A stretch of 64,000 nt of DNA from Octopus sinensis. Taxonomy: Eukaryota. The stretch lies in assembly GCF_006345805.1 (NCBI RefSeq), contig NC_043000.1, forward strand, positions 67,456,001 to 67,520,000, read 5' to 3'. Positions 1 to 64,000 of this stretch are shown here, piece by piece (positions within the stretch are counted from its first letter, which is position 1; every line of letters starts with the position of its first letter). The translations under genes were made by a program, and so were the position numbers. A model generated the notes under the pieces. The model was not told the origin of the DNA. It saw nothing but the letters and a program-made list of their open reading frames with translations, and made no database searches.

Positions 1-480
1 TATTCATGGAATATTTATATATTTTATGATTATTGGTGCTACCTTGCTCACGGCTAGTGTTTCTAGGATCCATGTGTAGAAGATACTATCAAAAGCCTTT
101 CGGCAATCGATTCAGGCTATACTTAGTCCAGTCTTCTTTCTACGACTGTCTTCAGTTGTGGCTTTATTGATCAGTAGCTGATCTTTACAACCGTATCAGC
201 CCTTGCAGCATACCTTCTGCTTTTCTGGAAACAGTTTGTTTTCTTCCAGATGCCCATTGTCTGCGATATTATTCCAGTAAAGGTTTTGTAAATTGTAGGG
301 TCTATAATTTTCGTTTCAGTGGATTTGGGAATTAGGATAGTTTTCCCTTCTGTGAGTCATTCAGGCATTGTCTCTAACTCTGCTAATATTTCATAAAATT
401 TCCAGCCAGCTTTTTATGTGTTCTTATTAGGTATTTTGACTAGAAGTTGGGGATCTTGTCGTGCCGGGGTGTCTATTTAG
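1..480 (-). mobile_element. Decayed RT fragment of an R4/Dong-type non-LTR retrotransposon
   Basis: The minus strand reads PEKQK..GCKDQLLINKA and LSIA*IDCRKAFDSIFYTWILETL, matching the RT motifs QKGC..GCKDQL and AWIDYKKAFDS. Stops and frameshifts are present. Confidence 0.75.
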
Positions 481-484
481 TGCC

Positions 485-485
<1 letters not shown>

Positions 486-537
<52 letters not shown>

Positions 538-918
538 TTATTATTATTATTATTAATATTATTATTATTATTGAGTGAGAGAACAGTTCATGCCATCAAA
601 GTGACACCGGGGTAAAATATACGAAGCCCAATATACCCATCATGACTACCCGTCTGATAAAGGTACACCAGGCACGTGCATCACAACCATATGTGCGCGA
701 CATGGTGATCTCATATCAAGATAAACAGCACATGACCTTGCAGGTGGGGCCCAGTTAGAATTTTCTTCAGGTTGAGTAGCCCATCCCGCTCAAAAGGTTC
801 CTGAATAAGGGTTGTTTAAGAATGTTGAAAGAACCACCCATGTTTCCAGAGGTGAATTATTCAAACCCTAAAGAATCCCTCTCAACACATGGCTATGATG
901 CTCCCCCACTACTTCTGC

Positions 919-997
<79 letters not shown>

Positions 998-1010
998 CAT
1001 CATCATCATT
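486..1010. repeat. (TTA)n microsatellite split by a 555-bp-family insertion
   Basis: TTA tracts at about 486-571 and 920-1010 flank the element at 572-919. Confidence 0.95.
572..919 (-). mobile_element. 555-bp non-coding element, 5'-truncated copy A
   Basis: Reverse complement matches the 3' ~350 nt of 33463-34017 and ends ...ctctcactca followed by (ATA)n. Confidence 0.9.
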
Positions 1011-1196
1011 GTCAGTGAACAGGTCGCGGTCTTATAGCGACGAAAATATTTTGAAAAATTAAACTTAAATGTTGAAGTGAATCGAACGGCTTTTGTGTGT
1101 TTCTTAAATGGCTTACAAACACCTTCCACGCTGCAATTGTTTTCGTTCCAGCACACGATCTCAGATCAAATCACTTGCTATGCAAATACATCTCCG
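1011..1196. mobile_element. Probable terminal fragment of a Tc1/mariner-like DNA element
   Basis: Non-repetitive block between TTA tracts ending ...catctccg followed by TA. No partner TIR was found, so the call rests on resemblance only. Confidence 0.35.
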
Positions 1197-1220
1197 TAAT
1201 ATTTTTATTATTATTATTTA

Positions 1221-1381
1221 GTGCGTCGAGAAAATGCTTAGCGGCATTTGTTTCTTCCATTTATGTTCTGAGATCATTTTTCGCTGAGGATAACTTTGCC
1301 TCGTAGACGACAAAATAAGTACCAGTCAAATACCTCCCCCTTCCTCTGAAACTTGCTGTTCTTGTGACAAAATTCGAAAGA
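1221..1381 (+). mobile_element. Partial tRNA-derived SINE (family S1)
   Basis: aaaatgcttagcggcattt...gttctgag...aaataagtaccag matches the copies at 2082-2750 and 56406. Confidence 0.75.
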
Positions 1382-1674
1382 ATTTTTGTTGTTGTTGTCG
1401 TCGTCGTTGTTGCAGTTGTCGTTGTTGTTGTTGTTTTGCTGCAAATAATATTATTGAAAACATTACTAATTTTCACCTTTATACAAAAGAGTTTTGTGTT
1501 TCCTTATTCGTTTTTGTGATTCGCATGAATCTCTATATATTCCATCAACGCTTAAATAACTTCCAGGTCTTATCGGCTGGGTAGTATGACATTACTGAGG
1601 TTGTAATTGCTGCTGATGCTGCTGCCGATACAGTTGTAATTATTGTTGCTATTGTTGTTCCTGCTGCTCTTGTC

Positions 1675-1691
1675 ACCGTTGTTGTTGTTGT

Positions 1692-1738
<47 letters not shown>

Positions 1739-1805
1739 GTGGTGGAGGTGGTGGTGGTGGTGGTGGTGGCGGTGATGATGATGACAATGGTGGTGGTGGT
1801 GGTGA
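1675..1805. repeat. Compound (GTT)n(GAT)n(GGT)n microsatellite
   Basis: Directly visible. Confidence 0.95.
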
Positions 1806-2081
1806 TTCTGCTGAATTCCAATTCAACCTTTAAGTTAACAGATACGTGATCTGAGATATTCTAGTCGTTCCGGTCGTTTTCTTAAGGGTATCTTGGACTA
1901 CATTATCGAATGTGTTCTTTCCATTTTCAGATAACAAGAGTGTGGGATAATTTCTACCTTTCGTAGCAGGTGAACACTTTGCCTACCAAACCTATTTAGT
2001 GCCATATTTACTTTTGCTCTAGCAATCGAATTTTTGTTAGCAATTTGGCCCTCTTTTAAAAAATATTTTAACCACACATAA

Positions 2082-2750
2082 GGCATCGAGCTGACAGAAT
2101 CGTTAGCAAACCGGGAAAAATGCTTAGCGATATTTCGTCTGTTTTTATGTTCTGAGTTCAAATTGCGCCGCGGTCGACTTTGCCTTTTACCTTTCCGAGA
2201 TTGTTAAAATAATTACCTGCTGAGTACTGAGGTTGATGTAATCAACTTAGTCCTTCCCCACGAAATTGCTGGTCTTGTACAAAAATTTGAAACCAGTATT
2301 GTAAGGTGGCGAGTTGGCAGAACCGTTAGCACACCGGGCTAAATGCTTTGCGACATTTCGTCCTCTTTACGTTCTGAGTTCAAATTCTGTCGAGGTTGAC
2401 TTTGCCTCTCATCCTCTCTGAGTCTATAAAGTAAAAATCAGTTGAATACTGGCGTCGATGAAATCGACTTTTCACCATTCCCGAAATTTCTGACCTTGTG
2501 CCAAAATTTGAAATGAATATTTTAACCCTATTTCGGACGGTAAGCTGGCAGAATCGTCAACAAGTCAGGCAAAATGCTTAGTGGTATTTCGTCCGTCTTT
2601 ACGTTCCATGTTCAAATTCTACCAATGTCGACTTTTCCTTTCATGGTCGATAAAATAAGTACCGGTTGACCACTGGGGTCGATGTAATCGACTTAATCCA
2701 CCCCAACCCCTGAATAGCTGGCCATGTGCCAAAATCTGAAATCAATATTT
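2082..2750 (+). mobile_element. Three consecutive tRNA-derived SINEs (S1) at about 2082-2300, 2305-2520 and 2535-2750
   Basis: Each has an A-box-like head (tggcagaatcg or variant), a B-box-like gagttcaaatt, a central gtcgactttgcctttcatcc...ataagtaccag and a tail ...cttgtgccaaaatttgaaa. Confidence 0.88.
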
Positions 2751-2879
2751 TAACCATATTTATGTTCTTGTTCACTATATAAACTACCGAATTGTTTTAT
2801 AGCAGTCACCGGTGATATACATGTTGAAAAGAGTTAAATACTTCCAGCTATGATTTCTCTTTCCATTTATTTCAGATTA

Positions 2880-3261
2880 TCTCTCTATATATAAACGGCA
2901 GTTTGTCTGTGCGTGTTTCTGTGTGTCTGTTTGCTTGTACCCTCACCCTGACCACGGCTTTCAACCGATTCTGATGAAACTTGACACACACATAGCCCAA
3001 TGTCATAATTCAAAACTAACGCAGCGAAAATTTTGAAAAGTTCCCCCAGTTCTGAAAAAAATCGATAAATTCGACATGGGGTCGAGAATCAGAAACACAA
3101 ACCGCAAACTGTCTAGGGGACGCAACTCCACCTTTTTTAACTAAAAAAAAATTTACCATCATTTTTTTCCGTTTTTTTGCTATTTTTTGGCTATAACTCT
3201 CTAAAAATGCTTTATAGTTATTTCCCTTACAAACCTGAGCAACGCCGGGCGATACTGCTAG
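2880..3261 (+). mobile_element. Non-autonomous Helitron (382 bp)
   Basis: 5' terminus A|TC(tctctatatataaa), 3' terminus CTAG|T at 3258-3262, imperfect subterminal hairpin cctgagcaacgccggg just upstream, inserted at an AT dinucleotide with no TSD. Confidence 0.85.
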
Positions 3262-3269
3262 TATATTAT

Positions 3270-3613
3270 ATAAGCCTTAATGACCTCTTTTTCGCAAGAT
3301 TTATTTTATTGAGGGTAGCGCTCCAGTGATGGATATTATAGTGATTGGCACCATTCTGATATCGAATCTGATCCCTCATCTTCTGATGAAATTCCATGTC
3401 TCTGCAATTGAAAATCATCCGAGAGACAGGATGAAACATGTGTTCCGTTCATTTTCCAAATTTTGAATAATGTATTTAGAACCACAGCAAGCTGAGGCTC
3501 CTTAAAAAAAAAAAAAAACATCACAATTGGGAGTTATCAGTGACGCCCATATGATATATTAAGAATATCGCGTGTTGAGTCACTAGTGACTCCCATGGTA
3601 GGCAGAATGTTAA
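3270..3613 (-). mobile_element. Possible piggyBac-like terminal fragment
   Basis: Ends at TTAA (3610-3613), has a perfect subterminal palindrome gagtcactagtgactc (3577-3592) with a related copy at about 3528-3549, and an acidic minus-strand peptide (SSEDEGSDSISE). The other end was not found. Confidence 0.4.
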
Positions 3614-3717
3614 GCGACCACATATAAGCTTTTTTGTTTTGGCTAGTTATTTTGTTTATTTTTATTGCAGTCGAGGAAAATTGGCTTTCCATTCTGTTGT
3701 ACCACATTCAATATCAT

Positions 3718-4025
3718 GAAGGTGAGTGGTTAAGTGGTTAGTGTATTCGACTCCCAGGTATAACGTCATGAGTTCGATACCCGGCGGTGTGTTGTATTCT
3801 TGAGCAAGATACTTTATTTCACGTTGCTCCTGGCAAAAATAAGTGGTACCTGTATTTCAAAGGGCCATCATTGTCACGTTCTGTGTTACGCTAAATATCT
3901 CAGAACTACGCTGAGGGTACGCGTACTTGTAGAATGCTTAGCCAATTGTACGTTAATTTCACGGGTAGGCTGTTTCATCAATTGGATCTACTGGAACTCT
4001 TGTTGTAATCGACGGAGAACCAGTG
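3718..4025 (+). mobile_element. tRNA-derived SINE with CORE-like central domain
   Basis: A-box tggttaagtgg, B-box gagttcgatacc, then ttcttgagcaagatacttt, which resembles the CORE motif ccttgggcaagtcactt. Confidence 0.7.
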
Positions 4026-4371
4026 TCGCCAGAATTGAAAAATTGAAACGTTTGACGTCAGGTTTCTTTCATCAGTCAGAGTATCTCTCGTTGTTGAAAA
4101 ACAATTGCACCAAAGTCTTTCCACTCCTCGCAGTAATTAAAATCACTTGATATTCCCTGATTTAACGTTGAATATTCAGACTCCTTCCTACCCAGTTCCA
4201 CTGGATTTCAGATTACCAGGTGTTAATTTATTGCAAGACGCATTAAGCAGAGTTTTATCTAATATTTTGCTTCTAACTTATCTATTATAACTGATCTTTC
4301 AGTTTTGAGCAGGTGTCTGAAAGAAATAGAATTGTTATTAGAAAGAGTTCACTTGTACTAACAACTGAGCT

Positions 4372-4720
4372 CAGGCATAGCTGAGTGGTTAGTAAGTTCG
4401 CCTTGTAATCATGTTGTTCCGAGTTCAGTCTCACTGCATCGTTTCTTAAATAAGTGGGGCTTTTTTATCATAGCCTCTAGTCGACTCAAACGTTGTTGGT
4501 AAAATTAGACTGACGGGAACTGTGTGGAAGCCACTCGGATGAACTCTAACTGTAATTAAAAAACCATATCAGACATCATGTCATGCTGGTTCCGCTTGAG
4601 GTGTATGTTGAGAATGCATGTGTCCGGAATACTCACTTAACTTAAATGCTAAATCAGTTAGTAGGGTCTTCAGCTGATCGAACAACTGGAATAGCCATCT
4701 TCGAAACCGACGGAGGAGCC
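4372..4720 (+). mobile_element. Old tRNA-derived SINE
   Basis: Head tagctgagtggtt, B-box-like gagttcagtctc, 3' part similar to the 3718 copy. A related decayed head lies at about 41281-41425. Confidence 0.6.
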
Positions 4721-5614
4721 ATCTCTTTATTTATTTATTTATTTATTTAGATGGAAAATTAAATAAAACCTGTCTTCGATTCCAAATGTTATACAACATA
4801 CAGTGCTCACTATTAACTATTTCGAGAAACGGATGAATGCCGCATAATCTTCTCTACACTAGATATTGAGATGATATCCCTATATAATAAATTACTATTG
4901 GCTGCAGTAGCAGAGCAGTGTTGTTAGTATTTAGACTTTCATTTATTGTTTTACTGTTTTACTGGTTCCAGCCAGTGAGCTGTGGTCATGATGGAGCACA
5001 GCTAGACACAAATCTATTGATGGGATATTCAGTTACTTGTCGGGAGGTTGCATTCGCGGTTACAGCGACGCGGTTTCAATTGCTGGTTGCGACTATCTTT
5101 CATCAATTACTGTTCCTGAGAAACAAATCAAATGAATGTCACACAATCTAGTTTTCTCACCCTATGAATTCGAGGCTTTGTGCTTCTATTACGAATCAAT
5201 TAGAGGCGATGGGGGTTTGTAATCGCACAGAAGCTTTAGTGATAGCAGAGAAAATAGTCATGTTAACATTTTAAGCATCCCTTCCCCTTCTCCATTATCA
5301 TTATCTTCATTATCGTCAGCAGCAGCATTATCTCTTTCTTCATTATCTTCCACTTCAAGATTTCATTCTTCTAAATTACAGTTTCAATTTGCATCATTTT
5401 CGAAAGTATTTCGCTCTGTAATGTTTACACATGAAATTGTATATTATTATAACCAACTGTATTATTTCGTTATAACCACAGCAGCTTTCTTTTACTGCAC
5501 TGATGATTTTACTTGCAAATTGATAACTTCATTAGATTTGTAAGCTGAAGAATATATACAGAAATATTCTTCCGTTGATATCGATAATATTGCCTGCTGC
5601 ATTAGTACAAAACT

Positions 5615-5634
5615 ATATATATATAATATATATA

Positions 5635-5688
<54 letters not shown>

Positions 5689-6950
5689 AGATATAGATAT
5701 ATTAAAAATTAATATATATATATTTAAATCAGCTCAATTAAATCTATCATTTAGGCTTTAAATTTTCTGTTTTCTAAATTTACACGATAGCAATCTAACA
5801 ATCTTAAACATGCCTGCTTATATCAATGATGACTGTGCTTGTACTACAGTCAGCTCGCTCGTTAGGGAGATGCAGGATGAAGCAATAGTATCACAGACAC
5901 GTCAAATGAACTATGTTGATTTATAAAGGCGTCTTATATTAATGATACAATTAACGACAACAACAGCCATTCCAGCCATAACATCAATGAGATGCAATCC
6001 ATTTGTCTTCATATCCAACTGTTTCGATAGACCAACCAATCATTCAGTCTTATGGTCAACCAGCCGCACCGTAACATCATTCATTCTAACATTCTCACTC
6101 ATAGTTGGTTGGATGGCTGGTTTCTTATTTAGTTCTATTGTTAGTTTTCCTGGCACACAGTCTATATTTTATTTATCAAGTAATCTAAGACGGGAGTGAC
6201 GAAATAATACATGTATTTGTTTACATCATTTATAGTTATATTAATGTGCAAAGAAATGCTATTCATATCGGAACATATGTAGTGGAGAAGCTACATTATT
6301 AAAATTGTGTTGATATTGAAGATTTTAATCTGAAAATAACAACGGCTGCTAAATCTTGAGATGCACAATGGACAGGAATTACCGCTTATTAGATCTGTGT
6401 TGCTACTACATTTTTTTGGATTTATCACAAATAGTTTCGGTAAGTTAATCAATTAATTAATATGATGCTGTTTGATTCGAACATGTATGTATGTATGTAT
6501 GTATGTATGTATATATATATATACACTCACACAGACACACACACATACACACATACACACATACACACACACACACATGTACATACATATATACATACAT
6601 ACATACATACGCACACATACACTTTCACACACACATATACATGTGTGTGTGTAAAAGAAACAGAATATTACATAAAGTAATCAAAATGAAAAATGAATTT
6701 TAATTATGATGTTAATGAAATATATTTTGCTTTAATTTCACTCGTTAAATTCAGATGTAGACTGAAAAAATAAATATAACGCATTATGAATTATATAATA
6801 CCACATTTCTTAAATTATACATTACGTATATAAATTCTTACAGACATACGGTTTATATACAAGCATATTTTATATGTATCCAAATATCTATATTTTAGCA
6901 TATCAGTAATTGGTTTATCAATCTCTCCATTTCTGCCAGTCAACTAATTT

Positions 6951-7000
<50 letters not shown>

Positions 7001-7963
7001 AATTTATACATACATGCATAAATACACAGAATATATACAGTCATACAAGCGCATGTATACATATATATACATATATATGTATACATATCTATATACATAT
7101 ATGTGTGAAAGCACGCGCGATGTGAGCGTGCGTGTGCGTGCATGTACGTGTGTGCGTGTGCGCGTGTATTATGATCAAAGCTTATACTGCGTGGCCGAAA
7201 ACTGTGTCTTGGGATTTATTTGTGGTGCATTCCTCGCAATAACGTCTCTAAATTTTTTAACTGCAGTGAAGATTCGTTCAATTAGATTTGTTTTTTTCTT
7301 TCTTTTCATTGCTAGAACATTGCTAGTGTGCAGAATCAAGGTTCATACACGAGTGAAATATATATATATATGTATGTATGTATGTATGCATGTATGTATG
7401 TATGTATGTATGTATGTATGTATGTATGTATGTATGTATGTATGTGTGTATATATATTATATTATATATTATATATACATATATATTTGTATGTATATAT
7501 ATTGTATTATATATTATGTACACATATATATTTGCATGTACATTTGTATACATGCATACGTGTATAGATACTCTCTCAGACTCTCTCTTTCACATGCACA
7601 CACACATATGCTTGTGTGCATGTATGTATCCACGGTTCTGTCTATCAATCCCTGCCTGTCTTATTTCTCTTCTCTTCTGTCTCTGTCTCTCGCTCCCTGT
7701 CTCTCCACACGTGCACACACACGCACTTACACACACATCCATACACCCTCATGCGCGTAAGCGCGCACCCACCCACCCCAACACACACATACACGCACGC
7801 ATACACTTAAACACATATTTTGGTACATATGAACAATCGTGTATGATTAAATAATTTCTTAACCGATTCTCCAATTAACTCTACTCGTCTGCTTTTGTGT
7901 GTGTTCCTGTGCGTGTGTGTGCGTGTGTTCGTGTGCGTGTGTATGTGTGTATGTGTGTGTGTG

Positions 7964-8005
<42 letters not shown>

Positions 8006-8180
8006 TGTGTGTGTTGGGTGTGTTTTAGTGTGTATGTGAGTGCTGTTGTCGTCGTCATCATCAGCAACATCATCATCGTGACAACCGTCGTGCGTGCGTG
8101 TATATGTGTGTGTACGCGTGTGTGTATGTTGTATCTGTGAGTGTGCTAGTGACTGGGTGTTCGTGGTTATCATCATCCTT

Positions 8181-8218
<38 letters not shown>

Positions 8219-8716
8219 TATTATTATCATTGAAACTATGTAATATGACAGGTATTTTAATATCCTTTTAACCTTATTATATAGTACACACCGAATTTTA
8301 AGAGCACAAGTAAAAATGAAGTCCTCTTGTATATTTGCGCGTGGGTGTGTGCCTAATGTATATATATTTTAACAAAATGAACTTTCGCGAATTACAGCTC
8401 CTTTTCTTTTATTCTCTGCGATTCTAAGTCAAATCTTTCCTCATCTAGATACAAAAGGAGCACTTTTGTTTTCGCTTTCCGTTTGAAGAATTTATCCACG
8501 GAGAATTCTAACACGTATTTTATTAATAGTGACTTTTTTGTACTCTTTTTTTTTTTCATATTTTTTATACTTCCTTTTTTTATTCGACGAATTTGTATTT
8601 TGTTCGTTGATTCTTTTGCACTACACCTCTGCACTTTCTACACTCGCCCAACATCTTAGGCCCCTGTGACCAGTAAAAGAGGTTGCTACTACTACTACTA
8701 CTGCTGCTACTACTAT

Positions 8717-8755
<39 letters not shown>

Positions 8756-9690
8756 ATTTTGTTGTTGATATAAAAACAGCTTTTGAGATATATATATATT
8801 TCATACTGTTTTCTTCGATTTACATTTAAATGTTTATGTATGTGTATCGATGTATGACTTGGTACGTGTGTGGGTGTGGGTGTGCCAGTGTGCATGTACG
8901 CATTGTCAAATATACGGTGGTGTTATCACACGGAACATGGTAAATGGTAATTAATGATTGTGGGCAGAAACATGATAACTCTTGCATTCGTCTCAAAGTA
9001 AATATTGCCTTAACGATAAACATGTATGTATGTATGTATGTATGTATGTATGTATGTATGTATGTATGTATGTATGTATGTATGTATGTATGTATGTATG
9101 TGTATGTATGTATGTATGTATGTATGTATGTGTATGTATGTATGTATGTATGTATGTATGTATGTATGTGTGTGTGTATGTATGTATGTATGTATGTATG
9201 TATGTATGTATGTATGTATGCATGCATACATGCATGCATGCATGCATGTATGTATATATGTATGTATGGATGGATGGATGGATATATGTATGCATGTATT
9301 TATCTGTGCATATGTATGTGTATGGATGGATGTACTTATGTATGTGTATACTCTAATGTATATATGTATGCAGATAAGCATAAATAGATAGATGGATGGA
9401 TGAATGGACGAGTAGGTGGTTTGATGAATTCACTTATAAAACTCATGCATACACACAGACAGACATACGTACATAGATACAAGTATACATACGTTCGCAT
9501 ATACATGCATCCATACAAACATACGTACATCCTTACACACATCAGCACATATGTACTAAGTCAGTAACTATGTACGTATGTATGTATGTATGTATGTATG
9601 TATGTATGTATGTATGTATGTATGTATGTATGTATGTATGTATGTATGTATATATGTGTGTATGTATATATGTATGTATGTATGTATTAC
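5615..9690. repeat. Dense field of (TA)n, (GATATA)n, (TATG)n, (CA/TG)n, (TCTA)n, (CAT)n and (CTA/CTG)n microsatellites
   Basis: Directly visible. These tracts generate the MYVC/HTYI artefact ORFs. Confidence 0.92.
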
Positions 9691-10517
9691 TTATGCATGT
9701 ATGTTGCATATTTTTATATAGTATATGTTGTGGTTGTGTATATATGATAGTGCATGATAGTGCGTGTGTATAAGCAAGTGCAGTTGTGCGTAAGCGCGTG
9801 TGTATGTAAGTGTGTGTATGAGTAAAATGTACAGCATCGTAATGTTTTGCATTTTAGTTGTCCATATGGCGAATACAGAAACTTTATTACTACTAATATT
9901 ACTACTGTTATTGTCGTTACTGTCACGTGTGTTAAGATTTTGCGTTTTCATCCAATGTATACTCTGTACTTTACGTTAATATCTTAAATATTTAATAGCT
10001 AAACATATTATGAGACGCACGAATGGAAAAGGTGTTGTTAGTTTAATGTTGTCAGGTGTAAGTCTGGAGAATTAGGTAAACAAATAGCAAATAAACTTAA
10101 TTGAAATATGAGATATTCCAAATTTTCTGTTGTTGCTAAGGATATCTGATTTGAAGAATTCGTTAGATATCGGTATTAAAAGTTATGGAGGCTGTTTAAG
10201 TGTTTGTGGAACAAGACTTCTATTAGATTCTACAGCTAGCTTTTGCGGATAGAATTCACACTCCTTTATTGTGTCGATTAGATTAAGAAGACGACGGTTT
10301 GAATATTTCATGAACATCTTCGATCAAAGTTGTAATTTATTAATTGGTCGTAATTTGATGAGATTAATTTTTACCATTTAAATAGTTTTATTGCTACTTC
10401 GATATTATCACTGAAAATGTTGTTGTTGTTGTTGCTGCTGCTGCTGCTACTGCTTCAGTTGCTGTTGTTTCTGCTGCTGTTGTTGTTGTTATTATCGTCG
10501 TCATCGTCATTGTCGTC

Positions 10518-10738
10518 GTTTACCTCCTAGAACAGCACCCTGATCAGCCAGGTCTGTTGTCCAAAATCATTCAGGAGAGTCATACGGTGCCAATAAATTT
10601 TCAAACATAGTGAATCTTAACTAGGACCAAAATGTGTGGATGATTCCTCCCAGATGGCAAAGGTGTGATGTGAAAGAAATTTGGTTGCTATTTCGAGCAC
10701 GTCAAGCCACCGCATAGAAATCTCTTTCGTCGTTGGCT
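10518..10738 (-). mobile_element. Old ~220-bp retroposed repeat with (AAC)n-type tail (family T)
   Basis: Shares agatggcaaaggtgtgatgtgaaagaaatttggttgctatttcgagca with 14383-14588 and 26968-27170, and in the opposite orientation with 60590-60811. Confidence 0.6.
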
Positions 10739-10740
10739 TG

Positions 10741-10744
<4 letters not shown>

Positions 10745-10824
<80 letters not shown>

Positions 10825-12290
10825 CGTGTGTATGTGTGTATGTGTGTGTGTGTGTGTGCGTGTATGGGAGAGAGATGTACTTAGATTGACACACTATATA
10901 TATTTTTTTTCACGTGATAACCAACAATTCAGAGATCAGATCTTAACATTTGGTGCAATTTTCAATTCCCGCTGTTCAGTACCTTTTTCTTTTTCAGAGT
11001 TCATTTATTTATTTCTTCATTCATTCATTCATTCATTCATTTGTTTATTGTGGCAGACAATAAATAGTAGAAAAGAATATGTTTACTGGGGAAAACCAAG
11101 AAAGAGAGCAAAGCAATTTTATATTTCGACATTATTGTCACCTATACATTTTCATGCAGACTTCAAACCAATAATTATAATCGTCTGAGTTTAAGGTAGA
11201 GTACACGCAATTTGTCGACAAATACTTTCAAAAATTTCTATCGCTCAACATGAAAATACATTCTTATTCCAACGATTCACTATTTAAAATGCATACATGC
11301 ATATATAGGTACATATGTGCGTACATACATACGTGCATACATAAGTACACACATACAGATATACATATACAAAGTCATACATGCACACAGACACCGGTGC
11401 ACACATAAGAAAACATAGGCACGCACACTTACACACACCTACACAAATCTCACTCAGTGTATTATTTCATCATGTATGTGTCTGTATGCATGTGTGCGTT
11501 AAGAGTGCGCTTGTGTATGTATGTATAATGCATAATACACCTAAAATACATACATACATATACGAATGCATATACATATAAATATGTATGTATGCATGTA
11601 TGTATGTATATGCCTGGTGACAGAAAATAAGATCTTTACAGTCACTGTCAACCATTTCCTAGTAAAAATAAAAATGGTACGCTGCTGAAAAGTATTGAAT
11701 GGTCGTTCAGTTTAACGTTCAAATGTCATCCTATAAAATTTAGCTTAAAAATAAACATTAATATATGTATGTATGTATGTATCTATGTATGTATGTATGT
11801 ATGTTTGTATGTATGTATGTATGTATGTATGCATGCATGCATGTATGTATGTATGTATGTATGTATGTATGTATGTATGTATGTATGTATGTATATGCAT
11901 ATATGCATGTATGAATGTATGTGTGTATGTATGTATGTATGTATGTATGTATGTATGTATGTATGTATGTATGTATGTATGTATATACATGTATGCATGT
12001 ATGAATGTATGTATGTATATGTATGCATGCATGTATGTTTGCATATATGTATGTGTGTGTATGTATGTATGTACGTACGTATGTATGTATTTATGTATGT
12101 ATGTATATATATATATATATAGATGCATATATGGGTGTATATATGTATTATAAATACATACATTCCATGTATGCATAATAGGATATAAACAATTTCTCCA
12201 TGTATAATATATGTGTGTGTACATGTGTGTTCATATATAGATGTATATGCATATATAAATGTATATGGATATATATATATATATATTATA

Positions 12291-12329
<39 letters not shown>

Positions 12330-12855
12330 GATGTATATATATATATCTATATATATACGTGTGTTTTTGTGTGTGTGTGACTACTGTTGTATGTATATAT
12401 ATATATATATGGGTGTGTTATCTTGTATATGAATGTGTATGTAACTGTCTTTATAACCATGTATATTGTTCTGAATTTTAGTGTACATTTCTTATATATT
12501 AAGCCAGCTTAGTTATGGTGAAGAACACATTCCATATGTGTAACTTGGTGTTGACATAACTTTGGGTATTGGTTACCAGTTATAAGATAGAGGTTTAAGG
12601 TGTGTTTTCCATGAACTCATGAACTATTAAACTAGTGTGAACGCATGTATGTATGTTTCTAAGTCTGTATGTATCTGTGTATGTTTTATGCTATATATAT
12701 TTGTATGCATGTACGTATATAAGAATAGGTAAGTTGCAGAAAAATGTGCATATCTATCTATCTATACGTATATACGTACATACGTACGCATATGCATACA
12801 CAGATGCACGCATAAATATATACATACATATACACACATGTGTTTATATATATAT

Positions 12856-12886
<31 letters not shown>

Positions 12887-12887
12887 C

Positions 12888-12930
<43 letters not shown>

Positions 12931-12958
12931 TACATACTATACTATATATATTATATAT

Positions 12959-12995
<37 letters not shown>

Positions 12996-13139
12996 CCACC
13001 AATGAATAGTTAAAGATTGTCTTTTTATATTTTAATAGCTGTTTATTTTTGGCTAGAAATTTTTTGATATTGGTATAAAATGGTAGCAAATAAAATAAAC
13101 GATTTAGATGTGTTATATTTACCTAAAGATAGACGAATT

Positions 13140-13219
<80 letters not shown>

Positions 13220-13996
13220 CGTGCGTGCGTGTGCGGGCGCGCGTCTGTGCGGCACGCGCATGTTTGTGTATGTGTGTGTGTTCGTGCGTTTGTGTAAGTG
13301 TGTATAAGTTTTTCTCGTTCTGAGAAAAAATACTTTATCCGCCATTTCTCTCTTGTCAATGTCGTTCTCAAAGACAGATTTTAAATTTGGATGAAAACAA
13401 TAAAATGAACCGGTAATTCGACACCATTTTATCACATGCATATTTAATGGTTAATTTGTTATTTTATTACTAATAAGTAAATTTTAAAGAGAATTAATAT
13501 TCCTGGATTTTCCCTTACAACTTTAGATGTGAACGAACGTTATTTTTCATGTCAACAGAGAGAGAACGCCAAGAAATTAAGCGAATGATCTTTCGATGAG
13601 AATATATTTCTCTTTTGTACATGTGTGCGCGCGTGAGTGTGTGTGTATGAATATGTGTGTGAGCGTGTGTATGTCTTCATAAATAAGTGTATGACAGTGT
13701 TTATGACTGTACGTTTAATGAATTCATGTAATTATAAAGGATTTGAAAAGCTAAAACTGTAATAATTTTTAAACACAATTTCTATCTTCTGTAATGTTAA
13801 GTAAAAAGAACCGTTTCCTTGAATATTGAAAAACCTGCCAGTCGGAATTCACAACGGAAAACTGCACTGTAAAATGTCATTAACGAGATTTATGTTTAGA
13901 GTCATGGAGAAACATACATACAAAAATATATTTATCTATGTAAATTGGCATTTTTTCCTTATATAATGTGTGTGTGTGCGTGTGTGTCTGTCTATT

Positions 13997-14052
<56 letters not shown>

Positions 14053-14070
14053 AGTATGTATGTATGTATC
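10745..14070. repeat. Microsatellite field: (TG)n, (TATG)n, (TA)n, (GATA)n, (CA)n
   Basis: Directly visible, interspersed with unique AT-rich sequence. Confidence 0.9.
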
Positions 14071-14382
14071 AGTGTTTCGGGTTAGCTGTTCCGTTCTCAG
14101 ATTTGAAATAAAGTTTTCTTACTGTAATTATTTATGAAACTGTAGAAATTAACTACTGTTCCCATTTTAATCTGTAACTATTTATCGCTGATTGATATAC
14201 TATCGATATACTTCTGCTAAATAAGAGACTCCATTCAAGTCCGAACAGATCTGTTTCCATTCAAATATGTTGGCTAAATATTTATCCAACGAAAAAGAAA
14301 GAAAAAAATTGCGTGCGGATTTGCATAGATAATGATATCACACGCTGCATATTTTAGATTTATATGTGTAGCTGTTGTTGTT

Positions 14383-14588
14383 GTGTCGGTTAGCCCCAGG
14401 TCAGCCTTGATCGATCGAGCAGCTTTCCACCCATAATGATTCTGTATATTTAAAGAACAACAGGACATCTAGGATCACGCTTTTCAGTGTATCCTTATTC
14501 TCTAAGATGGCAGGGTGTGATTTAAGGGAGATCTGACTGGTATTTTTAGCAAGCAAAAAGACCACGTTAGAGAATCCCTCACTGGCTC
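14383..14588 (-). mobile_element. Family T repeat copy
   Basis: (GTT)n then ttagccccaggtcagcc...aagatggcagggtgtgatttaagggagat...tggctc. Confidence 0.65.
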
Positions 14589-15303
14589 GTTTTATTTGTT
14601 AGCGGAGTATTGAGGTACAAATCGTTGTTCTTTCTGGTTTATTTTTCCTTCACACACTCTCTAATCGTTTCATCAATTTGATCAATAGAATTTTATTGGT
14701 GCTAAATTTTAGTTTTTATATATTTAGGTGTAAACCGGTTACGCCGTCATTCTGATTCCAATCTAAATCATAAAACTTCTTCGAATTTCTTTTTCATCGG
14801 AGCCATCATCAGCCAGTTTTTCTTCTATCACATATTTCACGCAGTCTGAACGACTTATCAAGTGATTTAAGTTTATAAAACAAGATGTTGAAATATCATC
14901 CTATGCAATTATTTTTGAAAATAGTTGATATATAGTGAATTGTTATATAATCACGAAAGTTCATTTCATTTTATGTACTTAAATAAAACCTTCACAAATT
15001 TTTCAAGAAATATCTTTTGAATTAATACATAAATAGTATTGAAAGAAAATCTTGATTTATTTTGACTGGGTTCAAAGGTAGGAGCGCATTTGATTCCTCT
15101 TAGGCTTGTAAATTATTGAAGTTTATTCCATCAACATCGCTGACCGCCACGGGATCTGAAATGATGCTAAAGCCAACACCACCGCCACTCATTGAAGTAT
15201 AAATAAAACAAATAATTATTTTCTTATATTTCAAGACACCGCTACAAATAATTCAGATTGCTAAAGCTCGCAGTGTTTGTTGCCGCCTATTAACTGCCTG
15301 CCT

Positions 15304-15352
15304 GTATGTATGTATGTATGTATGTATGTATGTATGTATGTATGTATGTATG

Positions 15353-15393
<41 letters not shown>

Positions 15394-15411
15394 GTTTGTC
15401 TGTCTGTCAAC

Positions 15412-15461
<50 letters not shown>

Positions 15462-15990
15462 CTATCTATCTATCTATCTATCTAGCTATCTGTCTACTTA
15501 TCTATCTATCTACCTATGTATGTATGTATGTATGTATGTATGTATGTATGTATGTATGTATGTATGTACCTGGTATTTCAAAATTTCAAAGTCGAGACCC
15601 CTTCCGCGGTAAATTTTCGGGAGAAAGTTGGCATTTGCTCACTTCTCTGCTAGTATCAACTTTTCTCCAGAGATTTCCTAAAGAATAGGTCCAGATTCTG
15701 AAATATTAATATATCAGGTAAAACTATCAACCTATCAGCCAGTTTTGATCTTATAAATTGCATTGTTTTGGCTTATAAATAATGAAATTAAGGACATTTA
15801 TATGTTTGAGAACTATATTATTCTCATTTTCATATATATATATATGAGAATAATGTAATATTATATATATATATAAGAGGTAACAGACAGAACACAACAA
15901 GGTTAGATGAAAGCAGAGCAAACATGAAACAAGACGAAAATACATACATACATATACTTATATATATATTATATATATATATATTATATA

Positions 15991-16032
<42 letters not shown>

Positions 16033-16135
16033 TATATATATATTATATATATATATGTATGTGTGTGTGTATGTATGTGTAAATACATATATATATATAT
16101 ATATCTATATATATATATATAATATATATATATAT

Positions 16136-16177
<42 letters not shown>

Positions 16178-16214
16178 ATTTACATATATATGTATATTAA
16201 TTGTATTATTATTA

Positions 16215-16292
<78 letters not shown>

Positions 16293-16637
16293 CATTGTTA
16301 TTATCATTATTATTATTATTATCATTATTTTATTTTCCTCCACTTATAAATCTGCTTGATTTACAGCTCGATGCATTCTTTTGATATACAGAAGATTGCA
16401 TAAATTCTCAAAACTTTTTTATTCATAATTTTCATATATATTTACACACAGAAGCACGCATACAAGCACACGCACACGCAGATGCGAACAGACACGCACA
16501 CAGACACACTCACCGACACGTACACAAACACACAGACACACACGCACGCACACACACGCACACACACACACCCACACCTTCACACACGCAAACTTATTCT
16601 TATAACGTGTTTCAGAGAAATTATACCGAAAATCTAT

Positions 16638-16722
<85 letters not shown>

Positions 16723-16777
16723 TATATAGATAGATAGATAGATAATATAAATACACACACACACACACACACACACG

Positions 16778-16847
<70 letters not shown>

Positions 16848-16871
16848 TAAATACACACACACACACACACG

Positions 16872-16903
<32 letters not shown>

Positions 16904-16980
16904 AATATATATACATATATATATACATATATATACATATATATATATATATATTATATATATATATATATATAATATTT
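15304..16980. repeat. Microsatellite field: (TATG)n, (TATC)n, (TA)n, (TTA)n, (CA)n, (GA)n, (GATA)n
   Basis: Directly visible. Confidence 0.92.
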
Positions 16981-17709
16981 TATATGAAATGTTTTTTGTA
17001 TGATGTAGATATTTCTCATACTTTCTCCTTTCATCTCTATTTTAACAAGATACAAGTCTCCTTTATATATTCTTACACAACCTTCTCAAACATCTAACAC
17101 AGTTTTATGATGTATGTAGTATGATTTGGACAACTAGTTTGTCATATCTCTCTAAACTAGAATTTGTACAGAAATTTTCCTTTCTCCGTGTCATAGATTT
17201 GATTACTGGACGAAAATTGGACTTAATAGAGGTAGTTTTGCGAATAAAAAAATATTGGTGTGCTAGAAATAATAATTCAGGTGTGTTATAACTTCACCGT
17301 GTTATATGTATATACATAGTAGTATAGCACCTGACATAATCAAAACATCGTTAAATTGAGTCCATAGATCTTAACATCAAAATAAAGGATGGGGCAATAT
17401 TTTACCAAAACATAGGTGATGCAAACACTTCTTAACACATCAATGTAGCTACTTCAGGAAATATTTTCCAAATGCGGAAAGAACTTTATTAAGATTTAAC
17501 TCTTGAAAATCCTAGCTGGACAAGGCTGTATATTGGTTCTGGTTTGAATTGGAAGTCAACATATTTAAATAGCGCATTTATTACATGAGCAATAAACTTC
17601 AAATCTACGACATCATATAATAATTCAGGATGAACGTTGATCTGGGTGTGAAGTATATAGAAATGCAAATATTGATATAATCCTCGACCTTATCTCTTGT
17701 AATATACTT

Positions 17710-17741
<32 letters not shown>

Positions 17742-18352
17742 TGCTCTCACTCTTTTTCTCTTTCTCTCTCCTTCTCTTTCTTTTTCAATATTAGATCAGT
17801 ATACACATGTATTTGAAGATTTAATAGCAAAAGCTTTGCGAATCCTGATTCTATTTTCAACATCTTATATGTATGATCGAAGATTTTCGTCTCTTTCAGT
17901 TTCAAGTTAGACAATGATAAGCACAAGGAAATGTGATAACGTTACTTTCAAAATTGATTTCCAAAATTAAACGACGGAATTTTTTATAATAGAAGAAAAA
18001 TAATAGAATTTTGTCTGGCGTAGATCAATAATAGAATGTTTTTGGATTAGTTAAAATATTCTTATGTTACAGAAAACAGAGGAAAAGGGTTTATGTAAAA
18101 GATTGTTTATATTTAATTTTAATTGTAAAAGTGCTTTCTGTACCAATGTCCATCTTCTCTTAATACTTATTACCTGGCTGCCTTGTTGGTCAATCTTGAT
18201 TCACCAGGTGATGATTAAATTACTTAAACCTTTATGTCTTTATCGAATGGCAACTATGAATGTATGCATCTAAATATACCAAACACCCTCAAAAATAAAA
18301 ACTTTTGTACGTATGTACTTATGTATGTATGTATACATATGTATACATGTGA

Positions 18353-18394
<42 letters not shown>

Positions 18395-18423
18395 TATATG
18401 TATGTATGTGTGTGTATGTATGC

Positions 18424-18455
<32 letters not shown>

Positions 18456-18701
18456 TTCTTTTGTGAGTCCATCTCACAAGGGAAGGATCGCTTTAGTTTG
18501 CTGTGCCCGCCCGCTCCCTGTAACGTGATTGTAGCTTTCAGATTTATTTTTTGACTCATTTTTAGTAATCGCTGGCACTATTTTGCACCCTTTATTTATT
18601 TATTCCTTTTGAGGTTTTAGTTGATAGCTACATATACTATAATGTGTTTTATATATCTCAATATATTAATACATCTTTGTAGCATCTTCTTGTATTAATT
18701 A

Positions 18702-18737
<36 letters not shown>

Positions 18738-18954
18738 ATGTGTGTGTGTGTGTGTGTAATACACAAAAACTTACATGTATGTTTATTATTGGCGTAATGA
18801 CCCTCCCAAGATAAACCTATTTACATATATGTGTGTGTATGTGTGGGTTTGCATGTGTGTGTGTGTGTGTATGTTTAATGTTAACAGTTGGTAAAAGAGT
18901 ATTCAATGCCATAGTAGAACTAATGATAGGTTTAATTCTGGTCGAGTCAGTTTT

Positions 18955-18998
18955 TTGCGACTCTGAATTTCAGCTGTGAGTGCAGAATCTTCAGGCAA
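18955..18998 (-). ncRNA. Type I minimal hammerhead ribozyme motif (Penelope-like pLTR type)
   Basis: The minus strand reads UUGC-CUGAAGA-UU CUG CACUCA CAG CU-GAAA-UUC A GAG-UC^-GCAA. It has stem I UUGC/GCAA, an intact core, a GUC cleavage triplet and a near-palindromic stem III. Stem II is weak. Confidence 0.65.
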
Positions 18999-19011
18999 GT
19001 TATTACATAAC

Positions 19012-19057
19012 TTGTCTGAAGATTCTCTTCACTCACAGCCGAAATTCAGAGCAGCAA
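19012..19057 (+). ncRNA. Degenerate hammerhead motif (mirror copy)
   Basis: UUGU-CUGAAGA-...CAGCC-GAAA-UUCAGAG-CA-GCAA. The cleavage triplet is GCA and stem II is disrupted. Confidence 0.5.
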
Positions 19058-19760
19058 ATGACTGATTGGACTAAAATAAAATATATCATATACATTCATG
19101 CATATATATATATATACACACACATACACACATTTTTATAAAAACGTACGTGTGTCGCTATTACCGTGATTGTGGATGTAAGAACAACAAAAATCTCACT
19201 GAGCACACCTTTTACATAACCTATTTAATTTTAGTCTGAAAACGTTGTTAAATGCATACGAAAATTGACTTTGATAACTTTGAACCGAAAAGGAGAGATT
19301 TCTATTCTATGACTTTACAAAATTCATATAGCTTTTCAGAAACTCAAGGCACTTATATAGTGGTAGATGAATATAGATATTATATTTGTAATAAATAGAA
19401 ATATTAAATATTCACTCAATAATGTTGTTGCCAAACAAATTAGTTATTACGACAACATGAAATATACGGTTTGAAGTTTGTTCCAGATGAACTCTTTAAG
19501 GAAAAGTTAAACGAATGCTTTATTAAGGCAGAAAAACGGGTTTGTAATCAATTTCCCATTGATGAAACAAAGTACTTCGTTTTATGAAGTCATTAACTTT
19601 TGTGATTCAATTCAAAAATATTTCATTCAATTTTATATGATATATTCTCTTTAAATTATTAAAAAAAAAAGAATTGAACTCCCCCTAGATAGACTTGATC
19701 AATCACTGCATGTATGTATATGTGCATTTGTGTGTGCATATGTATGTATACTTATATATA

Positions 19761-19798
<38 letters not shown>

Positions 19799-20042
19799 GA
19801 AATATATGCATATATGTATGTGTATACGTATGTATGTATGTCATACACCCGAGGGTGGCAACAAATTCTAAATTGTAGTACAAAATTTATTTTTGACAAT
19901 TTGATGAAAAATATTGTTTCAAAACATCCTTATAACGTCAATAATGTGAAAGGTTCTCAAAGAATTACAACAAATTTATGCTTATAGTGATTTATAAACA
20001 TTTATAACACATTCCCACACACATGCATATATATAATGTCTG

Positions 20043-20080
<38 letters not shown>

Positions 20081-20081
<1 letters not shown>

Positions 20082-21282
20082 GAGGGGCGTTCAATAAGTA
20101 ATGCCCTTGACCCACTTCCCATAGCAGTAGAGCAACGACACTTGGCAGAGTTATTAGTCTTTTCCTACATAGGAACTACCCAGAGTTATGCATTTCTCCC
20201 ATCGTTTGATACAGCTCTGGAGACCGTTTTTGTAGAAGACCCCAGCTTGGTCCTCCAACCACGACGTGACTTCAGAAATCAAGGCTGCATCATCTGGGAA
20301 ACGCTTTCCTTTCAAAATCAACTTCATGGCTGGGAAGAGGTGAAAATCAGAGGGTGCAAGGGGAGGAGTTTATAGCTGCACGCCTGTGCTTCTGATCTGG
20401 CGACACGCGAGTTGTGGACCGGAGCGTTGTCCTGCAGGAGGAGGATGCCTTTGCTGATCTTGCCCCGCCTCTTGATTTTGATAGCTTCTCTTAATTTCCT
20501 CAAAAGTGAAGCATAATAGGCTCCTGTAATTGTGGTACCCTTTGCCAGGAAATCTGTCATCACTACTCCATCCTGGTCCCAGAAGACTATGAGCATGACC
20601 TTGTCAGCGGAGGGCTGCACCCTTGCCTTCTTTGGAGGAGGTGAGTCACGGTGCTTTCACTGCATTGACTGGGCTTTGGTCTATGGATCATAGTAATGGA
20701 CCCAGGTTTTATCCTGTGTGATCAGTCTTTTGAAAAAATTTGACTCATCTTCTTGGCACATCTTCAAATTCATCCTCGAGCACTCAACGCGTTCTTGCTT
20801 CTGGAAAGGTGTGAGCAACCTGGAAATCCATCTGGCAGACACTTTTTGCATATGCAAATGGTCATGAATGATAGTTTCCACAGACCCGGTACTAATCTTG
20901 ACCTCATGGGCTATTTGGCGAATAGTTATGCGTTGACCTTCCAAAATGGCAGCCTCAACTTGACGGACAGACGTCTCATCAACGGCAGAAAGGGGCGACC
21001 AGATCTGGGAGCTGTTTCCACAGAGTTCCGACTATGTTTGAATTCACAATGCCAGCGTTTTACAAGGTCATATGATGGGGCATCATCACCATAAGTTACT
21101 TTCATTTCATCAAAAGTCTCCCGTGGTGTGCGTCCTTTCAAATACAAATACCAGATCACTGCTCGACACTCAACAGGCTCCATTTCACACTTGACTCAGT
21201 TCAAACACCTGTAAATCAGAAACCACAGCTAGATCAAACAACTGAAAGTGGGTCAGGGGCATTACTTATTGAACGCCCCTCG
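20081..21282 (-). mobile_element. Full-length mariner transposon (1202 bp)
   Basis: 37-bp TIRs cgaggggcgttcaataagtaatgccc(t/c)tgacccactt with one mismatch, TA on both sides within a (TA)n tract, and transposase remnants inside. Confidence 0.96.
20154..21183 (-). pseudogene. Mariner DD34D transposase pseudogene (irritans-like)
   Basis: MEPVECRAVI...PRSGRP, WISRLLT (WVPRxL), ITQDKTWVHYYDP, LLQDNAPVH, LAPSDFHLF and RWEKCI are present. It carries a frameshift, a stop, and a deletion removing the YSPD motif. Confidence 0.93.
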
Positions 21283-21310
21283 TATATATATATATATATA
21301 TACATATATG

Positions 21311-23870
21311 TAACTAGAAACATCCACGGCCTAAACACTGGCACATCCTCGACTACGGTCGACTACGATCCAGGGTTAGACGAGATGTACGCATCACCCG
21401 CTCCATACCTAGTGCAAATGACTGCTGGATAGGTCACTGCCTTCTTATTCCTCGCTTTGACATCAAGATCCGCTGCCCACTAAAGCGAGTCTCAGCAAAT
21501 ATCTCTTGCCGACGCTTCGACTGCGCCAAACTCCGGAGTTCACAGGCATCCCAAGACTTCAGGGAATCCATTGAGAGACACCTGATGGACCTCCCAGAGC
21601 CAACCTTCATTGAGGATCGCTGGACCAGCCTTCGTGAAGCCATGACTGCTGCCGTCGAGGAGACGATCGGCTTTGCCCGGGAGAAGGACCAAGACTGGTT
21701 TGACGAGAATGATGACACCGTCTCCCGTCTTATCGAAACCAAACTCTTCGAGAACCATGCTACTGCGGAGAACAAACGAAAACACCAGCAAGCATCAGCG
21801 GAATGCCAGCGAGGAATTCGAGAAGTTCAGAACAGCTGGTGGCAGAGGAAAGCAGAGGAGATGAAAAACTATGCGAACCAACGAGACGTGCAGTTTTTAT
21901 GCCGCAACCAAGGAAATCTTTGTCCCCCCCCCACCCACCCACAAGGTCATCAGTGGGCGGACTGAAGATCGCAGCTGGCTCTACAATAACCGACATCCAG
22001 GAAATCCTCGATCGCTAGAAGTCCCATTTCTAGTGCCTACTTAACGATCACCCACGTACTCCTGACGATCTCTTCCAAAGCACCCCCACAACTTCACATC
22101 CGCCATTGGATATCCCTGCCGCCCTAACGCCATGAGTTCAACAAAGAACTTGCGTGCATGAAGCCAGAGAAAACTCCAGGACCAGACAACATCTCGTTTA
22201 AGTTTTTCACGCACAGAGGTCCTGAACTGAGAAATCATCTGATGCTCCTTATCCTCAAGATCTGGAAAAGCAAGACCCCCGCCACCGAACGACTTCCGCG
22301 ATGCAACTGTCATCACCATCTAGAAGAAGGGAGACCGAGAGGATTGCAACAGCTATCGGGGCATCTCACTCCTGAGTATTGCAAGTTTGACCTTCGCCCG
22401 TATCCTACTCAATTCTCCTCATCCTCGCAAAACACGTCCTCTCTGAGTCCCAGTGTATCTTTCGACCTTTCGACCCTCTCGATGCACAACCGACATGATC
22501 TTTTTTGCTCGTCAACTACAGGAGGAGTGTCAGGAACAACAAGAGCCTGCAATGTTCATCTTCTGGAATCCAAGAAAGCCTTTGACAAGGTCTCCCGTCC
22601 TGCAATGTGGGCCGTCTCACCCGGTTTGGATGTCCAGAGGACTTCATTGCCCTGGCCCGCTCTCTCCACGACGGCATGGTGGGTAGGGTATGTCATCAAA
22701 ATGTCCTTGCAGACCCGTTTCCCATCACTGGGGGTCTTAAGCAAGGATGCGTCTTGGCCGCCATGTTCAACGAAATCCCACTAGACTCGCCTTCCATCAA
22801 CATGCGCTATTGCTTGGATAGCGGGCCCTTCAATCACACATGTCTCTGTGCAATGACAAGGACCTCCGCTATCTCGGTCCGTGAGATGCAGTATGCCAAC
22901 GACAATGCCGCTCCGAGCCGGATCGCAGATGGTCTACAAAGGACGGCCGATCTTTACAACGCGGCTTACGAACGTTTCGGGGTGCAGGTAAACACATTAA
23001 AGACCAAGATACTGAGCCAACTTGCTCTTGTCCGGAACAATCCTCCCACAAACATGAGCATCAACAGCCAACCCCTAGAAGAATTTGAACACTTCACATA
23101 CCTTGGAAGTATCCTTTCGAAGACCCCTACGTGTGAAAAGGACGTGGAGAACCGGATTGGGGCGGCTCACTCCGCCTTCGGCAGACTCTGCCAACGTGTA
23201 TTCTTCAATCACGCGCTGACCTAGCGGATAAAGATCATGGTTTTCCGTGCCATTGCCCTATCAACTCTACGCTTGTGAGACTCGGACGCTGTACCGCCCT
23301 GACTTCAAGCGTTTTGAATGCTTCCAGCAATCGAACAATGGGAAGATTACGTTACCAACAACGAGGTTCTTCGCCGCGCCTTACTACCAAGTGTCGAAGC
23401 CACCATTCTTCGCCATCGTCTCCGCTGGGCATGTCACGTCCAGTATATGGAGTCCTCTCGTCTCCCAAGGATCATGCTCTGCGGAGAACTTGCAATCGGA
23501 ACAGGACCTAGAAGAGGTCCGAAATTCCGTTTTAAAGACCAGTTCAAACGGATCTTGGCTCAAGCTCACATCCAGCCATCCTCATGGGAATAAATTGGCA
23601 TGGATAGGACAGCCTGGAGAACTGCTATCCACAATGGAGCCAGCTCCTTCGAACAGAGCAGACAGCAGAATGAGGAGGCAAAATGAGGAGAAGAAAGGAG
23701 CGTCTTTAATAACCTCGACCTGCACCGACCATCACCTGCGAGTTCTATTCACGACTCTTTCACCACTGACTAGGACTCCAAAATCACTTTCGGCACAAAC
23801 ATCAACTGAGGAGACTGGACGGAAACTGACAAACCCAATGCTCGGAACCCAGCTGGAGCCGACGACGACG
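21311..23870 (+). mobile_element. 5'-truncated, frameshifted RTE-clade LINE
   Basis: APE end KHPRPKHWHILDY, KTPGPDNI, KKAFD, GLKQGCVLA, MQYAND (YADD), FTYLGS, RLRWACHVQYM..RLPR, a C-terminal C2H2-like remnant and a (GAC)n tail at 23861-23870. Confidence 0.92.
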
Positions 23871-24180
<310 letters not shown>

Positions 24181-24352
24181 TATACATAGGCAGAGGGAGA
24201 CAGAGACATAAAGAAAGAAAGTGAGAAAAAGAGAATGAGAGTAGTAACATGTTATCAAGTACTATTACGTACACAGTTGTACTATGAACAAAGTAGAAGA
24301 CAACACATTATCTTTGGCAGAGTGAAATATTTAATATATAGAGTTCTACTTT

Positions 24353-24400
24353 CTGTTTCTCCGAGTTTATGTTGCTGTTCATGAACAATCATCAGACAAG
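24353..24400 (-). ncRNA. Degenerate hammerhead-like motif
   Basis: The minus strand reads CUUGU-CUGAUGA-UUGUUCAUGAACAGCAACA-UAAA-CUC G GAG-AA-ACAG. The layout matches 18955-18998, but GAAA and the cleavage U are mutated. Confidence 0.4.
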
Positions 24401-24491
24401 ACTTACTAAAGTCAGCCACCCACGTTCGGGGGCATGTTGAAACGCTGAGTAATAAAATGTTTTTTCCTCCTCTTTCTTTCTCTCTATCTTC

Positions 24492-24530
<39 letters not shown>

Positions 24531-24569
24531 TACACCCAAATATATATTATATATATATATTTTTTTTTT

Positions 24570-24731
24570 TTTTCCCTCCTTGTTTCTCTCCTTGTTTTTT
24601 CTGTGTACCTTTCTGTAGAAGAGCGTAGGCTTGAAACGTAATAGATTTTTTTCTATTCCTGAGCGTTGTACTAATACATCTGTTCGTTTTGTACACCACC
24701 TGTCTTCGTCTTTTGTTTTTTCGTAAACTTT

Positions 24732-24735
<4 letters not shown>
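24570..24735 (+). mobile_element. Short repeat between (TA)n tracts with a hammerhead-like motif (possible Penelope-like pLTR remnant)
   Basis: cttt-CTGTAGA-agagc gtag gctt-GAAA-cg-ta-atag at 24609-24644, with a palindromic ACGT at the stem III position. Confidence 0.45.
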
Positions 24736-24826
<91 letters not shown>

Positions 24827-26774
24827 CATACAAATATATATATTTTTATGTACTTATGGTTTTCCATACATTCTATATACAAAGAGACTATTTTGTATGT
24901 GTACTTAGAGTTGAATCATCGGTGTAACTATGATGTTCAGGTAATCAGATGACTAGCTTTCTTTATTTGCATTAATTTGTGAATATACAATTGTATTGTA
25001 TAATGCATAGCACGCACAGAAGCGCAGACGTGTAAACATAATTCATTATGCACTGAAATTTTATTTACATGAAGGTAGCGAAACAAATGTAAGCCTTAGG
25101 ATGACAAGTGGTTAAATAAATATATTCACTTCTCAAACCTCTTGCCTTTATATATATTCATGACAAAAGCAGAAGTAAAATATGCATCAGACATAGAAAT
25201 TGACATAAATTACGATAATTTAGACATTGATGATACTTACTAAATATCATTGTATAATATTACTTATTTAATTTAAAACCACCTGGTTGGTTTTGTAATT
25301 ATTAAACATATATATATATACTGATAATGTACCTCACATAAGATCTATCGCTATACAAAACTAAATTATTTACCAGGTGGAATACAGCTCCAAGCAACCA
25401 TTAATGAATTCACCAATAATACTGTGAGTTATCGCCGAAACCGTGAGTATAAATAAATACATATTTTACTTGGACTTAGCAGATTGAAAAACTTGTTATG
25501 AAAAATTAAAAGTAGTTTTACATATATGCATGACATACTTCGCATATAAACACAACAATTTTTGTAGTTTAAGATTTACCGCTTTTGCAAATAAAATCAA
25601 TTTGATCGTAAGTCTGTTCAGCCTGGCTGGTTTGGCTGAAAACAACAGCTTTTCAAATTTCCATTGTAAATACTTGCACTTGGGTTTTGTGTGACAAATT
25701 AAATGCATGGGTTGCTGTGAAAATTAGAAGGTATTGTTTGTTTTATTTCCTTGTGAAAGTGTTATGTAAGGAGGTAGAAATATGTCAAGTGCTAATTACT
25801 GCAATGTGCATCACAATGAATGAAGTGTTTCGCTAGGGCAGAAGAAAATTGGAAAGTTAATAAGCTACACCAGCGTTTGATATGTGTCCCCATTGATTAC
25901 CATCTTTAACAGCTGCCGGTAACTGATTAAAAGCTGTAACTTTCGTTAATGAAACAAAATACTTCTACTGAAAGAGTAAACTAAAGTGACATGAATTTTA
26001 TTAACGAACAATGTTTATATGTAATGTAATGAGAATGTGAAATCAAGAACTGTCGTCGATCCTCACGGCGGTAATCTGTTATTGATTGCATTTAATGATC
26101 TCACTTGCATAATCGCATGATTGCAAAGTAGCAAAAAATTTAGACGTTAAAATTTCAGAAAGTATGATTTTATCTAACCTGAACTACATTTATAGAAATA
26201 CCTAGAAACAATGGCTGAATGTGATTTTATTACAAAGAACTGTCGCATAGTGTTTCTTTAGATGAAATCTGGATTCGCCTAAAGCGCTACTTATTATTTA
26301 AGAAATCTATTGAATTTAAGACATAATTTTTCCGAAACTATACGAAATAAAGTCTCTTTAATCAAAGGCTTTATATAAATTCCAGAAAATTGTCAATAAA
26401 ACAAGTAATAATAGATTTCATCTTCAATGATACAACCATATTGCATGCGTAAGTGATAAAGAATATACATAGATAGATATTCATGTACGTATGTATGTAA
26501 GTATGTATGTATGTATGTATGTATGTAGTATGTATGTATGTATGTATGTATGTATGTATGTATGTATGCATGCATGTATGTATGTATGCATGCATGTATG
26601 CATGTATATATGTATTATGCATGTATGTATGTATGTATGTATGCATGCACGTATGTATGCTCGTATGCATGCATGTATGTATGTATACACGCATATATAG
26701 GTATAACAATATATATCTATTACGCATGTATATATATATATATATATATTTATATATACATATATATATATGAA

Positions 26775-26809
26775 AGGACAAAAGTAAATGTTCTTAGGCT
26801 TATTGTTCC

Positions 26810-26890
<81 letters not shown>

Positions 26891-26943
26891 ATATATATAT
26901 ATATATATGGGACAACAAGCCTAAGAATATTTACTTTTGTCCT
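26775..26943. repeat. 36-bp inverted repeat arms enclosing a (TA)n tract
   Basis: aggacaaaagtaaatgttcttaggcttattgttcca (26775-26810) versus tgggacaacaagcctaagaatatttacttttgtcct (26908-26943), three mismatches. Confidence 0.9.
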
Positions 26944-26967
26944 ACATTCTGTGTACAAAATTCGTAG

Positions 26968-27636
26968 TTTGTTGATGTTTAGCCGCAGGTCAGCTCTAAC
27001 TGAGCACACTTATGATCAAAAGCGTTTCATACAATCTTTTTTTCATTTGAGGCATAGTATATTTGGAACTACATAATCCAAGCTGTCCTTTTTAAAGCTA
27101 GTGGAGTGTGATTTGAGGGGAGATTTCGTCTAGCAGATAGAGCGTCATATGGGAGCTCCCCCGTTGGCTCAAAATCCCCGGATTACTATATCTTGCTGGC
27201 GTCAATTTGATTTACTATGTATTTCTACAATAAATGTGCGTTTCATTTCAAGCTAATAAGAATTATTCTGTATTTTGCTAGAATTAACATCTAAATGTTC
27301 TTTAAATCACATCCTATCGAGTTAAAAAATGAAGGACACACTAGGTAAGGAAATCTTAAGTGCACTATATTTGAAAAAAAAAGAAGCTTTTTCGTGGTCT
27401 GCAAGAGTGATAGTGTTCACAAAAAGAGGAAGAAGTCAAAAGTCATAAGTTATAGCAAAAAGCTTAACAAGTAATTGAGCCATTCTCAAACCAGAGAATG
27501 TTTGCAAAAGAGTTGAATCTGCTAAAATTTAAGAAATAGTGCTGAATCAGAGGACGAATTAAGTCTCAGTCAAAATGCCTTTGCTTATAGGTCTGCTTGA
27601 CCATGGTTGACCTGGGACAAATATACAGTAACAACA
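26968..27636. mobile_element. Two family T copies in opposite orientation (about 26968-27170 minus; about 27285-27636 plus, interrupted)
   Basis: tttagccgcaggtcagc...gtgtgatttgaggggagattt, and aaatcacatcct...tgacctgggacaaa..aacaaca. Confidence 0.5.
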
Positions 27637-30600
27637 AATGTAGTGTTGTACTAATTTCAGAAGATACTATTTTTCAGCCCATCTTATGCACTACCTTGGT
27701 TCCATCTGATCTTCCATAATAAATAGTCTTTTATATAATATAGCAGTGATTGGTAGAATCTTCAAAATTTCTCTCGTTGCGTATTGGATGCTATTTTTCA
27801 ATCTTCTATAAATCGTTCTCCGCTTTTCTTTATCATTTTAATTGTAGTAGAATGTGTGTCTACAAATCTGTGATAAAACTCTTCACAACATTATACTATT
27901 TGAATTACTTAACATAATAACACCAAGAGTTTACTAAATAATTACAAAAACAGGCTACTGTAAAACTTTACTACCTGCGTTTACTGTGTACTAAAAGTAG
28001 CGATTGCTAAAACAATAAACAACTGAAAGGGAAAATATGGCATAAAAGCCATGAGAGAAGAGCCGGTTAAAAGAAAAGTTCTTCAATAAAATAGAAAGCT
28101 TTGGAGCAGCTGAGTACAACGTTCATAACGATGATAGCATTTAGTGTTAGTATTAGCTCTTCCTGCGTTCAGAAAGAACTAGTGTCGCTTTGTTGCAGCA
28201 ATCTATTGGCTCCATCTCCCTATTAACATAACGATATCAACATTACCGAATCTAGGTTCTTGAATTGGATAACATAACAACAGCAAGGTCATTGGAACAT
28301 AGCATTTGCCTTTTCAGGGCTCAATTTTACATTTAAAGTTTTTATAAAGGTAAATTTGGTGTCCCTTGAGACAGATCAGTAGAATCGAAAGTGGATTCAG
28401 CTCTACTTCCCCTGTTCTGATCACAAAGTTAATACTTACTCAGAACTGCAAATAAAAGCATTCATATCTTAATTCATGTTTTAAGATATGACAGGCATAT
28501 TATCCTGGAATAACAAGCGATAATGAATTTCTGTAGATTGGACTAAAAAGGAAATTCTGAGCTAAAAGACAAAAGGAAAAAAATAAACAGTGATAATATC
28601 CAATAGGACACGTTAAAGTTGTTTATAAACATTCAACTCTACTGCTTTGTCTCCTTAAGTTAATCCGCACGAAATACCTTTGATTAATATGGCCTTAGGG
28701 GCCTTCTTGTTTATTTATTTGATAACATTTTTGTTATTTTTTTATAGCGTATTTTCTTTACCTTCTACCTTTTCCGCATGAAGAATAATTTTAATGCTTA
28801 TTAACAATGATTATATGTTATGTTAATTTATTAGTTGTCACATTATAAACTGCCTTTATTTAGAAGTGACTGCTGTTTTTATGAGCAATGAGAGGTTTTT
28901 TCGATAGGTAAATATTTCTGTTTACGATTTTATATATATAATGATAAAATATATGAAATATTCTCTTGTAAATACCATGGGTGAAATTGTAGATCCAAAG
29001 CTTGCAGTATATAGATAGTTTAGAAATTACATTTTCAACTCGGTCAACTTAATGGCCAATTACTTCATGTTCCTGTTGTTCCAAATAAACTGTGGATAAA
29101 TAAATGCTTCTGGTATGAACATTTTAATGAAATTAAAACAGCACTATTTATGCTAAAATAAATAATGTGATACCATTTGTCAGCAATCTTCTGCTTATGT
29201 TCATTTTCAGTCCCGTTAATTAGGTAGAGAATTCCACAGGTGATACCAACCGCTTTTAGGAGAATTTGAATTAATGTTACCTAAAATTGAAGGTATGGAA
29301 AACTGGAAACTCGATTATATAAAGAATCCCAGTTATCTCTACATAGCCATAATAATGGTCTATAGATGTACTTTGAAATGTACCTTAAGGAAACGGATAA
29401 TATTTGTAACAATAACTGATAAATGGTAACAATTCTAAAATTTCTTTTATATTTTTAAGACTGGTCTTATAGAATAACTATTCAAGAAGAAACACATTAC
29501 TGATTATCAAAAGAAAATCAATTTAAATTTGTTATCAGTTTATCAATTATTATCCGCTTCTAAAATATAAAAGCTTAGTGGGGTGCGGTGTTAATGATCG
29601 ACAGCTCGTATAGAATTTTTTTGAAGTCCTATATTTTCAGGAAACGTTATTTTTTGTTTGTGAAATAGATACGTTAATATTTCATTGCATACTTTATAGT
29701 AATTACTTTTGTTACTTTTGCCATTGAACTTTGAAGAAGCAAGTCGACTACTCATTAGGTCCACAATCCGAAAAAGGAGTATTCTCCACATCATTTAGAT
29801 GCAGAAAAATCTCACTTATTGGATCTGTTGAAAATATGAGCAATGAGTCTAAATGCGAATGTGAAGCTACGAAATATAATTCAAACTATTAACATCATAT
29901 TGTATGTTAAAGATATTCACACAATTCCTATTAAAATGGTGTGCAAAAGTTCTACAAGATTAAGAGAATTTCTGAGAGGCGGTTTTGCCTATGGTGGTAA
30001 ATAGGTAGAACCCTGGTTATTCTATGGCAGTTCTTTTACATTTACAAGGAATTAATTAGGAAGATTTGTATAGGAGTTTCTTTCTACTATGAGTCATGGT
30101 CATACTGTTTCAATTTGTTTCATAGGCGTTATAGTTTGTTTAATACATTATTATAGCATTTGAAAGTTGTATGTTAAATTGTTAACTTCTGAGCAAGGGG
30201 AAATATGACTTTTAGTCATCCATAGTTGTCGGTTGGAATATTAAGTTATATTTAAATTTGCTTTTAGGTAAAGCTATATTCAGTGCAATGTAAAGAAAAT
30301 TTTCATAAACTTTGTGTCAAACTTCTTTATGACTCTATCAAAGACTTCACATTAAATATACTTGAAAAATATGATCAAATTTGTTTTGCTATGATTGCTA
30401 AAGATATTTAATTGTTTAAGTTTATGTCAAGCTTCTTTAGATCTGAAATTCTGTTCATCTTTGATGTCATTGGTAAGGCATTGTCAGTGAGCTTAGTTGA
30501 CTTTGTTATAATTAATAAAAAAATTGAAAATAAATGCCTCTAGAAAGTGAGAGACATAGGAATATTTGCTTTATGATTAATGTTTAAGCCACTACATATA

Positions 30601-31457
30601 TATTGATTTTTTTTTGTTCTTTGCTCTTCGTTCTAAAGCACTGTTGAGATCATAAAAAAAATTCACCATAATAGCTTCACAAAAAATAGAACATTCAAAT
30701 TTATGGAAGAAACTATGAAGAAAATAAGCACAGATATTCAAGAAATTGCTTTACCGACATTTATCGTTTGTACCAGCTAAATCAACCAACTCAGCTTAAG
30801 ATTTAGAAACAAGCTGGACAAGTAGAATAATGATCATCACAATTACTTCAACTGGTTTAATATCAGAAAAGATATTATTGGAAAACAAACACTGAATAAA
30901 TATATTTGCTTTCAAACAAGAAATCCTAAACTATATAAACTTTTAACTATATGATGAGCTCACACCAATTAAAAGAAATGCAATTAAAATTTAACAACAT
31001 CAAAAATAAAGCAATTCAACGGAACTTAACCATATGTTCGTGTTAAAGGAAGAACAAACCCCAGTAAAATGAAAAAAAATTCAACTTAAAGCGAAATAAT
31101 TTATATGAAAGTAAAAGTTAGAGGAGTTATGATATATTTTAAAAGTATTGAATAAAGAGTGTCATAATGACACTAAAAAAATAATAAAACTAACCAATGA
31201 AGTAATACCTCAAAACAACCTATGTAATCTATAATCTATTCTATTATTATTACATTACAGAGAAAATGGAAGCAACAATTAAAGGAAAATAACTTAGAAA
31301 GGATCTAATTATCAATAGAAATACAAATTAAAAGAAAGCAAGAGGAAGAATGGAAAAAGAAAAAAAGGGCGATATCAAAAATTAGGAAACAACTGCTCAA
31401 ACAGTTATAAACGTCCATCAAATCAGAACGTTAATTATTGAATAATTATTTCTACTA

Positions 31458-31530
<73 letters not shown>

Positions 31531-31540
31531 TAATAATAAT
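31458..31540. repeat. (AAT)n microsatellite
   Basis: Directly visible. First of many AAT tracts between 31.4 and 36.1 kb. Confidence 0.95.
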
Positions 31541-31830
31541 GGTGATGATGATACCTTCATTTATTTGCCACCGGGGCAAAAGATGAGAGGGACAATACAA
31601 AGACAGACACAAAATTGTGGGTGGGGGTGCAAATAATGACATGATAAATAAATAAATAACAAAAAAGTAAGTATACACGGTAAACAATGAAAAGGAAAGA
31701 AAATATACATAGTATACAAAAGTTAAAAAAAGTGGGGAATGATTGTGATGTAGTCCTCCAAATACAAGATGACTCTAGGTATAATCAAGGTATCTCACCG
31801 CCCAAGATCTCCCTGAACACCATGGACAAG

Positions 31831-32039
31831 TAATGGTTTTAAATTTTGGTGCAAGGCCAGCAAGTTCGGACGAGGTGATAAGTCGATTACATCGACCCAA
31901 GGACTTGAATGGTACTAACTTTACCGACCCCCATAGGATTAAAGATAAATTCGACCTCGGCGGAATTTGAATTCAGAACATAAAGAAAGACGAAATGCTG
32001 CTAAGCATTTTGCCTGACATGCTAACGATTTTACCAGCC
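31831..32039 (-). mobile_element. SINE S1
   Basis: Reverse complement of the S1 head and body (tcgacctcggcggaatttgaattcagaac...ctaagcatttt...gctaacgatt). Confidence 0.85.
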
Positions 32040-32062
32040 TAAATAACAACAACAACAATAAC

Positions 32063-32123
<61 letters not shown>

Positions 32124-32126
<3 letters not shown>

Positions 32127-33196
32127 CTCTGAGGACTGGATGTTAAAACTTGTCTCAAAACATGAAAACAAGAAAGCATCATACTCAGTAACAAAACAAG
32201 CAAAGGAATATCTAAGTGAATTCCGAATACAACAAATTTCGGAATTAGAGATAGACACAAGAAACAGGCACAGAAAAAGCTAAGCGCATGAAAACCCGTG
32301 CTAAATCTGCGGCCTTAGATATTCTGAATGATAAATGGCAAGAAAAACCTCTCTATGGCAAATACCCAAAGAGAGCAAATAATGCAGATGTTGACAAAGC
32401 CCTGACCCACCAATAGCTAATGGCCTCTGGCTTAAAATCTGAAACAGAGGGGTTTATCATAGCAGCTCAAGATCAATGCCTACCAACAAGAAACTACCAG
32501 GCCAACATATTAAAGATCAGAAGCAGTCCAACGTGTCGTGTATGCAAGCAACAAAATGAAACCATTGACCATGTGGTCTCCAAGTGCAGTCTTCTAGCGC
32601 CTACAGAGTATCTCAACAGGCACGATAGAGCTGCACAATATATTCACTGGGTAATCTGTAAAAACCTGGATTTGCCCCATGAAAAAAACTGGTGGGAACA
32701 CAAACCACCCCCAGTGCTTGAAAATGACCACATCTCACTCCTCTGGAACTTCACCATTCAAACTGACAGAAAGATAGATGCAAATAGGCCAGACATCATA
32801 TTGAAAGACTTCAAACAAAGAACATGCCTCCTCATTGATATGACTGTCCCAATCCATATAAACGTATCTGTCAAGACCTACCAGAAACTGAGCAAATATA
32901 AAGATCTTGAAATAGAAATCAGCAAAATGTGGAAGCTGAAGACTAAAACAATACCTGTTGTCATAGGTGCCCTGGGAATGATAGCAAAAGGGGCTGATAG
33001 CTACCTAACTCAGATACCAGAAAACCCAAAAATGGTTTTTTTTTTTTAGACATTCATTAGTACAACATCCCCACCCCCCAAATATATGGCACACTAGGCA
33101 TAACAACAACATGAACTTCCAACCCTGTTGTCTGTTGAGGTCTCTGGGTGAGACTTGGAGCCAACTTGTACAAATATAAAGCAAAAGTCAAACATA

Positions 33197-33197
<1 letters not shown>
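32124..33197 (+). mobile_element. R4/Dong-type RLE LINE, family D1, 5'-truncated copy 1
   Basis: ORF 32420-33049 has ETEGFIIAAQDQ, the CCHC knuckle CRVC..ETIDHVVSKC, RHD, RLE NRPDII..LLIDMTVP..KLSKY and PVVIGALG. The 3' UTR ends agtcaaacatag(aat)n, and (AAT)n lies on both sides. Confidence 0.92.
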
Positions 33198-33265
<68 letters not shown>

Positions 33266-33420
33266 GTTTATCTTGATATGAGATCACCATGTCGCGCACA
33301 TATGGTTGTGATGCATGTGCCTGGTGTACCTTTATCAGACGGGTAGTCATGATGGGTATATTGGGCTTCGTATATTTTACCCCAGTGTCACTTTGATGGC
33401 ATGAACTGCTCTCTCACTCA
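33266..33420 (+). mobile_element. 555-bp element, 5'-truncated copy B (155 bp)
   Basis: Near-identical to 33863-34017 and flanked by (AAT)n. Confidence 0.92.
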
Positions 33421-33462
33421 ATAATAATAATGATAATAATAATAATAATAATAATAATAAAT

Positions 33463-34017
33463 GCCCTGATGCAGTACCAGACAGTGGCTCTCATGGCTTC
33501 TCATCTTAACTGATTGGAAGTGTTATCATGTACATTGTTTTGTCTTGGTATAAAAGATGGGCTACAGCAAATATTCTGCTCAATACCACAGATTTGCTTG
33601 TCAGTTGTTTGACCTTAACCAGTTGAGCATGTCCCTTAGTGGCTGACGATATGTGCATCTCTGATCACGAGCAGAAGTAGTGGGGGAGCATCATAGCCAT
33701 GTGTTGAGAGGGATTCTTTGGGGTTTGAATAGTTCACCTCTGAAAACATGGGTGGCTCTTTCAACATCCTTAAGCAACCCTTATTCAGGGACCGTTTGAG
33801 CGGGATGGGCTACTCAACCTGAAGAAAATTCTAACTGGGCCCCACCTGCAAGGTCATGTGCTGTTTATCTTGATATGAGATCACCATGTCGCGCACATAT
33901 GGTTGTGATGCATGTGCCTGATGTACCTTTATCAGACGGGTAGTCATGATGGGTATATTGGGCTTCGTATATTTTACCCCAGTGTCACTTTGATGGCATG
34001 AACTGCTCTCTCACTCA
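33463..34017 (+). mobile_element. 555-bp non-coding element, full-length copy C
   Basis: Runs gccctgatgcagtaccag...ctctcactca, colinear with and the same length as 55769-56323, flanked by (AAT)n. Confidence 0.92.
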
Positions 34018-34033
34018 ATAATAATAATAATAA

Positions 34034-34669
34034 TAATTTGCAAAAACTGGACTTGCCCCATGATAAAAACTGGTTGGAACAAAACTACCGCCAGTGCTTG
34101 AAAATGACCACATCTCACTCCTCGGGAACTTCACCATTCAAAATGACAGAAAGATAGACGCAAATAGGCCAGACATCATAGTAAAAGACTTCAGGCAAAA
34201 AACATGCCTCCTCATTGATATGACTGTCCCAATCCATATAAACGTATCTGTCAAAACCTACCAGAAACTGAGTAAATATAAAGATCTGGAAATAGAAATT
34301 AGCAAAATGTAGAACCTAAAGACTAAAACAATACCTGTTGTCATAGGTGCCCTGGGAATGATAGCAAAAGGGGCTGATTGCTACCTAACTCAGATACCAG
34401 GAAACCTCAAAACGGCAGAAATTCAAAAGATAGTGCTCATGGGAACTGCTCATATCCTACGCAAAATACTTTCTATGTAATCTCAAGGTTTAAAACAAAC
34501 ATAATTTTCGTATGGCTTTTTAGGCATTCACTAGTACAACACTAAGTACAAAACCAAATATATGGCACCCTAGGCATATCACCAACATGAACTTCCAACT
34601 TGTTGTCTCTTGAGGTCTCTGGGTGAGACTTGGAGCCAGCTTGTGCAAATGTAAAGCAAAAGTCAAACA

Positions 34670-34670
<1 letters not shown>
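34034..34670 (+). mobile_element. RLE LINE family D1, copy 2 (3' end)
   Basis: RLE NRPDII..IDMTVP..KLSKY, C-terminus IQKIVLMGTAHILRKILSM*, the 3' UTR, then a long (AAT)n tract. Confidence 0.92.
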
Positions 34671-34753
<83 letters not shown>

Positions 34754-34758
34754 TGATG

Positions 34759-35050
<292 letters not shown>

Positions 35051-35067
35051 TTAATAATAATAATAAC

Positions 35068-35131
<64 letters not shown>

Positions 35132-35157
35132 GTAATAATAATAATGATGATGATAAC

Positions 35158-35230
<73 letters not shown>

Positions 35231-35232
<2 letters not shown>

Positions 35233-36041
35233 CGCAAAAGAAATATCCCAGCAATGGTTGAGAAGCTCAGGGCTCAAAGCAGAAACAGAGGGATTTTTAA
35301 TTGCAGCACAAGACCAAAGCCTCCCCACCAGAAATTACCAAAAACATGTAATGAAAAGAAATATTACAAGTAACTGCAGAATATGTGGAGATGGACAAGA
35401 AACAATAAATCATATTATCTCTAGCTGCCCAGTCCTGGCTAAGAAGGAATATATTCACAGACATGACAGAGTTGGAACCTACATACATTGGAAGCTATGC
35501 CAACATTATGGAATAACAACAGAAAAAAGATGGTATAGGCACACACCAGAAAAGGTCACAGAAAACGAGAAAGCAACCATACTCTGGGATATGCCGATAC
35601 ACACAGATAGAGAAATTAAGGCCAACAGACCAGATATAGTTGTCAGAGATCATGAAGAAAAAAAATGCTTTCTAATTGATGTATCAATACCGGCAGATGA
35701 CAACGTGTCTCTAAAAGAAATGGAGAAACTTTCAAAATACAAAGACCTGGAAATAGAGGTAACCAGAATGTGGAATCTAAAAACAGAAACAATTCCTATC
35801 ATAGTAGGTGCATTAGGCATGGTAAAAAAATATTCAGACAAATACATAACAAAAACACCAGGACTTACAAACACATATAACATACAGAAATTTGCACTAC
35901 TAGGCACTGCACACATCCTACGCAGAACACTTTCCATACAATAACCATCAGAGCATCACAACAAATCACAGCACATACCCAAGGCACACAGAGCTGCGCT
36001 CGGTAGTGAAGTGAAAGCACGCTATAAAAATAAAACTACTG
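35231..36041 (+). mobile_element. RLE LINE family D2, 5'-truncated copy with uninterrupted C-terminal ORF (stop at 35942-35944)
   Basis: ETEGFLIAAQDQ, CRIC..ETINHIISSC, RHD, NRPDIV..LIDVSIP..EKLSKY, PIIVGALG and LLGTAHILR with no stops. Distinct 3' UTR ending aaaactactg(aat)n. Confidence 0.94.
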
Positions 36042-36060
36042 AATAATAATAATAATAATA

Positions 36061-38000
36061 GTCCTTTCTACTTTGAACAGTGACAATGAATAATTCTTTC
36101 ACTTTGAACAATGACCATGAATCTCTCAATGCTGGAGATGTAAGAATTTCATGTGGCATTTTCCAGGGTGACTCTGTCACCACTCCTCTTTTGTCTAGCC
36201 TTAATACCTCTCTCGAAATTGCTCGATGATGTACAATATGGCTGTAAAATATTTGATAAAAATATAAATCATCTCTTTTACATGGATGATTTAAAGCACT
36301 TTGCAAAAAATGATCAACTGCAGGGCTTACTGTTAAACACTTCAGTGATGACATCAGAATGCATTTTGGCGTCGATAAATGTGCAAAAGCTACTTTTATC
36401 AAAGGAAAAATTATAGAAACATCCAACGTTAATCTTGACCAACTAAATGTCATAAAAGAGTTAGAACCAGCTGCGAGCTGCAAATACTTAGGGGTATTTG
36501 AAGGTGATGGAATCAGACATTCAATAATGAGGGAAAGGATCAGAAAAGAAAGTTATCGCAGGGTTAGGGCAATACTCAAGACAGAGCTGAATGCAAGAAA
36601 CAGGATAGAAGCGATCAATACTTTAGCCATTCCAGTCATGGCTTACAGTTCCAATATTTTTCACTGGTCAGTTACTGAAATATGTAATCTTGACAGAAAA
36701 ATACGAAACCTGTATACAATGCATAGAATGCACCACCCTAAGACAGATATAGAACAACTTTACCTGCCAAGAAATTAGGGTAACCGTGTACTTTTACAAC
36801 TGAGATTAACAATAAAGATTGCCACAGTCGGCCTAAAACCTACCTGAAAAATTCCGATGACTGGTTGTTAAAACTTGTTTTAAAGCACGTAAACAAGAAA
36901 GCATCATACTCAGTAACAAAACAGGCAAAGAAATATCTGAATTTGGAATTCATTCCAAATACAACAAATCCCAGAATTTGACGTGCTGGAAACAAACACA
37001 GAAAAAGTTAAGCATATGAAAACCCGTGCTAAAACTGCTGCCTTAAATAGTCTTACTGATAAATGACAACAAAAATCTCTCATTGGCAAATACCCAAAGA
37101 AAGCTAATAATACCGATGTTGACAAAGCCCTCACTCATCAATGGTTAGTGTCTTCTGGCTTAAAATCAGAGACAGGAGGATTTATCATAGCAGCCTACAA
37201 GGTGCTACCAGGCCAACATATTAAAGAACGACAGTAGCCCAACATGTCGTGTATATAAACAACAAAATGAAACCATCGAATATGTTGTCACCATGTGCAG
37301 TCTTCTTGTGCCTACAGAGTATCTTAACAGGCATGATACAGTAGCACCAATATATCCGCTGAGTAATTTGCAAAACCTTGGACCTGCTCCGTGATAAAAA
37401 AAAAAGCTGGCGGGAACACAAACTACCTCCAGTCCTTGAAAATGACCACATCTCATTTCTCTGGAACTTCACCGTTCAAACTGACAGAAAGATAGATGCG
37501 AATAGGCCAGACGTTATATTGAAGGACTTCAGACAAAAATTATGCCTCCTCATCGATATGACTGATATACATATTGACATATATGTATCTGTCAAGACCT
37601 ACCAAAAACTGAGCAAAGATAAAGATTTTGAACTAGAAATTGGCAAAATGTGGAACCTCAAGACTAGAACAATACTTAATGTCATAAGTGCTTTGGGAAT
37701 GATAGAAAAAGGAGCTGATTGCAACCTAGTTCAGATAACAAGAAATCCAAAGACGGTAGAAATTCAAAAAAATAGTGCACATGGGAACTACCCATATCCT
37801 ACATAAAATACTATGTAATCTCAAATTTTAAAACAAACATAACTTTCTTATGTTTTCTTAAGCATTCTCTAGTATGATACTTTGTGCAAAACCAAGTATG
37901 TGGCACCCTAGTCATAACATCAACTTGAACTTCTAACTTATTGTCCCTTGAGGTCTCTGGGTGAGTCAACTTGTACAAATACAAAGCAAATATCAAACAT
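36061..38000 (+). mobile_element. RLE LINE family D1, copy 3 (RT C-terminal half to 3' UTR, frameshifted)
   Basis: GIFQGD, LSPLLFCLALIPLS, HLFYMDDLK, FGVDKCA, KYLG, HHPKTDIEQLYLPR and the RLE domain, with the same 3' UTR as copies 1 and 2. Confidence 0.92.
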
Positions 38001-38010
38001 ATAATACAAT

Positions 38011-38179
38011 GCCCTGATGCAGTACCGGGCAGTGGCTCTCATGGCTTTTGATCTTAACTGATTGAAAGTGTTTCATGCACATGTTTTGTCTTGGTATAAA
38101 AGATGGGCTACCATACCACAGATTTACTTGTCAGTTGTCTGACCTTAAACAGTTGAGCATGTCCTTTATTGGCCGACGA
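38011..38179 (+). mobile_element. 555-bp element, 5' portion only (copy D)
   Basis: Begins aat|gccctgatgcagtacc like copy C, has a small internal deletion, and breaks off at the (GAA)n tract. Confidence 0.85.
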
Positions 38180-38181
38180 AA

Positions 38182-38307
38182 GAAGAAGAAGAAGAAGAAG
38201 AAGAAGAAGAAGAAGAAGAAGAAGAAGAAGAAGAAGAAGAAGAAGAAGAAGAAGAAGAAGAAGAAGAAGAAGAAGAAGAAGAAGAAGAAGAAGAAGAAGA
38301 AGAAGAA
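38182..38307. repeat. Perfect (GAA)42 tract
   Basis: 126 bp, uninterrupted. Confidence 0.95.
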
Positions 38308-40101
38308 TATACAGAAACCTGAGCATAGCATGGGTTGACTATCGTAAAGCATACGATATGATACCACACTCCCGAATAATAAAAAGAATGGAAATGCATG
38401 GAGTAGTAGAAAATATCGGAAGCCTTATATGGAATAGCATGAAATTCTGGAAAACGGAATTGCCAACAGGGAATCAAGTATTAGGAGAGGGGAAAATCAA
38501 GAGAGGTATATTCCAGGGAGACAGTGTGTCCCCACCGATCTTCGAAGAGGTAAGGAAAAACTGATCCTTTTGCTATTCATGGACGACCTGAAGCTATTCA
38601 CAAAAACTGAGACAGAACTGGACAGCCTAGTCCAGTCTGTGCGGATTTTCCCCAATGATATTAAGATGGAATTTGGACTCTCAAAATGTGCTACGATGGT
38701 GATGAGACTAGGAACGCTTTTCTGAACAGAAGACATAGGGTTGCCAAGTGATGAAATGATGAAGGCAATTCAACCTCAATCCAGCTATGAATACCGCGGA
38801 ATACTTGAGGCAGATGAAATTAAGCACAATGACATGAAAGAAAAAAAGATAAAAAGTGAGCACCTGCGGCGAATGAGGAAAATATTGGCTTCAAAGCTAA
38901 ATACGAGAAACTTAATTTCAGCAATAAACTCGCGCGCGCGTAGTCGCAGTAGTTCGGTATGGCGCTGGAATCCTGAAGTGGACAGAGGAGGGACCAACGG
39001 AGATAGACAGGAAGCCAAGAAAGCTTCTAACGATGCATGCTTCCCATCATCCACGTGCGGACACTGATCGCCTATGCATGAAGAGAGCAAATGCAGGAAG
39101 AGGACTGATAAGTGTGGAAGGCTGCGTGCTTACTGAACTCGAGAGCATAATGAGATACCTGGCCCAAAGTAACGAAACCTTGCTAGTGACAGTTAGGAAC
39201 GAGGGAATATTGAAAGCAGAGAAAGGGGGAAACAAAAGAAGCGCAAAAAGGACATGAAGAAGAATTACGCAAGAAGGGACTATACAATCAATTCCATGCG
39301 GCTACAATAGAAGTTGCTGGAAAAAAATAGGTGGGATTGGCTGATGAAAGTAACACTAAAGAAAGAGACCGAAAACACTATACTGACAGCTCAAGACCAA
39401 GTTTTGGCCACGAACTGGAGGGTCAACTTTAGGAGTGAGCAAGTGTCTTCGCTGTACCGCATCTGCAATAGAGTTGATGAAATCATTGCCCATATCACGA
39501 ACGAATGCACTAGACTTGCCCAAAAGCAACTACAAGTTGTGGCAACACGATCAGGTAGAGAAAGTGCTACATCGGAAACTGTGCTAAAAGTGGGGGTTAA
39601 AGAGAGGCAATACCTGGTATGAGTACTAACCGCAGAAAGTGGCGGAGACTAGCAAAATCCTCTGGGATTTCCCAATCCAAACAGATCAGGTGCTAGAGCA
39701 TAACAGAGCGGACCTAGTGGTGGTGGACAAGGTGCACCACATATGCTATATAGTTGATGTTGCATGTCCCTTTGACCCACGAATAGTCAAGATGGAAGGT
39801 GAAAAGATAGATAAATATAACCCTTTTAAGTACTAAATAGCCCGGCTATGGAAAATGAAGGAAGTGAAGATAGTGACAATTATTGTTGGGTCCAGAAGGC
39901 ATCAAGGGGAATATAAAGGAAAGTGGAATAGAGTGTTCAGTAGAACTGTTACAAAAAGTTTGCCTTCTTGGCCCGGCTAGAATAATCAGGAAAATATTAG
40001 ATAGCTGAAAAGAATGGATAGCATGGTACCGTAGACCGCAGGTAGCAAACCCGCTACGCACGTAAGACTCCAGGTGTTCTAACAAAACCTGTGATAAAGA
40101 A
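38308..40101 (+). mobile_element. RLE LINE family D3 (RT to 3' UTR, frameshifted)
   Basis: NLSIAWVDYRKAYD, GIFQGDSVSP, LFMDDLKLF, HHPRADTDRL, ETENTILTAQDQ and ILWDFPIQTD..HNRADLV..IVDVACP..EKIDKY, ending in a short AAT tail. Confidence 0.9.
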
Positions 40102-40539
40102 AAATAATGATAATAATATTTATGAAAAATGGAATTTGTGCCAAGAGAATGTAAATGTAAAAGGATTTAAAATTTCTGAAATAAAATTCGAGAAAAGAAC
40201 TTAACGATTCAGTATAAATTTTAGATAAAACAAACCAACAAACCAAATGTGCTAACGCCTGATCAACTATAAACACAAATATCAAGTAACAAGATAGCCT
40301 TAATGAAAATGAGAAAGTGGTAAATTGAAAAAGTTCTAAACTTTTGATTGAAACATCGGGACATTTATTATATATAACAGTATAAGACCGTCACTAAAAA
40401 CTCCCAATATTTGACGCACAATTCGCTAAATTCAGTAATGATAAAGCCTGTCTAAATCATAAAAGTCATAAAGCAAACTTACAAATCATTGACATAAACA
40501 GAATAAGTAGATTATATTGAAGAGAAATCAGTTATGTTC

Positions 40540-41960
40540 AATGTAGTATAAATTGTAGCACAAATGGCAGAGAAAACGTTAATGGTGTAAGGGTCAGTTT
40601 CTAAGGCCTAAAATGGCAAATGCCGAATTTAATCGGATGGATTGATTATATGAAAACATAAGATAGCAGATCATATTAGAAATCCTGTATATTTGTATAC
40701 TACCAGTAATAAAATGAATTAATTAATAGTAATATGGCTGCATAGAAGTTAAAGTGTTATGAATCGGTGACATACATACGAAAGTAGTACCGGAGCATCA
40801 TTTCAAACTTTTACATTGAGTGCAAAACACAAAAGTTGAGGGTTTTGGAGAGAAAGTAAGATGAACGTAACTCCTTAACAGAACTCTCTAAGAAATAGTA
40901 CATACACTGAATAGGAATAATAATCGGCAGTGACTTAAAATCGATAAAAAGAGAAATAAATAAAACAGAAGCAATTAGCCTCATCACATCTGATTGTTAT
41001 GTTAATGCACCGTGAAATAGGTTTAGAGTAAACAAAAATCAATTATAGAACAATCGTAAGCGTAAAGCATGTGCTCGTCAGAAAAAAGGAAAATCACTAA
41101 TACAAATAATAGTAAGTAGTAGTAATAATATTTTATAACATAAAGATAGTCTCAAGAATGTAGACTCAACCTACAAAAGGCGGCAGTCAAATAAATATTC
41201 AACAAGTACCTCCATACCCATAAAATAAGGAACTGTACTAGCTTACAGATTTTCAAGCAATATTACGTAAAGCACTTTTAGGCATGGCTGTGTAATTAAG
41301 ATCACATCGAAACTATGGGCTTCCAGGTTCGATACCATCGTTTTAGATCTTGGGAAGATGTCTTCTATCAAGGCCTTTGGTAGAATAAAGCTTTGTAATG
41401 CAAATTTAATAGATATGAAAACTGTTCTTGTTCCTGGGTGGCAAATATATCAGAGCCAGTCTAACACCACCACTTGCTCCTTGGATGTTTTTAGCGGTTT
41501 CCCCTCTGTTTTAAGGATTTGTACCAAGGTTCCAGTTTGAAAGAAGCTTCTCTTCGTACCATCTGTGATAAAAGTTCTTGACAGACTTGACTTAATCCTT
41601 AAAACATTAAACAGAAAAAAAAGCAAAAGTCCCATAATTAGGACCCAAACCTACAGGATGTACAACAGAAAGTATAAAAGGAACAACAACAATAACAACT
41701 ACTTTCCTCCTTCTCGTCATAATCAGCCTCATCATCATCCTTATCCTCATCCTAATCCTCCTCATTATTATTGTAGTTTTTGTTATTTATTTATGTTACT
41801 TGACGCAAGAGCCTCGGATAGTAGGACACTACCAAAACAATGTCTCAGAAGGATAAAATCAATTGAGAAAGACAAAAAATGCGCATGGCAAAAACCAGCA
41901 TACAAATATAATGAAATGATGTTATTCTAATAGCGAGACAGCAGCATAGGACATAAAGGA
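40540..41960 (+). mobile_element. Scattered, highly decayed RLE-LINE remnants mixed with an old SINE head
   Basis: IGWIDYMKT*DS at about 40630-40670 preceded by a CKGQF (CKDQL-like) motif. Other matches are weak. Confidence 0.4.
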
Positions 41961-41999
41961 CCCCCCCCCCCACACACACACACACACATACAAATCCAG

Positions 42000-43300
42000 A
42001 ATTCCCCTGATTACTAAATGTGTTTTTTCTCACCTGTATTCTTCGGCTTATAGCTACATGCTGAGAACTGGCCAATCCACGCTAGTCGTTCTCGATATCT
42101 TCACTCACCTTCAAGCAAGTTCGCTGCATAATAACTGTCCTTCCTCTCCACCCTAAATCCTCTCCAAATGACATTTGAAAATATTGATGCGGACTTAGCT
42201 AAAGAGGAAGTGTCTACATGGATTTGCACTCTAATCCACCCAACAAATGTCAGTCACCAGCCTCCCCAGCTCTTCATAAGTCAGCAATGCTCGAGCACAG
42301 AAAGGTGCGTGTACAGCGATTTCGTCGTTCGGCGCGCATCTCTAACAAGCCTTGTTCACGGAGCTACAGTTCACATAAAGATTTGAGCAGACCGGCAGCA
42401 GTACCTTCTAGTAAACACTTCCAGGCCAGAGATCTCTGGAAGTTGTCAACAGTAACCGGGTTGTGAGCTCTCAGGAATAGTCTTGGTCATCAGGATTAGA
42501 TTGATACTCAATGCTCTGAATATCCTTGGAATGGTCATTGGTCTTGCTTATCGTTGGCCATCCATAAATTGATGGGTTATTGTACCACCGCCTGCTTTGA
42601 CAGTCTGATAGAAAATTCCTAGCAAGTTCATAACTAGACATTCAATTTTGTCCTTACTTCGCAAAGGACTGCTAGCCTCATGGGGGCTAGCAGCGAATAA
42701 ATGTGCCTCTCAAATGGCTATTACACCTTCTCATTGTCTATAAATCACTGTAGACTCCACAGCTTCAGCGTATATATGTGCAAGTCAACCACGGCATGCT
42801 GAACTCTTTACGCAGAGTGTTGGTAGCAATAAAATCTTTGACCAGTAGAACTCGTTTATTTTCCCAAAAAGCGAAATAGATGATCCAGCCTTTTTAGATT
42901 AAAAATTGGAGTAAGATGCAATGACCAAACTGTAATATATACAAATAGGAGACGATGTAAGTGCCCTCCACTTCTCTCCAACTTTTAAGAGATAGTTTCT
43001 TAGCCCATTTCTCGATGAACGTGGACAAGTAGCGCGTAGCCTCATCCCAAGTCTTATCCAGCAAGTCTCACACCGATGCATGTTAACAGGAAAGCCAACC
43101 CTGCTCTCCACAACTCTGGCGCTGCTGCTTCTCAAGTTCTGAGTCGCAAGCCTACCGATGTGCTGGACTCGACGTTGAAACAGAATTTTCTTGATTGTGA
43201 TGCAGAGTCAAAGCCTTCTTGCAAAAAACCATGAAAGATACTTAATGAAAAAGAATACATTAAGTAAATGCAGTATTTATGGAAGTTGGGAAGAATCAAT
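42000..43300 (-). mobile_element. Decayed RTE-clade LINE fragment
   Basis: Minus-strand motifs in the correct order: KKAFD (~43215), FNLKRL (~42895), MAND (~42555, YADD position) and RLAWIG (~42080). Confidence 0.6.
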
Positions 43301-43495
43301 TAACCGTATTGCATTCTCAGCAAAGAAAGTATGGGCCAAAAGGTTTCTAGTTTAGTCGCTAAGTTCGCAATCTTGAGAGCAGGAATAATTTGATACCGTC
43401 AACCAAGGTACTTGACCAGTATCGTAGTTTATGAGTTAGGATGATGGTGCTTCAGGTAATGACAACAACAACAGCAATAATAATAATAATAATAA

Positions 43496-43691
43496 TCCTT
43501 TCTACTATAGGCACAAGGCCTGACATTTGGGTTAAGTCTGCCCCAGCGTTCAACTGGTACTTAATTTATCGACCCCAAAAAGATGAAAAGGAAAGTCGAC
43601 CTCGGCGAAATTTGAACTCAAAACGTCAAGGCGGACGAAATACCGATTAGCATGTCGCCCGGCGTGCAAACGTTTCTGCCAATTCACCGTC
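43496..43691 (-). mobile_element. SINE S1 with (ATT)n tail
   Basis: Reverse complement of the S1 head, body and tagtagaaagg(att)n tail. Confidence 0.85.
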
Positions 43692-44566
43692 TTCTTAATA
43701 ATAATAGTAACTCCTACTCTTTTGCCAAACTCTGACTCAATTAAGAAATATGTTGAGTAAAATCGCTAATGTTTATAGATGCTATAGGCAACTATAAAAC
43801 ATCTCTTCTAAATCGAAAACATAAATCTATTTACAAGGGATAATAGCCAGCTGGAAAAACATACTAAAAACTGTTCATAAAAATTGGGATGGGATTAGAC
43901 AAATGTATCGCTGCTTTTGTGAGAAGTGAGCAACTAAATTAAATTGAAAATATTCAATCTGATACAGACATCGAAATGAAATAAATTGACTTGAACCACT
44001 CATAAAAATAACCAGAAGCAGATGAAACTGATAAAATGTTAGAAAAGTGTTACAAGAAGTCATACTTGTATTAAAACTGAACTCAGTGTTACCAACAAGA
44101 TAATAAGTATAAATATACTAGCCATCTTGGTTATAAATTACAGCGTTCACATAATAAACTGAAAAGATGAAACCGAACTCTGCATAACTATTGATACAAG
44201 TCGACAGTTTCTACAAGGTAACAACACTTGGACAAGAGAATCACTTAGAAGTATGCAAAAATAAACTGGTTTGTATTATATGGAAATATGAAAAATATTA
44301 CATATATGTATGACATTGTTCAGTTTTATTTCAAAATTTCTTGCCAATAGGGAAAGAGCCGGTTTCTAACGTAGATGCAAGGCTCCTTCACTGAAATTTC
44401 AACATCAACAACAGGGTATGTATGTATGTATGTATGTATGTATGTATGTATGTATGTATGTATGTATGTATGTATGTATGCGTACATGCACTTGCGTGTG
44501 TGTTTGTGTATATATGCGTGCATATGTGCATATGTACGCATGAGTACATACATACATGTATGTATG

Positions 44567-44635
<69 letters not shown>

Positions 44636-44769
44636 AAAATGTTTACTTTCGAACCAACAGAAACTGTTCAAAAATAAAACATACATTAGAACTGAAAAAC
44701 TGAGTGCAGTCTCTCCAGGAAGTAGATAAACTATCAAAGCCATAAGGACCATAAAGGAGGAAGAAGTTT

Positions 44770-45900
44770 CGATTTTTGTTTTTAAGATTTGGCAGAGAGT
44801 AAGTAAACTAGAGTGGAAACCAACGATGAGTCAAAGGCTCGAGGAAAAAGAAAATAAATCTGATTTTAACAGCACAAGACTAACAAGTAGCTAAAAATAA
44901 CTATAAGCTAATGAAATAATGAAATAAAAACTAACATGAAGTACGGACTTATGCAACCAATACGAGAAGTTGATCATATGAGGTTTGATCAACCAGTTCT
45001 TGCTGAATCCAAGTTTAATTACAGACATGAACAAGCCGGCGTCTACGTTCACTGCACAATATACTGACAACTTAACGTGTAGAAGGATAAGAAAAAACTT
45101 GCATAAACTCCAACAACATACGGCATACTATAACTACTTTGCCACCATCACCCAAAACATGCTTATTGCGATTGTCAAGGAGATAATTCAAACAGTCCAG
45201 AGATAATAATCAAGAACAGGGTAAAATATGGTATGGTTGTACTGTATTAGGCATCACAAATCCTTTTCACTGAAATATTTATTCCTTTATTGCCCACAAG
45301 GGGCTAAACATAGAAATGACAAACAAGCACAGACAAATGGATTGAGTCGATTACATCGACACCAGCGCGTAACTGGTACTGATATAATCGACCCCGAAAG
45401 GATGAAAGGCAAAGTCGACCTCGACGGAATTTGAACTCAGAATGACACGGCATACGAAATACCTATTTCTATTTCTTTACTACCCACAAGGGGCTAAACA
45501 CAGAGAGGACAAACAAGAACAGACAAACGGATTAAGTCGATGTTATCGACCACAGTGCGTAACTGGTACTTATTTAATCGACCCCGAAAGGATGAAAGGC
45601 AAAGTCTACCTCGGCGGAATTTGAACTCAGAACGGCTACGCATTTCGCCCGGCGTGCTAACGTTTCTGCCAGCTCGCCGCCCTTTTTCACTTAAATATTG
45701 CATGAAAGGAAATAGAGGAACAACCAAAGCATAAGGACCTAGAAATAGAAATATGAAGGTAACACACATTCTTATGTAAATTTGGAATATTGTATATCAT
45801 AAAAAATATGAACAAAAATATACAATTATACAAGGTCATAACAGCTCGCTGTGTTAGGTACTGCCCATATCCTACACAAGACACTTTCAGTTCAACTACA
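44770..45900 (+). mobile_element. Decayed RLE-LINE 3' region interrupted by a SINE dimer
   Basis: LILTAQD-like motif at about 44860, NSPEIII at about 45190 (NRPDII position) and LGTAHIL at about 45855. Confidence 0.55.
45280..45681 (-). mobile_element. SINE S1 dimer with 16-bp TSD
   Basis: One headed unit plus one headless unit, flanked by ttttcact(g/t)aaatatt at 45264-45279 and 45684-45699. Confidence 0.88.
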
Positions 45901-46249
45901 CAACTTATAGTGTACATTCTCTGCTTACACTAGTTCTCTACAGAGAAACTACATAATAAAATGTACAATGTTCTACATATACTCTGTGGAATCATCAACA
46001 AGCAGTAACACAACAGACGAAGCATCAAAATAACAACAAAATCAACAGAGTGAACCCCACAACAATGCAAATATTTATATACTTTGCAGACACAATCCAG
46101 TATTTGCCAGAAACAATGTTGTATAAAACCGCAGGCGCTCTGATGTATAGATAGTAACTCTACATACATGAAACTGATGATGATGATGATGATAATGATG
46201 ATGAGGAGGAAGAGGAGGAGGAGGAGGGAGGAGGAGGAGGAGGAAGAGG

Positions 46250-46465
46250 ATGGAAAGTGCGTGTAAAATGTATCCCTGTAGTTATAGGTGCATTAGGAAC
46301 TATCTCTAAAGATTTGAGCAAATGGATAGAGGAAATAGGCATAAAACACTGTTATAAAGGACAGCTCGAATACTAAGGAGCGTTTTTGGCATCTAAGGTT
46401 ACTTGTTGTTGCCCGACGTTAGGAATTTTTATTTTCCAACAGACTAATCTGTTGTGCGTATATGA
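46250..46465 (+). mobile_element. RLE-LINE extreme 3' fragment
   Basis: WKVRVKCIPVVIGALGTISKDLSKWIEEIGI followed by a UTR and a short AAT tail. Confidence 0.75.
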
Positions 46466-47299
46466 ATATAATAATAATAAATATGCATTACTACTGTATC
46501 TAACACTGACCAAAACTATAAGAGGCATGTCTAATTTGGTGTAAAACCATGAAATAATATACGAATACAAGCACCATCAGAATATTCCGAGATTATAATA
46601 AGATACCTCAATTTCAATATTTAAAATTTAACAGCTCATAAAAAGAATACGCACTGAAAATAAAACAAAAATTAAATGACTTCGGATGAAAATTATGGCC
46701 ATTGAAAGATCATCGCAGAAGCTAACCACACACAAGACATAAAACAATAAAAAATGACCAATGAAAGTACTACCAAATTCACCACACTGAAACATTATAG
46801 CAAAAATGCAAAACAGATACAAAGAAAAAGAAAAGAATTAAAATCTAAAATTATGAAGTCCCTTGAAATATTCAAGGTACAATAAATATACATGCATCAA
46901 AATAAATCAACCAAATTTACCAGGCCCTAACAGAAACATTAAAGTAGAAATCGATGAACATAGATCAACCTATACACCTGGTCAAACGACAAACAAGCAG
47001 CCTTGCGATACGATAAGTTAATGCTGACAGGGTTCTGAAAGAAATTCCGTCCACGGAAACAAATTACTAGAATATCAACAGATTAAATAAGTTTAATCAA
47101 TTAAGTAGTATTTGTAGTATCGAAGGAGTCAAGTTTCCTCCTCGGAAAGTCAGATAAATTTCTCAAACAAACCTTAAAAAAACATGTAAAAGAAATATGC
47201 CACATAAAATTTTAAAAAAACAAGGCTCTCTCTTTATTTAGTGAAATAGAAAAGGAATGGTCGACCACGAAAAAGAAAAAAAAACGCGAATACTTAAAA

Positions 47300-48853
47300 G
47301 TATCTCAGTAAAAACAAATAACCTGGAAGCAAGAGAAAAGCTTCAGCAAATCATATCAACAAAAGCATGCAGGATAAAGACACTTCAAGAAAGTTGAGTG
47401 CTTCAAGGAGAATCAAATAACAAAATATTTTGCAAGAACATTAGTAGGAGAAAAATAACGCTAGAGGACACATTAATATCAACAACAGTTGAAACGTATA
47501 ATATGAAGCAACGGCAGTTCAACGATGGAATATGGAATAAAACTATTCAACAGAATTAAAAGTACAATAGTTCAGAAATACAATAACAATTCATGCTTCA
47601 CTATAGTCGGTTAGGAACTCTCCAGCACTTTTATAAGTTGCACGAAATTTGAAATCTCAAGGGATCGAAACAAAGATCTCCAATTTCTGGCTGAAGTAAT
47701 CTGAGCCAGAAATTTGTCGCAGTAACATTCAATAAACTGGTATGCTGACCAGTGTCAAAATATAAACGACTACTGGAGAGAGAAATTAATCCCATTCCCT
47801 TATCACCAGCAAAAATTATCGGAGACCATCAAAACTACAGACCTATAACAAAATGATAAAGAACCATATCATTGTGGAGTAAAGAGAAGATTAAAAGCAG
47901 TCATATGCCCATATAATCAGGTATCTTTCAGGGAGATTCCTGATGTCCCTATTCTTTTCTTTCGAGGATTGATCGCCATTAACAAATCTAAATGAAACTA
48001 CCAACTTTAAAACATGTCTTCTACATGATGACTTAAAACTATTTACTGAGGGTAATAACTGTTCATGAATTCAGTCAAGCTATAAAAATGTGTATGAGAC
48101 TGGACTAATGTGCTAAAACAACCACGAGATACGACAAATTAATTAAAACAATAAATTAGAAATAGACATGGAAATCAGAGAATGAGACAAGAACTGGCTG
48201 TACAGATCTTTAAGAAGTGAAACTGATATAATATAATGCACTGAAATCAAGGAGAAAATTAGAAAACAAGTGTCAGACTAATATTAAAAAATAGTTCACG
48301 GCTCGAAATAAGATAATCGATAATATCATTCTGCTTGTCTCGATATGTATTCCTGCATTACTGTTTTAACGATCTTAACTAAGGAAGGAAATCAAGGACA
48401 TAATGGAAATAATTAACATAATGAAATAAAATCATAACACTGTTCAGATTTATACATCAAATAAAAAATAAGTATATTTATAAAAAGTGGAGTTTGTACA
48501 CTGCAGTTTCAACGTAATAAACTGAATGTTAAGTGAATTCCTCAGACAGGGAGTTTAGGCTTTGATGTAGTCAGAGTACTACTCAAAAGTAACAGCTGCG
48601 GAACTATCAAAATACTTAAAATTACACAATGTGAGACTCATATGTGTAATAAGGGAAGACGAAGGAGAATAAATAATTTCTTTATATATACGGACAAACT
48701 AGAAGCTAACTATTCCGAAGAAAAAGGTTTATATTTGGCCAAAAGTTACAAAGGAAGAGAAAATAAACAAAAGACAAGAACAAAAAGGAATTCGTAAATT
48801 TATCAAAGTTTATAATAAAAAAACTACATGGTCTCTACTCTAGGAAACTCGAC

Positions 48854-48896
<43 letters not shown>

Positions 48897-49100
48897 AGTA
48901 AGCCAAAATGAAAGTCCACAATGACTTAAAAGCACTGAACTAACAACAGAAACGAACTCTATGATTTTAGGTATACAGTATCAATTCCTAGCCACAAATG
49001 AAATAATAAAACAAATGCAGATTATGCAATAAAATGAAGGATTACCCACATTATTTCTGGCTACCCAGACATGCAGCAGCTTTTTCCATACACACAACAC
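47300..49100 (+). mobile_element. Ancient RLE-LINE RT region
   Basis: NFWLK (~47690), NYRPIT (~47835), GIFQGDSL (~47920) and an FY(M)DDLKLF-like motif (~48020) in order, with many lesions. Confidence 0.65.
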
Positions 49101-50169
49101 AGAATGAGTTCTACAGCACCGTCTGTTTTAAAGATATTCCTTAATATAAAGTAGAAGTATGTAAATATTGCTTTAAAACACTGTTGGACATATGCCTTGC
49201 ACTGTACCGAAAAGGAAAATGCATGCAACGGTGAAAAGTTTGATTGCACCCACACATTCTAGACATAAACTATAGTGATGGGGTAAAAGTGTAAACATTT
49301 TATAGTAATACTGGTGTAGGTGTAGCGAACTGCGCCCTCATCTCTGGATTACAACGAAGGAAGTAGACTAAAATTCTAACCATTGTGTTAACATTTTCTG
49401 CGCAAAATAAAATAATGTGACCATCTCATATCACACTTTGTTCATTAAATAGAAAACAATGTAGCTGGTATACATTATCGTATTCTATTTGCACTGAATA
49501 TAAAGGGAAGAAGAATTATATCAAAATATAAGTATGAACAAACGGAAAATCATGTAATATTTATGGAAAGCTTGTACAGGGTCAGATGGTTGTCTTCCTG
49601 TAGTGATGGGCGCTGCAATCTATACTTTTCCTTAATCGTATCATAGAATCCACCTTCACAATGATATACAGTTGAGAAAGAAGGAGTGATTTAAGTGTTT
49701 TCACTGCAATGATGGGCTAGTCCTGCTTTACATTCAACCAGTTTCATTACTCTGTTATTTTTGAAATCCGTCAACTCATCTTCTGAAATAGTAAATTTTA
49801 CTGACTGGCACACTTTTACATGAACGATTCACACACATAGCACAAAGAAGTTACATGAAATAACGGAAAATGCTGGTCAATATTTTTACACAACAATGAC
49901 AAATTTTGTAGAGTTAGTTCAACGGAAGTCCAGCTTACAAGATTTCGTTAACTCAAACATTTAAGTTTTGTTGTCTATTTATATGAACTTTCCACATCCA
50001 TATTGAGTTAGTTCAATGGTTGGAGAATGCTAAAGATGCAACGTCATTGCACTTCTCCTCCTTAAACAGAGCAGCCAACACAAAATTCTCAAACACGAAA
50101 AATAAAGATAGAATTTCTTCGCTTAATTAGAGACTTTGAAAGAGCAATGTACTCTGACTCTCGTTTAGT

Positions 50170-52605
50170 TATCAGGGCTGTATCTTAGGGTATTGATAGG
50201 GTCTTGGGAACCCATATTTTTGTCAATGTGTTTGTATTTGGTGATTTCAATGGTCACTGACGGACCAAGAGTAGTTTCGTATAATTTCTCTCTGGCTCAT
50301 GATCTCAGGCAGATCATTGACTTCCCAACCAGGTTTCCTGACAGTGATACTGGCACTTCTTTGCTTGATCTCCTGACTTCTGTTCCAGAAAATTGGAAAC
50401 TTCTTTCCCTCCTTTTGGTTAATCGGATCATGCAGTAGTCACTGTCAATGTTGAATTTGTTACTGTCGCTGATGTAGATAAACCCTATCATTGTAAGATT
50501 TTCCACTTCACAAAGGTTGATAGGAATGAATTTCGTTCCTTTCTTCAAGATGTTCATTTGAAAAGTGTCTTTGGGAAAGCAGCCTCTGATGCTGTAGCCG
50601 AATTCACAGAGTGAGTATAGATTGGTATTGACACTTTTATTCGCAATTTCAGGTAAAAGCCTCGATTTTCGCATTGGTTCAAAGGCACAGTATGTATCTG
50701 CTATTGCTCATCGAAATTTCTTTTTCTCGGCTCACTTTTCGGTAAGCCAGCAATGCACGTAAAAGGTCTATTACTGATGCTAAATCTTTTTTATGTATGC
50801 AGGAACTGTGAATACATAGCCTCACAGAGGCTTGGAAGTCGCGACTTTTGGAAAATATATACAATAGTGTTATCAGTTATGGTAATTCTGTTGTGCCCCC
50901 ACTTTTTGATAGTGCCAGATGTTTTAGGTCTTCCATAGAAAAACAACTGACCACTTTACTTGTTTGTTTGCTGCTAACTCTATCCTTGATGACTTGGATA
51001 CCTGTTCTATACAGAACAAGTACTTGATTCTGTAGTTATGACTCCGAACTTATTGGCTAGAGTGATCGATGGGCTTAATCAGTCTAAAGTATCTCGTCCT
51101 GACACATTCCTGTGGTTGTCTTGAAACAGTGTACTCCCCAGGTGTCTTCTTTGCTCTTTCTAAGTTATTTAATCTGCGTCTTACTAAATTTTGTTTTTCA
51201 TCTCGCTGGAAGGTATGTAACGTTGTCCTAATTTTAAGTCTGATGATGAGCCTTCTGGTCCAAACAAATATCCTTCAGCAGGTCTTTCCTTGGTTGTTAG
51301 CAAGATTTTTGAACTACTCAGAAACAACAGGTTGGTTGAATTTCTTGAAGCCTTGGGACTTCAAGAAATTCAGTATGTTCAGTATGGCTTTCTCTCGTTC
51401 TACTACTGATCCTATGACTGTTATTACAGATCGCATATATCAATTTATGGATAAATCAGGAGCGGCGCGTGCTGTAAATCTTAATATATCCAAAGTTTTT
51501 GATGGGGTTTGGCATGCTGGTTTGCTCCTTAAATTCTCTACCTATGGTGTATGTAGAAAGGTCTTTGATGTTAGAAGATCGTTCTTTTCTGCTCGTTGTG
51601 TAAGCGTGGCTGGAAGATGTTATTTCTTCTGAGTATTCTGTTACTACCAGTGCTCCTCAATGAACACTGGTCCAACTCTATTTTCTTCATCAAAAACCAT
51701 CCTGCTAATATTCACCAATTCATCGGTTTTTATGCTGATGTTACTACTCATTATTCTGATTTTCCTGGCAATCCCTCTCCCTTGAAACATTTGGAATTTG
51801 CTGCTAATTTTGAGGTGGATCTACAGGCTGTTAAGAAATGGAGCAAGAAGTGGCTAGTAACTTTTAACCCTGGAAAGACTAAACTCGTGTCCTTCATTAG
51901 GAATCGGAATCCCTATCTTCCACCCATGTTCATGAGTTATAGGTCTGAGGTATCCCATGACACAGTCAAACTACTTGACGAAAAGTCTTCTTTGAAACTG
52001 CTTGGTCTTACTTTCTATCCCCATCTTCCTTACATACAGTCAATTTGTAGGTTTGCTTCCCGTAAGGCTGGATCATTGTATAGGTCAAAAGTCTACTTGA
52101 CATTTGAGGTTATTTCGTAACCAAACAATTCGTCCTTGTATGGAATACTGTTGTCATATTCGGACAGGAGCACCGTCTTGTCACTTGAATCTCCTCAACC
52201 GGGTTCAGAAGCGAGTCTCTAATTTGATTGGTCCCTCTGCAACCCTTCTTACATCCATATGGCGTCACCAATCTTATCCTTTTTTATCAGTATTGCCACA
52301 GGAAGTGCTCTGAGGAACTTCCTCTCTTAGTTCCAGATCACTTTGTAACATCTCGCCTGACTCGAAACGTACATCATCTTCATCCAAATGCTGTTGTGCT
52401 TCCACGGATAAGGAAGTCTTTTAACTGTTGTAGCTTTTTTTTTCTCGAACTTCCAAACTTTGGAACTCTCATTGTTTTCTGCTTCTTATAACCTGGACTT
52501 TTTCAAATCTAAAGTAAGTTAATCAATGTTCGTCTTAATTTCTCCTTGTTCATAGTCCTTACACAAAGTGGCTTCTTACCTTGTTTGAGTCTTTATTAAA
52601 GAAAA
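50170..52605 (+). mobile_element. Decayed CR1/L2-group LINE (APE end plus RT)
   Basis: PTRFPD..LLDLL, SDH, LGSRDFWK, RSTTD, LNISKVFDGVWHAGLL, FYADVTT, WSKKWLVTFNPGKTK and IRPCMEYCCHI, with an A-rich 3' end. Confidence 0.85.
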
Positions 52606-52849
52606 AATTAAAAAACGGGAAAAAGAGAGTGAAGAAAATAACCTCGATTTTTATAGTCTAGCTTTGTTGTAATTAATTCTTCTTACATTCTCATCAAGTA
52701 TTTTCTTTTTTTTTAGTTGAGAGGTAACTGATTTTGAAGTAAAGATTTTACTGTAGGGGAAGTATTTAAAAACAATTACTGTTTTCTTTCGTTTTATCAG
52801 TGCGGAGAATCCTTTCTACTTACATAGAGGGGATATTAACACTGTTTAT

Positions 52850-53480
52850 GGAGATGCCGATGCATACTATCAATGGTAAATCACGAGAAACGAAAAGATG
52901 TTAACGACATCAAAAATGTATTTGCTTTTTGTTGTTTATGGAAGTGGCTTACAAACAAAAGACAGTTCCACGATTTCTGTATTACAGACAACCCTATTAT
53001 GTGCTCACCTCTTCAACTGATATAAAGTCGAATGTTTGAAAGGAAGCTATCACTTCTGGTACATCTTGGGTCATATCTTTCCTATATCAACTAATGGTGT
53101 TATCTGACATAAGGTCGATAAGTATTTTACCATCTTCCCGCCAAACATATACAATTTTACAAATACTGGGAAAACTGCTGATTTGGCAAATGTGTGATAT
53201 TTTTTAGACTTTTACCTCGGTTTATACAAAGCTTGGAGCTTTGTCTTGATAAAATATATAGCTCGGTGTGCTTAATTAATCATGAGTCAGCTAAAAGTTT
53301 TAGTAGAGTACTTATATATAAGGAGGGGCAGTTTGAATGAAGTAATTTTGCTGCTCACTTGAAACCATCATCTGGCTTGTCAATTTCACAACAAACTAGA
53401 CACATATGATGCTGCTGCGCTTCTTTTGATGAAATAAATCCGGAAGGAAAACAGTTTTTATTATACTTGTGCACTACGCT
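52850..53480 (-). pseudogene. Decayed Helitron-type PIF1 helicase fragment (motifs I-III)
   Basis: Minus-strand remnants in order: AAAS..FKLPL, QDKAP (WDEAP position) and FGGKMV..CQITPLV (FGGK..GDFRQILPV). Confidence 0.55.
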
Positions 53481-53719
53481 TTTGGAATCATCACAACAGC
53501 ACTGCATGTCACTACAATATTAGTACCATCCACACTTAATATATTATCATAATCGAAATTGATTTTCATAACCAAAAGTCTGTCCATATCTAATGAATTC
53601 AGTGAAAAAAAAGGAAGTAAATTCGCAAGTAGCAAAACCAAAATAAATGCTCGGCAGTTATTGTGGTCGTTGATGTTAGAGATGAAAAATATTATACAAT
53701 AAAAAAAGAAATAAGTACT

Positions 53720-53798
53720 ACAACTCACACTAACACACACATATACTTATATATATGTATGTGTGTGTATATATACATATACACATATACATACACAT

Positions 53799-53885
<87 letters not shown>

Positions 53886-53990
53886 TGTATGTATGTATGT
53901 ATGTATGTATATGTATATGTATATATACACACACACATACATATATAATATATAAGTATATATGTGTATATTTGTATATGTGTGTAAATT
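53720..53990. repeat. (TA)n/(TATG)n/(CA)n microsatellites
   Basis: Directly visible. Confidence 0.95.
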
Positions 53991-54084
53991 TCTGAATTGA
54001 GATTGATGTTTTAGCACTGGAAAACTTCAGTATATAAAATGCGGAGGATTTTTCCATTTTTTTTTCCTTTCTTTTTTTACGTAA

Positions 54085-54600
54085 CCACTATAGCTGCATC
54101 GCCTTTAGAGAGTCGCAGAGCTCCATGCAACTGTCCATGCACAAATAGATCAGTTGAGAAGAACAGACTTATCTTATTCAAAGACTGACATTGAGATTTA
54201 TTGACTACCATTGCGAAATCCACTGCAAGCTCACGTAAGAGTGAATGTTAGAGTGGTGTCAGAAGGTCTCAGTTTAATTCTTGGCACAATGACATGTTTT
54301 CTATAATGTTCACCTTCTGTAAAAATGTCGCCTTCAATCATGCGTTCATACAAATGGGTTATTGGAATTCTTGTTCCGCTGCAAAGCCCATTAGCCTTAT
54401 TTCAATTTCGCAACAGCATTATAACATATCCTTTTTCGATTGCTTTCGTTCGTATTGGGTCTTGCTTCGTCTTTTTCATTTTACTTTCTTCTGTCTGTCA
54501 CCGTTTTTTATCGTTAGTATCTGTTTTCGATCATATCTCTTTCTGCAAACAGGCTCTACGGTGTTTAATAATGGTTTAATATATCAGTCCTAAATATCCT
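54085..54600 (-). pseudogene. Helitron-type PIF1 helicase C-terminal pseudogene fragment
   Basis: IMLLRN*NKANGLCSGTR...VIVPRIKLRPSDTTL...FAMVVNKSQCQSL...FVHGQLHGAL matches MLLRN..GLCNGTR, AMTINKSQGQSL and HGQLYVALSR. It may extend to about 55150. Confidence 0.85.
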
Positions 54601-55768
54601 GGGGATTTTCTGATATAACAAAATCTCGCGGCACATCTATGATCCATATGTGTTACATAAGTGTACCATGGTTGTGTGATTGAAAATATCTGTTTTACAG
54701 AGTTCGAGTATATCCTGAGACACGATCGAGTTACCAACTATGTCCTCTAAGCAATAGATATACCGACACTTAGAAGGGAATATGAATAAAAAAATTTCTA
54801 AACTATTTATCTCCAACATGATACATGTCAACAACCTATTCACTGTCATGTCATATATTTCTGTCCATACTAAGTCAAACAATCTAGATGTAACTATCAT
54901 GAATTCAAATAACATTTTTGTACTCCGGTAGACATTTCAATCTTTCCTGACCAAAACATCGCCCAGGAAGAAGTTGCTTGATTGAGAAAATACAAGAAAT
55001 GCAAGCCAAAAAGGACAAAAAACGTTAAAAAGACAACAAATGACCGTCTTGCAAGAAAAAGTTTAACCTAGGGGAAAAAGCATGCTAAACGGGCGAAAAG
55101 TGGTCCAATCCTTTCCGCCAGAATAAACCAAGACTGAGAAGCTCACCTACCCTGGAAAGTGACGAACTTCACAGTAATGAGAACATGGAATTTCTTCTCA
55201 AAGAACTGCGGAGGAAAGTGGAATTAAAAAGATTCTGCTTTGTGAGAAAATGAGGACTGCAGGGAATACTGAAGAGATAGACTTCTGATAAAAGCATTTC
55301 AACTGCCTATTGACAAATATTATACCTGATATTTCAGTAGAACATGAACTCCTTCGTATTCACTCTGACACTTGAACTGCTCATAGAACCGTTAAGAAGA
55401 GAAAACTTTAAATAGAAGGGTAACAGCTATTCGACTGGGCTAGTGGGTTCTCATTTATGTATAGGTAGAATTCCCAAACAAAATGGGTTTTTTTTGTTTT
55501 CTTTAATATTATACATTGTTTTAATTCCTTCAAGTGTTTTTTAATTTTAATTTTATTCTGAGTTTTTATCAAATATATAATTCATTCATTGTGTAAATTG
55601 TTTATACAGCCACTCTTCCGTTTATATATAACTCTGTTTCAACATGTAACCCCTAAGTTTCAATGTTTGTTTTAACGTATGAATGAGCTCATACAGCTAA
55701 TAAGGAATTATTATTGCTATTATCATTATTATTAATATTATTATTATTATTACTATTATTATTATTAT

Positions 55769-56321
55769 TGAGTGAGAGAGCAGTGCATGCCATCAAAGTG
55801 ACACTGGGGTAAAATATACGAAGCCCAGGATACCCATCATGACTACCCGTCTGATAAGGGTACACTAGGCACATGCATCACAACCATATGTGCGCGACAT
55901 GGTGATCTCATATCAAAATAAACAGCACATGACCTTGCAGGTGGGGCCCAGTTAGAATTTTCTTCTGGTCGAGTAACCCATTCCACTCGAAAGGTCCCTG
56001 AATAAGGGTTGTTTAAGGATGTTGAACGAAACATCCATGTTTCCAGAGGTGAATTATTCAAACCCCAAAGAATCCCTCTCAACACATGGCTATGATGCTC
56101 CCCCACTACTTCTGTTCGTGATCAGAGATGCACATATCGTCAGCCACTAAGGGACATGCTCAACTGGTTAAAGTCAAACAACTGACAAGCAAATCTGTGG
56201 TATTGAGCAGAATATTTGCTGTAGCCCATCTTTTATACCAAGACAAAACAATGTACATGATAACATTTCCAATCAGTTAAGATCAGAAGCCATGAGAGCC
56301 ACTGCCTGGTACGGCATCAGG

Positions 56322-56323
<2 letters not shown>
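55769..56323 (-). mobile_element. 555-bp non-coding element, full-length copy E
   Basis: Reverse complement is colinear with 33463-34017, with (TTA)n on both sides. Confidence 0.92.
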
Positions 56324-56387
<64 letters not shown>

Positions 56388-56405
56388 GTATCATCATCAT
56401 TAGAA

Positions 56406-57181
56406 GGCGGCGAGCTGAAAGAAATGTGTGCACGCCGGGCGAAATGCTTATCGGGGTTTCGTCTGCCGCTACGTTCTGAGTTCAAATTCCGCCGAGGTCC
56501 ACTTTGCCTTTCATCCTTTCGGGGTCGATTAAATAAGTACCAGTTACGCACTGGGGTCAATGCAATCGACTTAATATATTTGTCTGTCCTTGTTTGTTCC
56601 CTCTGTGTTTAGCCCCTTGTGGGTAGTAAAGAAACAGGTATTTCGTTACGTTCTCAGTTCAAATTCCGCCGAGGTCGACTTTGCTTTTCATCCTTTCGGG
56701 GTCGATAAATTAAGTACCAGTTACGCGCTAGGGCCGATGTAATCGACTTAATCCGTCTGTCTGTCCTTCTTTGTCCCCTTGTGTTTAGCCCCTTGTGGGT
56801 AGTAAGGAAATAGGCATTTCATCTGCCGCTACATTCTGAGGTATTTCGTATGCCGTTTCATTCTGAGTGTAAATTCCGTCGAGGTCGACTTTGACTTTCA
56901 TCCTTTCGGGGTCGATTAAATAAGTACCAGTTACGCACTGGGGTTGATATAACCGACTTAATCCGTTTATCTGTCCTTGTTTGTCCTCTCTGTGTTTAGC
57001 CCCTAGTGGGTAGTAAAGAAATAGGTATTTCGTCTGCCACTACGTTCTAAATTCCGCCGAGGTTAACTTTGCATCTCATCCTTTCGGGGTCGATAAATTA
57101 AGTACCAGTTGGGTACTGGAGTCGATCTAATCGACTAGCCCCTCCCCTAAAATTTCACGTCTTGTGTCTATAATAGAAAGG
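56406..57181 (+). mobile_element. SINE S1 tandem tetramer
   Basis: One headed unit (56406-~56638), headless units starting at about 56639, 56840 and 57025, and a different tail plus (ATT)n on the last unit. Confidence 0.9.
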
Positions 57182-57207
57182 ATTATTATTATTATTATTA
57201 TTATTTA

Positions 57208-57281
<74 letters not shown>

Positions 57282-57282
<1 letters not shown>

Positions 57283-57660
57283 GATTAAATAAGTATCAGT
57301 TGAACGCTGGTGTCGATGTAATCGACTCGGCCCCTCTCCCAAAATTACTGCCCTTGTGGCAAAATTTGGAACCATCATTATTTATGGTCAGTAGGTTCTT
57401 GAAAATAATTTGAAAATCTCTACAAATGATAGCTTTCGAAAATGGTGAGCTGGTAGAATTGTTTGAAGCGTCGGACAAAATGCTGTCTGGCATTACCTCC
57501 GGTTCCTTACGCTTTGACATCAACCCCCGCTGAGGTTAGGTTAACTTTACGTTTCATTGCCCCGATATCGATAAAATAAGTACAAGTTGAGCAATGGGGT
57601 CGATGTAATCGACTTGCATCCTCCTCACAAAACTGCTGGTTTTGTGCCAAAATTAGGAAG
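57282..57660 (+). mobile_element. Two further S1 SINE copies (3' fragment 57282-57372; old copy 57444-57660)
   Basis: cgattaaataagtatcag..gtcgatgtaatcgact..cttgtggcaaaatttgg, and ggtgagctggtagaattg...tgtgccaaaattag. Confidence 0.75.
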
Positions 57661-57689
57661 AATTATTATTCAGTAGCTCTATTTTTATT

Positions 57690-59690
57690 GCATGTTTTCA
57701 CTACATTACCAAGAGCAGTTCTCTGGTGCGTAAGTCCACTGAGCTTTGCATTGGCTTTAAATTTTCTTATGTATTAACACTAATCTACATAATATATGCC
57801 CATTGGTTAGAAGTGCTACTTTCTACAGGTTGTGGCGTTATGGTTATGTATTTGTCTGCATGGTTTTCTTAATATTAAAGGAACTACGTCTGTTTTCCCT
57901 TTCTCATTCTGCCTATCTCAATTACCATATATTTGGATAACATCTCACTTTTTTTCCTGAGACATACATAACTCAAATTTCGATTAAGAGTGACTTTCTT
58001 CTCTAGTGTCCTTGAAAACAATATATGGCTGATTTGTCTTGAACACGTTGTTTATATAGATTATCATATTCGAGGGAATGTTCGTTTTGTCATTCTTTGC
58101 AGTATTTTCTGATGTAAGATTATATATAATTTTTTATTCTTTTATTATATTTTTCGTTTAAATGTTTGAAAGCTCCCCCAACTCTGTCGTGCCTGTACAT
58201 GTGATTTTGCATGGTATGACTGGCCTACCAGAGATGTGACTAATTTATTCTTCTCAACTTCTCTATACTGTAAACTTAATGTATTCTATTTATTACATGC
58301 TTTAAGTGGTTTTTTCATAAGACGACAGCTTTGATCCGCTGTCCAAGAATTCTTCAGTCGCAAATTTTTAGCCCTGCACTTTGCGACAAGAGTTGCCATT
58401 TTCCCCTATCTATTTCCAGCCTCTTTAGTTTTTTCAGGTAGTAACTATATCAGGAAATTTCTTACTATCGCTTTACTATGACATTCTGTATCCAATTTTT
58501 CTTTAGCTTTTTGGCCTTTTCACAATTTCTTCTTTTAGCTGTTTTTATTCATCAGTTTTTTTTTCTTTCTTGAAAACAGAAAAGATTTTTGTTTTGGTTG
58601 TGTTTTGAAGCTGTTTGTCTTAGTTTTCCATTATTCTCTGGTAACTATTTTTGTAGTCCAAAAGGATGCATTTATATTTTTCTAGTTGCTTCAAGTTATC
58701 TGTATATATTCGTACTAAATGTAATCCTTCTCTGTCAGATTTGAAATGTATTTTAAAGGCAGTAATTTCCTTTTATTCTGTCTAGCCCTGCTAACTGATT
58801 TAGCATCCAATTATTGCACCCACATACAAGTAAGAACACACCAGCGAGGTCAAGCAGTGTACTCTACGTATCCACCTCGCATTTCAATCAGTATTTTCTG
58901 TTTCGGGTGGGGCTGTGAGCAGTTCGGGTGTCGCAGTGAATAGGAAGGGATCAATATCCTACTAAAATATCAGTTACATTTGCCTATAGGCAGTTGATAA
59001 GAATTTTACCAGTAATCTATCTCTTCAGTGTGCTCTGTGCTTTGCCCTCACTTCACATAGCAGCAGCACTTTCTACATTTAGAAGGAAGTTCGATGATTT
59101 TCCGGGAGGAGGCGAGCTTCTCAGAACTGGTTACTTCATGTGGAGGGAGAAGCTACAATACTGTGACTAGTACCTTATTTTCTGTATAACATGTCTTTTG
59201 TGTGTTATATTCTGCTTCGTTTTTGTGAGTGTGTTTGATCTAATTACCCTATCTTTACTTTTTTATCTAGCTTGATATTAGTGCTCTGAACTCTTTTGTA
59301 TTGAAGAGTTTCAGGTAAATCTCTGTACAATCTGCAGCAGTGTTTCTAGATGTTTATTGCTTTTAGTGTACAACTTGAAGCAAACCATAATTAAAATGAA
59401 GTTGAATACCCATAAATATCATTTCTTTCCGATGCCTGTCTTGTTTAACATGTGCGGTAGAAGTGGTAGCACAAGGAAGAAAAAGAATGAAAAACATGGA
59501 TTCCCTTGGAATATTCTTCTTGTCTGCAAAAACGATTGATGACTACTCACGACGTGTTTAAAGTATCTATTTATTGTTGGTTCTGTCTTACTTAAAACTA
59601 ATGCTCCCGTAATGTACATATAGAGAGCGTCTCTAAAACCTTCAGGAAACCATTTCATGCAATACTTAGAGCACACTTTTTATTCTCTCT
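57690..59690 (-). mobile_element. Ancient RLE-LINE (RT to RLE), possibly interrupted at about 58830-59160
   Basis: Minus strand: RIFQGNPC..LPHMLNKTGIG (ORF 59419-59676), NNWMLNQLAGLDR..HFKSDREGLHL, and LSKY..IEIGRM. Confidence 0.65.
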
Positions 59691-59799
59691 TTCTACGATG
59701 TATAGCTATTGATTTGTTGATCAGTAATTGATTTTTCAGCCAAGTGAGCCATTGTGACATCCCTTTTCCTTCTACTTCTCCTCCTTCTTCTGCTGACTA

Positions 59800-59822
59800 A
59801 AGCAGCAGCAGCACCAGCAGCA

Positions 59823-59900
<78 letters not shown>
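59800..59900. repeat. (CAG/CAC)n(TAG)n microsatellite
   Basis: Directly visible. Confidence 0.95.
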
Positions 59901-59901
<1 letters not shown>

Positions 59902-60304
59902 AACTTCATAGAAGAAAGCACTTAAGGCAAGGACAAATAAGATTAAAAAGAAAAGATAAAATTGAAATAGATTTCCAAGATATAACAGAGAAAAAAATTG
60001 CTGAACGGCCAATATTCTATAAAACTCGATAGGGAGGAAATAAATCAGAAGAAGAGTTAACAATGACTCAAAAGTTCAAGACCGTAAATGTAGAAATGTA
60101 AAGTCTGATGTCAGCTGAACAGGATCAATGACAATTTACAAATAAGTACAAAAGAAGAAAACAATAATAAGAAAAAAATATGCTACCATCACATGTTGAC
60201 TATGCAGTCTGTTATAGTCAGTACAATGGCACAATTGACAGTTCTTGCTGAACCCTAGTATATTCATTGCTACGATTGAGTCAGTAATTAGCTGTGCCTA
60301 GTGT

Positions 60305-60580
60305 GTAAATATATCAATACCTCGATATAAAAACGATGTAAAGATAAACCGTCCAGATAAAATTACCAAGGACATAGCGGAGAATTTCAGAACTCATGAG
60401 ACATTTTGATACTTTCCAGCCAAAATAACGCCCGGAAGAAGTCGAGGTCCTGTTAAAGCCAAATGATCTTCTACTGGAAAGAAATGGATTGTCGAGTACA
60501 AAAGTAGAAATAGTATAAATAATAATTAGAACATTGGTATTGTATAAAAGAACTGGTATTCTATAAAAGAACACAATTAA
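60305..60580 (+). mobile_element. Decayed RLE domain fragment
   Basis: KINRPDKITKD (NRPDI) followed by EVEVLLKPNDL..TKVEIV*IIIRTL. Confidence 0.5.
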
Positions 60581-60589
60581 AACATATTG

Positions 60590-60811
60590 TACCTGGGATT
60601 TTAGCTGTACAAGACGCCCTAGAGATGATTCTACGCTGTTGCTTGATTTGTATGAAATAACGGTCAAATCTCGCTCGAATAACATTGTACCGTCTTTGAG
60701 AACTCACTAGATAATGTAAATGTTGTGTACACTTTACGGAAAAGATGGAATGGTCGTGACTGGAATATCTTTAATCTACTTGATCTAGTTTGACGTAAAA
60801 CTTAACAACAA
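60590..60811 (+). mobile_element. Family T repeat copy
   Basis: gaaataacggtcaaatctcgctcgaataacat..ccgtctt.. ending aacaacaa, the reverse complement of the 14383 copy. Confidence 0.55.
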
Positions 60812-62197
60812 TACATACCCCATAGCACCAACAATTCATATTCTACACAATTGCCACCTATTAATAAATCTATACAAATAGCACACACGCCACATAATCA
60901 ACACCAGATATTATAACAGTTGAGAGACATACAGACAGATGTCTCAGTTATTTAAGCTACTGGAGTTATATTTTTTTATAACAAACTCTTTGTTACGCTG
61001 GAGAAATTCAGTCCGAGGACAAATGAATGTCATGCGAGAGAAGTTTTATATGAAATCCTTTGCTAAATTCGACAAAATTATCGCTAAGATTGATCTTTTC
61101 TAAAACGTGTATAGAGTTTAACTAAACTATAGAAGGGTCTATAATGTTTGTTCAATGAGGGTACTTTTGACATATATAATATATAATTATATATATAACT
61201 GATATATGATAATTAATTTATTGAGCTGCTGGAAAATGCGGTTTTACAAAATTTGGTGGTTTCTAGTCAGACGGTTTTCATTCTCTGCCGCAATATGCTT
61301 ATTAAAAATATGTATATACAAATTTATCACAAAAATTCTAAGATAGCAGCATTGATTCAAACTTGATATATCATTAAAATTATATTTTCGACATCTGTCA
61401 CGAGCAGACTTGTTTTTAATGTTAGAAATATTTATTTCTCGTTGAAAGTTAATGTTCAATAATCAGTAGAGCAAGACTACTTTGACCTATGATATTTCTT
61501 TTCTTTCTTCGTTTCTCTCCTTCTCTCTCTTTTCAATATTTTCCTTCCTCTCTCGCTCTCTCCCCTTCTCTTCCTCCCTCACTCTCCTTCCCCTCTCTAT
61601 TTTTTCTTTTTAGCTCTGATTGTAACCGTTATTCACTGATGTTTGCAATCATAAAATCCAAATAAATCCGTGAGGAGAAAGCAAGATTTCATGTAATTGT
61701 CCAATTATTAGGCGACAAATCGGAAACTCCTCATAATCTATTTTTCAGCGGATATGAGCAGGGAAATTCGTTAATAAAAAAACTGTTTCGATAATGCTAG
61801 AAACAGATAATTCACCATACTTTGTTTCGTTTGTGTTATCTTCAACAGTTTTGTTAGAATTTAATCACAGTAAATAATATTTTCTTCTTTATATCCGAAA
61901 AAAGGTGGATCGTATCGTAATATAATCACAGACTCAATGAGTATGTTACTGTAAATAAATCGTGACCAAGAAATAGAAAATTATCAAAGGTTTAAGCCCT
62001 ATTGTTTTGAAGTTAATTTTAGAAAGAGATCAATGTTAATAGCCCTTGTAAAGGTCATGCACTTAATATTCAGCTCTAAGTTTCACGGGTGGATATTTGG
62101 ATGGGGAATTTTTGCTGTGAGTTTGAAGTTCTGTGGAGGAAAGATCGAGAAAAGCATTTCAGAAATGTCTAAAGATGAGGAGAACAAAGGAGAGAGA

Positions 62198-62235
<38 letters not shown>

Positions 62236-62299
62236 CCATTAGGTTTTTGGGTGAGTTGGTGCATGTTTTATAAGTTCAAAAGAGTAGAAACCATTGTGG

Positions 62300-63500
62300 C
62301 AGTTGAAAAAGATATAGAGGAAAGACTTGGGCTTGGGGTTGCGCCGTATTGATTAATTGTTTACCTCACAGTTGAATGAATCTTTCCTTTAATGCAGTCT
62401 AGAATAATTATATATGTTGTAGATTAACTATTGAACAATTCAGTGAACACTACTCTAATATAGGATATATTCCAGCCCCACAGAGAGTCAGCAACTCTTC
62501 GATGCTGAAGTAATTTCTGCATCTTAAAAAAGAAACTAAACATCTAGGATACCTTCCTGGTTATATTATAGATGTTTAGTCGGGCCAATCATCTGCAAAG
62601 AGATTATCGGGCCAAACATCTGCAAAATTTTCAAAGGGTTTAGATGTGTATTTTTCATAAGTTGGAATAAATAGAGCTGCATGTTTTCTCGATGTGTATA
62701 GTAACTATATTATGATTCTCTTCAGTTTATCTAGGTTGTCCTATTTGCAATATACTTTGTAATCTCTGTTACAGGCAGTGTGCGAAACGAAGGTGTAGCC
62801 AAAGTTACAGTCACCGGTCTTGTTAAAATTCAATGGAACAATTTTACTTCCGTACAAGTTACAAAAGAATGAAACTAATGGTATGATGCGAGGAAACTTG
62901 TTTAGGAATTTTATATTAAGTTGCAATTGATCTAGTTCAACCGTAATCTAGAGAGAGGGACTCAAAATGTTAAAGGAGAAATAGCTTATCTTCGGAAATC
63001 TAGATGCATGCCGGACTAGATAGCATTAGAGAGACACAGGTTGACGTAATTGGTGGTGATGCATATCAGCTCAGAAACACTCTGCTAAGGGAGAAAAGCA
63101 CGAATAACATCTACACAGGTCACCTTTTGGGTTATTGAATCGATATTGGTATTGCAGTATTCACTTCTACAATATCACTATTTTTCCTGCTTTTGATATA
63201 GCTGTTGTTTAAAACTATTCACAAGCCTGATGAGAAAATCCTATTTTCTGATTCTTTAATTTGAAATAACATTCAGACCCACCTTATAATCTGAAAAACT
63301 CTTTGACATAATTAATAATTTCTGCCATCAGAAATACTTAACCATATGTGTTATACCTTCCATTGTTTTTCTCTAACAGTACTAAAATTTATCTCAACTA
63401 TTTAACCTCATTAAACTTCTCGTTTGGAGGACATTTTCTTCTTAAGCTTTAACCTGGCTTCTATTCCTCCGAATCCTATGATTCTGAAATATTTTTTCTC
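62300..63500 (-). mobile_element. Possible ancient L1/Tx1-like RT remnant
   Basis: Minus-strand LFADD at about 62590 and a weak NY..PVSL-like motif at about 63040. Little other support. Confidence 0.3.
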
Positions 63501-64000
63501 TCCAGCTAATAATTGGTAATAGAATTAAGTGAGAACCCTACTAGTGTCGTCCAATAACCATTCTCGTAGTTAACAGAAAAGAAGACTATGCACTTCTTTT
63601 ACCCAAGTGAATAGTTTAAAGCATTTGCAATTGGCTGATTACATACTGTCACAGAGGACTTCACTGTCACTGATTACTTATTGAGAAAAATTACTCTTTA
63701 AAATGTGACATTTTAATATAAGCCCTATGCATTTGATGATTGAATTTTTTTCTAAATAAAAGTAGTTTTGATGGTGATTGTTGAAAACATACGGTAGCAT
63801 ATTCATATTTTTGTAAAACTCTTCATTAAAAATATCAAGACATTGAGAATGATTTGTGATGTAGTTAAAGAATCACCACTACATTCTACATTATGGTTCA
63901 TCCCTGCTAGAGTTACGACTTATGTCTCTAGTTATCGGTAACAAACGAGTTTTTGTAATATCGAAAAGCATTTGAAAATATAGGCTTCGCACGACGGTAG

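Follow-up and report, generated by a model that had tools for sequence, protein, structure and literature searches.

The SINE EhSINE1 of Entamoeba histolytica is a non-coding element of about 500-600 nt that depends on a LINE of the restriction-like endonuclease (RLE) type, its partner EhLINE1; in the parts of the published descriptions covered here, it has poor A and B boxes only and no known small-RNA precursor (PMC2996970, PMC1635306). The R2 SIDEs and R2/R1 hybrid SIDEs of Drosophila are short, non-autonomous and site-specific, use target-primed reverse transcription to move, and carry the 5' ribozyme and the 3' end of their LINE (PMC3414825). The LINE Dong of B. mori targets TAA repeats (PMC1635306), and an HDV-like ribozyme self-cleaves at its 5' end after these repeats (PMC3774820). 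Dong and Rex6, both R4-group LINEs, insert into TAA repeats, undergo 5' truncation and have (AAT)n on both sides. The octopus element described here resembles EhSINE1 in being about 550 nt long with no small-RNA precursor recognised. However, EhSINE1 has a 3' end of about 70 bp in common with its LINE and, as far as the covered parts of these sources go, no specific target, whereas the octopus element is targeted to (AAT)n and has no detected shared end. It also differs from the SIDEs, since neither a LINE ribozyme nor a LINE 3' end was found in this family of at least 15,000 copies, and from Dong and Rex6, which are autonomous and coding; the HDV-like 5' ribozyme of B. mori Dong was not found in it. 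Judged by sequence comparison with the LINE families sampled, the nearest known counterpart of the element appears to be EhSINE1, minus its LINE-shared tail. We interpret it as a real, abundant and recently amplified non-coding retroposon, SINE-like and without a tRNA head, that would be mobilised in trans by Dong-type RT/RLE proteins, and we put the probability of this reading at roughly 70%.

Octopus tRNA-derived SINEs are known under the names OK, OR1 and OR2. Octopus tRNA SINEs have also been described as tRNA-Core and tRNA-Deu (PMC8967140). Like the element, they are short, abundant, non-coding and adjacent to the same microsatellite. The tRNA-headed SINE of the genome studied here has visible A and B boxes and the opposite polarity; the element has no such head. 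For O. vulgaris a bin of 'unclassified SINE' with 1,279 consensus sequences and 250 Mb has been published (PMC13282606 supplement), for which the covered parts of that publication describe no partner, target or structure. Going by abundance, the element is probably already catalogued in such a library as an unnamed 'unclassified SINE'. A literature search, with Repbase, Dfam and SINEBase outside the comparison, returned no description of the family.

The window is the whole 64-kb stretch of Octopus sinensis DNA that was analysed. A BLAST search of it with positions 33463-34017 as the query recovered five copies and no more, all at the positions named in an earlier note made from the sequence alone. 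The young full-length copy lies at 33459-34017 on the plus strand; we number from 33459, the first A of a probably templated AAAT (nt 1-4), which gives an element of 559 nt by BLAST and its flanks. The 555 bp first reported for the full copies have a reproducible start and end, but the true copied unit is usually 559 nt long and includes the AAAT. The second full-length copy (55769-56323, minus strand, 95% identity) has an in-phase AAT/G junction according to BLAST and a junction script. Two further BLAST matches are 5'-truncated copies, one with nt 405-559 at 33266-33420 (plus strand, 99% identity) and one with nt 212-559 at 572-919 (minus strand), the latter lying within (AAT)n and adjoining a minus-strand D2-like fragment at 1-474. 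The fifth copy is a 5' fragment (38008-38179, plus strand, nt 2-191 with a 16-nt internal deletion, by BLAST); the abutment on a D1 3' end ascribed to it is confirmed, as it follows a D1-like 3' UTR; on its other side come (AAG)n and a further LINE. The motif ctctcactca(ata)n closes four of the five copies and three have a common 5' start, as first read. Stops interrupt all frames and no ORF is common to the copies, and the element ends show neither terminal inverted repeats nor a TA duplication; the lack of a shared ORF and of inverted repeats agrees with the original description. With its simple-repeat tail, fixed 3' end and 5' truncation this non-coding, non-autonomous element is SINE-like.

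D1 and D2 are two LINE families that we consider Dong-like on grounds given below. In the window a 5'-truncated D1 (32123-33200, plus strand, 97-99% identical to near-full-length D1) is linked by an (AAT)n tract (33198-33265, plus strand) to the truncated element copy, and the next tract (33420-33460, plus strand) serves both as the tail of that copy and as the upstream target of the full one. Immediately 3' of the element tail lies a 5'-truncated D1-like LINE (34034-34669, plus strand); a 5'-truncated D2 (35237-36038, plus strand, 98% identical to full-length D2) and an older D1-like fragment (36101-38005, plus strand, about 81%) are found further downstream. At 38180-40001, (AAG)43 precedes a 5'-truncated, distant RT/RLE LINE with about 35-43% protein identity to D1 and D2.

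The family is abundant far beyond the window. Exact 16-mers of the two element ends were counted in the 2.72-Gb assembly GCF_006345805.1, with 15,738 matches for the 3' end, 9,667 for the 5' end (reiterated 5' units counted too) and none for reversed control patterns. The 3' count is comparable to the 14,329 matches of a LINE C-terminal motif, which puts the element and its presumed hosts at a similar abundance. In a random sample of 60 fixed 10-kb stretches (600 kb) we obtained 18 alignments, of which three belong to a MITE discussed below and 15 represent 14 element copies in six of the stretches. The element makes up about 0.9% of these bases, and extrapolation from this 600-kb sample gives about 63,000 copies (bootstrap 14,000-127,000). 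All 40 scored genome matches to the full element are full-length with 99% identity, while unselected copies show 76-99% identity to a young copy. In age the copies extend from old ones, at about 76-90%, to very young ones, at 99%. Among 22 listed sequencing runs, 20, under eight organism labels, contain at least two thirds of the element's words, and run contigs under three organism labels hold variants of its subfamilies together with identical MITE borders.

The target site is equally clear. Of the matches to the 5' motif, 6,497 have AATAAT no more than 5 nt upstream and 54 have ATTATT there, both counts with some duplicates, and the embedding in (AAT)n with Dong polarity that was seen in the window therefore extends to the genome. 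Among the 13 random-sample copies with complete flanks, four are full, six 5'-truncated, one 3'-truncated and two truncated at both ends; together with the surplus of 3' over 5' 16-mers this bears out 5' truncation with a fixed 3' end. The ten copies with an intact 3' end are all followed by AAT and none by ATT, and seven of the ten have AAT upstream, compared with 4.2% of random positions (P = 2e-8). AAT also lies upstream of truncation points, which shows that (AAT)n serves as the target and not just as the tail. The survey of ends and flanks that the earlier note had proposed upholds the fixed 3' end and the (AAT)n polarity genome-wide. The 23 copies in loci selected for LINEs comprise seven full, ten 5'-truncated, five 3'-truncated and one truncated at both ends, and two of the five '3'-truncated' copies end less than 30 nt short with the terminal motif still visible. 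Target site duplications are unreadable inside a microsatellite. In 79 matches of the tRNA-headed SINE, ATT was found upstream in 13 and downstream in 13, and AAT in one and none, respectively; the polarity of the element is thus not common to all short repeats here. That SINE family occurs at 34863-35051 (minus strand) of the window and at many loci, its sense strand flanked by (ATT)n. A tRNA-type SINE body also forms two-unit tandem arrays at 45280-45632 and 56470-56820 (periods 190 and 177).

The candidate mobilisers share this target. Measured from stop to stop, the open frames of D2 and D1 span 1,226 and 1,286 codons, each a single ORF with RT, a CCHC motif and a restriction-like endonuclease but no APE, according to motifs read by eye and Pfam; Pfam itself reports RT and a weak zinc motif and no APE domain, and the five PDB matches of D2 are R2-type proteins only. 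Among matches of at least 90% identity, AAT lies upstream in 26 of 30 for D2 and 16 of 21 for D1, and the copies are 5'-truncated. From this domain layout and target site, on which the name rests, D1 and D2 are probably Dong-like RLE LINEs. In O. vulgaris, the LINEs with recent activity include Dong-R4 elements (PMC13282606), and 51 Dong-R4 consensus families are listed for this species (PMC13282606 supplement). The element has the same target, polarity and 5' duplications as D1 and D2, and it is from target, polarity and junction signatures that we infer a Dong protein as the likely copier.

The junctions at the 5' end give further information about the copied RNA. Among 92 distinct junctions, counted by eye in the first 100 matches listed for the 5' motif, 53 read AAAT/G, four AAAAT/G, 16 in-phase AAT/G and 19 otherwise. 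The junction script sorted 91 junctions of the examined loci into 30 AAAT, five in-phase, eight other linkers, 11 unclassed and 37 reiterated. A recurring extra A is impossible from a perfect target, and hence the AAAT is likely templated. Genome-wide, 951 matches have two 5' motifs within 30 nt, and some arrays reach ten or more units. In 13 parsed arrays the units are the first 14-31 nt counted from the G. Their 26 single-unit linkers (three further linkers that held a mutated unit were left out) read T, AT, AAT, AAAT, TAAAT or similar, and none contains (AAT)2, which indicates that the copied template stops 1-6 bases upstream of the G and excludes the upstream repeat. Two loci, C1:146292466-146292803 and C1:151424484-151424786, hold at least ten tandem copies of the 5'-most 18 nt with mixed linkers. 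Some arrays may have been extended by later slippage. Duplications of the 5' terminus are also seen in truncated LINEs, at 1 of 30 D2 and 1 of 21 D1 matches, compared with 4 of 67 for the element, a total that counts MITE matches too. In R2, second-strand priming has been described to use microhomology and untemplated bases (PMC2718515); the covered parts of that account do not mention reiterated element ends.

These junctions bear on an alternative in which the RNA is excised from read-through transcripts by a 5' ribozyme. B. mori Dong provides the precedent of 5' self-cleavage (PMC3774820), the element's 5' end is sharp and no promoter was identified. However, a strict HDV-like descriptor, run without a positive control, gave no match in three natural copies, and a lenient scan for ribozyme cores gave different matches in each copy and also matched 174 of 200 shuffled sequences. 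The Rfam search that had been suggested was run, with nothing credible for the element at E values up to 10 and 5. The D1 and D2 5' ends likewise lacked a strict HDV-like match, the D1 stretch scanned not being its true 5' end; the true end was covered by the lenient scan only. Moreover, what is copied ends upstream of the G; most junctions carry the probably templated AAAT, so that self-cleavage at AAT/G, as first suggested, is not borne out. We consider excision by a ribozyme unlikely. Of the two 5'-end determinants initially proposed, promoter or self-cleavage, elimination thus favours the promoter-set start. No A or B box with up to one mismatch was found on the sense strand of the first 75 nt. 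The initial statement that there is no clear B box therefore holds for this head; a B-like motif near nt 301 exists elsewhere and is lost in the young subfamily. Rfam and ARAGORN gave no relation of the head to tRNA, 7SL or 5S RNA; in a control, Rfam failed to recognise a decayed tRNA-headed SINE as well. With no tRNA-type head seen and no A/B box pair found in the head, the non-tRNA assignment appears to hold.

The absence of ends in common with a LINE is either a novelty or a sampling gap. R2 priming requires its 3' sequences, and R1 and R2 have been termed stringent (PMC3414825); a passenger without such ends is thus unexpected. Two full-length LINE families, D1 and D2, were available for comparing ends. 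BLASTN with word size 4 of the element against full-length D1 and D2 produced chance matches only, tblastx against them nothing below E 0.5, and a further 640 nt of D1 5' UTR no match. Among 82 LINE 3' ends in 11 clusters the sole match was an element copy abutting one of them, in line with the original observation that the 3' end does not resemble the D1, D2 and D3 UTRs. Hence the search for an autonomous RLE LINE with the ends of the element returned none among these sequences, and the proposed analogy to internally deleted R2 derivatives gains no support, as 5' and 3' sequence common to a LINE was not found. Within the families sampled, classification as a SIDE was rejected, since no 5' or 3' end common to D1 or D2, no HDV-like ribozyme and no overlap with the 82 LINE 3' ends was found; an origin from a LINE ORF was likewise rejected (tblastx E 0.5 or worse). 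A Dong family outside our sample, rarer or extinct, could have given rise to the element, by internal deletion or as a derivative that shares its tail. Such an origin is the usual one, as in the R2 SIDEs (PMC3414825), the overlap of about 70 bp between EhSINE1 and EhLINE1 sets a precedent (PMC2996970), many Dong families exist (PMC13282606), and nt 515-530 resemble one D3-type 3' UTR by eye. That likeness, however, is below BLAST significance, weak tblastx matches to RT motifs (E 0.5-0.7) do not have the spacing seen in the LINE, and contigs built from four runs around the last 138 nt led, at the best-supported of their listed loose ends, with 731 more beyond that list, only into the element's own upstream sequence. 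We therefore judge this derivation to be quite unlikely. If a partner with a shared tail appears, the element becomes an ordinary new SINE-like family.

The middle of the element has a history of its own. Nt 105-273 (33563-33731, plus strand, identified by sequence comparison) are found in antisense inside a MITE, beginning just inside its left repeat. This old MITE family is about 490 bp long and TA-flanked; its terminal inverted repeats are imperfect, measure about 110 bp and start with CACTG, and we take it to be Tc1-like. The segment is present in 29 of 30 unselected MITE sites, and exact 20-mer matches number 460. The element without the segment was matched once and the MITE without it not at all. 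Over the 169 nt, six positions separate a young element copy from the column majority of the MITE, while the 9.7% mean divergence of 29 MITE copies from that majority predicts 16.4 differences (Poisson P = 0.003). Thus the source lineage of the element appears to have evolved more slowly than neutral DNA, whichever the direction of transfer. One MITE allele is also found in the element, where 7 of 72 copies carry it. An argument for transfer from element to MITE, based on two CpGs missing from the MITE, was withdrawn because CpG transitions are only about 2.3 times the background and because a rough hand estimate lends that direction no support. None of 30 DDE_3 loci, examined for an autonomous Tc1 partner, contained MITE sequence. 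The element itself was rejected as a MITE, given its ends and the fact that only its middle is common to a true MITE. MITE loci include L096:2273-2712, L105, L128-L147 and L239-L268. The 5' reiterations, the middle shared with a MITE and the slow source lineage go beyond the earlier note.

A slow source could also be a host non-coding RNA gene under selection, by chance a good template for Dong, of which the copies would be retro-copies. Besides the deficit of differences to the MITE majority, this reading gains from the fact that old and young subfamily majorities differ at only 11 of 559 sites. On the other hand, slow source lineages are common in ordinary SINEs as well, for example in Alu, several subfamilies with diagnostic changes exist, no Rfam family was matched, and a search for the source locus, which was not exhaustive, did not find it. 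A host gene thus seems quite improbable as the source. Folding gives a mixed picture. The whole length folds mildly better than shuffled sequences (z -2.8), in weak support of the initial label 'structured', but 120-nt windows (z -2.5 to +0.9) stay within the range of comparison windows from a LINE ORF (z -3.7 to +1.4). Selection on RNA structure was rejected as an explanation, since the apparent preservation of base pairs in variants common to at least five copies (P = 0.001) vanished when transitions only were considered (P = 1.0).

Mobilisation by another enzyme, a Penelope-like element or an APE-type LINE, is suggested by Penelope-like fragments near AAT tracts (locus L032) and by the tRNA-headed SINE, whose opposite polarity points to a second machinery at these tracts. 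We regard it as very unlikely, as no hammerhead core with a fitting GAAA was found in the element, no link to a Penelope ORF was seen and the L032 fragment has one other match among the examined loci. Another repeat, at five loci (L101:4000-4300, L089, L182, L086 and L266), has a minus-strand hammerhead-like core, read by eye as CTGATGA...CGAAAC, and an embedded tRNA-like piece with (AAT)n after it, an arrangement that looks Penelope-related. Finally, a long LINE 3' UTR or a solo LTR, suggested by TG and CA at the ends and by LINE coding pieces that immediately precede truncated copies at L032 and L098, is refuted, because thousands of copies begin at one position after (AAT)n, the upstream LINE pieces come from different ORF parts, no common internal sequence follows any copy, a 4-6 bp duplication fitting the TG...CA reading is present in only 3 of 50 full copies, and truncation is polar.

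For a retroposon mobilised by Dong-type proteins the following course can be proposed. Transcription would likely begin at a start belonging to the element itself, on the A of AAAUGCCC or no more than two bases from it, from a putative promoter. A Dong-type protein would then nick the (ATT)n strand and prime on the RNA 3' end with its (AAU)n tail. With no LINE-shared 3' sequence found, recognition of the RNA would rest on this tail or on a short structural cue. In many cases copying stops early, giving the 5'-truncated copies that are observed. Towards the end of copying, the 5'-most 14-35 nt would sometimes be copied again and again, and the observed arrays may be caused by repeated restarts of second-strand synthesis or by template jumps. 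Every insertion keeps (AAT)n on both sides, so that element and LINE copies become stacked in single tracts, as we see.

A more specific version of this reading is possible, and we put it forward tentatively. A still-young, high-copy retroposon without a tRNA head or a LINE tail might capture a strict RLE machinery through its (AAU)n tail or a short mimic; its slow source would be in part a DNA transposon and maybe a host RNA gene, and its reiterations would reflect telomerase-like re-copying. Recognition of the ends of their own RNA is ascribed to RLE retrotransposons, R2 among them. If true, the element would reveal the minimal signal needed by RLE enzymes, which bears on R2-type gene insertion tools. 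At roughly 1% of the genome, it also helps to explain the repeat clusters centred on (AAT)n.

Several minor features of the LINEs were noted on the way. In full-length D1 (L124, L126, L127) the 5' UTR reaches at least about 900 nt. Two D1 copies begin with AAGGCGGCTGG, which resembles a tRNA-type SINE head, and one reaches about 95 nt further upstream. A GTAAGT splice-donor-like motif is present in the 5' UTRs of both D1 and D2, and at L127 and L053 full-length D1 and D2 have GGG, possibly untemplated, at the 5' junction. The 3' UTRs of D1-D4 show by eye a short layout of CC(C/T)(T/A)AGG, hairpin and a TCGG(C/T)RAG-like motif, a candidate for protein binding. At L045, L032/L030 and L098, and by eye only at L091, pieces of the element are joined to LINE coding or UTR sequence without an AAT spacer; such chimeras, which we leave out of the evidence, could stem from template jumps or from deletions between stacked copies.
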